NCBI GenBank assembly: GCA_044507735.1
Contig: JBIQJB010000009.1
Coordinates: forward strand, 1 to 64,000
DNA length: 64,000 bases
Reading direction: 5' to 3'
Origin: Nitrosopumilales archaeon
GTDB lineage: Archaea > Thermoproteota > Nitrososphaeria > Nitrososphaerales > Nitrososphaeraceae
Shown: positions 1 through 64,000 of the stretch, piece by piece
How positions within the stretch are numbered: position 1 is the stretch's first letter
How the letters are laid out: each line of letters begins with the position of its first letter
Program-made: the position numbers and the translations under genes
The notes under the pieces: generated by a model
Told to the model about the DNA's origin: nothing
Database searches by the model: none
The model's input: the letters and a program-made list of their open reading frames with translations, nothing else

Positions 1-161
1 GGATGCGGTTCACATTATTTCTGGCTAGGGATGGAGGCTAAGTTAACAGCGCCCAAGATACAATCAGATCGGATTTGTGGATAAAGGAGAATTAAATTCT
101 GGGCTTAGCGTTTGCAGGAGCAAGTGTAGGGGATCAAAACAAAAAGAGAGGGATAAGTCAC

Positions 162-722
162 TTATTCAGTGACAGTCAAGTTCAGCGGGAGTCCATGACC
201 CGTATAGACGTTCAGACCCCTGTTTGGGTCTTTTACACCCTCGATTGTGCCATCAAGCACATACGCGAAGACTTCGCCCTGTTGCGAGCCGAGATTCGCG
301 CCTGCTTCAGCCGCTATAGTCAGTGCGACAGTTGCCTTGCCGTTTGCTTCCAGTCTGACGGTCTGCGCGTCAAATGCATGCCTTATTCCTTCCAGCCGAG
401 CTGATTGCTGTCCTCCATCTTGGGCAGGCTTGCGGAACTCAAGGTTGACATCGAGCGGTCTGCCGTCTTGGGATTCAATCGTTACCTTGACGACGTGACC
501 CCTGCTGTCTCCCTTCGCTAGCGAAAGGTCGCTTTTGTCTAGCGATATGGAGAACTGTGACATTGCGGGCATGTTATAGTCCCTGACTACTACGTCTGCA
601 TCAGGGTTAGGATCCCTTGGCTTTTGGTTGGCACTAAATGCCTGCGTCGATAGGGTTGCTGTTACGAGTATTCCCATCACCGCTGCTGCGACGATTGGAA
701 TTACAAGATATTTGGTTTTCAT
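162..722 (-). CDS. Hypothetical secreted protein, probably Ig-like beta-sandwich
   Basis: 186 aa ORF. Basic N-terminus plus hydrophobic stretch and AFS cleavage-like site. Alternating beta-strand patterns (VKVTIES, ATVALTIAA, LNLTV). Confidence 0.7.
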   Translation of the reverse strand: MKTKYLVIPIVAAAVMGILVTATLSTQAFSANQKPRDPNPDADVVVRDYNMPAMSQFSISLDKSDLSLAKGDSRGHVVKVTIESQDGRPLDVNLEFRKPAQDGGQQSARLEGIRHAFDAQTVRLEANGKATVALTIAAEAGANLGSQQGEVFAYVLDGTIEGVKDPNRGLNVYTGHGLPLNLTVTE

Positions 723-747
723 TCTCTATTTTCCACTACTCCTTTTT

Positions 748-1440
748 CTATGAAGTGCAGGTCGTGCAGTAGATGCCGATAGACGTCTCTTTGGAGAAGT
801 ACGAGCTATCGTAGAAATTGACTACCGATTGTTTGTAGTTGCCTACTGCCGCGGCCTCAGCCATATGCTTCACAGTTGTAGTTATCGTACCCGTTGCAGG
901 ACCTTGTGTATTGCTTTGGACATTGCCAAAGTACGCATCTACGTTAGTTGTCCCTGTGGAGGATGGTTCGAAGAACCTATCCGTACTACTACCCCATGCG
1001 GATCCGTCTTTGTAGAGCTGGAATATCACGTGGTATTTTGCGCCGTGTAGATCAGACTGGTAATATTGTCCGTACTGGTCAATGCAGCCATAGCAGGCAT
1101 AGGCGTATGCGTAGCTATTCGTTATTGGGCGCGTTGGAGTATCTCCTGCTTGATTGATTGTTACCGATGCAGTGTAATATGCCTGTGGTGGGGTTACGTC
1201 TCGGAAATATGTCTGAGCGTGGGCTTTAACTTCAGTTGCTCCTGTCGTCCTGTCTGCTAACGCACATCTTTGAAGATACGTTAAGCCTGGCCAACCACCA
1301 GTTTCACAGGTTCCTGAAGCTGGAGTGCTCGTAATGTGGTCGTATGGTGGACTCTTGACAGTGGCCACGCCTGCAAATGCTTGGGGCATTGTCCAGACGG
1401 AAAAAGCGGCCAAGGTCGTTAAGACCACCATTGCATACAT
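748..1440 (-). CDS. Hypothetical secreted Thr/Tyr/Cys-rich protein
   Basis: 230 aa ORF with signal peptide (..PQAFA|G), six Cys and a C-terminal YCTTCTS. Ends 25 bp before the next gene, so probably an operon. Confidence 0.7.
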   Translation of the reverse strand: MYAMVVLTTLAAFSVWTMPQAFAGVATVKSPPYDHITSTPASGTCETGGWPGLTYLQRCALADRTTGATEVKAHAQTYFRDVTPPQAYYTASVTINQAGDTPTRPITNSYAYAYACYGCIDQYGQYYQSDLHGAKYHVIFQLYKDGSAWGSSTDRFFEPSSTGTTNVDAYFGNVQSNTQGPATGTITTTVKHMAEAAAVGNYKQSVVNFYDSSYFSKETSIGIYCTTCTS

Positions 1441-1609
1441 GACTTTCTTTCTATTCTTAAAAAACTTGTCTTATTCAGACTCTCAGTCACCAATTGCTAT
1501 TAATGATGATTGAACTATAAAAGTAAGCTGTTTTGGTAATGATATAATCATATTCGCGTGAAATTGGGAAATATAGTCTAAATACACTATATTTTTTAAT
1601 AACTTTCTT

Positions 1610-1912
1610 ATGATTACAAATGTGCGGAATAATGCTGAGCAACGTGAAGTAATGAGGACAGACTTGACTATGATAGTTGGGGTAGTGTTTTTTCTATTAG
1701 TACTGAATACCATATTCTTCTCCTCGATAACACAGATGCTATCTATCTCCAATCTAGCAAGGATTGGCGTGATAATGGGCAGTGTGGCTATATTTGGAGT
1801 GTCGTACTATTACGTACGCTCTGGAAAGAATTTTGAAAGAGGAAAAATGTTGATGAAGTGGACATTTCTGTATTTAGGATTCTCCTTTTTCATAGCTCTT
1901 GCTATACGATAA
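1610..1912 (+). CDS. Small hypothetical membrane protein (about 3 TM)
   Basis: Three hydrophobic segments. Lies in AT-rich DNA divergent from the secreted pair. Confidence 0.55.
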   Translation: MITNVRNNAEQREVMRTDLTMIVGVVFFLLVLNTIFFSSITQMLSISNLARIGVIMGSVAIFGVSYYYVRSGKNFERGKMLMKWTFLYLGFSFFIALAIR

Positions 1913-2172
1913 AAACATTGGACAAATTGATAGACAAGTTAATCTTAAACAGTCATAAACTGATGGGTACTCAATCGACAAGGCTACAGTACCAGCCTAT
2001 TTCAGTTATTAATTTGATAGACACTGTGGATTATTATACTTACCCTTCTTACACATTCCAAATCTGTATTCGCGGCATGTTTCATAAACTGTTATTGATG
2101 ATGGCTTCTCTTTATTCCTGCTAGATGCAGTCCTAGCTAGGCTTTGCATAAAGGGAGGGTAAAAGGAGCTTT

Positions 2173-3630
2173 TTATCCAAACCGCATAGGCCGGGTAATA
2201 ACTGAAGCTTGCGGGCATGATGCAATAATGTTTAGATCAAGTGTATCAAACTTGACATGAATTGATTTGGCTATCTGTGCCTTGATATGTTCTGGAACAC
2301 CACCATAGCATTTGTTCAACACTTCCGTATTCTCCCATCCACCCAAGCTGGCCACATAGGCAAGCGACCAGTTTGTTGCTGCCAGATAGTACTGAGCCAT
2401 CGTATGTCTGAACAGATGCAATGGATGTCCCGTAAAGTACAGTCCGTCACCTAACGCATAGATTCTGGTCTTTTCGTTGAGCCAGCTGCTTTTATCAAGC
2501 TCTGAAAATATTTTTTTGAATTTGACAGCCATTTTTGACATGACATAAGAAGCTTGTAGAGCGTTTGCCTTGTCACTCTTAGCGTCTTCAAAGAACAGAA
2601 ACTTTCTGTCTTTTGGGAGCCTATCATAAGCAGTCTCTACAACAGCTCTGCATTCTTCTGTTGGGTACTTGACCCACCACTTGCCTTCTCTGGTCAGATA
2701 CCAATCTCCTCTTTTCGTTTTGGATTCAAATTGCTCAACTCTAAATAATGGAGAAAAAGCTATCCTGTCCCGGCTCATAGATGCCATAGCAAACGCTCTA
2801 GCTCCTGTATGCAAGTCAATGTTCATAAATGACCATGATTCCCAATCACATTCATTCTCAAGTCTTTTGTTAATTCGATCTATTTGCTCCGATGTAATCA
2901 GTATGTCTTTGTATTCTCCAAGCCTGTCAGACGTGGTTGATAGACCATAGCGTTTGCCCTCGCCATGAGCAAAATTGATGTTGTGAGCTGCAAGAAAACT
3001 GCGGTATGCGTTGATCGTATTGGTCTTTTGCATTTGTGGGTACGCAGTATTGAACCATGCAAGGAAATTCTGCCAGTATTCGATCGCTATTTCTTTGCGC
3101 TTTGTAGCATCAATGGGTACGCCGTAGCTAATAATGGTGTCTGGCATCACCTTTAGCTGATTCGATATTCCATGTATGACATTTACAAGATGATTGATTC
3201 TGCTAGCAGGTATTGCGCCTGATTTCAAAAATGTTATCCATTTCTGAATTGATGGCAGCTGGTTGAACGGTTCCTTGTCTAATTTCTGATATTGCTGCGT
3301 TATCTGCTTTTGCAGAGATATGACAATGTTCCCATTAGCATCTCGCTTTATTCCCCACTTGTCATCTTTTTCCATCTCTGCTAGATAACGCGAAACAGTA
3401 CTGTGATCCTTGCCTACATCAGTACCAATTTCTCTGGTAGTGTAATTGCCATTTTGGATGCTGATTGTTATTGCTTCTTTGATCTTTTCCCTGTCCTTGA
3501 CTTTCAGACCCTTAACTCGTAAGCGGCTCTTACTTCGCACAAGTGCATGAGCCACTAGGCATCCATCTCCCTGATTGTAACACCGCCTAGAACTAACGCC
3601 AGTGACGTGGTAGAGGGATAGATATACCAA
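2173..3630 (-). mobile_element. Tyrosine recombinase/integrase with N-terminal HTH (true start probably near 3555)
   Basis: Catalytic motifs HTGAR (R), ESKTK (K), HLFRH (HxxR), LGGW and KCYG (Tyr nucleophile). HTH-like segment TTREIGTDVGKDHSTVSRYLAEME. Confidence 0.88.
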
Positions 3631-3843
3631 ATATCAAATAATAAAGTCGGAAAAATTATTAGTATTGCTTGATAAGCTCTGAAGTAAAAGTTAAGCAATT
3701 GTATATTTTCAGCGACCATTTTGAACGGTGCGACTATGCAACAAGTTATGCAACGCTTTTGGTGCATTAGACGCTTGGTAGAAGCGATATTCTCAAATAA
3801 TTATTCATCTTGCGATGATAGAATTGACGGTGAGAAGAGAGGT

Positions 3844-4086
3844 ATGAAATTTGTTCTGTCACAGGGATATCCTATTCCGGGATGCGCCAGGCTCTTGTAC
3901 AAAGATGTGAGAACTGGTGACAACAAGAAAATAGGGGTGGTCTATTCGGAAGACGAACATTTCATTATAGTGCATTCACCACGCGCAAGACAATACAGAA
4001 TACCAAGATCAGCCATCAAGCGCACTGACGGGTCCCAGGTACTACTGGGGATATCTTCTCCGGAATTGAGGAGGTATGGTTTGTGA
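3844..4086 (+). CDS. Small PRC-barrel-like hypothetical protein
   Basis: YKDVRTGDNKKIGVV...YRIPRSAI pattern typical of PRC-barrel-like domains. GTGA overlap with the next ORF. Confidence 0.55.
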   Translation: MKFVLSQGYPIPGCARLLYKDVRTGDNKKIGVVYSEDEHFIIVHSPRARQYRIPRSAIKRTDGSQVLLGISSPELRRYGL

Positions 4087-4688
4087 GGCGAACCGATCGA
4101 CTGCCTGTATATACTGCGTTTAAAGGCTCGAAGATGGGGCTTGCTATCAGAGGATATGAATTGGTTCCAAACAAGGCGCTCTTAACCAAAATTTCTCTTT
4201 ACGCTCCGGAAGTTGTCGAGTCGGTACTATCAGAGCATCCAGAAATAGTTGACGCATGGCTGAAACAGTTGCACTACAAGTATGTCGCGTCTAAAAGGTC
4301 GTGCGAACTTGAAAACGATCCTATAGCCTGCTTCAACTTGTTACCGCTGAAGCAATTCGAAGAGCACTTCCAGTCATGGAAGGACGATGGGATCATTAGA
4401 TTATCCTTGCCAGGGGGCAAGGCCATCCGAATAAAAAACACGAGAAATGAGCAGGAAGTGGAGGTTACCGATGAAATCGCTCTCGCGAATGAAGCAGCTC
4501 CGCATCCGCACTTTGTATGCAGCGCATGTTCGGCAACTTTTGCAGATAGTGAGCAATACAGCAGGCATCGCATGCATGAAGCCGAGATGAAGAAAAGGAA
4601 AAAGTTGTTTCTGGAACGTGCGGCAGAAAAGAGAAGAACCGCTGCCAAACAAGACATTCCGCCAAACCCTATATGGTGGCTATACTAG
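4083..4688 (+). CDS. Hypothetical protein with C-terminal C2H2 zinc finger
   Basis: FVCSACSATFADSEQYSRHRMHE motif followed by a basic tail. Confidence 0.7.
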   Translation: MRRTDRLPVYTAFKGSKMGLAIRGYELVPNKALLTKISLYAPEVVESVLSEHPEIVDAWLKQLHYKYVASKRSCELENDPIACFNLLPLKQFEEHFQSWKDDGIIRLSLPGGKAIRIKNTRNEQEVEVTDEIALANEAAPHPHFVCSACSATFADSEQYSRHRMHEAEMKKRKKLFLERAAEKRRTAAKQDIPPNPIWWLY

Positions 4689-5156
4689 TATCAGGCTCTG
4701 CACTTCTCCCACTCCAGAACATCAAAAGTCCTATCCTAGTCTGTCAAGACAAAATCGAGCTGATGGCCGTTGAACTATTTTCCTCCTGGCAAAACATGAA
4801 ACAAGCTCAACAGCATGCCGATAGCATGCAAAACGATGGTCCAGCTGATTGGTGAGAATTGCTATTGAATTTGTTTGGAAGAGATCTTGGCATCCTTAAC
4901 ATTGTTACGGGAGCCTAAATAGATCGAATGCGCAAATTGTACTCATGGAAAAAGAGAAGGAAGAAGGCGCAAAACTCCTTGAATGCAAGACCTGTCACTT
5001 GAAATTTGCAAATGAAGCCTATTTTGAAAGCCATATGGTGATGGAGCATCAGAAGAAAATACTGCCAAGCGGCGTGCAATAGTTAGTTGACATTCATGCT
5101 TCTTGGCCAGACATGACCTGCCAAGAGGCAATCCCTAATAATGTTGCAAGACTTGG

Positions 5157-5483
5157 CTAGCCCGCCCTTACGGCTTTGCTGCCGCACTTTGGACATTCTC
5201 TCAGTTTGTGACTCGTGCCGCAAGTAGTGCAGCGGAACTCAAGCTTTCTTTCCAGAGGATCAGATCGTAACATGTTGCTTGAAAAAGACGCTGCAGATGA
5301 GTATGCGCGCTTGATCCTTCTAATAGCCCAGAATCTAACTGCGTATGAAATTGCCAAGAAAACGACCATCATGGCTCCAAGAGCATATGGAAATGGCAAG
5401 ATGGAGGAAATTGCAAGGCCGATTGCAAATCCGCCGGCTATCCAGCCTATCTGCTGGATTAGAAATTTTTTCTGTTGGTTCAT
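5157..5483 (-). CDS. 2-TM membrane protein with C-terminal zinc ribbon
   Basis: Two TM helices followed by CTTCG...CPKCGS. Confidence 0.75.
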   Translation of the reverse strand: MNQQKKFLIQQIGWIAGGFAIGLAISSILPFPYALGAMMVVFLAISYAVRFWAIRRIKRAYSSAASFSSNMLRSDPLERKLEFRCTTCGTSHKLRECPKCGSKAVRAG

Positions 5484-5994
5484 CTGGTAAGTTCAATGTA
5501 TATCAGCACACAAGTCTTTGAAATGAATAACTTAACCTTGTTAATTGAAGGGAACGTTCCAAGCATGTTTTTCTCCTTCAGGCCAAGGATTGTTTTCTTC
5601 CACAAAGTTGCTCAAGCTAGCTAGACGATGAATGGTGAAATTGACAAACATCGACAAATTGATTCGCATATCTGAAAACTGGGAATACGCGCAGCATTTG
5701 TAGCTGTTGATCTGGGTGGCTTCGCGCCTTAGGGCATGCGGACCCATTCGTCGAGTCTCTGCCTTTCTCCCCCCTGCAGGCAAGACGCTAGCGGCAACGA
5801 TAAAAGACCGAGGTCGCTACGGGGCGGCCAAGAACGTGCGCCATGAATTAAGCCTGTAGGTAATATCTATAGAGTCCTGCTCTACCTTGCCCATCTATGA
5901 AATATCCGAAGCTGGTGCTTCTAAATCTGTATGATGCGAATAGTACATCTCGAAGTGGCGAATTTGATAAAAGCTAATCGGGCAAAGGTCGTAC

Positions 5995-6998
5995 ATGCAC
6001 CGTCATTTTCATGTGCACCGCGCGTCAGCCATAATTGCAATTCCTGCTTTGTTACTATTATTGTCTCAGCCGACACTAATCGCTGCCTTTGCGACAACAT
6101 CTACTTCGACCTCTCCGGCCCCTGACGGAACCACTGAAATTGGCAGGATAAGCAGCTTTTCCGAGGGCTGGAAGAATTCTTGGCTCCGTCGGGCTATCAG
6201 CAGGCGAGAGAAGACCCGTCATACGCAATTACCATACCATTTGATGATTCTGGCAATTCCCAATTCGAGCCGCAAACAATATCCATTCCGGCCAACATGA
6301 CAGTGATCTGGTTTAACGAAGATGATTCGCCCCACTCGGTTACAATCAATTCCAGCAGCTCGGTGCCAGACTCGGAGAAATTCGATTCAGACGCAATAAG
6401 TCCCAAGGATGGATCGTTCTTTCACCAATTTACGGTGCCTGGTGTGTACGATTATTACGACAGTCTGCACCCTTCTCTGAAAGGGAGGATTAATGTGGGC
6501 GGAGAGTCTGAACCTGGAAAGAACATGGACATGCAGGTAGGCGGAGATGCCTTGCCTTTTGATGCAGCCAAGGTTGGAAGGATTACATTTTCATTTGTAC
6601 CAAAGGACAATGTAACCGCGATCCCGCCAACCTTGAGCATAACTTACAATGTGACCATTGCCAATTCCACAGGTGTTCTATACAGCAACCAGTTTGAGGA
6701 CTCTGATGGCATACTTGACTTGGAGCTGATCCCTACAAACAGATCGTTGTCGAACCAAACTGCCCCGTCGCATTTTCTAACTTGGGGCCCTGACCTCACT
6801 GATCAGGAAGGGGTGGCAAGTGATGGAACGTATCACGTCCAGGGTCCGGTTCTAGTGAAGAATGAAGATTATTCCATCGGTGTATCTATCGTGGCAATTG
6901 ACAATGCAATACAATCGCCTCCGCCAAGTGACACCTTTCTCCTCCCATCCGCAAACTCAACCGCCGACTCTGTGTTGGCTTTTGCCGGCGGCCAATGA
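5995..6998 (+). pseudogene. Cupredoxin/plastocyanin-like secreted protein split by an apparent 1-bp frameshift near 6136-6140
   Basis: The signal peptide is in the 5995 frame. The cupredoxin domain (FEPQTISI..VIWFNED..HSVT..F...G.YDYYD..HP) is in the 6180 frame, which is open only from 6138 after a TGA at 6135. Confidence 0.7.
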
Positions 6999-7047
6999 TG
7001 CCGCCCACAATTAGCAGTTTTCTTTTTTTAATGATATCATGTGGTGA

Positions 7048-7920
7048 CTACCCGCGGGCGCTCCTGGCGGTGGTGTGAGCAGAGTAATACTGCTCGGCAT
7101 GCTGCAGTGCCTGCCTCTTTTCTTCGGAGAGTGCATTGCCAAGCATCTCTTCAAATTGCAAGGCATTGATTACTGCCGCACCCGCATAATGGTTGTTAAA
7201 GTAAATGCGCATCCGCTTCACACCGCTGCTTATCGCATTTACCTTTGCAACCCATGGCCCAAGCTCTTCTTTGCTGTAAAGGTAGTTGTACCAATAGCCC
7301 TTGTTGCGACCGTGCAGTCGTATGAAGGCATGATCTGCGGTCACGACAGGGTTGGAAAGGTACTCCAGCTTGGGATCTGGCGAATCCGTCAGAACGGAGG
7401 CAATATTATGCTGCTTCAACAGTTCCAGCGCACCCTCGGTTTCCCAGGACTCGTGTCTGAATTCCACTGCATAGTCATATTCTCGCGGCAGTAGCCGCAG
7501 AAAGTCCTCAATCTTTCTAAAGTCGTCGACCGTAAACCAGGGCGGCATCTGGAACAAAATCGCGCCCAGCTTGTTGTATTTCTTGAGCGGAGAGATCTTG
7601 TCCAAATACGCTTGAAAATCAGAAAAGGCCCCCTCGCTAGCCGACAGCTTTTTCTTGTGGGTTATTGTCTCAGGAACCTTGAGTGAAAACTGGAACCCTT
7701 CGGGCGTGGCCCTGCTCAAACCGTAAAATAAGCCAGGTTTCATATCATTGTAGAACCGCTCATAAAATATTGCGTCAAACTCTGCTGTGTTAAAGTAATG
7801 GCTGTAATAGCGGAGGAGCCTTGTCTCATTTTCCGGGTAGAATACTCCCTTCCAACCGCCTTTCATTGGCGAATCTGGGTAGTTCCAGCCAGAACAGCCG
7901 ATCTGAATTTGTACGCTCAA
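7048..7920 (-). CDS. DUF72 (YecE-like) TIM-barrel protein
   Basis: IGCSGWNY, FSLKVP..ITH, LFQMPP, AVEFRHESW, IRLHGR and YFNNH motifs. Confidence 0.92.
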   Translation of the reverse strand: MSVQIQIGCSGWNYPDSPMKGGWKGVFYPENETRLLRYYSHYFNTAEFDAIFYERFYNDMKPGLFYGLSRATPEGFQFSLKVPETITHKKKLSASEGAFSDFQAYLDKISPLKKYNKLGAILFQMPPWFTVDDFRKIEDFLRLLPREYDYAVEFRHESWETEGALELLKQHNIASVLTDSPDPKLEYLSNPVVTADHAFIRLHGRNKGYWYNYLYSKEELGPWVAKVNAISSGVKRMRIYFNNHYAGAAVINALQFEEMLGNALSEEKRQALQHAEQYYSAHTTARSARG

Positions 7921-8083
7921 CTCTGCTTCTCAATGGATGCGAATAATAAATAAAGCGAGCGAAAATGCCATCAGCTTACCTCTCCGAATTGCAACTTCCT
8001 TTCATTGGTTAAGATTTTTGCCATAGCAATGCTATTTGAAACAATGGCCTTTGCAGCAAGTCCTGAATAGAGTTCCAAAGCTC

Positions 8084-8818
8084 CTAACGTCCGTCGGCAG
8101 CATGAGAAAGATACCTTGCGTGCAATAGGGAAGTGATGTGCTTGCGCGTCACAACCAATCCAAACGCAAGCAAGAACGCGACGCCGTGAACAAAGACGTT
8201 GCTGCCCGGTGTCCTGGAAAGAAAGATGTCCGGCGCTGCCAGGAGCATCGATAGAAAGAATCCAACGACAATTGCATTTACCAGAATCACGCCTCTTATT
8301 TTCCTACGCGGCATTTCTGGGACAGTTCTTGCTCTCAAAGCTGCATCTTGGATATTTTCCACAGCAAGCCCTAATGCCGCCCCTCCAACAGCAAATACGA
8401 GCCCGGACGCGCCGACCGAAGCGAATTGAATGTTGGGATTAACAATTTGGAAAGCGAGGGCCCACAAGACATCGGCAGTCACCGCCGAGCCAATAACCAC
8501 TGGAACAAAAGATACAGCTCTTCCTTTTCGTTCGCTGTCAGGCACTAGCGAGATCGATAGTAAGATATACGAAGTAAAACCCCATAAGGCGCCAATGTTT
8601 GCAAGGAGATGGTCCCAGCTGCGGTGCAAGAGCATCGAGGTAAAGACGCCCCAGGGTGTTGACGGCGACATCTGGAGCGTTATTGTTACGTCATTGTTGA
8701 TAAGCTGAAAAATATACATGACAAGAGTGGCAGCCGTTACGACTGCCGCCAGCACGATGACTGGCCGGTTCAATCGAAGTGATTTCAAGAACTCTTCTTT
8801 TGCGCTGTATGTTCTCAT
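8084..8818 (-). CDS. Rhomboid-family intramembrane serine protease
   Basis: LLH.SWDHLLAN, GASG (catalytic Ser) and VHGVAF (catalytic His), with about 6 TM helices. Confidence 0.88.
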   Translation of the reverse strand: MRTYSAKEEFLKSLRLNRPVIVLAAVVTAATLVMYIFQLINNDVTITLQMSPSTPWGVFTSMLLHRSWDHLLANIGALWGFTSYILLSISLVPDSERKGRAVSFVPVVIGSAVTADVLWALAFQIVNPNIQFASVGASGLVFAVGGAALGLAVENIQDAALRARTVPEMPRRKIRGVILVNAIVVGFFLSMLLAAPDIFLSRTPGSNVFVHGVAFLLAFGLVVTRKHITSLLHARYLSHAADGR

Positions 8819-8820
8819 CC

Positions 8821-9036
8821 CTACTCACTTTCGTCGTCCCAAGATATTGCGTTCGTGCCCTGGACGAGCATGTTACAGTTGTCACAAAAATACCTGCAAT
8901 TATCAAAGTAGTCGTAGGACTGCTCCAGTGGCGAATCGCAATCGGGACACGACATTCCATGATGGCCATGATCTTCCATCTCTGCTGACAATTCTGGGGC
9001 AACAAGCTGTTGCCTTGATTCTCTTGTCATGCCCAA
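8821..9036 (-). CDS. Small zinc-ribbon protein
   Basis: CPDC...FCDNC motif with a His-rich leader (DHGHHG). Sits 2-8 bp from both neighbours. Confidence 0.65.
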   Translation of the reverse strand: MGMTRESRQQLVAPELSAEMEDHGHHGMSCPDCDSPLEQSYDYFDNCRYFCDNCNMLVQGTNAISWDDESE

Positions 9037-9044
9037 TTTCTCCC

Positions 9045-9521
9045 CTACTGATACACCCTAAAGTTGCCCGGAGTGCATGTCATGATTCCTTCCATCCTTG
9101 CAACCATTCGCAAATCGCTATCGTATGTCACGAGTACCGCGCCGAGATTCTTGCAATAAACAAGGTAGATATTGTCTGGAGAATGACAAAGGTTCAGATA
9201 CTTGGCCTTTAGCTCGTCAGCTTCCGACATTATCCTGCCAACATCTTCGCCGCTGCATTGGCCGACATAGTCTATCTGTCCCATCATTGAGAATGATTCT
9301 ATTAGTTCCAAAGCCCGTTCGGTGTCAATCTTGGCAACCCTGGACACTTCTTTAATCAGGATGCTGGGGACTACTATTCTGATGTCCTTGCGATGAGCAA
9401 TCTTTTTCCTCAGCTCCAGAGCTTCCGGCTTGTTCTCGTATGCACTAACTATCGTGCAGGTATCGAGCAGTATCAGTGTCTGTTGCTGTGATGACAGGAG
9501 CTTTGCGAACTGGTTCATCAT
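9045..9521 (-). CDS. PIN-domain (VapC-like) ribonuclease
   Basis: LLDTC, ILIKEV, SPDNIYL and LVTYDSDL: all acidic PIN catalytic positions are present. Confidence 0.88.
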   Translation of the reverse strand: MMNQFAKLLSSQQQTLILLDTCTIVSAYENKPEALELRKKIAHRKDIRIVVPSILIKEVSRVAKIDTERALELIESFSMMGQIDYVGQCSGEDVGRIMSEADELKAKYLNLCHSPDNIYLVYCKNLGAVLVTYDSDLRMVARMEGIMTCTPGNFRVYQ

Positions 9522-9540
9522 GACGACAGTTATGGTGGAA

Positions 9541-9600
9541 ATTTATTTATTGATGTTGACGTCAATAACGTTAACAACGTTTAAATCATTAACAATGTAA
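9541..9600. promoter_or_regulatory. Divergent promoters with a palindromic candidate operator
   Basis: TATA-like ATAAATAAAT on the minus strand (9541-9550) and TTTAAAT on the plus strand (9580-9586). Between them lies the imperfect 23-bp palindrome TGTTGACGTCAATAACGTTAACA (9554-9576), which contains the perfect TTGACGTCAA. Confidence 0.6.
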
Positions 9601-9611
9601 GCATTAGTTGC

Positions 9612-10373
9612 ATGCCTACAAACCTTCGAGTCCACGTCTCACCGGTTGGATTTGATCCTCAGGAGCGCGTAACGGCCCCACTGATTGAATACCGCGCCGA
9701 CAAGGTTTATCTTGTATCAAAAAGCAAGGACGATTCTGCCGCTCACCGGCTGAAACAAGTCCGCAAGGCCCTTGAAAAGCATCCACACATTGAAGTCCAA
9801 GATGTCTATGTGAATATCTGGGATCTTTTTAGCTGTCTAGAAAAATTCCGGACAATCTTTGACTCGGAGAAAGGTAACCACATTCACGTCAATGTCTCCA
9901 CCGGGAGCAAGATTGTATCTATAGCAGGTATGCTAGCGTGCATGCTCTGGCGCGGCACTCCTTACTACGCCAAACTGGATTATAATGGTAGTGGACCTTC
10001 TTCCAGTCCAGAACAGCGCAGGGTAATCGCTACTGAATTCCTGCCTGTTTATCAGATAAACATGCCCCAGCCAGAATTGCTGCAAGTACTGTCGATTGTT
10101 CATGGTAACGGCGACAGAATTAGTAAGAAGGAATTGATTGAAGAATTGCAAGGTCTGAGGATGATTCCGGTGTACGGTCCATCCCAAACAAAGAGTGCTC
10201 CACACAGCAGATTGCGAGCGATACTCGAGCCGCTTGAGAATCACTGGCAATTTGTCCAGGTCGATGCCAGGGGGAGAAGAAGCCAAGTTTCGCTTACTGA
10301 GCAGGGAAAAAGGGCTTTGAGAATATTTGGCAGTGGGGAAATGCTGGCGCAGCAACAATATCGCACGCCATGA
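9612..10373 (+). CDS. DUF6293/HFX_2341-type CARF-like Rossmann plus wHTH transcriptional regulator (Csa3-like architecture)
   Basis: RVHVSPVGFDP.RV, ADKVYLV, VNVSTGSKI and YY motifs. C-terminal wHTH (ISKKELI...LEPLEN...VSLTEQG). Confidence 0.82.
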   Translation: MPTNLRVHVSPVGFDPQERVTAPLIEYRADKVYLVSKSKDDSAAHRLKQVRKALEKHPHIEVQDVYVNIWDLFSCLEKFRTIFDSEKGNHIHVNVSTGSKIVSIAGMLACMLWRGTPYYAKLDYNGSGPSSSPEQRRVIATEFLPVYQINMPQPELLQVLSIVHGNGDRISKKELIEELQGLRMIPVYGPSQTKSAPHSRLRAILEPLENHWQFVQVDARGRRSQVSLTEQGKRALRIFGSGEMLAQQQYRTP

Positions 10374-10539
10374 GAAGCGCTTGGCAATTGGAAGTAAGCC
10401 TCTGTTGCAAAAACAAAATTGTCTTCAAAATGCGATGATTGGCAAGCCCTGCAAGCGACAGCTACGGCATTTGTTGTGAGCACAAGGGTGGTAGCTTCTG
10501 TCTGCCGTATGTCAGCAGCCTGGACGCGTTATTATCCGT

Positions 10540-11097
10540 CTATGCTCGTTTCTTATAGATCAGGACGGCCGCTCTTTCCAGATTCTTGACTGCGTTTGAG
10601 ACTGATACCAGCGCTATGCCGGTCAGTATTCCTCCCACTCCAAGGGCCAGAACTGTCACGGAACCAAAATACAATCCATCCTTCAGAGCGAGGGCACCGT
10701 ACCCTACAGAGTGGATCAAGTTTGCTGTATGCCTGAAATCATCTCCGATATTTTGCATGTTGTCCGCCAAGGCCTCTAGGTTCGAGCCCATGTCATTCAG
10801 CTGGTTCCTCTGTGATGACAGATCGAAAAGTCCCACGCAGCCTCCGTCCTCAGAACAGGGGAGGGAATTGCCAAAATTCTGCAGTCTGATGCCAACGTCC
10901 CTCAGGCTGCTTGAACCGCTATAGAACTCACCCTCTGTTCCGGGATTGTAGTTTATCAAATCCCATCCAACCTTATTCAGGCTGTCCAAGGCAGGAGGCA
11001 ACACTATGATGAATGTGTATGCGGCAAGACCCGTCGTTCCGATGCCCAAGATTAGGACCACTACCGCCAGCGCGGCTATTACGCTATTGGGTCGCAT
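10540..11097 (-). CDS. Hypothetical membrane protein, two TM helices flanking a helical extracellular domain
   Basis: N- and C-terminal hydrophobic helices, heptad-like middle region and one Cys pair. Confidence 0.65.
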   Translation of the reverse strand: MRPNSVIAALAVVVLILGIGTTGLAAYTFIIVLPPALDSLNKVGWDLINYNPGTEGEFYSGSSSLRDVGIRLQNFGNSLPCSEDGGCVGLFDLSSQRNQLNDMGSNLEALADNMQNIGDDFRHTANLIHSVGYGALALKDGLYFGSVTVLALGVGGILTGIALVSVSNAVKNLERAAVLIYKKRA

Positions 11098-11311
11098 GTC
11101 ATCGCCCTCCCCGTCCTTTTTCTTGCGCCGTCTGTCGTCTTTTGATCATCTGTCTGGCGAATGGCGATGGATTTATTGGATCTGCTGGAGCTGCCGACAT
11201 TGCTTTGGGCTGAATCGTTGATGAGTATTGATCGCTATCAATTAGCATGTTCAACTTACTTTGGTAGAACTTTTACGTCATTCGAAGAAAAAATAATTAA
11301 GACAATCCTGA

Positions 11312-11385
11312 CGCGGGGTAGCAGAACGGTTTACTAGCATGATAGGCGCGATTCGGACTCTGGTTCAAATGTTGGCACAATTTTC
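11312..11385 (+). pseudogene. Degenerate tRNA-like sequence
   Basis: CGCGGGG-TAGCAGAACGG fits the acceptor 5' strand and A-box (U8, A14, GG). GGTTCAAAT starts at position 51. The anticodon, T and acceptor stems do not pair. Confidence 0.4.
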
Positions 11386-11986
11386 CTTTAAGATGCCAAA
11401 GTTACTCTGGGCTACAGCGTCCTCTGGGTATTTGCATGAAGTAGGTCCTGTTCTAGAAGAGCAAATATGGTTCAAGGGGTGCGAGCAAAAGGCAAACAGC
11501 CTTCCATCTAATGCACTGGAACGCGCCCCTCTGCGATCTTCTCAATATGGGCTAACACATCTCTACTGATCTCACACGCGCGAGTTTACACTGTGGGGAT
11601 GCTCTTGCAGCAACCCTGATAGGTGTCTTTTAGATGATGACATGGAAAGCTCGCAGGCAGCGCCAGAAGCAAAAATCGGTCTGCCTCTCTTTGCACAGAG
11701 ATAAAGAGGATCTAATCTGGTCATTCAATAATACCAACGAGATAAATCCTGGGCAGCAGTAATGGAATTCCGCAATGAAAAAAATTGAGATGGGTTACCA
11801 GATGGTCTCTTTGGCAATGCATGCTTATATGGAACAGCTTGACCCACTGGTGGCTACAAGGTCTGCAATTTCCTGAGCATTTTAGGTCGAGCTGGAATGA
11901 TAAGTTCAGAACCAGCCTGCTAACTGAATCCTAGTCCAATATCCCGGTTCTGTTATATGCAATATTGCGCATGTGAACGTGTCCTG

Positions 11987-12874
11987 ATGATAAAGCGGGC
12001 TAGGCCGGTATGTGGGAATTGCGGCGACGGCCAAAAGGTAACTGACACTGAAACGGGCGAGCTCATTTGTATCAACTGTGGCTTTGTCATACGAGAGCGC
12101 CTGGGCAACGAAGATGAAGGCTGGAGTCTACCTGATAGGGAGCCAGAAAGCAGATTGAGGACAAGCCCGACGTCACTTGCTCGCTCTGGCATGGGTCTCT
12201 CTACAATCATGGGGCGGCCAGATAGGAGCGGCGGCAGGGGGATCAATGCAGCCATGCGGTCCACGTTCGACCGGCTCAGGGCGTGGGATTTTCGGATAAA
12301 GGGTCAGGACGAGCGGACTCTCCGGCGCGCATTTGTAGAGCTTGACAGGCTTCGAAGCTCACTCGGACTGTCAGATGCTATGGTGGAAAAGGCAGCGTAC
12401 ATCTACAGACGGGCTCAGGAGCAAGGGCTTGTCAGGGGCAGAACAATGCGGGCCGTCATGGGAGCAGCCATCTACATCGCGCAGAGAGAGATGGGCATCT
12501 CCGGCACGCTCGATGATGTGATTGCTGCAACCAACACGAAGGAGAAAGACCTCGCAAGATCTTACCGGATGCTCTTGCGGGAACTCGATCTGAAGGTGCC
12601 GATGCTAGATCCTTTAAAGTGCGTCTCCCGTGTGGCTGGCAGGGCCAACATCAGCGAGCGCACAAAGCGAAAAGCCATGGCTATCGTTTCCAACGTCATG
12701 AAGAAGGGACTTGCCGTTGGCAGGAATCCGATGGGTCTTGCAGCGTCTGTCTTGTACATCGCCTGCGTCAGTAGCGGCGAACCGAAGAGCCAGGCTTCGA
12801 TTGCAAACGCTGCGGGAGTGTCGGAGGTAACGTTGAGAAAGAACCAGCAGATGATAATGCGGAAAGTGACCTAG
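11987..12874 (+). CDS. tfb: Transcription initiation factor IIB (TFB) paralog
   Basis: Zn ribbon CGNC..D.ETGELICINCG, GLSTIMG, two cyclin repeats and C-terminal GVSEVTLR. TATA-like TTATAT at 11953. Confidence 0.93.
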   Translation: MIKRARPVCGNCGDGQKVTDTETGELICINCGFVIRERLGNEDEGWSLPDREPESRLRTSPTSLARSGMGLSTIMGRPDRSGGRGINAAMRSTFDRLRAWDFRIKGQDERTLRRAFVELDRLRSSLGLSDAMVEKAAYIYRRAQEQGLVRGRTMRAVMGAAIYIAQREMGISGTLDDVIAATNTKEKDLARSYRMLLRELDLKVPMLDPLKCVSRVAGRANISERTKRKAMAIVSNVMKKGLAVGRNPMGLAASVLYIACVSSGEPKSQASIANAAGVSEVTLRKNQQMIMRKVT

Positions 12875-13257
12875 TCCTCGAAATTCCCCCCCCCATCTTT
12901 CCTGCAGGTTTTTGGATACGTCACCAGCCGTTCGATTGTTGTGGCGTATTTTTCCATATGCAGTGGCAAAAAGTGCTCTACCTTCCGTATGGGCTGCGAT
13001 TAGTGATTGGAGCACATTTTTTGATTCCTGCCGTTTCAGACTGCTGCGCTCGTTGCCGAGCAATCAAAGGTCCAGCAATGACATAATTGTGGAGTACAAC
13101 AACGGCATGGAAAATCCCTAGTTAACAACAAGATGAAGTGCAATGCACCCGCCTTCCAATAAAGGAACAGGCGTAGACAATGACTACAGCATTACACGTT
13201 GCTTCTGCATGAAAAACATGTAGGAAGGGCATTTTTCGAATATGTTGCATCTCTCTT

Positions 13258-13422
13258 TTAGGCTACTTCAAGCAGGTTAAATTCAAGATCATTGTCGTAT
13301 TCCCCATTCATTATCTCAGTCCAACATCTCTTGCAAAACGAATCGTCTTCGACCAATCGCTGTTCAAACGTAACATCAGAAGGATCAAATTCATCCAAGC
13401 ACATCACGCAGAAATTCGCCAT
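13258..13422 (-). CDS. 54-aa CxxC/CxxC zinc-finger microprotein (not in ORF track)
   Basis: Hand translation gives MANFCVMCLDEFDPSDVTFEQRLVEDDSFCKRCWTEIMNGEYDNDLEFNLLEVA*. Confidence 0.6.
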   Translation of the reverse strand: MANFCVMCLDEFDPSDVTFEQRLVEDDSFCKRCWTEIMNGEYDNDLEFNLLEVA

Positions 13423-13977
13423 ATCCTCACTACAACTAATTCTACTTGCTTATGAATTTGGTGCAAGCTTGTTCTATTATGGAATTAAGGACGAAAAAGC
13501 TCCTGCCGTCTGTGGCGATGTGACAAATCGAAGTCACATCTCTGTTAGATAACACTCTTGAGAAATAGTCTCGGTTCATCGAGGGAGGCTACTAACGAGA
13601 CGATGATAGCGAAGTTGAAAGCGAGTGGCTTTTCAGTGGATTGGCGAGGACCAGCGCTTTTTTCTTAACAAATATCAAGGCGTCCGTCTGCCAAAGACAC
13701 AGCTTGCCTACGCTATTTGCGCATTCCTGCACCTACTTCCATATCGCAACATGGCTCCGCCTCCTGGTTGGCGCCCGTGATTGACTTGTGGCTTTTGCAG
13801 CTTGGAACTGCTGGGATTGAAATACAAGAAAAATGCATATCTGGATAGAGATGTGTATTTTCTCTTTCTAATGATACAATCAAGATCTAGGATAGTCCTA
13901 GCTTACATGGTACCCTAACAGGGTCCTATGTTACTGCAGCTTGCTTAAATGCTACTGCCGCTTGCCTATAGTTGCAC

Positions 13978-14751
13978 ATGCAACAAGTGAGTAGGACGTT
14001 TCATGCGTCCAAAGACACTAAGGTAGAGATAGACGAGATCAAAGATGGCATTTATAGGATATCCGGATTTGTCAAGGAGTTCGGGATAACATTCAACCAG
14101 TTCCTTGTCAACGACGAGCAGCCGACGCTCATCCACACCGGGCCCATAGGGATGTACGAGCAGGTGGAGCAAAGAGTAAAGGAGGTCATTCCACTTGAAA
14201 GGCTGACCAATGTCGCCTTTTTGCACTTTGAGAGCGACGAATGGGGAGGCATGGAGTTTCTGAAGGCACCAAAGGCTAGGCTCGTTTGCAGCGACCTGAG
14301 CTCAAAACTCAACCTAGTAGGATGGTACAACATGCCCGCGGATCACATTTCGTTCTGGGACAATGAGACCCTGAGCACTGGGAAGCGAACATTCAGATTC
14401 ATGATGACCCCGCACGTGCATCACTGGGACAGCATGATGATCTTTGAAGAGAGCACAAAGTCGCTTTTCCCATCCGATCTGTTTCTCCAACCGGGGCAAA
14501 ACAAGCCCGTCATATCCGACGACCTATCAGAAAGCATGATCAACGTGTACCGTAAGGTAGGAATTTTTGCAAGCGAGCAACCTGTTAGGCAGACCGTGGA
14601 GAGGCTAGTAAAACTAAAGCCAGAGATGGTCTATCCTATGCATGGTTCGTGCTTCGACGGGTCGGTTTTCCCGAAATACGCCGATGCGTTGATGAAGAAC
14701 GAATTTGCGTATTCCGGAATGCTCCTTGGACAAAAGTTGGAAATCAGCTAA
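13978..14751 (+). CDS. Stand-alone MBL-fold di-iron protein (flavodiiron N-domain/ODP-like)
   Basis: FNQFLV.DE..TLIHTG, HFESDE, TPHVHHWD, LFPSDLF and PMHG motifs. No flavodoxin domain. Confidence 0.85.
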   Translation: MQQVSRTFHASKDTKVEIDEIKDGIYRISGFVKEFGITFNQFLVNDEQPTLIHTGPIGMYEQVEQRVKEVIPLERLTNVAFLHFESDEWGGMEFLKAPKARLVCSDLSSKLNLVGWYNMPADHISFWDNETLSTGKRTFRFMMTPHVHHWDSMMIFEESTKSLFPSDLFLQPGQNKPVISDDLSESMINVYRKVGIFASEQPVRQTVERLVKLKPEMVYPMHGSCFDGSVFPKYADALMKNEFAYSGMLLGQKLEIS

Positions 14752-14959
14752 TGATGGACGCAGGAACCCTGCTGATGTGCGAAGACGATGTCTAACAGAT
14801 TTATGCCCGGATCTTGGGGGATTGCATTCGGGCCGTTTCCTACTTGCATCCGGCCGCCGGTTATGTTCGAGCTGCCTGGCGGCCACCCAGAATGACGATT
14901 GCAAGCCAATTGCCCAGTTTTTGAATGTTTTTTTGCTACTGCTCGCACGATACTGCCCA

Positions 14960-15094
14960 AGGAGATGTTCTGAGAAGCTAGTTACCTTGAGCTTTGGAAA
15001 GTTAGAATTCGAGTACAAGCTCCAAAAGGCAGACGGCAGCTTGGATGCTCCGATAAAAGTTGGATACGACCTAAAGACGAACCGGAGAATATAG
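14960..15094 (+). pseudogene. C-terminal remnant of an Hcp (T6SS/phage-tail tube)-like gene
   Basis: VTLSFGKLEFEYKLQKADGSLDAPIKVGYDLKTNRRI* matches my recollection of the Hcp C-terminal consensus. No intact N-terminal part. Confidence 0.6.
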
Positions 15095-15206
15095 ATCCAC
15101 CATCTTCTATCATTTCTTGTGTTGAGATACAGTAGAGAAGTTGTTGTTTTTCTAAAACCTGTATAGCCTATTTTGCGCACAGAGCTACATGGGTAAAGGG
15201 GATGGG

Positions 15207-15401
15207 ATGAAGATAATCGCGTCCGACTTTCAATGTTTTGTGTGCGGCGCAGTTTTCACCACAGACCAGGACAGGCGCCAGCACCTTGAAAAGGAGCTGG
15301 CAGGCAAGGCTCGCGACGACGCAACAAAGCAGGACATCACGACTGCAAAAATGCAAACCGAGTTGGCGGAAGTTAACCGTCAACCATACGAGTCTGTCTG
15401 A
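15207..15401 (+). CDS. Small C2H2-like zinc-finger protein
   Basis: FQCFVCGAVFTTDQDRRQHLEKE motif. Confidence 0.75.
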   Translation: MKIIASDFQCFVCGAVFTTDQDRRQHLEKELAGKARDDATKQDITTAKMQTELAEVNRQPYESV

Positions 15402-15859
15402 CATCCTCTCCATGCCGCGGAGGGGTACGCTGACGTTCACTCTCCGTCATGTAGTTCCTGTATATTACCACCACACCTGGAGATCCCGGTACATGTCACT
15501 ACTGATGCCTTCACACAGACACACCATATTTGCCTGTACCTCTGCGGAGAGGAGTCTTCCCGCTCTCCTCTTCGCCTGCTCTCTGTCACTGTATTGTCTT
15601 GACTGTGGCTTGTTGATTCTTCTCTGCATCGCCCTTATCTTCGACCTTGAGGCCACGCTTTTCGGCATTTCACAAGCCGCAGAACTTCTCGCTGGATGAG
15701 CAAGTGCTGCGCATCACTGATAATCCATGCGACCCTGACGGCGATTCGTCCTAGTCATCCCATGTTCTAAGGAAAATGGCCTTCTAACAATGTTCTTGTG
15801 ATTGCACCACAGTGAGCGACCATAATTAAATTTTAATACAATAACGCAGAACAGTAGTT

Positions 15860-16408
15860 GTGTCACAGGTCCTCATAGTCGAGGACGACAGTATTGCAGC
15901 AATGCAATACAAGGTCGCCTTAGAAGCGAGAAAGCACAAGGTTCGCATCACACGCGATGGCGAGGAATGTCTTCGAGCGTATAGCGAAGCACTCTCTGCA
16001 TCGAGGTCCATGGATCCTGAGCTTATGACGCATCCATATGATGTGGTCATAATCGACTTCAGGATTCCCAAGATCAACGGCGCCCAAGTCGCAATGGAAA
16101 TTCTCTCATTCAATCCGCGACAAAAAATAGTGTTTGCTACCGCATATTTGAGCGAGCTTATGAATCATTTCCCAGACATTGCGCGGTTGGGGCGCTACAT
16201 CTCTATTCTTCCAAAGCCTTTCGAATATCGCCTCTTGATAGATGAGGTTGAAAGCAGAATAATTCGGGACCAGTTACAGGCATTGGGGGTTGATGTGGAT
16301 GCATTATTGGCAGCAGGTGCCACGCATGATAAGCTTGTGGCACTGCTTGAAAAGATCAAGGCACTTTCGGATGATGATAACAAAGACAACGGCAGTTCGC
16401 TCCGATAG
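15860..16408 (+). CDS. Response regulator receiver (CheY-like) with C-terminal extension
   Basis: VLIVEDD, YDVVIIDFRIP..NG, FATAY and KPF motifs. Confidence 0.92.
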   Translation: MSQVLIVEDDSIAAMQYKVALEARKHKVRITRDGEECLRAYSEALSASRSMDPELMTHPYDVVIIDFRIPKINGAQVAMEILSFNPRQKIVFATAYLSELMNHFPDIARLGRYISILPKPFEYRLLIDEVESRIIRDQLQALGVDVDALLAAGATHDKLVALLEKIKALSDDDNKDNGSSLR

Positions 16409-16456
16409 TGTCAGATAGGGCAGCACTTGTGAATCAAGGTTGTAAGCAGGATATTA

Positions 16457-17902
16457 TCAATGTGCTACAGGAAGATCGATGGTAAACGTAGCCCCGCCTG
16501 TTTCATTATTGGCTGCAAAGATCAGGCCGGCGTGGGCGGTTATGATTTCCTTTGATATGTATAATCCCAGACCTGTGCCCTTGTTGTCACCATCTGCCTT
16601 GGAGACGAACTTTGTAAACATCCTTGACAGGACCTCCGGGTCAATTCCCCTGCCAGTATCGCTTATTTCGATCCTAACTCTGTCAAGGTCTTGTATTTTC
16701 CTGAGAGTGATTGTAATTTTGCCCCTTGCGGTGAACTTGATAGCGTTGCTGACAATGTTTCCAAGTGCGTGCGTCAAAAGCAGCGCGTCTGCCATGACAT
16801 ACAAATCCCGGCAACTCCCGCTTTCCAATATCAGATCTATTGCAATGTCCTTGCCTATCAAAGTGCTACTTCTTAACGGAGAAAGCATGTCTCTCACCAA
16901 GTCATAGATTTTGATCCTCTTGAAGTTGCAGGCTAGAACGCCGGACTCGATTCTGCTTACATCAAGCATGTCGTTCGCAGTCTGCTGGAGTTCTTTTGCG
17001 AGCTGCAATATCCCATCCAACGCTTCTTGCTGTGCAATGTATCCTTCCTTGGAGAGCTGGGCGTACCCCAATATCGGCTGTATGGGCTTCTTCAGCTGGT
17101 GCGATACAAATCCTATGAACTCTTTTTGTGTCCTATCATACTTTCTCAGCCGGTCGACCATTTCATTAAAGGAATAAGCGAGATTGGATATCTCGTCCTT
17201 GCCGTAATCCGACTTTACGGTGACATTGAAGTTCCCGTTCTTTATCTCATCTGCAGCTCTTGTGATGTCAATCACTGGCCTCACCATCCTGATGATCACA
17301 TATAGCATCAAAAGATGAAACCCGACATTGGCAGCGAGCAACGATATCTGCATTTGAACCAGGTTCTCGGATTTTTCCCTGGCATTGCTACTCAGCTGTT
17401 CAACTAGGTCATCTGATGCGCCGATCAGATTGCCTCCGGCCACTTCAATTTCGGCGATGGACATCTTTAGGTCAGCGAGACCCGCAGCATGGGCTCGGGT
17501 TTTCTCGTTTATGGAATCCTTTAGTTCAAGGCGCCTTTCATTGATCACGTCCCAGTACGGGTGGTACATGGGTGAAAGCGGCTCGAGGTCTTGATCCGAG
17601 ATATGGCTTCCTGCTTTAAGAGCATCGATGGTGGAATCAAGCTCAGAGAGAGCTCTGTCAAGTTCTGATATCTCTGATTGCCCCAGAAGATATTTTTCAA
17701 CATGAAGAATCACCTCGGAAGTAAGAAACCGATTCTTCCCAGCAATATTGATCGAGTTGCCAATCAAAGCCGACTGCGATTCAAAGTATGTTAGTATTGC
17801 AAAACTGGCAATGATTAAGGCTATCTCTATGGCTACCAAGATGCCGATTCGTGTAACAATACTTCCTTTCTTGAGAGTCAGGAGGGAGTGTCTTCTCCGC
17901 AT
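16457..17902 (-). CDS. Sensor histidine kinase: PilJ/NarX-like extracellular 4-helix sensor, HAMP, HisKA and HATPase domains
   Basis: TM followed by SINIAGKNRFLT, second TM, HAMP (DEISNLAYSFNEM), H-box SHQLKKP, N-box NIVSNAIKF, DTGRGI and GTGLGL. Confidence 0.92.
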   Translation of the reverse strand: MRRRHSLLTLKKGSIVTRIGILVAIEIALIIASFAILTYFESQSALIGNSINIAGKNRFLTSEVILHVEKYLLGQSEISELDRALSELDSTIDALKAGSHISDQDLEPLSPMYHPYWDVINERRLELKDSINEKTRAHAAGLADLKMSIAEIEVAGGNLIGASDDLVEQLSSNAREKSENLVQMQISLLAANVGFHLLMLYVIIRMVRPVIDITRAADEIKNGNFNVTVKSDYGKDEISNLAYSFNEMVDRLRKYDRTQKEFIGFVSHQLKKPIQPILGYAQLSKEGYIAQQEALDGILQLAKELQQTANDMLDVSRIESGVLACNFKRIKIYDLVRDMLSPLRSSTLIGKDIAIDLILESGSCRDLYVMADALLLTHALGNIVSNAIKFTARGKITITLRKIQDLDRVRIEISDTGRGIDPEVLSRMFTKFVSKADGDNKGTGLGLYISKEIITAHAGLIFAANNETGGATFTIDLPVAH

Positions 17903-18256
17903 ATGGGTTAATCTTTTAAAGATATAAACAAGCGCGTTTTTGACCGCTTCTCCAGTCGAAACCACAAAAGACAGCGAATAAGTACGCAACTTATTGCCAA
18001 ATCTGTCAGCCTGCATCCGGTATTGCAATCTTGAAAATTTGGATAGTATTATCCGGATAGGGTGCATTGTAGAGCATGCAGGGACTTTGCAATAGCCTTA
18101 GAACTCCGCTCGTTCTCTACATGCTCTACCGAAAATGCTACTGTATAAATAAACCAAAAGTTTCTTCAGATCGCACAATCCAGACTCACAATCAAGTTTT
18201 GAAATAATGTAAACTACTCCAACAAAGTTTTAAGGAATGGTAATGCTCGGCACGCA

Positions 18257-18874
18257 ATGCAAGAAAGGCATCCACCAGAAAACAACCAACGTCAATACGT
18301 CCTTCTGAGACGTGGGTGGACCGTTAGAAGACTCTGGATCATATCCATTGTCGGGCTAACAGGGCTAGCCCTGGATGCAGCATTCCACACACTCAGTTCG
18401 GGAACGCCACTGACCATTATCTTTGACGGGGCGGATTTTTCAACCGGGGAGATGGTCCTGACTACTTCCCCAGAGATCGCGACGCTATCCTGGGTAGGGC
18501 ATACAATGTTCTTGGCGGCATTTGCTTTGCTGATAGTGCTACCGCGGGTTTTCTTCGGCAAATCTCCTTGGATGGAGCCGGCAGCCGGCGGACGGAGATG
18601 GTCAGTGCTGAAGCAAGGCCGCACCGTGACGCAGCTTTGGATGGTAGCAATGGTCGGGCTGGCAGGAATGTCCCTTGATGTCGCCTTTCACTGGTTGCAA
18701 GACGGCTCGCCTGAGCAGGTGCTGATCAACGGCACCGATGATCCAAACCCTGCAATTGGTGCACTCGCGCTGGCCGCGCATGTAATGTTCATAGGCGCGT
18801 TCACAATGCTGATCTTTCTGCCAAAGATACTCTTTGCTAGACACACCACGACGATGCCAGTTGCAAACAGGTAA
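18257..18874 (+). CDS. 4-TM membrane protein made of two tandem repeats, each with DxxFH...H
   Basis: LALDAAFH..VGHTMF..LPRVFF is repeated as MSLDVAFH..AAHVMF..LPKILF. Confidence 0.8.
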   Translation: MQERHPPENNQRQYVLLRRGWTVRRLWIISIVGLTGLALDAAFHTLSSGTPLTIIFDGADFSTGEMVLTTSPEIATLSWVGHTMFLAAFALLIVLPRVFFGKSPWMEPAAGGRRWSVLKQGRTVTQLWMVAMVGLAGMSLDVAFHWLQDGSPEQVLINGTDDPNPAIGALALAAHVMFIGAFTMLIFLPKILFARHTTTMPVANR

Positions 18875-18875
18875 G

Positions 18876-19415
18876 ATGAAGCCACACATAATTGCGGTTG
18901 CAGCAGCCGCATTCGCCATTTTCTTTGCCACGTCAGTCGGCTATCATGTCGCACCTGTGTACGCCCATCTTGCTAGTAGTGTTGATAGCGGGGCCGCAAT
19001 AAAGAACGTCAACAACAAATACCAGATAGCGTTTCAGCAGTATCCCAAAATCGCAAAAATGGGCGAAAACGCAACGCTGCATTTCACTATCCTCAACAGC
19101 AGCGATAACTCAAACGTACTTGGCGTACATGCCGCGATGCTGATGAAGGAAAAGGATTCCGGCAAGGTTGTCAACCAGATGCCCTACAGATTCTATGAAG
19201 TCGGCGACATTTCTATACCCTACAAATTCGCCAGCAACGAGGATTATGTGGTAACACTGGTAGCAAGGACGAGTGAGGATCCATCTGAGCCGATTGAGGC
19301 GGATTTTGACGTATCTGTGGGCCAAACAATGTCTTCAAATCTACTTCTCATGATGTTCGTGCCATTCGCAGCGGCAGTTGCCGGCGGCCTCATCTTTATG
19401 CTTAGGCGCAAATGA
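18876..19415 (+). CDS. Surface protein: signal peptide, predicted mature N-terminal His, Ig-like domain, C-terminal TM anchor
   Basis: VYA|HLAS cleavage-like site. Ends LLMMFVPFAAAVAGGLIFMLRRK. Starts 1 bp after the upstream stop. Confidence 0.8.
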   Translation: MKPHIIAVAAAAFAIFFATSVGYHVAPVYAHLASSVDSGAAIKNVNNKYQIAFQQYPKIAKMGENATLHFTILNSSDNSNVLGVHAAMLMKEKDSGKVVNQMPYRFYEVGDISIPYKFASNEDYVVTLVARTSEDPSEPIEADFDVSVGQTMSSNLLLMMFVPFAAAVAGGLIFMLRRK

Positions 19416-19741
19416 TCTTGTGCGTTGTGGCATTCATCGTTGATGTCTGTGCCAAAATCTGGTGCAGCATGACACTGTACCGTCAAGTCAATCCTACACT
19501 AGCTTACAAAAGCTGACCTCTGCATTCCTTTTGCCAGTCGCTCTAGATGCGCGTATGTGTGCATGCATGCATGCATGAATACATGTCCGCTGGCCAGCAT
19601 CAGATTGTTTGATATGCTCAGAGGCAGGGGGCAACAGCAGCGGCTGCTATACTATCTGAAAGCCATGTTCTGTCTCCGTTATTTAGCAGGGAGGTGATTG
19701 AATACCTATAAGGTAGGAAATGCAACTATATCATTGCCATC

Positions 19742-20914
19742 TTGTCGTTTCAGATAGGGCATGTCCGAGGCATACCAGTGAGGATACACTTTACACTGGT
19801 TCTGGCATTCTTGCTCATAATGTGGACGCTTGCAGTCGGATTCATGCCCCAGTACTCGCCGGGCCTAACTACTGCGCAATACTGGATCATGGGGGCGGCC
19901 GGCGCGGTAGTATTGTTCTTCTCTGTCTTTGTTCACGAGCTAATGCATTCGGTAGTCGCCATACGTTATGGAATCAAGGTAAGGCAGATCATGCTTTTCA
20001 TCTTTGGCGGCGTGTCTGAAATAACTGAAGAGACGCGAGATTTCAAGAAGGAATTCAACATCGCAATAGCGGGTCCGGCGACCAGCTTTGTGATAGCCGC
20101 CGTGCTTGCGGGGCTGTGGTGGGCCGTGTCAAATACCGATGTCGCCAACTTTCAGCTAATGCTTGCGATGCAGACGATAGAAGGCGTGCTGCTATATGGC
20201 GCAATAATAAACGCGCTGGTAGGCGGGTTCAATCTGATCCCTGCTTTCCCGCTAGACGGCGGCAGGGTGCTGCGCTCCGCCCTTGTCCGGCAGAAAAGGA
20301 GCTTCGACGACGCCACAAGGATCGCTGCTAGGGTGGGCGTCGCAATATCCTACGTGTTCATGGGCATCGGGTTTGTCATAATGCTGACTGGCTCGTTTAT
20401 CAGCGGCATATGGCTGCTGGTGTTAGGATGGTTTCTGAACAGCGGAGCGCAATCGTATCTGCAACAGCACGAGCTCTCCTCATTGCTATCAGGATTGAAG
20501 GTCGGGAATCTCATGAATACTCAGGTCATTGCAGTAAGGGAGGATGTTGCGGTCGATAAATTGCTGCAGGACTATTTTGGGAATTATATGAAAAGCTCTT
20601 TTCCAGTAGTAGATGCTACCGGCCGGCTCTTGGGTATGGTGATGCTCAGGGCCGCAGTACAGGTCCCTGTTGAAAAGAGGCAGCTAACAAGAGCCAGCGA
20701 CATAATGGTCCCTGCCAGCGAACTAGCAATCATGGGACCTGACAGAAAAGCGGACGAAGCATTGCAGCAGATGACCCGGACCCGAATTGGCAAGGTGTTT
20801 GTCTGCGATCCAGATAGAAGGCTGATAGGACTTGTGAGCAAGACTGACATATTGAGCGTTGCCAGCGAGAGGCAGGAATACAGAAAGGGGCTCGAGGGCT
20901 ACACCACTAGGTAA
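19742..20914 (+). CDS. Site-2 protease (M50) with tandem CBS domains
   Basis: HELMH and NLIPAFPLDGGR motifs, plus a C-terminal CBS pair. Confidence 0.95.
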   Translation: MSFQIGHVRGIPVRIHFTLVLAFLLIMWTLAVGFMPQYSPGLTTAQYWIMGAAGAVVLFFSVFVHELMHSVVAIRYGIKVRQIMLFIFGGVSEITEETRDFKKEFNIAIAGPATSFVIAAVLAGLWWAVSNTDVANFQLMLAMQTIEGVLLYGAIINALVGGFNLIPAFPLDGGRVLRSALVRQKRSFDDATRIAARVGVAISYVFMGIGFVIMLTGSFISGIWLLVLGWFLNSGAQSYLQQHELSSLLSGLKVGNLMNTQVIAVREDVAVDKLLQDYFGNYMKSSFPVVDATGRLLGMVMLRAAVQVPVEKRQLTRASDIMVPASELAIMGPDRKADEALQQMTRTRIGKVFVCDPDRRLIGLVSKTDILSVASERQEYRKGLEGYTTR

Positions 20915-20984
20915 TGCATGGCGCAAGTCTGCTTGCATGTGTTCTACAAAAAAGGAGAAGGAAAAAGGAGAAAGGAAGACTATG

Positions 20985-21521
20985 TTAGATGTCGTTCTTG
21001 CCTTCGAGATGGGCCCTCAACATCCACGCCATCTTCTCGTGCTTTTCAACTTTTTCCTGCAAGAAGTTACTCGTCACCATATCGTCATACTTGTCTTCAC
21101 ATTCCTCGACGTTCTTGCGGAGTGTCTGTATGATAGTCTCATGGTCACTCAGGAGGTTTGATATCATTGTCTGTGCATCCGGGTGCTGACCTGGATCCTC
21201 ATTGATGCTTGAATGCCTGACAAATTCGTCCAGTGTGCCTAGTGACTTGGCACCAAGCTGCCTCACTCTCTCTGCAATCCCATCAACCATTTCGTCGAGC
21301 TCTTCGTACTGCTCTTCAAAGAATTCGTGGAGCTGATGGAAACGGGGTCCCACAACGTTCCAGTGATACTTTCTCGTTTTCGTGTAGAGCACATATTCGT
21401 CACACAGCCTCATGTTCAGGATCTCGGCAATCTTTTTCCGAGCATCATCCTTGACTCCGATATCGACCTTGACATCCTTATCCATTACTGCAGTTGCTTC
21501 GGTAGCACTTTTTGATGCCAT
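20985..21521 (-). CDS. dps: Dps-family DNA protection protein (ferritin-like)
   Basis: KTRKYHWNVVGPRFHQLHEFFEEQY, DGIAER and HEKMAWML motifs. Confidence 0.95.
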   Translation of the reverse strand: MASKSATEATAVMDKDVKVDIGVKDDARKKIAEILNMRLCDEYVLYTKTRKYHWNVVGPRFHQLHEFFEEQYEELDEMVDGIAERVRQLGAKSLGTLDEFVRHSSINEDPGQHPDAQTMISNLLSDHETIIQTLRKNVEECEDKYDDMVTSNFLQEKVEKHEKMAWMLRAHLEGKNDI

Positions 21522-21604
21522 GTGCACAATGAGACACAAAATTATTTATGAGATATACAACAAGGTGCCGGACGGCTTATTATGCTTAGTAGCGCAGCTG
21601 ATTC

Positions 21605-22012
21605 ATGGCAAGGAAGAAAGCCACTGCACGCGACGTTGACATGCTTTTTCGGATTGCCGAGCTCTATAACACCGAATATGATTTTTCAGCTGCCGAGTGG
21701 TTCTGGGGGCAGTTCCACGAAAAGACCATAGAAGAATTTACTAGCAAGTATGCGCATGGGAGCAGGGAGTACCAGTATTTTGAGAGGTTTACAAGCAAGT
21801 TTGAGCTCGCGGGTCTTATGGTTGAGCATGGGTTTCTCAGTGCCGATCTGTTCTTTGACCGCTACGGGTCGCTGGAAGCAGAATGGGACAAGTCCAAGCC
21901 CATAATCTATGGTTTGCGGGAAAAGTGGAACGAGCCGCGGCATAGAGAGAACTTTGAGCTCTTGGCAATGGAGGGGAAAAAGTGGCATGAAACACACCCG
22001 CCCAAATTGTGA
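21605..22012 (+). CDS. Hypothetical protein (DUF4760-like helical)
   Basis: 135 aa ORF with FELAGLMVEHG...WDK..PII..LR.....ENFE.L pattern. Confidence 0.7.
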   Translation: MARKKATARDVDMLFRIAELYNTEYDFSAAEWFWGQFHEKTIEEFTSKYAHGSREYQYFERFTSKFELAGLMVEHGFLSADLFFDRYGSLEAEWDKSKPIIYGLREKWNEPRHRENFELLAMEGKKWHETHPPKL

Positions 22013-22140
22013 AGAGCCATTATGGCACTGAACTACCCAATATCCTCCTTCAACACTTAAAACAGATGCGGAGTCACAGGGGCGGCATATGATAAATTCT
22101 GCTTTAACCGAGAAGCTCGTGCAATTCTTTAGCGAATCGC

Positions 22141-22453
22141 TTGCGATGGAACATATGCTGCATCTGTGGACAGCAACATAACGACGATAGACACAATGAC
22201 AGAATTCACAGGGGATTGCATTGTTGCACAGAGAATAATCCAATAATAGTCAACGCAGACGTGAGTGGTGCGTACAATATGTTGATGAAGGTAGCTGCAA
22301 ATGGCTCTTCTTCTCGTGATTGTTCTGAGCACAACAAACAGGAGAGGAGCAGCAGTAGCAGGCATTTGGCTATGCCTCTAATGCTCAGGTGGGAGAAGTA
22401 CCATCGATGGCATTAGGAAGAAGCCCATACTCTTCAGGGTTGGGAGAAGTCAC
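22141..22453 (+). mobile_element. tnpB: IS200/IS605 remnant: TnpB 3' fragment plus right end
   Basis: CCICG...RIHRGLHCC...NADVSGAYNML (Zn ribbon and RuvC-III), then hairpin end GAAGCCCATACTCTTCAGGGTTGGGAGAAGTCAC (22420-22453). Confidence 0.8.
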
Positions 22454-22546
22454 ATGATATCTGGAGTTTTTTTGCGAGATTCAAGTTCAGAGTGATGATA
22501 GTGCGAAATATTATTCATTTATAATTTCGATGGTGCAAAGCTCTCC

Positions 22547-22870
22547 ATGCAAAATCCATCTGATTCCATCGACGACGACCTCCTGCCAGCGGAGAAAATA
22601 GCATTCATTGCTTACAATGTTGGAGTATTTGAGTCCGTGCAAAAGTTTGGCAGCCTCATTATCGCAGGCAAGATAGAAGGAGGAATGGATCCCGCAAACG
22701 TTGCAGAGCTCCTCGAGAATGTACACGCGTTTTACGACTCTGAGATGATTGCACAGCTCGTAAACGGAATGCTGAGGCAGAGTGGAAACACCACCATAGG
22801 CCGGGTGACCGCCGGCCAGGTAGAAAATGTCATCAGGCAGCTAAAGGCTGCCGGTGTGCGGCTCGGCTAG
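22547..22870 (+). CDS. Hypothetical protein
   Basis: Clean 107 aa ORF with TATA-like TTTATAA about 25-30 bp upstream. Confidence 0.75.
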   Translation: MQNPSDSIDDDLLPAEKIAFIAYNVGVFESVQKFGSLIIAGKIEGGMDPANVAELLENVHAFYDSEMIAQLVNGMLRQSGNTTIGRVTAGQVENVIRQLKAAGVRLG

Positions 22871-22989
22871 GAAGAATACTGGTCTTCGCCACCGAGCGAT
22901 TCAAGATAAGCTGAATGACACGCCTTGCACTGGTTCCCGACAAACTCCTTTTCGTCAACTTCCTGCTTACACGTGTTGCACTTTTTCAT
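22867..22989 (-). CDS. 40-aa CxxC/CxxC zinc-finger microprotein
   Basis: MKKCNTCKQEVDEKEFVGNQCKACHSAYLESLGGEDQYSS*. Confidence 0.6.
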   Translation of the reverse strand: MKKCNTCKQEVDEKEFVGNQCKACHSAYLESLGGEDQYSS

Positions 22990-23078
22990 TTTTTGAAAAA
23001 AATTGTGCTGCCATTGATAACTGTTTGCCTGGCAACAATGCATGGGGCGGGAATTCGCTGTGCAGGTAAGCTTGAGGA

Positions 23079-23666
23079 TCAAAGGATGAGTACAGCAGCG
23101 CTGACCACCGTCGTCCAGAGGCCATCCTTGTGACCCTCGGCCGACTTGGTAAAGTTCTGAGTCTTGTAAATCTTGTTTGACAGCCTCCACTGCTCCTCCT
23201 TCTCATTCCATGTCAGGCTTGGGTCGTTCGGCAGCCCGAGAGTGGTGGCCAGCATTTCCATCGCCATGTCCTCAGCATAGTCTCCGGCCTTTTGTGCAGT
23301 TTCACCGGTTGGATGGTGTTCCGACAAGTATCCATGCTGGCTTTCGTCAGCCGGCCTAGCAAGGCCGATGGACGCGCACACTAGTCTATTCGGCTCGTTG
23401 GTAGCAGCCCTTGCCATCACCGCAAACGTCACCTGGCCAGGAAGCAGGCGCCTTCTGCCCTCCTGCCTGCTCACAATCTTGCAGCGGGGAGGCAGGATGC
23501 TTGAAACAGAGACGAGGTTGAGATCAGCTATCTCGGCATCCCTGAGTGCAAGCTCAAAGCTTGTCAGGTAGTCCTTGTGCACGCCTTTGCCTTTTGTAAA
23601 GAACATCATCTTTGGCACATAGAGCGCAGGGTTTGAAGTAGACGATGAATCCTGCTGCAGTTCCAT
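23079..23666 (-). CDS. pdaD: Pyruvoyl-dependent arginine decarboxylase
   Basis: SFELALRDA.I..LNLVSVSSILP containing the Ser-Ser self-cleavage site, and HGYLSEH. Confidence 0.93.
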   Translation of the reverse strand: MELQQDSSSTSNPALYVPKMMFFTKGKGVHKDYLTSFELALRDAEIADLNLVSVSSILPPRCKIVSRQEGRRRLLPGQVTFAVMARAATNEPNRLVCASIGLARPADESQHGYLSEHHPTGETAQKAGDYAEDMAMEMLATTLGLPNDPSLTWNEKEEQWRLSNKIYKTQNFTKSAEGHKDGLWTTVVSAAVLIL

Positions 23667-24095
23667 GAAAAGGATTGGCCGACAAAACAGATTAGGGTTC
23701 TATAATATATAGTCAAGATGGGCCGCCCTGCAGTTTGTCCAAAGCTGTATTATACCGGAAGCGCCTATATGTGGTTGAAAATGATGGAAAATGCAGTCTT
23801 TTTCCGCATTGGCGATGCCCATAGTGAACTCACTAGGAGCATCTGGCTACCCTGCGCTGCAAACCTTCTTGTTTCATGTATTGGATAAGAAGAGTAGACT
23901 CTTCTTGCTTTCAAGCAAAAAGACGTTCTTTGTCATGCTTGCCGCAGTTGTGGCAGAGGTGCTCGAGGAAGTATTCTAGATGGCGGGCGAGTAGGTATCG
24001 GCCGCCTTCATCATCATCCTACTTTTTTTCGATTTTGCATCAAGACCCTCGGTCTAGTTTAATATAATCCGGTCAGCAAAACAAGGCTTGGACTA

Positions 24096-24953
24096 TTGTT
24101 GTTGAAGATCGGGGACGTCAAGATCGGCGGGGCAAGAAGCAAGCTTGTGCCAAAAGTGCTGGGGATCATTAATGCAAGCCCCGAGTCCTTTTACAAGGCG
24201 TCTGTCCGCACAAGCGAGCAGGAGATCGCAGCAGCTGCAAGACAGATGCAGGCCGATGGAGCCCACATCATCGACGTTGGCGCAATGTCTACTGCGCCCT
24301 ATCTTGAGACAGTAATCCCTGTCGAGGAAGAGATCAGGAGGATGAAGATGGCCATCAAGGCTGTGAAAGGCGCATGCGATCTGCCTGTCTCTGCAGATAC
24401 TCCGCGTGCTGCAGTCGCTGAAGAAGCAATAGCGGCCGGAGCCGATGCGATAAACGACGTGACTGGCCTGAAACACGACGGCAAGATGGCAAATGTTGCA
24501 GCAAAGACTGGAGTACCTGTAATAATCGGTGCTTACAGCAAGTCTCCTGCCACGGGCAGGCTCGCAGGCACGGTAAAGGCATTGAAGGAAAGCCTTGCCA
24601 TTGCAAGAAAGGCCGGCATCAAGGAAGCAATAGTCGATCCGTCGATAGGCTTTTTCAGAGAGGAGGGCAAGAATCCTTTCTTTACGAGAATGAATGATGT
24701 GCCGTGGTATGTGCGCGATATCGAAGTGCTCAATAATCTGGAAAAGATTGCCTCGCTGGGGCCCGTGTGCGTGTCTGTATCTAGAAAGTCTTTCATGGGG
24801 CACCTGCTTGGCATAAAGGGGGATGACAGGCTCGTGCCCTCCATCGTGTGCGAAGTGATGGCGGTCATGAACGGCGCAGGGATGATAAGGACGCACAGTG
24901 TCAGAGAAACTGTTTACGCTCTGACGATGCTGCAGTTGTTGAAAGCCCCATAG
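24096..24953 (+). CDS. folP: Dihydropteroate synthase
   Basis: GIINASPESFY, IIDVGAMST.P, INDVTG, DPSIGF, SRKSF and IRTHSV motifs. Confidence 0.93.
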   Translation: MLLKIGDVKIGGARSKLVPKVLGIINASPESFYKASVRTSEQEIAAAARQMQADGAHIIDVGAMSTAPYLETVIPVEEEIRRMKMAIKAVKGACDLPVSADTPRAAVAEEAIAAGADAINDVTGLKHDGKMANVAAKTGVPVIIGAYSKSPATGRLAGTVKALKESLAIARKAGIKEAIVDPSIGFFREEGKNPFFTRMNDVPWYVRDIEVLNNLEKIASLGPVCVSVSRKSFMGHLLGIKGDDRLVPSIVCEVMAVMNGAGMIRTHSVRETVYALTMLQLLKAP

Positions 24954-25004
24954 GAATACCAAACGCTTATAATCCTACGAGCCGACTAGACAGCAAGGGA
25001 ATAG

Positions 25005-26438
25005 TTGGAGATCAGAGAAGGTCTGACATTTGACGACGTACTTCTTGTTCCTAAACGGTCGCCCGTAGTTTCCAGGTTACAGACAGACCTCCGCACAAAG
25101 CTTTCGCGCAACATCACGCTCAACATACCGATCATTAGCGCCAACATGGACACCGTGACAGAGTCGGGAATGGCCGTAGCACTTGCAAGAGAAGGCGGAA
25201 TCGGCATCATACACCGCTTTATGACAATAGAGGATCAGGTTGACGAGATCCTGAAGGTCAAGAGGTCAGAATCTGTAATGATAGAGCAGCCGTACACTGT
25301 CAAGCCGGACATCACTGTTGCGGAAGTGAAAAAGGCGATGGCAGAATATGGCGTTTCAGGATTGCTAGTTGAGGATGGCAGAAAGCTTGTTGGCATAATC
25401 ACCCGGCGCGATATTACTTTTGAAAAGAACAACAAGCGCAAGGTATCAGAGCTTATGACTAAAGAAGTCATAACTGCCAAGGCCGGCACCACAATAGATC
25501 AGGCAAAAGAGATCCTGCACAAGCAGCGCATTGAAAAGCTGCCGATAGTGGACGACAAGCAGAGAATAGTGGGGCTCATCACCAGCAAGGATATTTTGAA
25601 AATGGATCAGTATCCGCACGCGTCAAAGGACAAGAAGGGCAGGCTGTTGGTAGGCGCAGCGGTAGGAGTAAAGGGCGACTACCTGGAGCGTGCAGAGGCC
25701 CTGCTGGAGGCGGGAGCCGACGTGCTGGTCGTTGACATTGCGCATGGCCACAGCGAAAATGCGATAAACACTGTCCAGATGATAAAGAAGGCCTTTCCAA
25801 ACTGTGAACTGATAGCGGGCAACATTGCGACAGGCGAAGGTGCCCGCGACCTCATCAAGGCTGGCGTTGATGCCGTCAAAGTCGGGGTAGGCTCGGGATC
25901 AATATGCATCACAAGAGTCGTGACAGGCTCTGGCGTGCCGCAGTTGACGGCCGTCCTTGATAGCGTCAAGGTCGCTCGTGATTATGATGTTCCGGTAATT
26001 TCTGACGGAGGCGTCCGGACTTCTGGAGACATTACAAAAGCGCTTGCCGCAGGCGCGTCTTCTGTGATGGTGGGCAGCCTCTTTGGAGGAACTGACGAGA
26101 GTCCTGGAAAGACCCTGGTGAAGAACGGCAAGAAATACAAGATGTACCGCGGCATGGCATCGTTCTATGCGTCGCTTGGCCGCAAGTACCGTGAAGAGGG
26201 CCCCGAAGTAGTCGACTCTGACGACCTCAATGACTATGTGCCTGAAGGCGTCGAGGCGATGGTACCCTACAAGGGAAGTGTGGTTGAGATCGTGCGGCAG
26301 CTGGTTGGCGGGCTGAGATCGGGTCTGTCGTACTGTGGCGCCAAGACCATTGCTGAAATGCAAAAGAACGCCGAGTTCATAAAGATGACCTCTGCCGGTT
26401 ACATAGAGAGCCAGCCTCACGACGTTGACCTGATGTAA
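25005..26438 (+). CDS. guaB: IMP dehydrogenase with CBS pair
   Basis: [32 protein letters not shown] and YRGMAS motifs. Confidence 0.97.
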
Positions 26439-26545
26439 TCACAGTCCATTGGTAAACATGGCTCGAAATCTCTTCCGGAGTGAGTACATGTTTTCTCGAA
26501 TCGGGCTCTGTACCTCCTAAATAGTGAGCCATCGTTTGGCTTGTA

Positions 26546-29017
26546 TTGAGCAGGAAGAAAGGGGTAGCAGTTGCCATTATCGCGGTTTTTGCAGTAATTG
26601 GGGGAATGGTGGCTCTTGCAAACATGCCACGACAGGAGGGGTCTAGCCTTGCTCCGTTACTTACAACGATGGACCGGAGCAATGAATCAGAAAACGATAG
26701 CACAGCTACTACAATAACTGAAAAGCCAGAGGAACAGCAGCAGCCGGACGGTACCACCAATGGTTCAGTGAGTGCCGGTAACACCGTCATTGCAAACAAC
26801 ACGACTATCGTGATAAACAAGCCTGTTTACCGCAATAACACGATAATTTACCAGCCAGTCACGATAAACCTTGAGAACTACAAGACAGTCATCAATACCT
26901 CCAGCCACCCTGTGCAGGCGAGCGGTGAAGTGGGGGGAAACAGCCAACCGGACGGCCAGGCAGCAGATACCAACCACAGCATGACTATTACCGCGAAAAG
27001 GATCAAGTCTGAAGGCTGGAGCGATAGATTCATCGACGACCGAACTGGCATGTTTACGGCAGTTTATGATATCCACGGCAATTTGATAGACGCAGGCTAT
27101 GCAGACGAGCGCGGCTTTACCGTGGGCGGCCTTGAAGACAAGCTCTACTTTGTGTTTCCTGCAGACTGCACCGACTGTAACGGATCAAAGAATGATATAA
27201 TGTTCCAGCATTGGGAAGACGGCAGCACTGACAGACCTCGGCTGGTTCCCGCCGACTCGGAGCTTAGCGCCAGCTATAGGTTGGTGGTACCTGAACGGCC
27301 AAAACAAGTTCCTATTACTCCCCCTCCAGGCGAGAATCCGCCAGGCGGAGCGGAGCAAGAAGCAGCTCCTCGAACCGACAACGGGACTGCGAGTGCAACA
27401 GAACCAAAGATAACTCTGGAGGCACAGGATGCAAGATTCGTCTACGGGTGGGTGCAGGTCATTGCGCGCTTACAGAACAAGGTGGACGGCTTTGACCAGA
27501 TTACAATCACGGTGTACAGGCCAGACGGGACGCTGCACGATACCTTCTACTCTGACCAGATGGGATTTTTTGCGTCAAGGGAAGCAGGCGAGGGGGATTA
27601 CAGGATAGTCGCGACCTATGAATACGGTAATGGCACTGCTGAGGCCGAGATCACACACCCGATCAAGTTTGCAACACCTGAATTTTCCAAACTTGCAGTG
27701 ATGGAGGATGATGGCAATGGTACCGTGCGCCTCAATGGCATGCTAGAGAATGGGATTGCAGGCGAGAACATCACTATATCGGTCAAATCGCCAAGTGGAG
27801 GCGAACTAAAGAAGTACCGCTTGAGCTTTGGCACAACACCTGTGTTTACGCTCTTTATCTCTGCTGACGATGTTGATAAGATATTCAAGAGTACCGGCAA
27901 CTACACATTCACAGTCACGCACGTGCCGACCGGCGTAACCGGCAACGCCACCCTGTTCCATGGCGCCCCTGAAACCCAGACAGCGAACGTTGTCCTGAAC
28001 GTCAGCGCCAATACCGGCAGGTCTGTCAATGCGGCGATAGCGGCTCAGGGAAGCAGAGTTTACGCAGTATGGGAAGACGACACTTCGGGCCAGAGTGGAA
28101 TCATGTTTGCAAAAAGTGACGACGGTGGCAAGACATTCGGCGAGCCGGTCACAATAGGCCAGCCAGAAGCGGGCGGCTTTGTGCAGGATCCGGACATCGC
28201 AGTCTCCGGCAACAATGTCTATGTTGTTTGGGCAGACTATGATTCAGGCGAAGCATCGACTGCTGCGTTTGCCATGAGCGCGGACGCCGGAAACACCTTT
28301 GGCAACAAGACTGTACTTGGCGACCGCCTAGGCGAAGGGGCAGATCCGAATGTTGCTGTATTTGGAGGGAACGTATATGTGTCTTGGATAAGAGGTGCAC
28401 AGGAAGAGTTTGCAGGCAATCTGATCATCGCAAGAAGCTCAGATGGAATTGTCTTTGAGGCGGCACAGATGACAGAAAAAGTGGATGCCGTATCGATGAC
28501 CAGCACCGATACCAGTCTGTACCTCACATGGCTGCACTATCCAACCGGCGACAGCTCTGAACAGTCGATCAACTTTGTTGCAAGAAGCGAAAACGGCGTT
28601 GACTTTGAAATAACAGAGGAAGATCCATTCCCCGGAATTGTGGCGACCTCTATTGCAGCTTCACCCAACAATAATAACACGGTCTACGTCGCAGGCTATG
28701 CAAACGATACAGTAATCCTTGCAAAGGGTAACAGTGGCGATATCAACGCCTTTAGCACGACAGAAATTTCCAACGGCACAACAGCGTCTGTGGCCGCTTC
28801 AGGCAACGCCGTGTACCTTGCGTGGGAATGGGATGGGGAAATATTCTTCTCATCAAGCTCTGACCGTGGCGAGACATTCGGCGATCCAGAGAATATCAGC
28901 AACAGCGACGAAATCTCGTACTGGCCAAACGTGGCTGCAGCGAACCAAACTGCGTACATAGCGTGGACGGAAGGAGCTGGATCCAGCTCTGACATACTGG
29001 TAGTGGCAGCAAGTTAG
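26546..29017 (+). CDS. Large membrane-anchored surface protein with C-terminal BNR/Asp-box (sialidase-like) propeller
   Basis: N-terminal TM, Thr/Asn-rich linker with many NxT/S sequons, and Asp-boxes SDDGGKTF, SADAGNTF and SSDRGETF. Confidence 0.85.
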   Translation: MSRKKGVAVAIIAVFAVIGGMVALANMPRQEGSSLAPLLTTMDRSNESENDSTATTITEKPEEQQQPDGTTNGSVSAGNTVIANNTTIVINKPVYRNNTIIYQPVTINLENYKTVINTSSHPVQASGEVGGNSQPDGQAADTNHSMTITAKRIKSEGWSDRFIDDRTGMFTAVYDIHGNLIDAGYADERGFTVGGLEDKLYFVFPADCTDCNGSKNDIMFQHWEDGSTDRPRLVPADSELSASYRLVVPERPKQVPITPPPGENPPGGAEQEAAPRTDNGTASATEPKITLEAQDARFVYGWVQVIARLQNKVDGFDQITITVYRPDGTLHDTFYSDQMGFFASREAGEGDYRIVATYEYGNGTAEAEITHPIKFATPEFSKLAVMEDDGNGTVRLNGMLENGIAGENITISVKSPSGGELKKYRLSFGTTPVFTLFISADDVDKIFKSTGNYTFTVTHVPTGVTGNATLFHGAPETQTANVVLNVSANTGRSVNAAIAAQGSRVYAVWEDDTSGQSGIMFAKSDDGGKTFGEPVTIGQPEAGGFVQDPDIAVSGNNVYVVWADYDSGEASTAAFAMSADAGNTFGNKTVLGDRLGEGADPNVAVFGGNVYVSWIRGAQEEFAGNLIIARSSDGIVFEAAQMTEKVDAVSMTSTDTSLYLTWLHYPTGDSSEQSINFVARSENGVDFEITEEDPFPGIVATSIAASPNNNNTVYVAGYANDTVILAKGNSGDINAFSTTEISNGTTASVAASGNAVYLAWEWDGEIFFSSSSDRGETFGDPENISNSDEISYWPNVAAANQTAYIAWTEGAGSSSDILVVAAS

Positions 29018-29039
29018 CATGGAGATGGGTATGGGAACC

Positions 29040-29173
29040 AGAGAAACTCTGCACGTCGTTTATGGGTGGGATGAATCTCTCTCTCTCTCGTCGTGAATAA
29101 ATCTCATGTACGTAATAACTTACCTTGTTTCGAGGAAGCAATAGGCCCACGAATTTGTTCGTGGGTAGTTTAC
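29040..29173 (+). mobile_element. Orphan IS200/IS605-type right end (non-autonomous remnant)
   Basis: Perfect hairpin CCCACGAA-TTTG-TTCGTGGG (29146-29165) followed by TAGTTTAC. Same layout as 22420-22453. Left boundary approximate. Confidence 0.65.
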
Positions 29174-29210
29174 AAAAGCGCTATATAGCACCGCTCCACG
29201 ACTCTGGACG

Positions 29211-29660
29211 TTGACTAGCAAGATCTTTTATGTCGCGCTGGCTGCCGGAATCGCATTCATAATCATAGGCGCAGCGTCAGGCATCTATACCAATACTGCA
29301 GTGGATGTTCCGCTCGACAATACTGTCAGGCCAGGAGCATCAGATATCATTACACCCCTGATGGATACGGGCAATACGGCCAGCATAACGGTGTCCGGCT
29401 CTATCTTTGACATTACAATTCAAGAGCCTGACGGGCAGGTGGTGGTATCAGAAACCAATGCCACTTCCTTTAGCTACGACCTGACTGCTCAAAAGTCTGG
29501 CGAATACAGGATAGTGATCGACAATAATGGGGGCGAAGATCTGACAGTCAGCGGCCGTGCACAGACCAAGTCAGGTACGTTTGGGTTCGCGGGTGCACTG
29601 ATGCTTGTGACAACAGGGGTAATCGTGATCGGGCTGGGTATGCGCTTCAGGAACCACTAG
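29211..29660 (+). CDS. Membrane protein with GOLD-like extracellular beta domain
   Basis: TM, then DITIQEPDG...AQKSGEYRIVIDN, then TM. Confidence 0.75.
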   Translation: MTSKIFYVALAAGIAFIIIGAASGIYTNTAVDVPLDNTVRPGASDIITPLMDTGNTASITVSGSIFDITIQEPDGQVVVSETNATSFSYDLTAQKSGEYRIVIDNNGGEDLTVSGRAQTKSGTFGFAGALMLVTTGVIVIGLGMRFRNH

Positions 29661-30355
29661 TCCAGATCCTGCAGCAACCTGTGGATGCCTGAATCCTTCA
29701 TCCTGCTCTTCATGCTGGTTATTATCTCTCTCAGGTCGGACTCTTTCTCGTCCAGGATATCTGACAGCTCTGCCAGTGACTTGGGCGATTCTTTTACTAT
29801 TGTGTAGAGTACCTTCCTTTCTTCGCCTTCAAAGTTGTCGGCACCTATTTCATGCAGCCTGTGGAGGATTTGTTGTCTGAGCGCTCTGAGGTCCGCGAGC
29901 CGGGATTCAAACAGCGCGATCTCTTCATCGATGGCTGCCATGCTTTGCTGCAGATAGGCAAGTGCGCGCCCCGTGTCTTCCGGAATAGAGTCAAGCTTTT
30001 TGTAGTATTTTTTCATCGACTCCTTGTGTCGGATCTCTTGGATCTTTTGACTGGATATAGTAAAGTCATCCTCTGATAGTGCGATGGTAAGCACAAATGA
30101 TGAGTTGAGCCTGTAATACTTCCTGTTGGGCGCGCCAAGATCGCTTTTTTCAGCGTAAGTCTCAACAAGACCGCTCTCCTCAAGCGCTTCCAGATGGCGG
30201 AGTATTGCCTGCTGGCCGATGTCTATCTCTCTTGCCAGCTGGTTGAAATACATCGGCTCACGGGCCAGCACGCTCAGTATTCTGCGCCTGGTGTCGTTCC
30301 CCAGAATATCTAAAATAACATCAGATTCCAGTTGATCCCTCTCCAATCGGATCAT
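29657..30355 (-). CDS. ArsR-type wHTH heat-shock regulator (Phr/HSR1-like)
   Basis: ILDILGNDTRRRIL..L..EPMY..QL.....GQQAILRHL..LE..GLV..RKYY plus a coiled coil. Lies directly downstream of the thermosome gene. Start is ATG 30355 or TTG 30346. Confidence 0.85.
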   Translation of the reverse strand: MIRLERDQLESDVILDILGNDTRRRILSVLAREPMYFNQLAREIDIGQQAILRHLEALEESGLVETYAEKSDLGAPNRKYYRLNSSFVLTIALSEDDFTISSQKIQEIRHKESMKKYYKKLDSIPEDTGRALAYLQQSMAAIDEEIALFESRLADLRALRQQILHRLHEIGADNFEGEERKVLYTIVKESPKSLAELSDILDEKESDLREIITSMKSRMKDSGIHRLLQDLD

Positions 30356-30410
30356 CACCTGACAAAAATAAAAAGAAATTGGTGGACATCCTTTTTTCTT
30401 GTTGTTGTTG

Positions 30411-32069
30411 TTACATGTCCATGTCGCCCATGCCGCCACCGCCACCCATGCCGCCGGCACCACCACCGGGCTTGGGCATGTCCTTGGGCTTTGATGCGGC
30501 AATGACGTCGTCAATTCTCAGGATCATGCATGCTGCCTCAGTCGCAGCATTTATGACCTGCTCCTTGACGGCAAGGGGCTCATAGATGTCCTTTGCGGCC
30601 AGGTCAGCCACCTTGCCGTTTATGACGTCTATGCCATATCGGGCCTTTCCCCCGGTGCTGCTGCTCTTTGAGCGAAGCTGCACCTGAGTGTCAAGCGGGT
30701 CCATGCCTGCGTTCTCTGCAAGGACTATTGGGATGGTCTCGATGCCGTCTGCGAACTTTTCGGCAGCCAGCTGCTCTCTTCCAGACAATGTGGCAGCCCA
30801 CTCTCTCAGCTTGAGCGATGCCAGAGCTTCCGGAGCTCCACCACCCACCAGGATGTGCGGGTATTCAACCACGTCCTTGACTGCCATGATTGCGTCATGT
30901 ACCGACCTTTCAGCCTCGTCGACAACCCTCTGAGAGCCTCCTCTTACCAAGATAGAGACGGACTTGGGGTTCTTGCATTCCTCAACAAAGACCCACTTGT
31001 CAGTTTCCACCTTGCGCTCCTCTACAAGCTTGGCAAAGCCAAGGTCGCTTGCGGAGAGCTCGTCAAGGTTGTTGACAATCCTGGCGCCGGTTGCCCTTGA
31101 TAGCTTGTACATGTCGCTCTCCTTTATCCTGCGTACAGCAAGGATGCCGGCCTTGGCAAGGTAGTGCTGCGCAATGTCGTCTATTCCCTTCTGGCATAGG
31201 AGGACGTTTGCGCCTGCTGCTACAATTTTATCAACCATTTCTTTCAACATGCGATTTTCTTCGTCCAGGAATTGTTGCATTTGGTGAGGGTCTGAAATCC
31301 TGATCTCTGCGCTCATTTCTGTCTTTTCGATCTCAAGTGGGCTGTTGACGACAGCGATCTTGGCATTTTCAATCCTTTTTGGCATGCCGCCGTGCACGAC
31401 TTCCTTGTCAAGGACGACTCCGTGGATGAACTTGGTGTCACTTATGCTTCCGCCAGCCTTCTTCTCCACTTTTATGTCATCAATGTCTACCCTGTATTTG
31501 TCACCTGATTTCTCCGCGACAGCCAGGACCGCATCGACTACCATATCAGACAGTTCTTTGGAATCCGCTGCGACCATCTTTGATGCCATGGATGTCCTTG
31601 CGATCTTGGTCAGAAACGTCTTGTCTGTCGGGTCGACTTTGGTGGCGATTTCGCGCAACGTCTCGATTGCCTTCTCAGACGCCCTCTTGAATCCATCCAC
31701 AACTATGGTCGGGTGGACGTTCTTTGTTATCAGCTCCTCCGCCTTTTCAAGCAGCGAGCCGGCAAGCACTACAGTAGAAGTGGTGCCATCACCAACTTCA
31801 TTGTCGGTAGCCTTGCTTATCTCCACCATCATCTTTGCGGCTGGATGCTGCACGTCGATCTCTTTCAAAATGGTGGCGCCGTCGTTTGTTATGGTAACGT
31901 CGCCAAGAGTGTCAACGAGCATCTTGTCCATCCCTCTTGGTCCCAGCGATGTCCTGACTATTTCAGCGATTGCCTTTGCTGCTGTGATGTTGTTTCTCTG
32001 AGCTTGGTTGCCTTTTGTTTCAGTGGTACCCTCTTTCAGAAGAACAATTGGAACTTGTTGCGCTGACAT
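30411..32069 (-). CDS. ths: Thermosome subunit (group II chaperonin)
   Basis: SLGPRGMDKML, TNDGATIL and GDGTTS motifs with a Gly/Met-rich tail. Confidence 0.97.
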   Translation of the reverse strand: MSAQQVPIVLLKEGTTETKGNQAQRNNITAAKAIAEIVRTSLGPRGMDKMLVDTLGDVTITNDGATILKEIDVQHPAAKMMVEISKATDNEVGDGTTSTVVLAGSLLEKAEELITKNVHPTIVVDGFKRASEKAIETLREIATKVDPTDKTFLTKIARTSMASKMVAADSKELSDMVVDAVLAVAEKSGDKYRVDIDDIKVEKKAGGSISDTKFIHGVVLDKEVVHGGMPKRIENAKIAVVNSPLEIEKTEMSAEIRISDPHQMQQFLDEENRMLKEMVDKIVAAGANVLLCQKGIDDIAQHYLAKAGILAVRRIKESDMYKLSRATGARIVNNLDELSASDLGFAKLVEERKVETDKWVFVEECKNPKSVSILVRGGSQRVVDEAERSVHDAIMAVKDVVEYPHILVGGGAPEALASLKLREWAATLSGREQLAAEKFADGIETIPIVLAENAGMDPLDTQVQLRSKSSSTGGKARYGIDVINGKVADLAAKDIYEPLAVKEQVINAATEAACMILRIDDVIAASKPKDMPKPGGGAGGMGGGGGMGDMDM

Positions 32070-32082
32070 AGATTGTTCACCT

Positions 32083-32095
32083 ATGTTAGTAACAT
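32083..32095. promoter_or_regulatory. Palindrome ATGTTA-G-TAACAT in the thermosome leader
   Basis: Perfect 6-1-6 inverted repeat between the TATA-like box (about 32111-32119) and the RBS AGGTGA. Confidence 0.45.
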
Positions 32096-32115
32096 TGCGT
32101 GTGTAACAGGATTAT

Positions 32116-32367
32116 TTATGTGTTATTTTGTATTCTTTCCCTGCCCCTGACGGTCAGGACATAGCCTGAATCAGTCATCCTGACCAGACCCTTGCCCTGT
32201 AACGTGAGCAGCCACATTCTCATGCTGAATTCGTCCTTCAATCCAATTGCATGCAAAACATTCTTCAGCATTCCTCTGTCAGCTAGATTCGATTCGCCAA
32301 TTATCCTTAGGATCCTCCTTTCCAGTTGATCTCTAGTTGAATAATTGCGACTCCTCGAGATGATCAG
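32116..32367 (-). CDS. Small winged-helix protein with non-canonical start (not in ORF track)
   Basis: Hand translation gives (L)IISRSRNYSTRDQLERRILRIIGESNLADRGMLKNVLHAIGLKDEFSMRMWLLTLQGKGLVRMTDSGYVLTVRGRERIQNNT*. RBS GAGGTGA precedes ATT/CTG. Confidence 0.65.
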   Translation of the reverse strand: MIISRSRNYSTRDQLERRILRIIGESNLADRGMLKNVLHAIGLKDEFSMRMWLLTLQGKGLVRMTDSGYVLTVRGRERIQNNT

Positions 32368-32455
32368 AATTATATCACCTCAAAGCGCGTAATGTATTCT
32401 CCGAAGGGCTATTTAACATTGCTCACAGCATTTGTGTAAGTAATAAATCCCGTGG

Positions 32456-32665
32456 ATGACTATTCAGCTGTACCGGGTGACGATAAATTTGGCTGCGATA
32501 TGTATAGGCGATAGAATCCGTTGCGATGATGGGGTGGAGGGAGTGGTAACAGATCTGCACAAGTATGGAAATGAGCGGCACATAGTAATCAAAACTGCTA
32601 GTGGAGAAGAAAGGGATCTAAAGCTTTCCGACTACTGCCGGAAATGGGTGCATTTATTTCCATAA
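32456..32665 (+). CDS. Small hypothetical protein, possibly SH3/KOW-like beta fold
   Basis: 69 aa ORF with IGDRI...GVEGVVT pattern. Confidence 0.5.
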   Translation: MTIQLYRVTINLAAICIGDRIRCDDGVEGVVTDLHKYGNERHIVIKTASGEERDLKLSDYCRKWVHLFP

Positions 32666-34296
32666 TTCTCTTTCCGGAAAAAATAAATTTCAGTGAAGCT
32701 AATATTTTAGCGCGGCCTTGGAGAGTCTCCTGACGCTCCGCTTCGGCGTATGCACTGTTGTCGGCTGCTCAGGTCTTTATCAACCAATTTCTACTCTCTG
32801 GGGCCGTTTTGAGAATGGATAAAGAATTCGCTGCTGCTCCCAGTTGCCAGCCTCTTCCGTGCAACTTTCTTCCTATCTTGCCTGGACATACTGCACGATG
32901 ATGCTGTGTACGTGTGGAGAATCTTTCTCCCTCGAACATGTATTGCATAGCCACCGTATCGGTTCGCTGCACTCTTCGCATGATTCTAGAACTGCAAGTT
33001 CAGATCCACATGATCTGCATAGCTTTTCCATTTGTAATTCCTCCAGATGGTCACAGAATGTGTGTGACCGCGTATTTAATTCTTATTTTGCAAGCTTGAT
33101 TGCTTTTATGAGTCCCTGAATTGCCAAAGGCGCCCTGTAAGATCAAGAGCTTTGTTTCTTCACGACCTAGGCTAATGTCGAGCCATGTTGGACAAAAAGA
33201 GTGGGTGGAAAATCGCTCTCCAGAATATGGCTGTTGTGTCCATGGTTAGATGATGAAAGAGTCATCTGTTGCCAATGAGATACTTGCAACAAGGACTACT
33301 ATAGAGCCATCATTCAGGATACTGGAAATGTTGATTCTGGCAGAAAAAATCGCAATTGGCTGTCGCTAGTCAAGGCATCATTACGTAGAGCCACTCTTGC
33401 ATCCCATGACGCTGACCGTCCGCCCTGTTGTATGCATTGGAGGGTGGCTGCTGTTGCTGCAGTTGCATTTATCCAACAAACACCCTCAGTCAATAAAGTA
33501 GAGAGTGGCACCTTTGGCGCGGACCAACTATTCTGACACCGACTTTCAGAATCTTTTTGTCGTCATCTTCTTTTGTTTAGCTTTAGCCTTTTCTTGATTT
33601 CTTCCTTGATTGCTCTGCGCAGTTCTTTCTTGGATTGGATTGTGCCAATCAATCCCTCGATTCCTATCTCCGGTGTCTGGTGCCATAATGGATCCTGGCT
33701 ATGCCAATTTTTCAATGACTGTAGTGCCAGGCTTTTCTTCTGCAGTACAGTTGTTGTTCTCTTTCCCTCTCTTCGCATGTATATAACACCTCTAGAAGAC
33801 AACTTGGCAGCAGCATGGCTGCCAGGGATGTCCGGTCTTACTAATTCTACAATGCAAGATTTAAAGTTACTCACAACGTGTGAGTCATGAATGCTTCGCC
33901 TCTGGGCAATATTGGAGTCGGATCATCTGAAAATGTGCAAGGGTCTCAAATCTGATTCTGGGGGGCAGCCCATTGAGGAGATTGGCAGGGATTTGGCCGA
34001 TGCCATGGAAACACCTGGTATGATCTCCACAAATACACATAACATGAGAATTGGAGACTTTGGCAGGGGAAACTTTGCCACGGCTGCTGTCAAATCACTG
34101 CAGGCTGTGGCTGCGTGCGGGTCATAATGGAATTTGGAGGCATAAGGACCCGCGGAAGAGGTTGGATAGTGCTAAGCGAAACCGAAGAGCTGCCTGCTAT
34201 TGGACAGAGAACTTGAAGAAAGAGAAATTGTGCTGACTACCGCATAACAGGCTAGTGGGATCCTCTCTCCCGCACACCTCTCTGTCCAAATATGAA

Positions 34297-35124
34297 CTAG
34301 CAGAACTCTGCCTTTTTGTAAGAACCCAGGATCTTGATGTATGATGTCTTTGGTTTTATTGACTTGAGAGCTTCTCGTACAGCCTTGTCACGAGTATGGC
34401 CTTCAAAGTCCACGTAAAAGTTGTACTCCCACGGAGTTTCTTTTGTTGGCCGGGATTCTATCTTGGTCAAGTTTATCCGGCGCATAGCAAACTCACCCAC
34501 AACCCCAAACAGCGCACCGGGGATGTGCTTTACCGAAAATATTATGGATGTTTTGTAATTGCCACCCTTTGCATTGCCCACCTTCTTCTTGGCAGACAAT
34601 ACTAGAAATCTGGTATAGTTGTTCTTTCTGTCTTCAATGCCTTCGTCAAGGATCTCCATGTCGTAGAGCTCGGCAGCCCTCCTGCTCGCAATGGCCGCGG
34701 AATCGAGCATCTTGTTTTCCTTTATCATCTTCACTGCGCCAGCAGTGTCGTAGGCCGGCACCGATTCAAGCTTCTTCTTTTGTAGGTAGCCCCTGCATTG
34801 CGCCAATGCTTGAGGGTGCGAGTGTACAAACCTGATCTTGGTGGCGCCCTTGTTTGCAATAAGGCAGTGTCTCACTCTCTGGTATACTTCTCCTATCACG
34901 CTCATCTTTGTCTGCAACAGCAGATCGTAGGTCTCGTTGACGCTACCTTCAATCGAGTTCTCCACTGGCACGACGATATAGTCAACTTCGCCGTCGCTAG
35001 CGGCGTCAAAGACATCCTGAAAAGATTTTTTTGGTACAAGAGTCGCCCTGGGGAAATATTGAAGGGCCGCCATTTCCCCGAATGCACCACGTTCACCTTG
35101 AAAGGCGACCTTTGCCATGGCCAT
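34297..35124 (-). CDS. pheA: Prephenate dehydratase (PDT plus ACT)
   Basis: VAFQGERGA, PVENSIEGSV, SHPQALAQC, NYTRF and LTKIESRP motifs. Confidence 0.96.
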   Translation of the reverse strand: MAMAKVAFQGERGAFGEMAALQYFPRATLVPKKSFQDVFDAASDGEVDYIVVPVENSIEGSVNETYDLLLQTKMSVIGEVYQRVRHCLIANKGATKIRFVHSHPQALAQCRGYLQKKKLESVPAYDTAGAVKMIKENKMLDSAAIASRRAAELYDMEILDEGIEDRKNNYTRFLVLSAKKKVGNAKGGNYKTSIIFSVKHIPGALFGVVGEFAMRRINLTKIESRPTKETPWEYNFYVDFEGHTRDKAVREALKSIKPKTSYIKILGSYKKAEFC

Positions 35125-35726
35125 TACTTGCCTGCTTTTTGTATCAATCGAAATGATTCTTTGCCGTAGTCGTGCGCAAGCTTGCGATTCTCAAACGCGC
35201 CGCACTCGACACACTTGATGGTGCTTTCGTTGGTGCGCACTGTGTCTCCTCCGCACATGAAGCAAAGTGCATAGAGTAGCCCGAACTCTTTCTCTGCAAG
35301 CGTTAGGTGGATCGTCGAGTTTAGGAGGCTAATGACCCTGCCCCTTACAATGTCTCCATTGTGAAAGGTAGCGCGCCTGTCGCCCCTCCTCTCCATATCG
35401 GCACGGGTGCCAAGCTTTGCAGAAGCTATGGCCGAAAAGCCCGCGTCGGACCACTTGTCGTTGATATAGAGAATCTTGATAGAAACCATAGTGCTAAACA
35501 TCATCTCAACATACCCTACAACGATGTCGCCAATCTTTGGGAGCATCGGAGAATGCTTGGGCTCAATTTTGACAATCCTGCGCTTCAGGTCGTAAACCTT
35601 GGTTCCAATGGTTGTGGAGCGCACTGTCCCATCAGATGCTAGAAAAGTGTTCTTGCCGCCCTCAAATTCTTCAATGGAGGCAATATGTTCGCCGGGCAAC
35701 ATTGGCTTGTTGTCATGTTTGCTCAT
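35124..35726 (-). CDS. csl4: Exosome RNA-binding subunit Csl4
   Basis: LPGE.I...EEF, S1 domain, GDIVRGRV and C-terminal Zn ribbon ending ENRKLA.DYG. Confidence 0.92.
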   Translation of the reverse strand: MSKHDNKPMLPGEHIASIEEFEGGKNTFLASDGTVRSTTIGTKVYDLKRRIVKIEPKHSPMLPKIGDIVVGYVEMMFSTMVSIKILYINDKWSDAGFSAIASAKLGTRADMERRGDRRATFHNGDIVRGRVISLLNSTIHLTLAEKEFGLLYALCFMCGGDTVRTNESTIKCVECGAFENRKLAHDYGKESFRLIQKAGK

Positions 35727-35865
35727 TCAATAATTGAACTCTGATGGAAAGTTATAACTGTTTAGAGGATAAAATTTTGGAAATTTTTTGCGTTTTGCAT
35801 GTAAACCTATAGGTTTGTTGCCGGATAATCTGGGCGAAAGATAATAAAGGTATAAAGAGCAGTAA

Positions 35866-38046
<2,181 letters not shown>

Positions 38047-38090
38047 ACTCTTTTTCCTTTTTCATTCATTTTTTGTTTGGAATTTTTCCG
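38047..38090 (+). terminator. Oligo-T archaeal terminator
   Basis: Several T-runs directly after the cdc48 stop codon. Confidence 0.55.
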
Positions 38091-38152
38091 ACACTGTGTC
38101 AAGGCAAATGTTTTTAAGCAATTGGTTTTATGTTAGACGTAACTAAAAGAAA

Positions 38153-39496
38153 TTGGTTGAAAATTCACAGGTTCAACTCGTAGAAAAACCAACTGCAGCC
38201 ACTCTAAACCGCTTTGTCAAACCCGTTGACATCAACAAATTAGTTGCACAGTACGGGACACCGCTTTATTTGGTGGATGAAGACACGCTGCACGCAAAGG
38301 CCAAGGAACTACACAGCGCTTATTCAAAGTACAAGGGTCCAGTCAAGATCGCGTACTCGATCAAAGCCAACTTTACGCCGGCAGTGATCAAGACGTTCAT
38401 GAAGGACGGGTTGACTTTCGACCTGACTTCTCTTGGCGAGCTCCATTTCATCAAGCGCTGCAAGGCAGATCCAGAGAATGTCATTTACACGAGCGTGACA
38501 GAAGAGCCAGAAGAGTACATCGAAGTGCTCCAGAGCGGCGTCCGCAGAGTTGTCGTCAGCTCCTTTAACGGGATGACAAACTTGGCCAAGGCTGCAAGCA
38601 AGGTAGGCACAAAGCCGCTCACGATGATACGCGTCAACCCAGAGGTGGGCGTCAAGGCCGAGGTTCGCGCATCATATAGGAACGGCAAATTCGGAGTACC
38701 GTTTAACGGTGGCACGATCGACAGCGCAGCCAAGATTGTCAAGCACATCATGGGCAATGACTACCTCAAGTTCGAGGGCTTCCACTTCCATCTCGGTTCT
38801 CAGATCACCGACTTTTCATGCTATACCCACGCACTCGACAAGATGGACGCATTCATGACCAAGATGAAGAAGGAAAATCCTGGCTTCCATGTCAATACGT
38901 TTGATATTGGAGGAGGAACACCTGTATTTTACAACGATCCAGTCCCGACTCCTGCACAGATGGCTGAAAATCATGTCGGCAAGCTGAACCAACTTGCAGA
39001 GACCCATGGCACATTCACTCTAATGATCGAGAGCGGTCGCTTCCTGGTGGCTGAATCGTCGATGCTGATCTCAAGAATTGTCAACACCAAGGTATACAAC
39101 GAGCACAAGATCGTGATAGTTGATGCAGGATATCACATACTTCTCGACGCGGCGCTGCTCAAGCAGGAATATCCGCAGGAAGTAGTGCCAGTAGTAGACA
39201 GCAAGGACAGGACAACTGCACTTGCGCCTGTGAAAAATACTCACCTTGCGGGAAGACTGTGCGACACCTATGATGTATTCCCGCTTTCAAAGGCGTCAGA
39301 CCTGACCGAGTCAGAGGTCGGCAGATACGTCTCGTTCTACAATGTTGGGGCCTACTCGGTCGTTTTCAACATGCCCTTCCACTGCCAGATCAAACCGCCG
39401 ATAGTCATGAAGGACAGCGACGGCAAGTTCCGTCTGGTTAGAAAGGAAACGACGTACGAGCACCTCTTCAGAGAAGAGGGCGGCGACCTGGTCTAA
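38153..39496 (+). CDS. lysA: PLP-dependent group IV decarboxylase (diaminopimelate decarboxylase-like)
   Basis: YGTPLY, YSIKAN (PLP Lys), HFHLGSQ, DIGGG, ESGRFLV and GRLCDTYD motifs. Substrate not certain. Confidence 0.8.
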   Translation: MVENSQVQLVEKPTAATLNRFVKPVDINKLVAQYGTPLYLVDEDTLHAKAKELHSAYSKYKGPVKIAYSIKANFTPAVIKTFMKDGLTFDLTSLGELHFIKRCKADPENVIYTSVTEEPEEYIEVLQSGVRRVVVSSFNGMTNLAKAASKVGTKPLTMIRVNPEVGVKAEVRASYRNGKFGVPFNGGTIDSAAKIVKHIMGNDYLKFEGFHFHLGSQITDFSCYTHALDKMDAFMTKMKKENPGFHVNTFDIGGGTPVFYNDPVPTPAQMAENHVGKLNQLAETHGTFTLMIESGRFLVAESSMLISRIVNTKVYNEHKIVIVDAGYHILLDAALLKQEYPQEVVPVVDSKDRTTALAPVKNTHLAGRLCDTYDVFPLSKASDLTESEVGRYVSFYNVGAYSVVFNMPFHCQIKPPIVMKDSDGKFRLVRKETTYEHLFREEGGDLV

Positions 39497-39574
39497 CAGC
39501 AGCAACAACAATTGCATCCGCCTTTTTTGCGGCGGGAACATTTTTTAAATCAATGACAACAGCAATACTGGAAG

Positions 39575-39862
39575 ATGAGCGACAGCAAAAAGACCCGCGC
39601 CCACATCCTTGTCAGTGGCACAGTCCAGGGCGTATATTTCAGACAAAACACAAAGGAGGTTGCGACGAAGCACAATGTTACTGGCTGGGTGCGCAACCTG
39701 CCGGACGGTCGGGTAGAGGCCATCCTTGAAGGTAATGAACCTGATGTCAACAAAGTGATCGAGTGGTGCCATGTTGGGCCACCAAAGGCCAAGGTGGACA
39801 ACGTGAGCGTAAAGTTCGACAATTACACGGGCGAGTTTGCCGACTTTGTAATAAGCTACTGA
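39575..39862 (+). CDS. acyP: Acylphosphatase
   Basis: VSGTVQGVYFR and GWVRNLPDGRVE motifs. Confidence 0.95.
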   Translation: MSDSKKTRAHILVSGTVQGVYFRQNTKEVATKHNVTGWVRNLPDGRVEAILEGNEPDVNKVIEWCHVGPPKAKVDNVSVKFDNYTGEFADFVISY

Positions 39863-40200
39863 ATTTTCTGGTACGCCTCTGCAATCTGCTTTTTTACATT
39901 CTCTACTTCTTCGGTAGTCCTGACTGTTGCCGTCGTCGGAGGAGCAGCCCTGCCGTACCTTATCGACAGTACAAGCGAGTCGCTTGCCGGCTTGATATCA
40001 AGGAAAGTGCGAAAATTCATTGTCTTTGCATAAGCAACTCTATGAGGTCTAACCTCTTCGATGACGTTGCTGCCAAGCGATCTAACGAAACCGCGGAGGT
40101 CAAGCAGTATCGTCCTTGCCGGCTCTTTCAGCCCTTCCAAGTGACTTTCAAAAGGGATGTGGTTGTTGGGAGCGCTGGACATCATATCTTGATGGCACAT
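39856..40200 (-). CDS. DUF5655-like hypothetical protein
   Basis: VRSLG.NV.EE....RVAY...RTF.DI...and a terminal IAEAY pattern. Confidence 0.7.
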   Translation of the reverse strand: MCHQDMMSSAPNNHIPFESHLEGLKEPARTILLDLRGFVRSLGSNVIEEVRPHRVAYAKTMNFRTFLDIKPASDSLVLSIRYGRAAPPTTATVRTTEEVENVKKQIAEAYQKIQ

Positions 40201-40585
40201 GGGGCTATTTCAAACTATTCGATGATCCAACCGTCGTCACGCTTCTTGCCAGCCCGGGAGCAGGAGCTGTGCTTGCGATGATATGACCCGTGGCCGGGCC
40301 TTGAAAGCGGGCCGCGGGTGAAATTCCTTGCTGTCGACTCTCATATTTCCATCTATAGTCAGGATTGTTCTATTATCTACCAGAATGGCGTACCAATTAG
40401 TAGTTGTTGCCATGGCGAGACAGCGGACGCAGCGGCACTAGCAGTGTGTCATTCATCCTGTTGCGAAAGTGGATGCGCTATGGTTTCACGCAGTGGAATG
40501 CCCCCTCGCCAAATGTGCAGACATGGATTGGTTTGGTGCCAGCGCAGCTGCAGCCAGGCGCTCTCACGTCTTGAACTGATACTGC

Positions 40586-41026
40586 TCAGCTCACAACCAC
40601 CGTTCCCTTCATGCTCGGATGGATCTTACAGTAATACGGGAATTCTCCTTCTTCTTCAAAGGTAAAGCTGAACACTTCTCCGCTCCTCAATATTTTCGAG
40701 TCAAAGGTGTCGTCGTTAGAGCTTGCAGTATGTATGGTAGCGTCACTGTTTTGCCATGTCACGGTTTCTCCGACATTGACCTCGACGGGGTTTGGATCGT
40801 ACGAGTCGCTTCCCGCATCAGCTACTATTCTCACCACTGTTGTAGCATTTGCAGGAATGATGGTCGCATCGGTGCCTCGCCTGGCATTTCCAAATCCTTC
40901 AATATCTCCAAAATCCACAGTATTGTTCGCGTTGACCGACAGAACCTGAGCGGCCACGATGGCAGCACCTATTATGAACGATCCGATCACGATTGAGATC
41001 GACAGCAACACAATTTTCCAAACCAT
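40586..41026 (-). CDS. Membrane-anchored cupredoxin (plastocyanin-like blue copper protein)
   Basis: YDPNPVEVNVGETVTWQN...HTA...YYCKIHPSMKG gives an intact His/Cys/His/Met type-1 site. N-terminal TM. Confidence 0.9.
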   Translation of the reverse strand: MVWKIVLLSISIVIGSFIIGAAIVAAQVLSVNANNTVDFGDIEGFGNARRGTDATIIPANATTVVRIVADAGSDSYDPNPVEVNVGETVTWQNSDATIHTASSNDDTFDSKILRSGEVFSFTFEEEGEFPYYCKIHPSMKGTVVVS

Positions 41027-41079
41027 GGTAAGGACTAGTCTGTTTGATTTTTGTTTTAACCCTTGTTTACCTGTCCTAC

Positions 41080-41095
41080 GTAACTGAGTTACCTG
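41080..41095 (-). promoter_or_regulatory. Candidate operator CAGGTAACTCAGTTAC
   Basis: Contains palindrome GTAAC-N3-GTTAC. 15/16 identical to 41542-41557 in inverted orientation. Confidence 0.6.
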
Positions 41096-41236
41096 AATAC
41101 TTATTTGCCCTGCGACATATCTGACTCTTACTACTACTGGCTGTAGATCGGCACCAGCATCAGCTGCTACTGCACCTGTTGCCATCGCTCGGCCAGACAG
41201 TAACTAACAGCATATTCCTATGGCAATTGAGTCAAA

Positions 41237-41548
41237 TTGGTACATGCACATCGGGAGAGAATTTACATCAGGAAGGATATAATATTGAAGCTTAACGATT
41301 ACGGCGAGCTCAATCAAAGCCAGCTCCTGAGCTATTGCGGATTGAACAACGTGAAGCACAAGCCGATAATCGACGAGCTGGTAGAAAAGGGACTGATAAT
41401 TCGGTTCGAGGAACCGTGGGGCGAGCAGAACCGCATAATCAAATACAGGGTTTCGGAGAAGGGGAGAGAAATAGTCGCATCGATCCTTGAGCCATACGAG
41501 CTATTGTTTCCAAGGAGTGAAAAGGAGAAGCATGAGCACGACAGGTAA
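41237..41548 (+). CDS. Winged-helix transcriptional regulator
   Basis: HRERIYI.KDII...LNQSQLLSYCGLN.....IIDELVEKGLI...YRVSEKG. Confidence 0.88.
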   Translation: MVHAHRERIYIRKDIILKLNDYGELNQSQLLSYCGLNNVKHKPIIDELVEKGLIIRFEEPWGEQNRIIKYRVSEKGREIVASILEPYELLFPRSEKEKHEHDR

Positions 41549-41557
41549 CTCTGTTAC
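41542..41557 (+). promoter_or_regulatory. Candidate operator CAGGTAACTCTGTTAC
   Basis: Second copy of the motif, 7 bp upstream of the TTTATA box of the next gene. Confidence 0.6.
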
Positions 41558-41592
41558 TGTCCACTTTATAATGGAGAAAAGTGAATCGCTAG

Positions 41593-41982
41593 ATGAGTGA
41601 CATGACAGATCGCGGCAGCGGTAACCGCAGGAGCGGAACGGCACACGAGAACCTGCTTGAGATACTGGACAATGTCATTCACGAGCTGGACTTCACAAAA
41701 AAGATGGCAATAATAATGGTTCTCTCGTTTATCATTATCCTGCCCGTATCTGCCGTTGTTGTGGGCTTGCTGCTGGAGCGAGGCGTTGAAGTTGCGATTG
41801 CGCTACCCATAATTGGAGCTGCGGTCTTTCTGGTTTGGCTTGGAGTTGGCATCCGTCAATGGATCGTCTTTTCAAAGTGGATGCAAAAATACAGGCTGTA
41901 CAAGGAGCTGCAGAAAAGGCTGGACGAAAGACTGGATTTTGACAGGGATGATAAGGGCACTGGAGAAGAGCCGCCGCAGTAG
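41593..41982 (+). CDS. 2-TM hypothetical membrane protein
   Basis: Two hydrophobic helices and a charged C-terminal helix. Confidence 0.78.
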   Translation: MSDMTDRGSGNRRSGTAHENLLEILDNVIHELDFTKKMAIIMVLSFIIILPVSAVVVGLLLERGVEVAIALPIIGAAVFLVWLGVGIRQWIVFSKWMQKYRLYKELQKRLDERLDFDRDDKGTGEEPPQ

Positions 41983-41990
41983 TAATTGTT

Positions 41991-42794
41991 TCACAACCTG
42001 ATCTTGACGCCGCTTCTCTTCAAGTATCTCTTTACTTTGTCGACCGTCGACTTTTCGTAGTGGAATATCGACGCAGCAAGCGCGGCGTCAACATCCGCCT
42101 TGTCAAACACGTCAAGCATGTGCCTGGCGCTTCCGCAGCCGCCAGAAGCTATCACAGGCACCCTGACTGACTTGCATATTGCCTTTGTAAGCACAATGTC
42201 ATATCCGTTCTCGGTGCCGTCGGCGTCGATGCTGGTCAAGAGTATCTCGCCGGCTCCCCTCTTCTCTACTTCTTTTGCCCACTTTATTGCGTCAAGGCCT
42301 GTGCCTTCTTTGCCCCCGTAAATCCTCACCTCAAACCAGAACTTCTTGCCCTTCTCTCTGAATATCGTCTTGCCCTTTTCGATGTTGTAGTTTCTCTTTG
42401 CGTCAATGGCAACCACCACGCATTGCTTTCCAAAGATGGACATCAACTGCGTTATCAGTTCCGGGTTCTTGACAGCCGCTGTGTTTATCGAAACCTTGTC
42501 GGCGCCGGATAGCAGAATGTCGCGGGCATCTTCCAGCTTTTTGATGCCGCCGCCGACTGTGAAGGGGATGTCGATGACGCTTGCCACCTTTCTCACGACG
42601 TTCTTCATTGTGTCCCTACCCTGCTGCGATGCCGTGATGTCGAGGAAAACCAACTCGTCAGCTCCCTGCTCGCTATATTTCTTGGCAAGCCCGACCGGGT
42701 CGCCGGCGTCCTTCACCTCTGCAAAGTGGATGCCCTTTACCACCCTGCCATTGTCTACGTCAAGGCACGGTATTACCCTCTTTGCAAGCGTCAT
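41991..42794 (-). CDS. hisF: Imidazole glycerol phosphate synthase cyclase subunit
   Basis: [30 protein letters not shown] and ALAASIFH motifs. Confidence 0.97.
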
Positions 42795-43489
42795 GCCAGC
42801 GCCTTCGCCCTCTCTACCGTGATCTTGCCGTCATACAGTGCCTTGCCCAGTATGACAGAGCTGCAGCCAGCGCTTCTGACCTTGACGATGTCATTCAGGC
42901 TGGCGATGCCTCCGCTTGCGATTATCCTCGCAGATTTGGCGGCCTCTGCAAGGGTTTCGACATCAGGTCCCTGCAGCGTGCCGTCCCGCTCGATGCTTGT
43001 AAGCAAGAACTCGTCTACGCCCATTACTGAAAACTGGGATATCGCGTCGGCCACCTTTGTGCCTGTTGACTCTTTCCATCCCTTCACCATAACGTTGCCG
43101 CCTATCTGGTCTATCGAGACAACGATCCTGCCGGGATTCTTTTTCGCAAGCTTTCTTACTGCCTCTGGCTGGTTGTATGCCATGGTGCCGATCACCACCC
43201 TTGCCGCCTTTCCAAGCATCTCCTCCGCCTTTTCAGCCGACCTTATGCCGCCGGCCACCTGCACGGGGATATTTATCGCCCCAGCTATTGCAGCGACCAA
43301 TTGCGAGTTGTCCCCGCTTGCGAACGCCGCGTCAAGGTCGACGATGTGTAGCATGTCTGCTCCAGCGGCCTCCCACTTTTTCGCCGTTTCAACGGGGTCG
43401 CTGCTGTACACGGTCTTGTTTGCAGGGTCTCCCTTGACCAGCCTGACTACGCTTCCACCCATGATGTCAACTGCGGCAATGACTCTCAT
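42791..43489 (-). CDS. hisA: ProFAR isomerase
   Basis: [26 protein letters not shown] and [10 protein letters not shown] motifs. Confidence 0.96.
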
Positions 43490-44112
43490 TTTCCACCATT
43501 GTCACACATTTTGATAAAGTTCCTGAGCATGACCGCGCCGACTTCGCCGGACTTTTCTGGGTGGAACTGGACACCAATAAGGTTGCCCTTTTCGATGACT
43601 GCCGGGACGCTGACCCCGTAGTCGGAGGTAGCCACCACCAGATTGCGGTCCTTTGGAGCCGTGCGGTAAGAGTGCACAAAATACACCCACGAGTTGTCCT
43701 TGACTCCCTTTAGCAGCTTGCTGTCGCGCTTTATTTGCAGGTTGTTCCACCCCATGTGCGGGATCTTGACCTTGTTCTTTGGAAGGAGAACCACCTCGCC
43801 ATCCAATATCTTCAATCCGTCAAGCTTGCCTTCCTCGCTTCTCTCAAAGAGCATCTCCATGCCAAGGCAAATGCCCATAACTGGCATTCCACCATCTATC
43901 GCTCTGCCCAGGTGCTTTGCGCTGTTCTTTATTGATTCTATGGCTGGGTCAAAGTTGCCTACGCCCGGGAGCACCAGGCCGTCGAACCTGTCAAGGTCCT
44001 TCAAGTCATAGATTATCTCGACGCTTTCCGCCCCGTTGCGCTCCAATGCTGATTTCAGGCTGAACAGGTTGCCTGCGCCATAATCGAATATCGCTATCTT
44101 TGCCAGGTTCAC
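43486..44112 (-). CDS. hisH: IGP synthase glutamine amidotransferase subunit
   Basis: DYGAGNL, LPGVG, GICLGM, YFVHSY and QFHPEKS motifs. GTG start overlaps the hisB stop. Confidence 0.96.
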   Translation of the reverse strand: MNLAKIAIFDYGAGNLFSLKSALERNGAESVEIIYDLKDLDRFDGLVLPGVGNFDPAIESIKNSAKHLGRAIDGGMPVMGICLGMEMLFERSEEGKLDGLKILDGEVVLLPKNKVKIPHMGWNNLQIKRDSKLLKGVKDNSWVYFVHSYRTAPKDRNLVVATSDYGVSVPAVIEKGNLIGVQFHPEKSGEVGAVMLRNFIKMCDNGGK

Positions 44113-44702
44113 ATTGCCCCCTTTGTACTTGGGACTCCCTTCCTCCTGCTGTCGATGCTTGCTGCCATACGAAGCGCCACGGCAAACGCCTTGAGCGCAG
44201 CTTCGACCTTGTGGTGGTCGTTGTCGCCATATTGCACTACCATGTGCGTGCACGCATTCAGGTTTTGCACAAGCGACCTTGAAAAGTGCTCAAGGTCTTC
44301 CCTTGGCATTCCCTCTATGCTGTCGCGGGTCAGCATTAGCTCTACCTTCTGGTACGGTCGTTTTACCAGATCAATTGACGCGTATGCAAGCGCTTCGTCC
44401 ATCGGGATCAGCGCATATCCAAACCTTGCAATCCTTTCCCGCTCGCCCAGTGCCTTGTCTATTGTCTGGGCCAGCGCAATGGCAACGTCTTCTGCAAGGT
44501 GGTGGATTATGCCGTCGTTTGACTTGCCATTTAGCGTGATGTCTATCATGGCGTGCTTGCCGATCGAGGTGACAAGGTGGTCGATAAATGAAAGGCCGGT
44601 CTTGATGTTTGTCTTGCCCGTGCCATCAATGTTGACCTGCACGGTGACTGCAGTTTCTTTTGTTTCCCTCTCGATCCTCGCCCTTCTTGGACCAGCCAAC
44701 AT
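44109..44702 (-). CDS. hisB: Imidazoleglycerol-phosphate dehydratase
   Basis: RETKET, HHLAED, PMDEAL, NDHHKVE and PSTKG motifs. Confidence 0.96.
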   Translation of the reverse strand: MLAGPRRARIERETKETAVTVQVNIDGTGKTNIKTGLSFIDHLVTSIGKHAMIDITLNGKSNDGIIHHLAEDVAIALAQTIDKALGERERIARFGYALIPMDEALAYASIDLVKRPYQKVELMLTRDSIEGMPREDLEHFSRSLVQNLNACTHMVVQYGDNDHHKVEAALKAFAVALRMAASIDSRRKGVPSTKGAM

Positions 44703-44705
44703 CTG

Positions 44706-45662
44706 TTAAGCAGCCAGTACCTTATTTATCGTGTTCGGTAACTGGTTGACGCTCTTTGCGATGGCCTCAACTCCCTCTCGCTTGAACTGCGCCACGGTGT
44801 TTGATGGGTTTGGGCTGTTGCCATAAATGCCGACGAATGCTATCTTCACGCCCCCTTCTTTCTCGGCCCGCCTTGCCATCAGGAGGTCTTCTACCGAGTC
44901 GCCGGCATACACGGCGGTCCTTGCATCCATTACGTCCATCGCCCGCCAGATGGCATATGGGTTCGGCTTGGCGTATTCACGCTTTTCGTCTTCGAGGAAG
45001 ACGCAGGCGTCCAAATTGAAATATTTCATCACCGGCTTGAGCGAATACTCGGCCGCAAGCCTGCTTCTTCCAGATACTATTGCAAGGTTGCCGCCAAACA
45101 TTTCATGGAGCTTTTTCATTGTCTTGCCGGTTACCGAAATCCTGTCGTTCTTGATGAGCGGCTTGTTGCCCCTTTTCCAGTATTTTGGCTCTAGATTGTT
45201 CTGCTTCCTAAAGAGCTCGGGGCCGTAAAATAGCTCGTCAAACACCCTTGCAAGGATGCTTTCCTTAACAGGCGCGGGGTAGTTCAACTGCTTTTTCCAC
45301 TTTTCAATATCATAGCGTTCAGAGAGGAACTTTTCAACCGACGGATACCCGCTCTCGTCAGCGTTTTCTGCCACTTGTGCCAGGAATTTTCTTCCCTCAG
45401 TAATGTTCTTTGGAGCACGGGCGAGCATTGCAAGCGTTATTGCATATGTCGTATCTGTGTCGTTGTTAAAGCCGCCCCTCAGCCTGAACTTTAAGATGAT
45501 CTGGTCTGTGACCAGGTTTCGATATAGTGATGATGAAGAAGAAGACGTCTTGCCTCCTATGGACTTGAGCATGTATTCCACAGTCTTTTTGATTGCGGCG
45601 TTGTACGATTTGCGTATATCTACAAGGACGCCATCAATATCAAAGAGCGCACAGTTGTACAT
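44706..45662 (-). CDS. HAD-superfamily phosphatase, probable histidinol-phosphate phosphatase
   Basis: FDIDGVLVD, SGR, KPNP and GDSVED motifs. Located inside the his operon. Confidence 0.85.
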   Translation of the reverse strand: MYNCALFDIDGVLVDIRKSYNAAIKKTVEYMLKSIGGKTSSSSSSLYRNLVTDQIILKFRLRGGFNNDTDTTYAITLAMLARAPKNITEGRKFLAQVAENADESGYPSVEKFLSERYDIEKWKKQLNYPAPVKESILARVFDELFYGPELFRKQNNLEPKYWKRGNKPLIKNDRISVTGKTMKKLHEMFGGNLAIVSGRSRLAAEYSLKPVMKYFNLDACVFLEDEKREYAKPNPYAIWRAMDVMDARTAVYAGDSVEDLLMARRAEKEGGVKIAFVGIYGNSPNPSNTVAQFKREGVEAIAKSVNQLPNTINKVLAA

Positions 45663-46729
45663 CAGGCAGAGAACCCTTCTTCAATGCTCTGAAGGAACTT
45701 ATCATTCATTTCCCTGGTGCCTATCGTCACTCTCATGCAGCCCCTGTGGCCTGCGATGTTGCCAAGCATCTTGACCACTATTCCGTTGCTTTGCAGGGCC
45801 CCTGAGATATGCTGGTAGCGTTTGCCAGTTTCGATAAAGAGAAAGTTGGCGTCTGACTGGAACACCCTGATGCCTTCAAGCCTCGATAGCTTGTCGTACA
45901 CCCTGTCCCTTTCGCTTCTTATGGTTCTGATCGTCTGCATTACGTGGTCTGCGCGAGCCAGGACGCTGGACGCGATAGCAAGTGAAAGCGTGCTGATCGG
46001 ATACGGCGACTGTATGACAGATCTGAAGGTGCGGATGAATTTCCTGTTCGCCACCATGTAGCCTACCCTTGCGCCGGCGAGACCGTATGCCTTTGAGAGC
46101 GTGCGAAGCACTATTACATTGCTGCGTTTAGTCGCGTCTTCAGAAAGAGAGTAGTCTGCAAAGTCGACATAGGCCTCGTCCACGAGGATCAGCTTGCCTC
46201 TGAGCGAATCGACAATCTCGATCACAGTCTCCTTGTCTATCTGGTTGCCAGTAGGGTTGTTTGGCGAGCAGATGTATACAAGATCCGATTTCCTTGCGCT
46301 CTTTACAAACGCCCTCTTGTCAAGCGTAAAGTCTCGTGATAATGGCACCTGGTCGACCTTTATGCCATGCAACTCGCATCTGTTTATGAAATAAGAGAAA
46401 GTGGGCGCAAATACTGTCGCCCGCCTGCTCCCAAGCGTGGAGAGGAGAAGCTCGATTACCTGGTCCGACCCGCTGCCGGCCGCAATGCACTCTTGGTCAA
46501 CGCCTGCATACTCTGCAAGCTGTGAATAAAGCTGTTCGAGCTGGTCAAGGGGATATTCCCTCAGGTCAACCTTCTGCGCAGCCTCGGCGGCAATGCCCGT
46601 GACAAACTGTCTGTCAAGCGCAAAATTCTCATTCGAGTCCAGCTTTATTGCGCCTTCGACCTTTTCGGGCTTGACGTAGTGGCCAAGCTTGGCGATCCTT
46701 TTCACCGAATCTTCAAAGCTATTCTTCAT
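45662..46729 (-). CDS. hisC: Histidinol-phosphate aminotransferase (start 46729, 46753 or 46762)
   Basis: LDSNEN, GSDQ, SPNNPTG, DEAY and RTLSKAYGLAGARVG motifs. Confidence 0.95.
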   Translation of the reverse strand: MKNSFEDSVKRIAKLGHYVKPEKVEGAIKLDSNENFALDRQFVTGIAAEAAQKVDLREYPLDQLEQLYSQLAEYAGVDQECIAAGSGSDQVIELLLSTLGSRRATVFAPTFSYFINRCELHGIKVDQVPLSRDFTLDKRAFVKSARKSDLVYICSPNNPTGNQIDKETVIEIVDSLRGKLILVDEAYVDFADYSLSEDATKRSNVIVLRTLSKAYGLAGARVGYMVANRKFIRTFRSVIQSPYPISTLSLAIASSVLARADHVMQTIRTIRSERDRVYDKLSRLEGIRVFQSDANFLFIETGKRYQHISGALQSNGIVVKMLGNIAGHRGCMRVTIGTREMNDKFLQSIEEGFSA

Positions 46730-48035
46730 CTTCTTCTTCTTCGTTGCCTTCATTCTCCTCATGCCTCGCCCTCACTGCTTCGTAGTGGTTCAGCAATCCT
46801 TCTGCCGACGTCATTTCCCTGACCGCCCTGTCCACTTTTGCGAGTCCTGCCCTTGTCACCCTGACCTTGTTTACTATCTTGACAAAGTCAAGCACAGAGA
46901 GCGATGCGCGGGACTTGCCAAATCCAAGTGTCGGAAGCACATGATTTGACCCGAGTAAATAGTCGCTTGCGGACGACGGCGCATACTGGCCTATCAGCAC
47001 AAGCCCTGCAGAGTGCACCTTCTTTGCTACCGATTCTGCGTTCCTGCCAATTATCTCGAGGTGCTCTGGCGCAAACTCGTTGACAAAGTCGATGCAGGCA
47101 TTTTCGTTCTTGCAGATGGCAACAAAGCCATTGTTCCCTAGACTCGACTTCACAATGTCTGCGCGGGTTATCCTTTCAACCATCGAAAGCACCTGCTCCT
47201 GCACCTGCCGTGCAAGCTTTTCACTTGACGTCACAAGCCCGCAGATCGTATCTGAGCTGTGCTCCGCCTGCGAGATCAGATCCACCGCAACCAGGCGTGG
47301 GTCGGCGGATGCGTCGGCATAGATCAAAAGCTCTGTCGGGCCAGCCACCATGTCAGTTGAAACAGAGCCGGACGCGATCAGCTTTGCAGCTGTGACAAAC
47401 ATTCCGCCAGGCCCTACTATCTTACTCACCGGCTTTATCGACTGCGTGCCATACGCAAGAGCCGCAATGCCTTGCGCGCCTCCCATCTTGTAAAATTCGT
47501 CGACACCGCAGACGTCTGCTGCGACGAGTGTTAGCGGGTCAATAGTTCCGTCCTTTCTTGGAGGCGATGCTGCCACCACTCTCTTGACGCCTGCAACCTT
47601 GGCCGGCACCGCGCACATTACCACCGTGCTCGGGTAGCGGGCCTTGCCTCCGGGAATGTAACAGCCAACGCTCGCCACTGGCCTAACCACTTTGTCTATC
47701 TTGACCCCCTCGGACGACACCGCGATGCCCTTTAGGCGGCGAAACACTGCAAGCTCGCTCTTCAAAAGCTTCTGCTTCATGAGCTTGACTGCCTTGACCT
47801 GCTCCTTTGTGACCTGGCTATATGCCTGCCTTATCTCCTGCTTACTCACCAGGAGCGAGCCAGGCCTGACTCCGTCGAATTTTGCGGTGTAATCAAGAAC
47901 CGCCTGGTCGCCGTGCTGAGCGACATCCTTCATTATGGCCATGGCATCTGCAAAAAGCGAGTCTGGGATTGCGCTTGCCTTGCGAAGTCGCGAGGCCTCG
48001 GCTGCCGGATCTGAAACACTGAGAATCCTTATCAA
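46719..48035 (-). CDS. hisD: Histidinol dehydrogenase
   Basis: GCYIPGGKA.YPST, GPTE, QAEH, APEHL and GSNHVLPT motifs. Confidence 0.96.
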   Translation of the reverse strand: MIRILSVSDPAAEASRLRKASAIPDSLFADAMAIMKDVAQHGDQAVLDYTAKFDGVRPGSLLVSKQEIRQAYSQVTKEQVKAVKLMKQKLLKSELAVFRRLKGIAVSSEGVKIDKVVRPVASVGCYIPGGKARYPSTVVMCAVPAKVAGVKRVVAASPPRKDGTIDPLTLVAADVCGVDEFYKMGGAQGIAALAYGTQSIKPVSKIVGPGGMFVTAAKLIASGSVSTDMVAGPTELLIYADASADPRLVAVDLISQAEHSSDTICGLVTSSEKLARQVQEQVLSMVERITRADIVKSSLGNNGFVAICKNENACIDFVNEFAPEHLEIIGRNAESVAKKVHSAGLVLIGQYAPSSASDYLLGSNHVLPTLGFGKSRASLSVLDFVKIVNKVRVTRAGLAKVDRAVREMTSAEGLLNHYEAVRARHEENEGNEEEEDEE

Positions 48036-49009
48036 GAATATCCGTCCAAGTTTATCTCGTCAAGTGGCAGTATCTGCTTTGGCTCAAGCACCACCAAACC
48101 CTGAGCCAGCTTTCTCATCCTGGGCACTATTCTGATAAACTCGTTCTTGTCGATCACCGTGTTGACGCCGTACCAGCCCTCTTCTGATAGCGGGCTGATA
48201 GTGGGCCTCTTGAGGGCAGGCAATTCCTTCAACAGATTCTGAAGGTTCTCCTTCCTGACATTAACAAAGATGTGCAGCTTTTTCCTTCCCTCGACTACGC
48301 CCCTCATGAGCGCTATCATGTCTGCAATCTTTTCGCGCTTGGCAGGGTCCTTCAGCGCCTTCTTGTTTGCCACAAGAACAGCCGTTGATTCGGCCACTGT
48401 GTCGATTATCTTGAGGTTGTTCTGGGCAAGAGTCGTACCTGTCTCTGTAATGTCAAAAATGGCATCTACGTCCTCTGGTGGCTTGGCCTCTGTAGCGCCA
48501 AACGAGAGGAATATCTCTACCTTCTTGTTCTCGCCAAGCCTCAGCCAAGGCGTGATTATCATGGGGTCGGCATTTCCAAATGCATTCTTGTATGCGGCGT
48601 TTGACTTGAAGTGCCTCGAAGTTGTAGTAAGGTATTCGGAGGAAACCCTCAGCGTCCTCCCTGACTTGGCAAAGTCTGCGATCATCTCGTCCAGGTTCTT
48701 GTAAGGAAAGCTTGACGGGACCGCTATCACCTGCTTGACGCGCCCAATTTCCAAGTCAAGCAATATCTCTACATCTGCGGTTGCCTCGAGAATCCAGTCT
48801 CTGCCTGTTATGCCTACATCGTAAAAGCCTTCCTGGACATAGGTCGGGATTTCTTGAGGTCTCAATATCTTGACGTCGATTTCCGGGTCGCCAAGCTTCA
48901 CTCTATAGGTGCGACCCCTGCCGCTGACCTGCTGCCACGCCTGTTCCAGCAGCCTGAAAGTGACTTCCTCAATGCTCCCCTTTGGGACTGCAAATTTTAC
49001 AGTAGGCAT
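48032..49009 (-). CDS. hisG: ATP phosphoribosyltransferase (long form)
   Basis: AVPKGS, RPQEIP, DVGITG.D, GATE, DITETGTTL..N.L and C-terminal PTISPL. Confidence 0.96.
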   Translation of the reverse strand: MPTVKFAVPKGSIEEVTFRLLEQAWQQVSGRGRTYRVKLGDPEIDVKILRPQEIPTYVQEGFYDVGITGRDWILEATADVEILLDLEIGRVKQVIAVPSSFPYKNLDEMIADFAKSGRTLRVSSEYLTTTSRHFKSNAAYKNAFGNADPMIITPWLRLGENKKVEIFLSFGATEAKPPEDVDAIFDITETGTTLAQNNLKIIDTVAESTAVLVANKKALKDPAKREKIADMIALMRGVVEGRKKLHIFVNVRKENLQNLLKELPALKRPTISPLSEEGWYGVNTVIDKNEFIRIVPRMRKLAQGLVVLEPKQILPLDEINLDGYS

Positions 49010-49046
49010 CGATAGCTATCAGCAAGGAGTTTTACAGGATATATAT

Positions 49047-50171
49047 CTACTTGCTGAATTTTCGGTTGTGCAGCCTCATGTGGCCTGCCTGGATGCCTTC
49101 AGCGGAAAGTGCCCTTATTGCGGCGAGGTTCTGCGCAAGGCCAGCTGCAGCCATTGTCATTGCTAGCTCCTTTGCACTCTTTGCGCCCAAGATCTGGAGT
49201 GCAAGCTTGGCAGTCGGGTGAGCATTGACCACGCCGCCGACGGTTCCTACTGCAAGCGGTAGCTCGATTTCGCCCGCAAGGTCGCCTTCTTCGGTCCTGC
49301 GCCATCTGGTAAGCGAGCGGTAAGTCCCGCTCCTTGCCGCATAAGCGTGGGCGCCGGCTTCAATAGCCCTAAAGTCCTGACCTGTCGCAAGTGCGACTGC
49401 ATCAATGCCGTTCATGACGCCCTTGTTGTGAGTCACTGCCCTGTAAACATCAGAATGCGCAAGTGCGTAGGCGTACAGTATCCTCTTCACTACCTGGCTT
49501 CCGCCCAGCTCGTCTTTGTCAAAGACGGCCGTGCATCTGACCATCCTTCTTGTCGCATAGTTGGACAGTATTTTTAGAACGACTTCGCCGCCAGTGATCT
49601 CTGCTATCTTTGGCGCCATCGCCTCGCACATTGTGTTTATCGCGTTTGCTCCCATCGCATCCTTTGTGTCGACAACGACTTCTACTATCAGCATGCTGCC
49701 CATCTTGTTCGGGCTTGAATCGCGAAGCAGCCTGGCCTTCAGGTCAACTGCAGTAACTGATCTGCTCTTTGAATTGGCAATTGCGAGCAGCTGCTTCTTG
49801 TTCCTGATGACTTTTTGCATCGCGCTCTTTGTGGCGGCCCCAACTACCTGCACCTGGCCTATCATGAGTGAATCGTCTGCCTCCGCAGTAAAGCCGCCAT
49901 TCGCCTTGGCAATCTTGGCGGCCTTGCTGGCTGCAGCAATCACTGATGGCTCTTCTATGGCCATGGGCACTAAACACTCCTTGCCGTTTATCACAAAATT
50001 AGTCGCAATACCCATTGGCACTGACATGATGCCTATGGCATTCTCTACCATCTTGTTTGCATCTTCAAAGGAAAGCGGCCTGAGCATCAATTCAACGTCC
50101 GCAACGCCTGTCACCTTCCTCAGGTATTCCAGGCGCTCTTCCCTGCTCATTTCATAGAACTTTTGGGTCAT
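49047..50171 (-). CDS. hmgA: Hydroxymethylglutaryl-CoA reductase, class II
   Basis: ENAIG, EEPSVIAA, DAMGAN, THNKG.MNG and GIQAGHM.LH motifs. Confidence 0.94.
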   Translation of the reverse strand: MTQKFYEMSREERLEYLRKVTGVADVELMLRPLSFEDANKMVENAIGIMSVPMGIATNFVINGKECLVPMAIEEPSVIAAASKAAKIAKANGGFTAEADDSLMIGQVQVVGAATKSAMQKVIRNKKQLLAIANSKSRSVTAVDLKARLLRDSSPNKMGSMLIVEVVVDTKDAMGANAINTMCEAMAPKIAEITGGEVVLKILSNYATRRMVRCTAVFDKDELGGSQVVKRILYAYALAHSDVYRAVTHNKGVMNGIDAVALATGQDFRAIEAGAHAYAARSGTYRSLTRWRRTEEGDLAGEIELPLAVGTVGGVVNAHPTAKLALQILGAKSAKELAMTMAAAGLAQNLAAIRALSAEGIQAGHMRLHNRKFSK

Positions 50172-50185
50172 TCGTTGATTTCACG

Positions 50186-51289
50186 CTACTGTGGAGTTAT
50201 GATCCTTAAAATCTTGTCATCGCTGCTGTCCGGGATTGCCCTGCCGTCCCTGTTGCTGGTAGCCACATATAGCGAGCCGTCAGCACCCTCAACCACGTCG
50301 CGGATACGGCCAAAGCCCGTCAGCACGTTGTTTCCGCTTCCATCTTGGTCGATGTGCCTTAGCTGCTGTCCCTTCAGGGCAGCCAGAATGATGTCGTTCT
50401 GGTAGCCGAGCGTGTCGTGTGCCGGGATGGCAATTCCTGCAGGCGCTATCGCCGGGTTGAAGCAGTGAACTGGCTTTTCAAAGCGCTCGGCGGCGCAGCC
50501 CTCTATGGGCCAGCCGTAGTTGGCGCCGGGCTTGATAATGTTCACTTCGTCGTTGCCCTCAGGACCGTGCTCGCTTGCATACAGCTCGCCGGTGACCGGG
50601 TGCCATGTCAGCCCCTGTATGTTGCGGTGACCATACGAATACACCGGAGAGCCTTCAAATGGGTTGTCGTCTGGGATGGTGCCGTCCGGGTTCAGCCGCA
50701 GTATCTTGCCTGCCAGCGAATTGGCGTTCTGCGCAAGTTCCGGCTGCCGCGCGTCGCCCGTTGCAATGTACAGCTTGCCATCAGGGCCGAATTTGATCCT
50801 GCCTCCGTCGTTCCCATTGGCCGCCGGGATTCCGTCGATTATCACCTTCGATTCTACTATCTTGTTGTCCCTTTCAGTCAGCATCAGCACCTTGTTAAAG
50901 ACATTCGAGCCGTTAGAGTAGGTGTGGTAGACATAGAGCAGATGGTTCTCTTCAAAATCCGGGTGAAGAGCGAGGCCAAGCAGCCCTGATTCGCCATTCT
51001 GTGCAACATTGATAAACGCTGCAGGCTCGAGGAGCGTTCCATTTTCAATTATTCTTATCTTGCCGGACCTCTCTGTGAAGAATATGCGCCCATCTTCTGC
51101 GATGTCTATCGCCCAGGGCACTTCAAGGTTATCTGCCAGCACTCTCACGCCTGACCTGCTATTGTTTCCGCCAGAACCTGGTTCCGGTATTGGAAGTGTA
51201 GTCTGGGAAGGGGTATAGAGGGCAGTGGTAATCGCGGCCGCCACTACTATTGCTGCAGCCACAATAACAAGCCGCCGCTCCTTATCCAT
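50186..51289 (-). CDS. PQQ-dependent sugar dehydrogenase (GSDH family), membrane-anchored
   Basis: LEVPW, GLLGLALHPDF, GGRIKFGPDG.LY, GKILR and YGHRN.QG motifs. Confidence 0.92.
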   Translation of the reverse strand: MDKERRLVIVAAAIVVAAAITTALYTPSQTTLPIPEPGSGGNNSRSGVRVLADNLEVPWAIDIAEDGRIFFTERSGKIRIIENGTLLEPAAFINVAQNGESGLLGLALHPDFEENHLLYVYHTYSNGSNVFNKVLMLTERDNKIVESKVIIDGIPAANGNDGGRIKFGPDGKLYIATGDARQPELAQNANSLAGKILRLNPDGTIPDDNPFEGSPVYSYGHRNIQGLTWHPVTGELYASEHGPEGNDEVNIIKPGANYGWPIEGCAAERFEKPVHCFNPAIAPAGIAIPAHDTLGYQNDIILAALKGQQLRHIDQDGSGNNVLTGFGRIRDVVEGADGSLYVATSNRDGRAIPDSSDDKILRIITPQ

Positions 51290-51384
51290 GGATATGTTGT
51301 CTGATATTCAAGACGCATTATAACCTATTGTCTTCTTGCAAAATGTGAATGTTTAAAATACGAAGACCAAGACTGTCTAGTGAG

Positions 51385-52482
51385 ATGAATGTATCGGAAG
51401 TAATGGTAAGAGATGTTATTACACTTACGTCAGAAGACACCGTGGCCCGGGCCCTAAACATGATGGCCGACAAGTCGATTAACCAGATACCTGTCGTTGA
51501 CGACGATGGCAAGTACCTTGGTATGATATTTGCAAAGCAACTTTTGAATTCCAGCGCGCAGCCTTCTTCGAAAGTAAAGAGCTACATTGTCAACACATCG
51601 GCGATAAGTCCCGACAAGGGAATTGAAAATGCTGCCAAGCTGGTCATTGGCAGCGGAAACAGGGCCCTGCCGGTGGTGGAAAAGGGCAAACTTGTCGGCA
51701 TCATCAGCGAGACCGACCTTGTTTTGACTGCCGACTTTGGGCACGCCATAGTGGACGAGGTCATGTCAGGCGCCATCGTAATCGAAGAGGATACTCCGCT
51801 TTCTGACGCCATGGCGAAGATACGCCGATACAACATCTCTCGCCTGCCTGTGATAAACACAAAGGGTGTTCTCAGGGGAACGCTCAGCATCCTTGATATT
51901 GGTAGAATAGTTGCGACACCCCGGGAACGCACCAGCAAGTCAGCAGCAATTTCTGGCATGACGGCAGCGATAAGAGATGTCAAGGTAAAGGATATCATGA
52001 GAAGGGCAGCATCAGTCGAGCCGGGCACAAAGCTCAACTCGATATTGGATCACTTCAGGCGCAGCGAAGAAGTGATTGTGACAGGCGACGACAGGCCTAT
52101 GGGCATCGTGACGCCAAAGGACGCACTTGAACTCATGCTCCCGAAAAAGAACGCAGCTCCTATGATACACATGGCACACCTCGACGACGAGCATGACAGG
52201 ACAGAGATTCAGGATCAGCTGGACCGCTTTTTCAGAAAGATACACGGCAAGCTTGGTGACGTGCGTTCGGTGGTTGTATATGCGGACAAACACAAGACCC
52301 GCAAGTATTCGCTCAGGACAAGAGTCATCACATCAAAGGGCGTCATTGCGGCCAAGGCAGTGGGCTACGACCCGATCAGCGCGTCAAAAGAGCTCATCGC
52401 CAGGCTTGACCGAAGGATAAAGGCGGAGCACAGCCAGCGGGTAAAGGACAAGAAGCACCGCGAGACTCCTAGAAGAGTTTAA
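51385..52482 (+). CDS. 4xCBS plus C-terminal HPF/RaiA-like domain (archaeal Hib-type ribosome hibernation factor-like)
   Basis: Four CBS repeats, then a beta-alpha-beta-beta-beta-alpha segment (..LDRFFRKI..RKYSLRTRVITSKGVIAAKAVGYDPISASKELIARLDRRI). Confidence 0.8.
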   Translation: MNVSEVMVRDVITLTSEDTVARALNMMADKSINQIPVVDDDGKYLGMIFAKQLLNSSAQPSSKVKSYIVNTSAISPDKGIENAAKLVIGSGNRALPVVEKGKLVGIISETDLVLTADFGHAIVDEVMSGAIVIEEDTPLSDAMAKIRRYNISRLPVINTKGVLRGTLSILDIGRIVATPRERTSKSAAISGMTAAIRDVKVKDIMRRAASVEPGTKLNSILDHFRRSEEVIVTGDDRPMGIVTPKDALELMLPKKNAAPMIHMAHLDDEHDRTEIQDQLDRFFRKIHGKLGDVRSVVVYADKHKTRKYSLRTRVITSKGVIAAKAVGYDPISASKELIARLDRRIKAEHSQRVKDKKHRETPRRV

Positions 52483-52484
52483 GG

Positions 52485-52610
52485 CGCGGATGAGGAGATT
52501 CGAACTCCTGATCGCCCGAAGGCGAATCGGCTCTCAAGGCCGACGCATTATTGTGTTCCCCTCCCTTTCAATCACTGAAAAGAAGGAGAAGACCACTCTG
52601 CCACATCCGC
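52485..52610 (-). tRNA. tRNA-Ser(UGA) with a 40-nt intron in the D-loop (52551-52590)
   Basis: Acceptor GCGGATG/CATCCGC plus G73. Anticodon arm TCGGC-CTTGAGA-GCCGA. Long variable arm. T arm AGGAG-TTCGAAT-CTCCT. Removing the insert restores GGTC|TAATGC. Confidence 0.93.
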
Positions 52611-52736
52611 ACAGCCACCTTCTCTTGCTTTCTTATTATTATATGTTAATTACTTCTTTCGTTGCATGACAACCCGCAAACAGAAACCTGTTTCAGATAG
52701 CTTCGCGACCGATTTTTATATCTGAGATGCGAATGA

Positions 52737-53024
52737 ATGTTGATTGCCGTGAAAGGCGAACAGAAGTTAAAGTCAATTTCTGTGCTTGTCCCGTTAGAGA
52801 GAGTGCAGGCTAGCCTTTCTGAAATCGGGTTTCTGCTTGACGACACGGTCACCATTGTCGCCGATGGAAAATTCTGGAGCAAGATGCTCTATGTCAGGGG
52901 CGACGAAACTATCAGCGTTTCTGAAGAGATAGGCGACGCCTATCCAAAGGATCCAATAATAACCATCTGCGGTTCAAGAACGACGATCTCAAAGGTAGTC
53001 AAGGACGTAGTCGGTGGAGAATAG
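52737..53024 (+). CDS. Hypothetical protein
   Basis: 95 aa ORF ending 6 bp before the next gene. Confidence 0.6.
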   Translation: MLIAVKGEQKLKSISVLVPLERVQASLSEIGFLLDDTVTIVADGKFWSKMLYVRGDETISVSEEIGDAYPKDPIITICGSRTTISKVVKDVVGGE

Positions 53025-53030
53025 CAGAAT

Positions 53031-53585
53031 ATGCCATTATACGAGTGCAACGAGCACCAGTTTGTCGAGAACATCCGGCGCCTGCTCGAGTCAAAGGAAA
53101 AATTCGTTGTCAATCGCAAAATAGTCCTGCACGACGACGCCAAGTACGGCCCGGCCACCATGCCTGATCCGGAATTCAAGCGGTACGAAGTGCTTTGCAC
53201 GAGGAAATCTGTCAATTCGACAGTCTATGCAAAGGTACCCTTTATCGATAGCTTTCACGGTGGTAGAATGTACGACGAAGGTGAGAACCTGCACGCCGCA
53301 AGCGCCCTGATGTTCCCAAGGATGTCCGTGCCCTATTATAGAGTAGAATACTCTGTCAACGTTTGGGGTGGAACCTACTTTTTTGCATTTGACGCATTAT
53401 TCAATCCTGAAATAGTGATTGAAAAGAGGACCGGCAGGAGACTGGGCAAGTCTGGGTCGCTTGTGCACGTCCTCCGCTACAATCCCCCGGAAGAGCGAGT
53501 GCTGTCAATAAACCTGCCAAAAGAAGTCATGGTCTTTGACGTCAAGCACATGGTAAGGGTTATCGATCATTCTTCAAACTTTTAG
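53031..53585 (+). CDS. Hypothetical protein
   Basis: Clean 184 aa ORF with host-like codon usage. Confidence 0.8.
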   Translation: MPLYECNEHQFVENIRRLLESKEKFVVNRKIVLHDDAKYGPATMPDPEFKRYEVLCTRKSVNSTVYAKVPFIDSFHGGRMYDEGENLHAASALMFPRMSVPYYRVEYSVNVWGGTYFFAFDALFNPEIVIEKRTGRRLGKSGSLVHVLRYNPPEERVLSINLPKEVMVFDVKHMVRVIDHSSNF

Positions 53586-54155
53586 CAGCATCCACTCGAG
53601 AAATGGCTGAAGCGAGCTCTTGAACGGAAGTGCCTGTCTATCCTTCACGTTAAAGCCTAACAGCAGCATCCTCCCTTCGAGTCTATTCTTGAGCGAAGGC
53701 GGGATCTGCTCTGGCTTGAAAGGCTGGAAGAGCTCAAAAAAGAAACCCTGTCTGTGATATGCGATGTGCTGCGCAAAACAGTCTGACAATATGGCAGGAT
53801 CGCCGGCCACGCGCATGTCGACATCTGTTTGCATGCCACTATCAACCACTATCTGGAGCGATCTTCTCGTATAGTTTTCCCGGGTGAAGCTTGGATCCAT
53901 CTTTTGGGGGTTGGAGGAATAGAGCCGGATGTCCCTTGCTACCTGCTCAACGGTGCTCTTGGCGATGTCAGTTGCTGCCTTTACCTCAGTGCTGTCTGCA
54001 ACACCATAGTCCTTGCCAAATAGGTAGAACGCTGCCATTATCTCTTCTTTTTCTACGAAGGGGAAATCAATCTGGCCTGCCATGAACTGCTTTACCCTGA
54101 AAGAAATGTCGGATGGCATGAAAATGCCCATGTATGAGTCAGAGACGACAGGCAT
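53574..54155 (-). CDS. Hypothetical protein
   Basis: Clean 193 aa ORF, convergent on the previous gene with a 12-bp overlap. Confidence 0.8.
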   Translation of the reverse strand: MPVVSDSYMGIFMPSDISFRVKQFMAGQIDFPFVEKEEIMAAFYLFGKDYGVADSTEVKAATDIAKSTVEQVARDIRLYSSNPQKMDPSFTRENYTRRSLQIVVDSGMQTDVDMRVAGDPAILSDCFAQHIAYHRQGFFFELFQPFKPEQIPPSLKNRLEGRMLLLGFNVKDRQALPFKSSLQPFLEWMLLKV

Positions 54156-55018
54156 TGATTTTCATAGACTAATGCCCACCCATAAATGGTGCGGGATTTT
54201 TTCCTCGCGTTAACTTGTACCTTTTCCCCTAGCATCACAAGAGGTTCGGGCTGGTGATCAATGTGTGCCCCCTGCTGCCGTGGATAGCACCCACAGGGCT
54301 TGTTGCATGTGATGTTCAAATGCTGCCGCCGCCATGGCTGCCATTTTTCTTCTACAGTGTCTTGGAAGTGGAACAGACCTTGCATGTCTCACTATGTGAC
54401 AGAAGGCGAAGCCCCAGATCGCTTCCCTCCAGACGACGAAGCGGGCACAAGGGCCTGAAGTCTCTGTCAAATCACAGACGGACATCAAAATGGAACAAGG
54501 TCTGAGAGCTAGACCTTGTGTTTGTGTCGGAGATACCACCACATGAAAACAGATGCTGCAATGCCCGCCATGATTCCTCCATAAAAACATCACATTTCCC
54601 ACACTAGGGGCAATTGCAGGATCGCCAATGGATATCGCTACCAACACATCATGATTCACTCTGCAATTAATAAGGTCTATGGAGTTCTGGAATGTTATTT
54701 GGTTGATTTTGATGCGCCAACGAATCTGACTGCCATTCTGGAATCCAACAATGTGTAGCTTGGCAACCCTAGTTCCTCTTCAACGAAGTCTTGAATAGAA
54801 GAGGGTCTTCCGAACAGTGGATGATGAGCTTTCAGGCCTTCGTCGTGATTCTGTTGCGTCCTTTCTGTTCCCTGCGACTCTAAACAATTTGCACGACTTT
54901 GGAGAGGCAGATGTGGTTATCTGCATTTTACATGTGGGTTCCTTGCTATAGCGATTTGACTGCCGGGTGTATGATCCCTTCTAAACTCTTTTATTGGCTT
55001 TTGCAGCTTTTCCCATTT

Positions 55019-56200
55019 GTGAGACTAGTCATCTATACCGGCAAGGGGGGTACTGGCAAGACTGTTACTTCTTGTGCTACTGCAATCAAGATGGCAGAGC
55101 GCGGCTACAATACTCTTGTTCTTTCGGCCGACCCTGCGCACACCCTGAGCGACGCCTTTATGATGAAGGAAGTCGGCAACGAGCCGACGCAGGTGGCGCC
55201 CAACCTCACTGCGCTCCAGATAGACCCGGTGAGCGAAATGAGCAAGCAATACGACCCTATCCTGTCGTATATGGCAGCGATATTCTCCGCAAAAGGCATC
55301 GACGAAACGCTAGCTTATGAGATCGCGATGCTGCCTGGCATGACACAGCTGTTTTCTCTGCTGAAGATACAGGAAGTCGGGCGATCAAAAGCATATGACT
55401 GCGTTGTACTGGACATGCCTGCTTCGGGAGAAGCATTGCGCTATCTGTATTTCCCAAAGCTGGTCGGCAGCATAGGCCGCAAGCTGACTGGTCTTGCAGG
55501 CCTCTTTAGCGGCTTTGCCAAGGTATTCCAGCCGGTGGCCAAAATACCTGCGCCAGGCAAGGATGTAATAAAGAGCGAGATGGATTTTCTCGATAGGCTT
55601 GACGAGCTTGCCAAGATAATCAGGAATAACGACATTACGAGCATCAGGCTTGTAGCAAACCCGGACACTTTCAGCATAGAGAACGCCAAGAGGGCGCTCA
55701 TGTCCGCCAGCCTTTATGGCATTAACGTCGACATGGCGGTGATAAACAAGATAATGGCCAGCTCACAAGATGAGTATTATGCCAACTGGGCTCGCTACCA
55801 GAAGGACAAGGTGGAAGAGGCAAAGGCAAACTTTTACCCGCTGCCCGTAAAGGAGGTGCAGCTGTACAACACCGAGCTGCGCGGCATAGACATGCTTCGT
55901 AGGCACGGCGACGTGCTATTTGGAAGCGACGGCGACCCTGCCACTATATTCTACCGCGGCAAGCCATACAGCTTTGAAAGCGCGGACAACACAATCAACA
56001 TGAGCGTGCAAGTGCCGTTCACCGAGAAGGATGACTTTTCAATCGAGCGCTATGGTGACCAGCTGACGCTGAGCGTCAAGACCGCAGCCGGGCAGATAGT
56101 GAACATCATACCCCTGCCAATCGCCACCGCGGGAATGAAGCTCGCCCGAGCAAAACTGATGAACCATGAACTGAACGTGATTTTCGAGAAAAAGTCCTAG
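55019..56200 (+). CDS. ArsA/GET3(TRC40)-family ATPase with C-terminal HSP20-like domain
   Basis: YTGKGGTGKT, SADPAHTLSD, LPGM and LDMPASG motifs. GTG start at 55019. Confidence 0.9.
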   Translation: MRLVIYTGKGGTGKTVTSCATAIKMAERGYNTLVLSADPAHTLSDAFMMKEVGNEPTQVAPNLTALQIDPVSEMSKQYDPILSYMAAIFSAKGIDETLAYEIAMLPGMTQLFSLLKIQEVGRSKAYDCVVLDMPASGEALRYLYFPKLVGSIGRKLTGLAGLFSGFAKVFQPVAKIPAPGKDVIKSEMDFLDRLDELAKIIRNNDITSIRLVANPDTFSIENAKRALMSASLYGINVDMAVINKIMASSQDEYYANWARYQKDKVEEAKANFYPLPVKEVQLYNTELRGIDMLRRHGDVLFGSDGDPATIFYRGKPYSFESADNTINMSVQVPFTEKDDFSIERYGDQLTLSVKTAAGQIVNIIPLPIATAGMKLARAKLMNHELNVIFEKKS

Positions 56201-56334
56201 AAAGTGATGCGCCGGTCAGACTTTTTCTTCTTCCTTTCGTCAAGCTGCCATTTTGTTACGAGTATGATGCCAAAGATCGGAAAGCTGGCGATGAAAGCGT
56301 AGGGAAAGACCGCCAGAAACGCGGAAGGCTCCAT
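56197..56334 (-). CDS. 45-aa single-TM microprotein (not in ORF track)
   Basis: MEPSAFLAVFPYAFIASFPIFGIILVTKWQLDERKKKKSDRRITF*. TATA-like TTTAATAA about 30 bp upstream. Confidence 0.55.
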   Translation of the reverse strand: MEPSAFLAVFPYAFIASFPIFGIILVTKWQLDERKKKKSDRRITF

Positions 56335-56468
56335 ATCTTATTAGAGCAATCTGAATTCATCATTATTAAACGCTGCAGAACCGGCTTCGACAATGAGCTT
56401 CTCGCGCTACTCGATGTCCAAGAAAAAAGAGTTTATATAATATGGAACTTGATTAATCTCGATAAAGA

Positions 56469-57005
56469 ATGCCAATAGATCCAGACTTTCCAAGGAATCA
56501 TCAGGTGATAGGCAAGATCAAGCACGCTGATGGCGAGCACTTCCACTATAGGTGGGGCCCCGGCAGTGCAAAGGAAGCTGCAGAAAATGAAGAAGTCAAG
56601 GCAGCTTATCAGGCGAGGGGCGAAGAACTGGTCCCACTCGGCGTTAGTGGAACCATGGTCGCTGTCGACTGGGATTCCTGTGTTGCAGACGGCGCATGTA
56701 TTGAAGCCTGTCCAGTGCAAGTATTCCAGTGGTACAGGACAGAGCATGATGTCCCAGCCGCAGAAGCCCACAACCAGACATTTGCCGGAACTGGTAGCTC
56801 TGTCAAGGAAGAGCGCAAGGACTACACCGACAAGGCAGACCCGATCAGGGAACATGACTGCATCTGGTGTATGGCATGCGTGTCTGTTTGTCCACCACAG
56901 GCTATCAAGGTTGACCAGTCAAATCTGGAGTTCCACGAGAAGGCTTCAGGCACGTTCAACGAGGCACTCTCGAAGAGCAGCGCCCCGCCACCTCACGCGC
57001 ACTAA
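56469..57005 (+). CDS. zfx: Zinc-containing-type dicluster ferredoxin
   Basis: MPIDPDF..H..H N-terminal extension, CVADGACIEACP and CIWCMACVSVCP. TTTATATA box at 56432. Confidence 0.9.
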   Translation: MPIDPDFPRNHQVIGKIKHADGEHFHYRWGPGSAKEAAENEEVKAAYQARGEELVPLGVSGTMVAVDWDSCVADGACIEACPVQVFQWYRTEHDVPAAEAHNQTFAGTGSSVKEERKDYTDKADPIREHDCIWCMACVSVCPPQAIKVDQSNLEFHEKASGTFNEALSKSSAPPPHAH

Positions 57006-57726
57006 CTCCTCTCTTTTCTTATTATTTTGTACTTCTTGATCCTTCCGCCTATCAAATACTATCTCTGCTAATTGCAGACAGTGGTCGATTCTCAGCTGTT
57101 GCCGCGATGCCAGCCAGCTCCTGAACATGTTGTCGTGGAATTCTGGAGTCTTGTTTCCCAGTGAAGCGTTTTGCTTGTGCTGTTCTGTCCCTATCTCTCC
57201 TCACCCCACAGTCGTCGTGCAGAGATTGCTTGCGCCCCGCCATCCTCATCTATTTGCCATGTTGTATTGGCACTGACCTTGCGAACATTTCCGGTTGCCT
57301 CTGTGCAAGAAAGAATGGAAAGCATAGGCATTGTCTGCCCAACCCTGCACGCATACATTCAGTTGCAACCAGCACTATCCTGGACTCCGATTTTGGCAGC
57401 TGTGTGGGTATCTGCAGCCTTGCTCTTTGACTATTCATCTTTTTCTCTCTCTAAAATTCTACTCGCCAGTTCTCTTCGAAAAGAATCGTCATCAGGGACA
57501 AGACAAAATACGCTATGTTGCCTGACAATGCTGGTCGTTCTGTGAGTACTGCGCACAGTCACAATCCATTTTTCTCTCTCCTGTTTGCCTCAAATATTGT
57601 AGCTGGCCATCTTATGGGATCGTTCACGCTGAAATAGAGAGCCCAAACTTGCTCCTGCAAAGCTGGTTGATAAGATGATGATCTGCTCTACTTACTAGAA
57701 ATAGAAACAAAAAAGAAAAGGGTACG

Positions 57727-58953
57727 TCAGCTGACGTATGCCCGCTCTGCGTGCTGTGTAACGTCCAGCCCGATGTCTTCCTCTTCGTCCTTGACCTTGA
57801 GCCCAATCGTCTTGTCTATTATCTTCATGATGGCGATCGTTCCTCCAAAGCCCAGTACTGCAGATACGGCAACTCCTACCGCCTGGATTGGCAGCTGCAT
57901 CGGGTTTCCATACAGCCATCCGTCTGGACCAGCTGGGTTGATCAGGCTGCTTGCGACCAAGCCTATTGCCAGCGAGCCAACGATGCCTGTAACACCGTGG
58001 ACTGAGCTGACGTCCAGCGCATCGTCGATCTTTAGGTGCTCTTTGAGCAAGAGGATCGCAAAGTACGACGCAAAGCCCAGCACTATGCCCAGGAAGAAGG
58101 CATTCTGGCCGCTTATGAAGCCGGCAGCTGGTGTTATGCCTGCCAGACCGCAGATGGCTCCGTTGATTGCTGCTGTTGTAGATGGCTTGCCTGACCTCTT
58201 CCAAGAGAGCAGTATCCAGACAAACGCGGATGTCGACGCGCCTATTTGCGATGCGAGTATCGCGTTGGCTGCAAGCGCGCCGGATGCGAGGGCACTTCCA
58301 CCGTTAAAGCCGAACCATCCAAGCCACAGAAGGCTTGCACCAAGAACCGCCAGCGGTATGTTGTGCGGCACCATGATGTCCGGTCCAAAGTTCTTTCTCC
58401 TTCCAAGAACTAGAGCTGCTGCCAATGAGGCCATTCCTGCGCTGGTGTGAATCACCATGCCGCCTGCAAAGTCATATACTCCAAATTCTGAAAGCCATCC
58501 ACCGCCCCATATCCAGTGTGCCAGCGGATAGTAGATGAGAAAGCTCCAAGCTATGCTGAACACAAAGAATGCACTCCATTTTACCCTCTCTGCAAATGCT
58601 CCAGTGATCAGAAGTGGCGTAATTGCTGCAAACATCATCTGGAAGGTCGCAAAAGTGACGCCTGGAATGGTAGGAGCTATTTCAAGCGGCTCGTCGATTG
58701 GAACGTTGTTGAAGAACAGGTAGTCCAGCCCTCCAATAAAGCCTCCATTTGACGGTCCGAATGTCAGCGTAAAGCCTGCCACGAACCAGATGGTCGAAAG
58801 TATTGCCACGCCCGAGAACGTCTGCATTATGACCGAGAGCGAGTTCTTGAGTCGCAGAAGACCTGCTTCAAAAAAGCCAAGCGCAGGTATCATCAACAGC
58901 ACAAGACCCGTCGATACAAACATCCATGTAGTATCTCCAGTGTCGATCGGCAT
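57727..58953 (-). CDS. amt: Ammonium transporter (Amt family)
   Basis: FQMMFAAIT, DFAGG.VIH, WFGFNGGS and DDALDV..VHG (twin His) motifs. Confidence 0.97.
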   Translation of the reverse strand: MPIDTGDTTWMFVSTGLVLLMIPALGFFEAGLLRLKNSLSVIMQTFSGVAILSTIWFVAGFTLTFGPSNGGFIGGLDYLFFNNVPIDEPLEIAPTIPGVTFATFQMMFAAITPLLITGAFAERVKWSAFFVFSIAWSFLIYYPLAHWIWGGGWLSEFGVYDFAGGMVIHTSAGMASLAAALVLGRRKNFGPDIMVPHNIPLAVLGASLLWLGWFGFNGGSALASGALAANAILASQIGASTSAFVWILLSWKRSGKPSTTAAINGAICGLAGITPAAGFISGQNAFFLGIVLGFASYFAILLLKEHLKIDDALDVSSVHGVTGIVGSLAIGLVASSLINPAGPDGWLYGNPMQLPIQAVGVAVSAVLGFGGTIAIMKIIDKTIGLKVKDEEEDIGLDVTQHAERAYVS

Positions 58954-59039
58954 TTCCCTTTTGTATTAGGCCGAGATATAGTATAAAAATGTATATGGAA
59001 CTATGATAATAACATAATATCACAATTCTATGTCATGGA

Positions 59040-60191
59040 TTATTTCTCAAGTAACTCCCTGATGCTACTCGCGATGTGCTCTACGTCCGACTCACTAACG
59101 TGCGGGTGGGTCGGTAGCGACAGAACGTGGTCTGCACTCCACTCTGTTGCTGGAAGCCTCGTCCCCGGTGCCATTTGCAAGTAATATGGGGTCATGTGTA
59201 CCGGCGGGTTATAGTAGACTGTCGCACCAATCTGGCCATCTTTGACCAACTTCTCCCTTATTGCGTTCCTGTCGTGGTTATTGTTGTTGAACGCAACCGT
59301 ATAGAGGTACCAGTTGAACTTTTTGTCCGGTGTCTCTTCGGGCAACTTTACTCCGTATTTGCTGGCGGGTTGGAGGAGGAGCCGGCTTAGCATCTCTGCG
59401 TTGCGTCGCCTGATCTGGAGCATCTTGTCGAGCTTTTCCATCTGGACTTTTGCCACTGCGGCACTCAGCTCCGGCAGTCGCAGGTTGAGCCCCAGGACCC
59501 TTGTGTCGTAGCCCTCGACCATGCCGTGGTTCCTTATCATTTTCAGCTTGTCTGCAAGGTCATCACTGTCTGTAGCCACCGCGCCTCCTTCGCCGGCTGT
59601 CAGGACTTTGCTTGCATACATGGAAAAGCATCCCATGGCGCCAAATGTGCCTGTCTGCTTCTTCTTGTATGTCGAGCCCAAGGACTGACAGGCGTCCTCG
59701 ATTATGTCGATGGAGTGTTTTTGGGCAACCTCGGCAATCTCATCCATGTCGGATGGGTGTCCATATAGGTGCACCGGGATCACGACCTTGGATCTCTTGG
59801 TGATCTTTGATTCTAGATCGGATACGTCAATCGTATAATCATCTTTCTTGATGTCTACAAACACCGGCCTACCTCCTGCCGCCACGACAGCGTTGGCCGT
59901 CGCTACGAAGGTGAACGATGGTATGAGTACTTCGTCGCCCTGCTTTATTCCAGCTGCCATAAGCGCAGCTTGCAGCGCGGCGGTTCCTGAGTTGACTGAT
60001 ATGACATGCTTTGCGTTCAAGTAGCTCCTCATCTGCGCCTCGAAATCACGGACCCGCCTGCCTCCATCGCGGGCCGCCGTCGTCAGCGCATTTTCTTCAA
60101 GCACACTTGCCACCTCGCGCTTTTCTTCTTCTCCTATCCACGGTTTGTTAATCGGAATCATTTCATGCGGTACTTGATGCGTGGTCAACAT
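59040..60191 (-). CDS. DegT/DnrJ/EryC1/StrS sugar aminotransferase (start may be 60161)
   Basis: NSGTAAL, FTFVATANA, PVHLYG, EDACQ and SMYASK..GEGG motifs. Confidence 0.93.
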   Translation of the reverse strand: MLTTHQVPHEMIPINKPWIGEEEKREVASVLEENALTTAARDGGRRVRDFEAQMRSYLNAKHVISVNSGTAALQAALMAAGIKQGDEVLIPSFTFVATANAVVAAGGRPVFVDIKKDDYTIDVSDLESKITKRSKVVIPVHLYGHPSDMDEIAEVAQKHSIDIIEDACQSLGSTYKKKQTGTFGAMGCFSMYASKVLTAGEGGAVATDSDDLADKLKMIRNHGMVEGYDTRVLGLNLRLPELSAAVAKVQMEKLDKMLQIRRRNAEMLSRLLLQPASKYGVKLPEETPDKKFNWYLYTVAFNNNNHDRNAIREKLVKDGQIGATVYYNPPVHMTPYYLQMAPGTRLPATEWSADHVLSLPTHPHVSESDVEHIASSIRELLEK

Positions 60192-60471
60192 CTTACCATA
60201 TAGCGTTTTTGCTTATAATGGGTCTCGTTACAGAACTGACTAACATAATGGTTAAGAACGCTGACGGCAGCGATCTAATAATTCGAAAAAGACGAGCTTT
60301 GCGGGTTTAGAACTCGACAAACAACGTGTTTTCTTTGGTGATTGTTGAAAATAGTTCCCAGGATCGGATAGGCAGAGGAGAAAATACCCAGTACTAGAGC
60401 ATTATTCCGGTATGTTTCTATAGATGGAAATTGCACAACGGCTTTTAATTTACAAACCTTCTTCTAGTAAA

Positions 60472-61674
60472 ATGGACAGGAAAAAGGTTCTCATTCTTGG
60501 GATCGACGGGTACATAGGCTGGAGTCTTGCGATGCATCTCGCCACGAGGGGCCACAGGGTAGCCGGAATCGACAATTACTCTCGAAGGAGGAATGTTGCC
60601 AAAGTTGGATCGATATCTGCAACTCCAATCCGGGAAATGGAAGAGAGAATTCATGTTTTCAACTTTACATATCCTGACGCCAAAGGCGGAATCGCCTTCA
60701 AAGAAGTAGACCTTTTGGACTATAGCTTTGTAAAAGACTACATCAAGTGGTTCAGGCCCGACACCGTTGTCCATCTGGGAGAGCAGCCTTCCGCGCCGTT
60801 CAGCATGATCGACAGGGAGCATGCAGTCTATACGCAGCACAATAATGTGATCGGGAATCTCAATCTGCTTTACGCAATCAAGGAAGTTGTTCCTGACTGC
60901 CATCTGCTAAAGCTAGGAACAATGGGAGAATATGGATATGATACCGAGCTTGAAATCCCCGAAGGATTCTTCGAAGTTGAACACAAGGGAAAAAGAGCTA
61001 CAGTTCCATTTCCAAGGATGGCCGGCAGCTGGTACCACTGGAGCAAGGTGCACGACTCTAACAACATAATGTTTGCCTGCAGACTTTGGGGCCTAAGATC
61101 TACAGACGTAATGCAGGGAATAGTTTACGGCACAAGAACAAGCCAAATGGTCTCAGACGAATTGCTGACGAGGTTCGACTTTGACGAATGTTTCGGCACG
61201 GCCATTAACAGATTCTGCGCACAAGCTGTCATTGGACACAAACTAACTCCCTACGGGAAGGGTGGTCAGAAAAGAGGGTACTTGGCACTGACAGACTCTA
61301 TACAGTGCCTTACAATAGCCACCGAGAATCCGCCGGAAAAGGGAGAATACAGGGTATTCAACCAGTTAGACGCGGTCTACAAGATCAACGACCTTGCACT
61401 GACCGTTCAAAAGGTAGCCCGCAGGAAGGGCATGGATGTTGAAATCGAGCCGGTGGACAATCCAAGAGTCGAAAAGGAGGAACATGTATACAAAGTGCAG
61501 GCGGAAAAGCTGAGGAAGCTGGGATTCAAACCAACCAGAGGGTTGGAAGAAGAAGTTGACATCATGCTCGATGATCTAATGCGGTTCAGAAACAGAATTC
61601 TTGCAAAGAAAGAAGTGATAATGCCCAAGGCATACTGGAAACAGGTAAGCCAACCTCCCATGCTTTCACGATAG
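60472..61674 (+). CDS. sqdB: UDP-sulfoquinovose synthase (SqdB/SQD1/Agl3 family)
   Basis: G.DGYIGW, EQPSAPFSMIDR, KLGTMGEYG, GSWYHWSKVHDS, QGIVYG and RFCAQA motifs. Confidence 0.93.
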   Translation: MDRKKVLILGIDGYIGWSLAMHLATRGHRVAGIDNYSRRRNVAKVGSISATPIREMEERIHVFNFTYPDAKGGIAFKEVDLLDYSFVKDYIKWFRPDTVVHLGEQPSAPFSMIDREHAVYTQHNNVIGNLNLLYAIKEVVPDCHLLKLGTMGEYGYDTELEIPEGFFEVEHKGKRATVPFPRMAGSWYHWSKVHDSNNIMFACRLWGLRSTDVMQGIVYGTRTSQMVSDELLTRFDFDECFGTAINRFCAQAVIGHKLTPYGKGGQKRGYLALTDSIQCLTIATENPPEKGEYRVFNQLDAVYKINDLALTVQKVARRKGMDVEIEPVDNPRVEKEEHVYKVQAEKLRKLGFKPTRGLEEEVDIMLDDLMRFRNRILAKKEVIMPKAYWKQVSQPPMLSR

Positions 61675-61707
61675 GTCTGCTAGTGTGCAACAGGGAAGGT
61701 AAATCAA

Positions 61708-62448
61708 ATGGCGAGGATATTCCTAGGGGGCCTATTTGCTACGGTGGCAGTTCTGGTCGTTGGTGTGGCCATTGCCTTGCCGCCTTTCCTACAGCCACCT
61801 CGAGGTCCTCCAATAATGCTTGCCTTCAGCATCACAAAAGAAAATGACAACATCTTCGACTGGTGCTCTGGGCTATCTGACATTCTGAGGAACAATGATG
61901 TAGATGCAGTTGTCTTCTTCTCGGGAGTAATTGCAGAAAATCATCCGCAATGTGTCAATTCTTTTGGTGAGAACATTGACATTGGAAGCAGCACATATGG
62001 CTACAAGAACCTTGCCGCAATAACAGATTATTCGGAAAAACTCAAGGAAGTGCAAAATGGCAAGAATGCGGTTGACTTTGCAGGAGATCTCGATTCGAAA
62101 TCATTCAGAGCACCATATGGAAGCGTGGATGATGACATTTACTCGCTATTAGGCCGTTCTGGGATACTCGCCGACTTCTCTTACACCGATCGATATCACA
62201 AGTACTATCAAGGCAACTTCATCTGGTTCAGGATTACTGTTTACAACGCATCGTCTATTTCTGGAGAATACATTCGAGCGTCGCAATACAATGAAGATGA
62301 CAGGCCAATCCAAATCGACATAGATAACACCGTACCTCTGAGCAAGATTCAGGAAATCATTGACGCGCTAAAAGACAAACGGGCGAATTTCCTCAATGCG
62401 TCAGAGCTGACTGGCATTGAATTGACCGTACGAGGAGGTAGACAATAA
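61708..62448 (+). CDS. Membrane-anchored NodB/polysaccharide deacetylase-like protein with degenerate active site
   Basis: AVVFFSG..AE.HP, IGSSTYGY and FRAPYG motifs. The TFDD and HxxxH motifs are replaced. Confidence 0.8.
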   Translation: MARIFLGGLFATVAVLVVGVAIALPPFLQPPRGPPIMLAFSITKENDNIFDWCSGLSDILRNNDVDAVVFFSGVIAENHPQCVNSFGENIDIGSSTYGYKNLAAITDYSEKLKEVQNGKNAVDFAGDLDSKSFRAPYGSVDDDIYSLLGRSGILADFSYTDRYHKYYQGNFIWFRITVYNASSISGEYIRASQYNEDDRPIQIDIDNTVPLSKIQEIIDALKDKRANFLNASELTGIELTVRGGRQ

Positions 62449-62449
62449 C

Positions 62450-63853
62450 CTGCAAGTACAAGATCTACAAAAGTTTGAAAATACACAGACGATCGGCGCG
62501 GATGGAAGAATTGTAGTAAGAAGGTATGCTAAGGCACTAAGATTCCTCTTTCTGAGCGGGCTTGTAACATTTCTTGTTATTGGAGGATACAATACCATTG
62601 ATCTGAATAACCCTTTCATGGTCTATTCAACCATAGTTCCCATACATTCTGTCTTGATCCTGGTAGTTGCTTGGGGGATCTACAAAGACCCTGCACGGGG
62701 GCAACTTAGCAATGATCTGGTATCCGTGATAATACCAATCTACAACCAAAAATCTATGATCAGGTCAGTAATTGATGCGATATTTCGGTCTACATACCAA
62801 AACATCGAGATCATTGCAGTGAATGACGGGAGTAAAGATGGAACAAAGGAAGTCTTGAATGAGCTAGCTCTGAAATATCCTGGTCTTAAGGTTATTCATA
62901 AAGAGAATGCAGGAAAACGAAAAGCAGTTGGAACAGGATTTGCAGCTTCAAAAGGCCGGTTTGTTGTGTTTATTGACTCCGACAGCATTGTCCATCCAAA
63001 CGCGATAGAGCAATTCGTAAAGACATTCAACAGTGACGAGCGGATCGGAGCAGTTGTGGGAAATGCAAGAGCATGGAATGCAAATAATAATCTCCTTTCA
63101 AGACTCCAGTCGGTCTGGTACGACATCCAGTTCAACATACACAAGGCTTGTGAAAGCACATTTGGTCTCGTTATTTGCTGTTCCGGCTGTCTGTGTGCAT
63201 ATAGGCGCGAGGCCATAAGCGAGTTTATTCCACGCTGGGTTAACGCCAAGGTAATCATTGGAGATGATAGAGAACTAACATCATTTGTGACTGCGAAGTC
63301 CTGGGCAAAACCTGATCTGCTTTCGCATTTTGCGCAAGTGAACTTGGAAAAGGCAGCAAAATATGATGATGCAGAAGACAGGATTCTTACAGCGCAAACT
63401 ATAGTACAGTGGAAGGCGGTATATGTTGCATCGGCGGTTGTCTTTACCGACGTTCCTGAAAGATTCAAGGGATTCATTAAGCAGCAAATCCGGTGGAAGA
63501 GGGGGTATCTGCGCGCTCAGTTCTTTGTAAGCTCATTCTTTTGGCACAACAACCCAATCATGGCATTCATATTCTATCTCGAATTCATGGCATCACTTAC
63601 CATGCCACTCATCATTTTCACGGTTCTTGTGTACGAGCCGTTTTTCAGAGGAGAATATATGTTTAGCATTTTCTTCGTGATATCGCACATGGTGACTGGT
63701 ATGATTGAAGCAACTGATTCAAAGTTTAGAAATCCTAACGATCCTAACTGGAAATACAAGCCACTGATGAACGTATTGTCAACAACGGTACTTTCTTGGT
63801 TGGTAGTCTATTCCTGGCTTACACTGAAGACCGACAAGTGGGGGACGAGATAA
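62450..63853 (+). CDS. Processive GT2 polysaccharide synthase (hyaluronan synthase/NodC/IcaA-like), probable CTG start at 62450
   Basis: IIPIYN, NDGSKD, GKRKA, FIDSDS, CCSGCL.AYR, GDDR/EDR and QQIRW motifs with C-terminal TMs. The frame is open upstream of ATG 62618, with an extra TM and an RBS GAGGAGGT. Confidence 0.9.
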   Translation: MQVQDLQKFENTQTIGADGRIVVRRYAKALRFLFLSGLVTFLVIGGYNTIDLNNPFMVYSTIVPIHSVLILVVAWGIYKDPARGQLSNDLVSVIIPIYNQKSMIRSVIDAIFRSTYQNIEIIAVNDGSKDGTKEVLNELALKYPGLKVIHKENAGKRKAVGTGFAASKGRFVVFIDSDSIVHPNAIEQFVKTFNSDERIGAVVGNARAWNANNNLLSRLQSVWYDIQFNIHKACESTFGLVICCSGCLCAYRREAISEFIPRWVNAKVIIGDDRELTSFVTAKSWAKPDLLSHFAQVNLEKAAKYDDAEDRILTAQTIVQWKAVYVASAVVFTDVPERFKGFIKQQIRWKRGYLRAQFFVSSFFWHNNPIMAFIFYLEFMASLTMPLIIFTVLVYEPFFRGEYMFSIFFVISHMVTGMIEATDSKFRNPNDPNWKYKPLMNVLSTTVLSWLVVYSWLTLKTDKWGTR

Positions 63854-64000
63854 TTGATCCAACTTGCGGCTTCATCATTTGAGATTCTGCGCAGTCCTGG
63901 TCAACATCGATCGAATTCTAAACAAGAGCTATTGTCTGGCTATGTGTGCATAGAAAGCAACGATTCGAAATCACTCCAAGCATTAGGGAACCTGTGTACT

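Follow-up and report, generated by a model that had tools for sequence, protein, structure and literature searches.

Does a regulator of the CARF type that stands back to back with a nuclease and protease operon control one integrated system, or does the operon hold a constant core and exchangeable parts? The question is raised by a locus in Nitrososphaera, a soil ammonia-oxidising archaeon whose genome (2.33 Mb) is 97% complete. CARF domains are best known for sensing the signals of type III CRISPR systems. A preliminary description of the window, by which we mean the whole stretch of 64,000 nucleotides analysed here, had read the locus as a CRISPR-independent module linking RNA cleavage to intramembrane proteolysis.

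Organization of the locus

The genes and the putative control elements between them are as follows.

8084-8818, minus strand: rhomboid intramembrane serine protease, 244 aa (ORF call)
8821-9036, minus strand: acidic Zn-ribbon microprotein, 71 aa from TTG (ORF call)
9045-9521, minus strand: lineage-specific VapC-like PIN nuclease, 158 aa (ORF call, Pfam)
9522-9611, no strand: divergent promoter region, 90 bp between PIN and regulator
9541-9551, minus strand: TATA-like ATTTATTTATT, assigned to the PIN gene, putative promoter element
about 9556-9565: palindrome TTGACGTCAA in the divergent promoter region
9559-9594: three to four 9-bp-periodic repeats, candidate operator
9581-9587: TTTAAAT, 25-31 nt before the regulator ATG
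9612-10373, plus strand: DUF6293 / CARF3-type regulator (CARF + winged helix), 253 aa (ORF call, Pfam)

All four genes were recovered as described before, and the gaps re-measured from the ORF coordinates were 8 bp, 2 bp and, between PIN and regulator, 90 bp. Each Pfam domain cited below for the rhomboid, the PIN protein and the regulator exceeds its curated cut-off. In two related loci (L018, L043) the genes overlap by 4 nt, as against 8 bp and 2 bp in the window. No further gene recognisable as part of a defence system or mobile element was found up to 26 kb away in the window, and a search for an insertion boundary showed that orthologs of the flanking DUF72 and TM185 genes are not syntenic in five complete or near-complete genomes of the genus.

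The window contains no CRISPR-like array and no Rfam RNA, and the profiles of Cas1 and Cas10 had no match on its contig, in line with the earlier statement that CRISPR/cas genes are missing from the window. Cas10 was likewise not found in the 97%-complete genome, so the proposed independence from CRISPR holds as far as this genome shows; a SMODS-like match on another contig was below threshold.

The regulator is predicted to join a CARF domain to a winged helix

The regulator matches PF19810 (HFX_2341_N; 9.1e-28, 97.6 bits, cut-off 30), its C-terminal wHTH matches PF22665 (DUF6293_C; 3.3e-17, 63.2 bits, cut-off 27), and Pfam also reports Csa3_N (6.4e-8). The PADLOC model PDLC01847 'CARF3--CARF' spans the full regulator (3.8e-54), whose PADLOC matches are CARF models only; the label 'CARF3' is used here after this model name. 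The AF2 model has a pLDDT of 90.8, and every one of the first ten PDB matches that Foldseek lists is a CARF protein (E 1e-8 to 4e-7); they include SSO1393, Can2, Csa3, Sis0811 and Cdn1. In the predicted structure, the N-terminal domain thus has the CARF Rossmann-like fold on which the earlier reading depended, and the Pfam, PADLOC and AF2/Foldseek results together bear out a DUF6293-type Rossmann plus wHTH regulator. The protein scores below the cut-offs of the NCBIfam HFX_2341 equivalog model (12.3 of the 500 bits required) and of TIGR01884 (30.9 as against 60.2). The regulator is present in 5/36 genomes of the genus and in 0/24 genomes of other families in the order.

In CARF proteins, the pocket motif after strand 4 is [DN]x[ST]xxx[RK]. 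The regulator carries this motif as N94-V-S96-T97-G98-S-K100, following strand 4, which ends at residue 94 in the AF2 model. N94, S96 and G98 never vary across 24 regulator homologs, and conservation of T97 and K100 reaches at least 90%. Because the pocket keeps these signature residues of the family, we infer that a small, probably nucleotide-derived ligand switches DNA binding.

We compared the regulator with two characterised proteins. HFX_2341, a DUF6293 protein of Haloferax mediterranei, is an experimentally shown transcriptional repressor that acts mainly on nutrient-transport genes (Turgeman-Grott et al. 2024; PMC11434293). Both proteins have the PF19810 and DUF6293-type wHTH architecture and a Csa3-like fold, and neither appears to need a CRISPR context. 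HFX_2341 is a global regulator of 308 aa, vertically inherited in haloarchaea, whereas the window regulator occurs patchily within its genus, goes with a single divergent operon and has only one perfect copy of its operator pattern in the genome. In Csa3a of Saccharolobus solfataricus, the CARF pocket binds cA4, and the protein also binds promoter DNA beside BRE/TATA (PMC8699464). Csa3a recognises an 18-bp palindrome and controls cas genes and the leaders of CRISPR arrays, and its genome has type III systems. The modelled regulator matches the CARF and wHTH fold of Csa3a (PDB 2WTE, 6WXQ, 6W11; E about 7e-8) at a sequence identity of about 14%. Unlike Csa3a, it faces 9-bp-periodic repeats as the candidate operator and a PIN operon as cargo, with no Cas10 found, and a cyclic oligoadenylate made by Cas10 would be an unlikely ligand in this genome.

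The PIN protein and its Zn-ribbon partner

The PIN protein matches PF01850 (9.9e-11, 42.7 bits), and its AF2 model (pLDDT 82.5) matches HARP best in Foldseek (2.3e-5), with Nmd4 and VapC (1.1e-4) also found. In an alignment of 15 homologs D20, E58 and D116 are invariant, which confirms that the acidic residues are intact, as had been claimed; the protein may act as an RNase. D134 is present in the window PIN and is not invariant (Y in L018), and the PIN of L019 is degenerate. The family is small: it comprises 15 clusters, and of 1.84 billion representatives 63 match at E<=1e-3. A fused PIN-Zn form is absent among these 63. When the PIN, Zn-ribbon and rhomboid proteins were searched against PADLOC-DB 2.0, no family was matched at E<=0.001.

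The microprotein probably starts at the ATG at 9030, which aligns with the starts of its orthologs; its length is 69-71 aa and its pI 4.15 (4.05-4.15 in 5/5 proteins). Both cysteine pairs of the CxxC/CxxC protein noted before, C30-x2-C33 and C51-x2-C54 (CPxC...CxNC), are invariant in 7/7 sequences. Pfam returned sub-threshold Zn-ribbon matches only and no DNA-binding family, and the ESM Atlas returned only generic small Zn-ribbon clusters. The gene lies directly 3' of PIN in 9/9 evaluable Nitrososphaera loci. Complex prediction for PIN and the Zn protein gave a score of 0.00, which speaks neither for nor against binding. We considered whether the pair is a split Nob1 (PIN + Zn ribbon) and rejected this, as Nob1 appears neither in Pfam for either protein nor among the structures that Foldseek listed for the PIN model. 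A 109-aa ORF after the Zn gene of L013 was considered as NurA-like and dropped because it matched no family.

The PIN protein shares its fold, conserved acidic residues and approximate size with VapC of type II VapBC systems. As previously stated, no VapB-type antitoxin ORF lies upstream of PIN, where the spacer of 90 bp is too short to hold one. Whereas VapBC has an upstream DNA-binding antitoxin (AbrB, RHH, PhD or HTH), the small partner here is downstream and a Zn ribbon, and the DNA-binding partner is the divergently transcribed CARF-wHTH protein. The locus also resembles the CARF-PIN effectors of the CARF_m1 / Crf6 class, in which a CARF sensor is linked with PIN outside CRISPR loci. In that class CARF gates PIN allosterically, within a single protein or between two proteins that are transcribed together. 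In the window, the CARF protein has a wHTH and its gene runs divergently from PIN, so that the coupling would presumably act on transcription. The window PIN matches no CARF-associated model of PADLOC.

The regulator and PIN are paired in two families

The earlier account had staked its reading on conservation of the gene linkage, and the outcome differs between the parts: the pairing of regulator and PIN stood, and the rhomboid link, treated in the next section, did not. The regulator lies divergently beside PIN in 10/10 distinct loci of the Nitrososphaera type (the window, L018/L038, L034/L017, L042, L043, L013, L021/L014, L020, L019 and L044). For a related PIN family in Nitrosopumilaceae, another family of the order, a DUF6293 gene adjoins PIN in 14/30 loci. 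These related PINs with a regulator have no Zn-ribbon partner, CxxC ORFs being seen at L056 only, and the genes 3' of PIN include RNase_H_2, VRR-NUC and PD-(D/E)XK. The regulator tree places the PIN-linked regulators in two separate clades (support 99 and 89), which means that homologous PINs go with two different regulator lineages.

The wider PIN family occurs in 44/112 genomes of one family of the order and in 10/11 genomes of one genus. A clade without the regulator makes up 10 of the 35 tree rows and has a conserved, housekeeping-looking neighbourhood that includes a 280-aa membrane protein, a receiver-like protein and an ABC permease. Membership in the wider family thus does not in every case mark a PIN gene as accessory and regulated. 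The 280-aa protein, which is divergent from these PINs, was considered as a hidden DUF6293 and rejected (hhalign probability 0.15%).

Related regulators are found beside other cargo. Among 19 loci, six have the regulator divergent to Multi_ubiq and Prok-E2_E, with the ThiF E1 confirmed at five and TIR at three, and others adjoin DdmD (1e-48) or PbeA (4.8e-207). A further neighbour is a GajB-like UvrD + PD-(D/E)XK helicase-nuclease together with a HerA/mad8-like ATPase. Our literature search found no paper on Csa3 with a PIN domain in Nitrososphaer-, on CARF-wHTH with rhomboid or on CARF3 with Csa3, although the family and its neighbourhoods may already be tabulated in the supplementary material of Makarova et al. 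2020; for CARF with multiubiquitin, it found nothing relevant.

The rhomboid is a lineage-specific addition

The rhomboid matches PF01694 (1.4e-7, 32.2 bits, cut-off 22.6), and a hydropathy scan gave six hydrophobic segments. H65, H70, N74 and G136-A-S138-G139 are invariant in 6/6 sequences, and H219 is kept in 5/5 full-length homologs. The Ser-His dyad (S138/H219) is thus conserved as claimed, and the sequence has what is expected of a peptidase S54, namely the GxSG serine, the TM6 histidine, HxxxxHxxxN in TM2 and a probable six-TM core. Its start lies 2 bp past the Zn-ribbon stop, so the rhomboid is probably co-transcribed here.

Its distribution is narrow. A rhomboid follows PIN-Zn in 4/8 evaluable loci; two of the others have a UvrD/PD-(D/E)XK helicase-nuclease in the third position and two have nothing. 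The four rhomboid loci are highly identical and have the same flanking synteny (DUF72), and we therefore score them as a single evolutionary event. This rhomboid was found in 2/60 other genomes of the genus, and 400 genomes of the order gave only three distant matches, none of which has PIN, Zn or DUF6293 beside it. The subfamily comprises 6 clusters in 5.8 billion proteins, and close members (at least 76% identity) were seen only behind PIN-Zn. Among the scanned downstream genes of 14/14 Nitrosopumilaceae regulator-PIN loci, no rhomboid was present. The rhomboid is a lineage-specific addition and its link to the locus is not general; the proposed coupling of RNA cleavage to intramembrane proteolysis is not supported as a general system.

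Conserved repeats in the divergent promoter

The sequence of the 90-bp region suggests promoter and operator roles for the elements listed above. The repeat block is kept in 8/8 aligned PIN-Zn loci, whose proteins are only 45-87% identical. A similar tandem of the GTTAAYA type stands upstream of related regulators with other cargo (Ubl-E2-E1-TIR, DdmD, PbeA); the pattern of tandem units, which was defined post hoc from the same sequences on which it was counted, matched within 110 nt upstream of the regulator at 13/19 loci, against 1 match in 335,606 nt of background. In the other regulator clade, a different 9-bp-periodic repeat of the ATAsTAT type was seen in 10/12 loci read. The 20-nt tandem pattern with 0 mismatches has its sole copy in the 2.33-Mb genome in this promoter, and a search for a regulon with a relaxed pattern gave 72 matches against 116 in the control, that is, no enrichment beyond the single perfect site.

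Discussion

We narrowly favour the view that the locus is a two-part accessory module, in which a portable CARF-wHTH switch controls a lineage-specific PIN cassette. The regulator, probably a dimer as in Csa3, would bind the 9-bp-periodic repeats between back-to-back, probably leaderless promoters, and would thereby set the expression both of its own gene and of the divergent operon. The constant cargo would be the VapC-like PIN, in Nitrososphaera always with the acidic Zn ribbon, a putative inhibitor or adaptor, and the third gene would be swappable among a rhomboid, a UvrD/PD-(D/E)XK helicase-nuclease and none. Its most likely role would be that of an inducible nuclease cassette against viruses or mobile elements, or for stress; a defence role is plausible.

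Three other explanations were weighed against this two-part module. If PIN, Zn ribbon and rhomboid formed an integrated system under CARF control, in which RNA cleavage is coupled to intramembrane proteolysis, the tight spacing and overlaps, which suggest co-transcription and possibly translational coupling, would fit well, as would the intact dyad of a rare rhomboid whose close relatives stand only behind PIN-Zn. However, this rhomboid represents one evolutionary event, half of the evaluable PIN-Zn loci do without it (two having a helicase-nuclease instead), the 14 scanned Nitrosopumilaceae loci lack it and its distant relatives have none of the partners, and we regard the integrated system as decidedly improbable. 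A type II-like toxin-antitoxin pair of PIN and Zn protein that stabilises a variable region, with the CARF regulator only setting transcription or being an unrelated neighbour, is rather unlikely in our estimation. In its favour, the PIN model comes nearest in fold to VapC, HARP and Nmd4, the small acidic protein follows closely behind PIN in 9/9 evaluable loci and the distribution is patchy. MqsRA is a toxin-first pair with a Zn-binding antitoxin, and the arrangement here may be analogous to it. The Zn protein nevertheless has no DNA-binding domain, unlike VapB, and since the Nitrosopumilaceae PINs keep the regulator without the Zn ribbon, the constant partner of PIN is the regulator and not the Zn protein, which counts against a toxin-antitoxin pair.

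It is also improbable, in our judgement, that the PIN serves housekeeping or metabolic RNA processing, tuned by a metabolite-sensing regulator and with no part in conflict or defence. Such a function would suit the commonness of the wider PIN family, the synteny of its regulator-less clade with transport genes and the best structural match of the model, a protein-only RNase P; it would also suit the published finding that HFX_2341 mainly represses genes of nutrient transport (PMC11434293). In Nitrososphaera, however, the module occurs in a minority of genomes and in non-syntenic contexts with nucleases and helicases, and the closest relatives of the regulator flank recognised defence genes.

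The two-part module could be taken further. In bacterial defence, BrxR and CapW, with a WYL ligand-binding domain and a wHTH, form a portable switch beside many defence cassettes. The likeness to the window regulator is a functional analogy only, the sensors being WYL and CARF and the hosts bacterial and archaeal. By this analogy, the DUF6293 CARF-wHTH proteins might be an archaeal counterpart, portable and ligand-gated with co-evolving 9-bp-repeat operators, and PIN-Zn a defence core not described so far, whose third effector can be exchanged; we hold this to be quite unlikely. If it were true, the rhomboid here would be the first intramembrane protease acting as a defence effector.

The eye-catching rhomboid link has thus been traced to a single lineage. 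What extends beyond it is the association of a CARF regulator family with a nuclease gene, seen in two families of ammonia-oxidising archaea which mostly lack type III CRISPR. With its defined promoter and candidate operator, the locus offers a route to the ligand of CRISPR-independent CARF sensors, and it is a candidate inducible nuclease module in archaea that are ecologically important and genetically hard to study.

Genes of the module

When the ORFs were called again, the four genes and their spacing agreed exactly with the preliminary description:

8084-8818 (-), rhomboid protease
8821-9036 (-), Zn-ribbon microprotein
9045-9521 (-), PIN nuclease
9612-10373 (+), DUF6293 regulator

Pfam confirmed the rhomboid and the PIN domain, resolved the DUF6293 protein into two domains (HFX_2341_N and the DUF6293_C winged helix), and gave sub-threshold Zn-ribbon matches only for the 71-aa protein. 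The catalytic residues, described as intact, and the metal-binding residues were conserved among homologs: D20, E58 and D116 in the PIN active site, four invariant metal-binding cysteines in the Zn ribbon, and H65/H70/N74, G-A-S138-G and H219 in the rhomboid, which has six hydrophobic segments. Close homologs carry the label Nitrososphaera sp., and a TFB gene at 11957-12874 marks the window as archaeal. Left of the locus, eight consecutive ORFs (80-485 aa) in the 1-6000 interval lack a Pfam family, which fits a variable genomic region. A 185-aa membrane protein without a family match (10540-11097, minus strand) is syntenic with the module at L018, L042 and L043, where it is 84-86% identical; in other genus genomes it is absent or only 32% identical.

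The regulator as a predicted CARF protein

The regulator is, on its structural model, a CARF protein of an already catalogued class. The AF2 model, built with 24 homologs, had a pLDDT of 90.8, and the first ten PDB matches listed by Foldseek were all CARF proteins, including SSO1393, Can2, Csa3 (both cA4-bound and free), the ring nuclease Sis0811 and Cdn1, with Csm6 and Card1 further down; the proposal of a CARF-like N-domain was borne out in the predicted structure. The PADLOC model PDLC01847 'CARF3--CARF' matched the regulator end to end (3.8e-54). Directly after strand 4, the stretch N94-V-S96-T97-G98-S-K100 is invariant or nearly so, which we take to fit the CARF pocket motif. Among 60 relatives, the regulator was present in 5 of 36 genus genomes versus none of 24 from other families, and the window's 97%-complete genome holds one DUF6293 family member. 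According to the one paper found on the family (PMC11434293), the Haloferax DUF6293 homolog HFX_2341 is a Csa3a-like transcriptional repressor with global action, cas genes included.

Conserved neighbours and the rhomboid

Combining loci from the search of 60 relatives, 19 GTDB loci and three metagenome loci found with the PIN gave ten distinct loci with a Nitrososphaera-type PIN. The regulator-PIN linkage first noticed in the window was kept throughout, a divergent regulator adjoining the PIN in 10/10. The Zn ribbon followed the PIN at all nine loci that could be evaluated, the L044 sequence stopping at the PIN, and was strongly acidic (pI 4.05-4.15 in 5/5); the microprotein is a PIN partner at genus level. 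Decayed copies were also seen: in genome G031 (L034/L017) frameshifts or stop codons affect the entire DUF72-rhomboid-Zn-PIN-regulator block, and in G026 (L015) a C-terminal regulator fragment is left alone, with no PIN.

PIN, Zn ribbon and rhomboid had been presented as one unit, which does not hold generally, as the rhomboid followed PIN-Zn in 4 of the 8 loci that allowed a call: the window, L018/L038, L043 and L034, the last frameshifted. Because these share a flanking DUF72 gene and their intact rhomboids show 76% identity or more, they represent one lineage. Right behind the Zn gene, L020 and L021 carry a UvrD plus PD-(D/E)XK helicase-nuclease (933-1120 aa) instead of a rhomboid, and L013 and L019 have nothing comparable. 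The rhomboid occurred in 2/60 other genus genomes; 400 genomes of the order gave three matches, all distant and none near a PIN, Zn or DUF6293 gene, and 5.8 billion proteins gave six clusters. The rhomboid is a lineage-specific addition, probably co-transcribed with PIN-Zn.

An operator-like element in the spacer

TATA-like boxes lie 20-30 nt before each start codon in the 90-bp spacer, so both divergent mRNAs are probably leaderless. Between the boxes lies the palindrome TTGACGTCAA together with three to four units spaced 9 bp apart, a block that is the best-conserved DNA in all eight aligned PIN-Zn loci. Similar GTTAAYA-type tandems precede related regulators regardless of cargo; an expression for the tandem unit matched 13/19 upstream regions versus a single match across the 335,606 nt of flanking sequence, a contrast that is indicative only, since the expression was framed with the sequences already in view. 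PIN-linked regulators of the Nitrosopumilaceae, another family of the order, showed a different repeat, likewise with a 9-bp period, in 10 of 12 spacers, the remaining two not being evaluable owing to ORF-start calls. Across the genome of the window, the 20-nt tandem pattern is matched perfectly in this spacer alone, and relaxed matches (72) were below the control (116), which suggests a regulator acting locally rather than globally.

The PIN family across the order

The PIN has a predicted VapC/HARP-like fold, and no PADLOC model matched it. The family is very small: a word search gave 15 clusters, and a profile against 1.84 billion representatives gave 63 proteins at E<=1e-3 and six at E<=1e-30, none of these matches being a Zn-fused form. 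With a profile of distant members (A6), it was found in 64/401 genomes across the order, with one family supplying most of them (44/112). Among the best 30 loci of the order, a DUF6293 gene adjoined the PIN in 14 and was absent in 16; Zn ribbons were no regular feature, and genes 3' of the PIN varied (DUF7220, RNase_H_2, VRR-NUC, PD-(D/E)XK). Ten of the 16 regulator-less loci form a separate PIN clade with conserved synteny (a 280-aa membrane protein, a receiver-like protein and an ABC permease). The 280-aa protein was compared with DUF6293 and is not DUF6293-like.

In the PIN tree (35 rows, midpoint-rooted, leaving out L034, L042, L044, L060 and L073), Nitrososphaera PINs formed one clade (support 99/97). 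In the regulator tree (31 rows, midpoint-rooted, short search, leaving out L034, L035, L042-44, L065 and L073), Nitrosopumilaceae PIN-linked regulators formed one clade (support 99) and Nitrososphaera PIN-Zn-linked regulators another (support 89), grouped with other-cargo regulators. Homologous PINs are therefore paired with two regulator lineages, which speaks for a functional tie and against a single inherited accident.

Company kept by related regulators

PIN-Zn was the cargo at 5 of the 19 GTDB regulator loci. At six, the operon divergent to the regulator encoded Multi_ubiq and Prok-E2_E; a ThiF E1 was confirmed in five of these and TIR in three. The genes make up a cassette for ubiquitin-like conjugation, accompanied by a TIR gene and lying under a CARF-type regulator. 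The six loci (L024, L026, L027, L029, L030 and L033, from Nitrosopumilus, Nitrosotenuis and other Nitrososphaerota) have the order Multi_ubiq - Prok-E2_E - (JAB)-ThiF E1 - TIR, divergent to the regulator.

Other neighbours of related regulators at the 19 GTDB loci
DdmD-like helicase-nuclease, adjoining (PADLOC 1e-48): 1/19
PbeA, full-length homolog, adjoining (PADLOC 4.8e-207): 1/19
NurA: 1/19
VWA protein: 1/19
Type I R-M specificity subunit: 1/19
Transposase beside truncated regulator copy: 1/19
Nothing obvious beside regulator: 2/19

The DdmD-like and PbeA neighbours were at L023 (Methanoperedens) and L032 (Nitrososphaerales). At L021 (genome G016), an 846-aa HerA/DUF87-type ATPase with a mad8-like PADLOC match (5787-8327) is convergent to the regulator, with PIN-Zn-UvrD/PD-(D/E)XK on the opposite side.

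CRISPR context and overall reading

No tandem array or Rfam RNA was found in the window, and the Cmr2 and Csm1 models found no Cas10 in the 97%-complete genome, in line with the CRISPR-independence claimed earlier. The sole Cas1 match in this genome lies on a contig other than the window's (C17:243557-243859); it is short, TGA-interrupted and of 26.9 bits, and may be what is left of a casposon or of cas genes. On a further contig (C43:47660-48016), a 535-aa open frame contains a SMODS (CD-NTase-like) match below threshold and could encode a nucleotide-signal synthase.

No published account of a CARF-wHTH regulator paired with a PIN was found in the literature searched. Overall, the account with the most support is that of a CARF3-wHTH switch controlling a divergent PIN operon, in which the regulator would autoregulate and would act on the operon via the repeat operator. 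A role of the module in conflict or defence is plausible from where it occurs and from what stands beside related regulators; however, none of the module's cargo proteins matched a known defence model, and some of the PIN family has a housekeeping look.

Follow-up and report, generated by a model that had tools for sequence, protein, structure and literature searches.

Layout of the locus

The locus is made up of three genes, co-oriented as the preliminary description had claimed and all on the + strand. It lies in the window, by which we mean the whole stretch of 64,000 nucleotides that was analysed. The genes and the features around them are as follows:

57727-58953, - strand: Amt ammonium transporter (PF00909, E 3e-109); context only
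59040-60191, - strand: DegT/DnrJ/EryC1-family sugar aminotransferase (PF01041, E 3e-115); divergent neighbour, context
60472-63853, + strand: three-gene unit (sqdB, NodB-like gene, GT2)
60472-61674, + strand: sqdB, predicted UDP-sulfoquinovose synthase, 400 aa (NF041015 equivalog, SQD1 alignment)
61708-62448, + strand: predicted membrane-anchored CE4/NodB-fold pseudo-deacetylase, 246 aa, starting 33 bp after sqdB (PF01522, AF2, Foldseek)
62434-62438, + strand: GGAGG, putative Shine-Dalgarno-like element 11 nt upstream of CTG 62450
62450-63853, + strand: predicted hyaluronan-synthase-like processive GT2, 467 aa from CTG 62450, 411 aa from the first canonical start, ATG 62618
63854-64000 in the window, continuing to contig position 64156, + strand: small ORF of 100 aa directly after the GT2 stop, matching no Pfam family

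Of the two intergenic gaps given earlier, 33 and 1 bp, the first is correct and the second applies only with the non-canonical GT2 start CTG 62450. The two neighbours named there, Amt and a sugar aminotransferase, both adjoin the unit and are identified by their Pfam matches. In Nitrososphaera-type loci the DegT-family aminotransferase gene adjoins sqdB-type and dehydrogenase-type cassettes alike, and it is absent at the G195 locus described below; Amt-DegT synteny is common to Nitrososphaera-type loci of either cassette type. The earlier idea of an anionic surface that could concentrate ammonium gained no support. The suggestion that the operon may continue beyond the window did not hold, since the next 8.7 kb of the contig contains no further sugar genes. 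By names read from translations, it encodes the remainder of the small ORF, a DNA methyltransferase-like protein, an aIF2-beta-like protein, a thioredoxin-like protein, GrpE-DnaK-DnaJ and Hsp20. No PgaA/PgaD-like or IcaD-like genes were seen in the window or in these 8.7 kb. Homologues of the small ORF lie 3' of the GT2 in G220 (79 aa) and L160 (111 aa), with a weak match in G013 (E 1e-12). A PAPS-reductase family gene was found in the window's genome (G000) and is a plausible source of sulfite.

The first gene encodes a predicted UDP-sulfoquinovose synthase

The product of 60472-61674 scored 619.9 bits against the NCBIfam equivalog model for UDP-sulfoquinovose synthase (NF041015, cut-off 575) and matched Arabidopsis SQD1 (1qrr) colinearly over its full length (E 3e-120, residues 4-393 against 2-386), with about half of the residues identical. 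By sequence it is therefore a UDP-sulfoquinovose synthase at the equivalog level, and its earlier designation as an SqdB/Agl3 homologue was justified. The stretches GIDGYIG, GTMGEYG and YHWSK align with GGDGYCG, GTMGEYG and YHLSK of SQD1, which we take to be the NAD (Gly-rich) motif and the Thr and Tyr-His-x-x-Lys catalytic stretches. The longest ORF spans 60424-61674, and the Met at 60472 agrees with the homologues and with position 1 of the family model.

This enzyme links the locus to the sulfolipid pathways of plants and cyanobacteria (SQD1/SqdB) and to the N-glycan pathway of Sulfolobus (Agl3). In contrast to the SqdX/SqdD sulfolipid systems, however, the gene has no adjacent SqdX-like GT4, and its partners are a processive hyaluronan-synthase (HAS)-like GT2 and a pseudo-deacetylase. 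A sulfolipid operon, in which sqdB stands with a sqdX/sqdD-type transferase, was rejected for this locus, as no GT4/GT8 sulfoquinovosyl transferase lies next to sqdB in the window. No relative of the sqdB-linked GT4 of genome G030 was found in G000 at E<=1e-20. We found no paper describing sqdB beside a HAS-like GT2 and a pseudo-deacetylase.

The NodB-like protein lacks the catalytic residues of CE4 enzymes

The second product matched PF01522 with 42.2 bits (cut-off 23.1). In its AF2 model (pLDDT 90.7), residues 2-23 form a hydrophobic helix at the N-terminus, and the best Foldseek matches of this model were CE4 enzymes (TMt 0.7-0.8; 7fbw, E 4.5e-11, TMt 0.80). Alignment to the chitin deacetylase 2iw0 showed KENDN in place of TYDDG, STYGY in place of HTYAH and IDID in place of LSHD, so that motif 1 has lost its Asp-Asp, motif 2 its His...His and motif 5 its His. 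The catalytic Asp, the metal His-His and the catalytic His were absent in 26/26 orthologues, which rules out an active CE4/NodB deacetylase. The only CE4 motif retained is R/K-A-P-Y, and W52, C53 and C82 are invariant among the 26 orthologues. Because the catalytic and metal motifs are missing, we regard the protein as a pseudoenzyme; the fold, the helix and the orthologues bear out the description of a membrane-anchored NodB-fold protein without catalytic Asp/His. The CE4 pseudoenzyme BA3943 of Bacillus anthracis (7bkf), which likewise has the fold without the catalytic residues, was among the Foldseek matches, but at 14% identity it is no close relative. Unlike BA3943, members of the NodB-like family are anchored by a single membrane pass, and their genes are coupled to that of a synthase, often with 4-bp overlaps.

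The GT2 is closest in fold to hyaluronan synthases

The third product matched PF00535, PF13641 and PF03142. Its AF2 model (pLDDT 81, pTM 0.84) shows long helices, two in the N-terminal part and several in the C-terminal part. The top 13 Foldseek matches were Xenopus HAS1 and Chlorella virus HAS (E 4e-19 to 2e-15, TMq 0.65-0.71), followed by cellulose and chitin synthases. Across 31 sequences, the motifs NDGSKDG, DSDS, DDRELT plus DDAEDRxLT, and QQIRW show little or no variation, and the DxD, (G/S)DDR-LT, QxxRW and C-terminal WGTR elements align to CvHAS. The protein thus combines the GT-A motifs D, DxD, (G/S/T)ED(R) and QxxRW with membrane helices around the GT domain, as expected of a processive GT2. 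As judged from the model, it is a synthase of the processive membrane-integrated type, closest in fold to hyaluronan synthases. The claim of a HAS/NodC-like synthase with QxxRW agrees with the QQIRW motif and with class I hyaluronan synthases as the best fold match. JGI records label members of this family 'hyaluronan synthase', a name given automatically.

Class I hyaluronan synthase systems include those of Chlorella virus and vertebrates; streptococcal hasA comes with the UDP-glucose dehydrogenase gene hasB, and genes for UDP-glucose dehydrogenase and GFAT accompany the chlorovirus HAS. The GT2 resembles class I hyaluronan synthases as a single membrane-embedded protein, and related cassettes add a nucleotide-sugar 6-dehydrogenase and often GlmS. 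In contrast to the HAS structures, to which identity is just 17-20%, the GT2 ends at WGTR and has a duplicated EDR motif with an insert of 25-40 residues. The family also differs from HAS systems in its obligatory dead NodB-like partner, and in the window sqdB stands as the acid-sugar gene in place of a dehydrogenase; no UDP-glucose dehydrogenase equivalog is present in the cassette.

The preliminary description had pointed to the synthase-deacetylase pairs of PNAG and Pel-type systems. In NodC/NodB and PgaC/PgaB (IcaA/IcaB), too, a GT2 stands beside a CE4-fold protein, and PgaC and NodC were the best-scoring NCBIfam equivalogs. However, the scores were far under the cut-offs (PgaC/IcaA, TIGR03937, 154.3 bits against 422.3; NodC, TIGR04242, 113.4 bits against 550) and both identities were rejected. 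Given these scores, a CE4 partner that is dead throughout the family and a fold nearest to hyaluronan synthases, the analogy is weak.

sqdB occupies the place of a dehydrogenase-like gene in one clade of a widespread cassette

We surveyed 76 GT2 loci from species-representative genomes. A NodB-like gene lay directly 5' of the GT2 in 65/76, and this cassette is widespread, occurring in Nitrososphaeria, Bathyarchaeia and Dehalococcoidia, and in one MAG of Methanocella. It is usually accompanied by GlmS and CE4 polysaccharide deacetylases. We found no description in the literature of a HAS-like cassette with a dead NodB-like partner. The co-oriented partner gene was nucleotide-sugar 6-dehydrogenase-like in 57/76 loci and sqdB in 3/76, and the two never occurred together (0/76). 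The ancestral cassette therefore needs no sulfoquinovose. At the Dehalococcoidales locus L187, GlmS precedes the gene for a full-length nucleotide-sugar dehydrogenase of 424 aa (TIGR03026, 370 bits against a cut-off of 189.8; nearest equivalog TviB). The archaeal dehydrogenase-like proteins measured 282-312 aa in the loci examined and 282-362 aa across the 26 called; they keep the catalytic-Cys stretch GIGGHCLPKD, lack the C-terminal domain and score under the family cut-off (140 bits against 189.8).

Six loci carry the sqdB linkage: the window, G220 (L071), G013 (L023/L146), G195 (L081/L148), L160 and the metagenomic L143; L140 has the same identities as L071 and was left out of the separate count. 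The conservation of sqdB next to a HAS-like GT2, which the preliminary description had proposed as a test, was thus confirmed for one clade, in all six GT2s with visible neighbours, and failed as a general rule, as the survey count shows. The six GT2s form one clade with a FastTree support of 99 (76 rows), and four of them have an SH-aLRT of 95 in IQ-TREE. Across them the linkage spans two archaeal families, two gene orders (sqdB-NodB-GT2 and NodB-GT2-sqdB) and two sqdB lineages. The linked sqdBs are not monophyletic (AU test, p = 0.000125), and the G195 sqdB groups with other Nitrosopumilaceae-type sqdBs. Since there are two lineages and differing gene orders, and since the G195 trio sits among unrelated housekeeping genes, the linkage arose or was re-established on at least two occasions. 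The GT2 tree, however, shows the association as one event, and much of it could therefore be due to shared ancestry.

Clade-specific substitutions lie by the conserved motifs: N357Q (6/6 against 0/66), F383L/I (6/6 against 2/66, L), Y424S/T (5/5 against 1/66) and D428N (5/5 against 7/66). The 29 discriminating columns found with 4 against 27 sequences shrank to 6 with 6 against 66, and the strict sequence signature of the sqdB-linked clade is thin.

A candidate system for a sulfonated polysaccharide

The presence of sqdB in place of a dehydrogenase, next to a HAS-like enzyme, suggests an unusual sulfonated surface polysaccharide in a soil-type ammonia-oxidising archaeon. As the best explanation, which we consider evenly balanced between right and wrong, the module would make a synthase-dependent acidic polysaccharide, surface-bound or extracellular, with UDP-sulfoquinovose replacing a UDP-uronic acid donor. 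It would then be a variant of the dehydrogenase/dead NodB-like/HAS-like GT2 cassette, sqdB having displaced the dehydrogenase. SqdB would make UDP-sulfoquinovose from UDP-glucose and sulfite. In the manner of class I hyaluronan synthases, the membrane-embedded GT2 is predicted from its fold and motifs to polymerise UDP-sugars at its cytoplasmic GT-A domain and to extrude the chain through a transmembrane channel of its own. The gene-context swaps suggest that one donor is UDP-sulfoquinovose, in place of a C6-carboxylated donor derived from the dehydrogenase; together with the GlmS and CE4 genes near related cassettes, they point to GlcNAc as the likely second sugar. The NodB-like protein would be anchored by its single N-terminal helix, and the invariant Cys pair makes an extracellular position of its domain probable; unable to deacetylate, the protein most likely binds or guides the emerging chain.

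The replacement of uronic acid by sulfoquinovose is an analogy, because the archaeal dehydrogenase-like protein is truncated and its score sub-cut-off. The nearest models of this protein act on N-acetylated sugars, whereas sulfoquinovose is not N-acetylated. More specifically, the clade GT2s might make a hyaluronan-like chain with 6-sulfo-quinovose for the uronic acid, e.g. alternating sulfoquinovose and GlcNAc, a proposal that we put forward only tentatively.

To our knowledge, sulfoquinovose is known from sulfolipids and Sulfolobales N-glycans and not, in the parts of the literature available to us, from synthase-made polysaccharides. If the proposal is correct, a processive synthase would here, for the first time, build a polysaccharide that contains a carbon-sulfur sulfonate sugar; some ammonia-oxidising archaea would have a coat whose charge is permanent and independent of pH, and soils and sediments would contain an unrecognised sulfoquinovose pool. 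A strongly anionic coat could matter to ammonia oxidisers through cation binding, aggregation or virus resistance. A defined three-gene unit in which the partner gene alternates between carboxylate maker and sulfonate maker leads to a directly testable hypothesis, namely that the polymer contains sulfoquinovose, and would expose how a hyaluronan-synthase-type enzyme picks its acidic donor.

Alternative roles for sqdB and the synthase

The linkage may instead be non-functional, with the NodB-like/GT2 pair making a GlcNAc-based polymer or oligomer without sulfoquinovose and sqdB, inserted by chance into a variable glycan locus, feeding N-glycans or lipids via transferases elsewhere. We consider this unlikely, though it has several points in its favour. 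Most related cassettes manage without sqdB, and G+C falls to 0.43-0.45 over the pair. The window and L160 share 94% identity in sqdB but only 42% in the NodB-like protein and 56% in the GT2, a recombination break which means that sqdB is not always transmitted along with the pair. At least two further sqdB contexts exist within the class, one with genes for a PIG-L deacetylase and a GT2/GT21-like protein and one with GT4 and MFS genes, which means that UDP-sulfoquinovose also serves other purposes in these archaea. Sulfoquinovose is also a component of Sulfolobus N-glycans, as indicated in the reference list of PMC12153357. Against a non-functional linkage stand the mutual exclusion of sqdB and the dehydrogenase-like gene, the recurrence within one GT2 clade across families, gene orders and sqdB lineages, the isolation of the G195 trio and the short gaps of the unit, which fit one transcript. 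G220 has two sqdB copies, one in the cassette and one in another GT2 cluster, i.e. a separate sqdB for each. A single sqdB, the cassette's own, was found in G000 (97% complete), G013 (90%) and G195 (99%), and in none of these three genomes did we find a relative of the two other sqdB-associated transferases known from the class (a GT2 of 678 aa, threshold E<=1e-30, and a GT4, threshold E<=1e-20).

It is improbable that the GT2 is a lipid glycosyltransferase adding sulfoquinovose, or GlcNAc and then sulfoquinovose, onto archaeol or GDGT. The resulting archaeal sulfoglycolipid would keep the classical role of sqdB, which is how PMC10640624 reads the gene of other Thaumarchaeota. The GT2 does match Glyco_transf_21, the ceramide glucosyltransferase family, weakly (E 6e-7), and the other sqdB contexts named above include a GT2/GT21-like protein. 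However, the whole model, including its transmembrane part, is nearer to HAS than to lipid-directed GT2s such as the Pyrobaculum mannosyltransferase (TMq 0.51). QxxRW, the duplicated EDR motif and WGTR at the C-terminus are typical of synthases that polymerise, and the usual companions of the cassette also argue against a lipid acceptor.

A probable non-canonical start codon for the synthase

The GT2 frame is open from 62426 (475 codons), and the ATG ORF at 62618-63853 (411 aa) is the form given by gene callers (P0002). All 31 aligned orthologues (31/31) conserve the 56 N-terminal residues upstream of it, which include a G-R-I motif and the first membrane helix, yet from the upstream stop (62423) to 62618 there is no ATG, GTG or TTG. 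At the homologous start G220 has TTG and L160 has ATG, whereas the window has CTG at 62450, 1 bp past the NodB-like stop codon. Contigs of two further public runs (X17 record 19, X15 record 2) show the same C at 62450, which is hence not an assembly slip. GT2 translation probably starts at CTG 62450, coupled to termination of the NodB-like gene. With a conserved N-terminus and no canonical start, the GT2 of this genome may be poorly or not expressed. The module would be decaying here if TTG or ATG had changed to CTG and left the GT2 untranslated, or truncated from ATG 62618 with loss of the first membrane helix; we give this little credence, because the 168-nt extension is stop-free and keeps the conserved residues, the upstream GGAGG and the adjacent stop codon suit reinitiation, and the CTG allele, real in three data sets, appears in runs of several studies and therefore persists in populations.

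A UDP-sulfoquinovose synthase gene precedes a NodB-like/GT2 pair

The genome (G000; 2.33 Mb in 55 contigs, 97% complete) has Nitrososphaera archaea as its closest named relatives, and the window covers positions 1-64000 of the 72,745 of its contig C40. The preliminary description had proposed a sulfonated exopolysaccharide operon here; its observation of three consecutive plus-strand genes at 60472-63853 was confirmed from the ORFs, and its interpretation is partly supported. Our reading, based on sequence comparison and given about even prospects, is that the unit would make an acidic glycan by a synthase-dependent route, with UDP-sulfoquinovose in place of the usual C6-oxidised donor, and that the catalytically dead NodB-like protein would serve as an extracytoplasmic chain-binding partner.

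The three-gene unit and its neighbours on contig C40
Upstream, divergent from the unit: DegT-family aminotransferase and Amt genes
60472-61674, + strand: sqdB, UDP-sulfoquinovose synthase (NF041015 and SQD1 alignment)
61708-62448, + strand: NodB-like gene, 246 aa (CE4/NodB fold model)
62450-63853, + strand: GT2, starting at ATG 62618 by the ORF listing (motifs and HAS-like model)
From 63854, + strand: 100-aa ORF directly 3' of GT2, family not recognised
Further 3': DNA methyltransferase-like, aIF2-beta-like, thioredoxin-like, GrpE-DnaK-DnaJ and Hsp20 genes (translations read by eye)

The sqdB product scored 619.9 bits on NF041015, the NCBIfam UDP-sulfoquinovose synthase model (curated cut-off 575), and was colinear end to end with Arabidopsis SQD1 (E 3e-120), with the NAD and catalytic stretches kept. 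A PAPS-reductase family gene is present in the genome, making a sulfite source for SqdB plausible. The NodB-like protein carries a hydrophobic helix at its N-terminus, and its CE4/NodB fold was modelled confidently (pLDDT 90.7). All catalytic and metal-binding residues of the CE4 family are substituted in the window's protein; they are missing in 26 of 26 orthologues aligned, where a Trp-Cys and another Cys are invariant instead. Complex prediction of GT2 with the NodB-like protein gave run scores of 0.54, 0.01 and 0.00.

GT2 shows the motifs DSD, EDR-LT (twice), QQIRW and a terminal WGTR. Structure matches 1-13 to its model (pLDDT 81, pTM 0.84) were the Xenopus and Chlorella virus hyaluronan synthases (HAS; TMq 0.65-0.71), followed by cellulose and chitin synthases. 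Among named homologues, that of Candidatus Nitrososphaera gargensis is the closest to GT2. The PgaC and NodC equivalog models scored far under their cut-offs on GT2 and, together with the dead deacetylase, led us to reject the PNAG/Pel-type synthase-deacetylase parallel drawn in the preliminary description. As elsewhere in the family, GT2 has (D/E)DR-x-LT twice (residues 268-316), the copies being set apart by 25-40 residues of variable, low-confidence sequence; the Chlorella virus hyaluronan synthase has the motif once, as GDDRRLT, and both copies align to it.

A dehydrogenase-like gene is the usual partner of the cassette

Across 41 relatives, the NodB-like/GT2 pair recurs, and sqdB adjoins it in one genome only (G013). 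Elsewhere, the NodB-like gene is preceded by one encoding a nucleotide-sugar dehydrogenase-like protein (PF00984 and PF03721) of 282-312 aa in the loci examined, with first-start ORF calls of up to 362 aa. Three of these proteins scored 134-140 bits on TIGR03026, under its cut-off of 189.8, and coverage extended only over about the first 300 of 413 model positions. Compared with the UDP-ManNAc dehydrogenase 4r16, the catalytic-Cys stretch is kept and the C-terminal domain is absent. The short archaeal form is conserved (L024:708-1562, L025:9953-10840 and 24 further loci), consisting of NAD and central domains with a GIGGHCLPKD Cys motif, without the C-terminal UDP-binding domain.

Scanning one genome per species yielded 77 cassette loci, from Nitrososphaeria, Bathyarchaeia, one Methanocella MAG and Dehalococcoidia/Chloroflexi, and the 76 with a clear GT2 were counted. 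The NodB-like gene lies directly 5' of GT2 in 65 of these. The partner gene is dehydrogenase-like in 57, sqdB in 3 and both in 0; in 13 of the 16 loci with neither, GT2 lies <1.2 kb from the locus start, so that some or all of the partner slot falls outside the visible region. At a minority of loci, then, sqdB occupies the position that the dehydrogenase has elsewhere. An additional CE4 gene was found nearby in 37 of the 76 loci, and GlmS in 6.

A Dehalococcoidales locus (L187) has the order GlmS, full-length 424-aa dehydrogenase (370 bits on TIGR03026; closest equivalog TviB), NodB-like gene, GT2 and CE4, and four more Chloroflexi loci have GlmS and dehydrogenase matches in the same order. 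From such arrangements in relatives, the ancestral unit looks like one for the synthesis, by a HAS-type enzyme, of an acidic polymer that contains amino sugars. The cassette was seen in Chloroflexi/Dehalococcoidia (L173, L187, L194, L195, L198 and L215) and in Methanocella (L204). In the tree, the bacterial and Methanocella GT2s nest among those of Bathyarchaeia. This suggests cross-domain transfer of the cassette, with MAG binning error a possible source of the pattern.

The link of sqdB to one GT2 clade was made or renewed more than once

Conservation of the sqdB/HAS-like GT2 neighbourhood holds in part: there are six complete linked cases, in one GT2 clade, yet only those 3 of the 76 species-level loci. 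The six are the window, G220, G013, G195, L160 and a metagenome contig (L143). In G220, a divergent Amt-DegT pair faces sqdB-NodB-GT2, at 85-90% identity; a contig of G017 ends in a fragment of sqdB, with Amt-DegT synteny as in the window. In G195, a genome titled Nitrosopumilaceae, the order is NodB-GT2-sqdB, amid a response regulator, a luciferase-like gene, thymidylate kinase and others. Support for the GT2 clade was 99 (FastTree, 76 rows); IQ-TREE gave an SH-aLRT of 95 for four of the six, in a tree whose 'DH-linked' label took in G009 and G175, both with the partner-gene slot out of view.

The sqdB genes of the cassettes do not form one clade, that of G195 grouping with other Nitrosopumilaceae-type sqdBs. 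When they are constrained to be monophyletic, the log-likelihood falls by 63.6 units (AU p = 0.000125, for an sqdB group named after an earlier tree had been seen). Two sqdB lineages imply that the linkage with this GT2 clade was made or renewed at least two times, surviving a rearrangement. The GT2 side is a single event, and the sqdB-linked rows are thus not independent replicates.

Recombination has also acted within the unit. Between L160 (1247-4757) and the window, sqdB is 94% and DegT 90% identical, whereas the NodB-like protein is 42% and GT2 56% identical; the flanks are near-identical, including, by eye, the downstream methyltransferase ORF. This identity break indicates that the NodB-like/GT2 pair was swapped as an allele. 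Allelic exchange is usual for surface-polysaccharide loci. As judged from these alignments, the comparison shows sqdB and the pair to be separable by recombination. In the window, G+C falls to 0.43-0.45 across the pair. The adjacency of sqdB to the pair might be non-functional, a view to which its rarity lends itself; with the linkage made or renewed repeatedly, we consider it unlikely.

A sharp donor-specificity signature of the sqdB-linked GT2s was rejected, since its 29 columns (4 vs 27 sequences) shrank to 6 (6 vs 66). The clade signature is modest (N357Q, F383L/I, Y424S/T and D428N) and picks out no donor pocket. Our literature search found no link of sqdB with a HAS-like GT2 or an archaeal exopolysaccharide, though supplements might list these genes.

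Other sqdB contexts lie outside the cassette

With NF041015 (E<=1e-60), 42 of the 401 genomes searched gave sqdB-family matches, of which 14 exceeded the family cut-off. One further context, type B, comprises sqdB, a 206-aa protein, a PIG-L deacetylase and a 678-aa GT2/GT21-like membrane protein; it is complete and co-oriented in G020 (L040:1029-5735), with further loci at L070 and L073-L077. The gene for the 678-aa GT2 is likewise close to sqdB in G257, G332, G319, G240 and G160; in G220, some 10 kb separate it from the first sqdB. Type B is another combination of sqdB, deacetylase fold and membrane GT2, its parts unrelated to those of the cassette. In type C, found in six genomes (L041:7967-12001 in G030, L083-L086 and L089), the sqdB-like gene scores lower, under the NF041015 cut-off, at about 46% identity, and GT4 and MFS genes follow it; this looks like the classical sqdB-sqdX-type sulfolipid arrangement.

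Of the two sqdB genes in G220, one belongs to the cassette and the other to a type B cluster; G000, G013 and G195 each carry one copy. No relatives of the type B GT2 or type C GT4 were found in these last three genomes, in which, on gene order, the HAS-like GT2 is the sole syntenic candidate user of UDP-sulfoquinovose. This GT2 could also be a sulfoglycolipid transferase, in keeping with the sulfolipid-like type C loci; its hyaluronan synthase-like structure makes that improbable.

GT2 start codon, flanking genes and paralogous clusters

The GT2 coordinates in the preliminary description were right, with the caveat that they depend on a non-canonical CTG start. The first listed start is ATG 62618, yet no stop interrupts the reading frame from 62426 on, and the part encoded from 62450 onward, first membrane helix included, is conserved in 31 of 31 orthologues. 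At the homologous position, the start codon is TTG in G220, ATG in L160 and CTG in the window (62450), 1 base past the NodB-like stop and 11 nt past GGAGG; its C was also read in contigs from two other public runs. We infer that GT2 is translated from this CTG by reinitiation or near-cognate initiation. Decay of the gene, with loss of function in the window's strain, is the other way to read the unusual codon and, beside an open frame that encodes the conserved helix, an improbable one.

DegT and Amt as members of the system were without support: in Nitrososphaera-type loci they adjoin cassettes of either type, and the G195 locus lacks them. That the operon may continue past the window, as had been suggested, was rejected: no more sugar genes lie downstream on C40. 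The stretch of about 900 bp 3' of GT2 (63854-64000 and on to C40:64780) is conserved in G220 (about 70% identity at the DNA level) and holds small ORFs only, none with a Pfam family above cut-off. The 100-aa ORF, likewise without a Pfam match, has a matching ORF 3' of GT2 in G220 and L160. In relatives, this stretch also holds short Cys/His-rich ORFs, those of L160 being 58 and 54 aa long.

Two paralogous clusters were seen elsewhere in G000. C37:5487-16603 holds a short dehydrogenase (67% to that of G005), GlmS, CE4 and a GT2 paralogue (35% identical); at C33:72068-76903, a further GT2 paralogue is accompanied by dehydrogenase-like and PIG-L genes. Given these clusters, the window's organism may make several synthase-type glycans.
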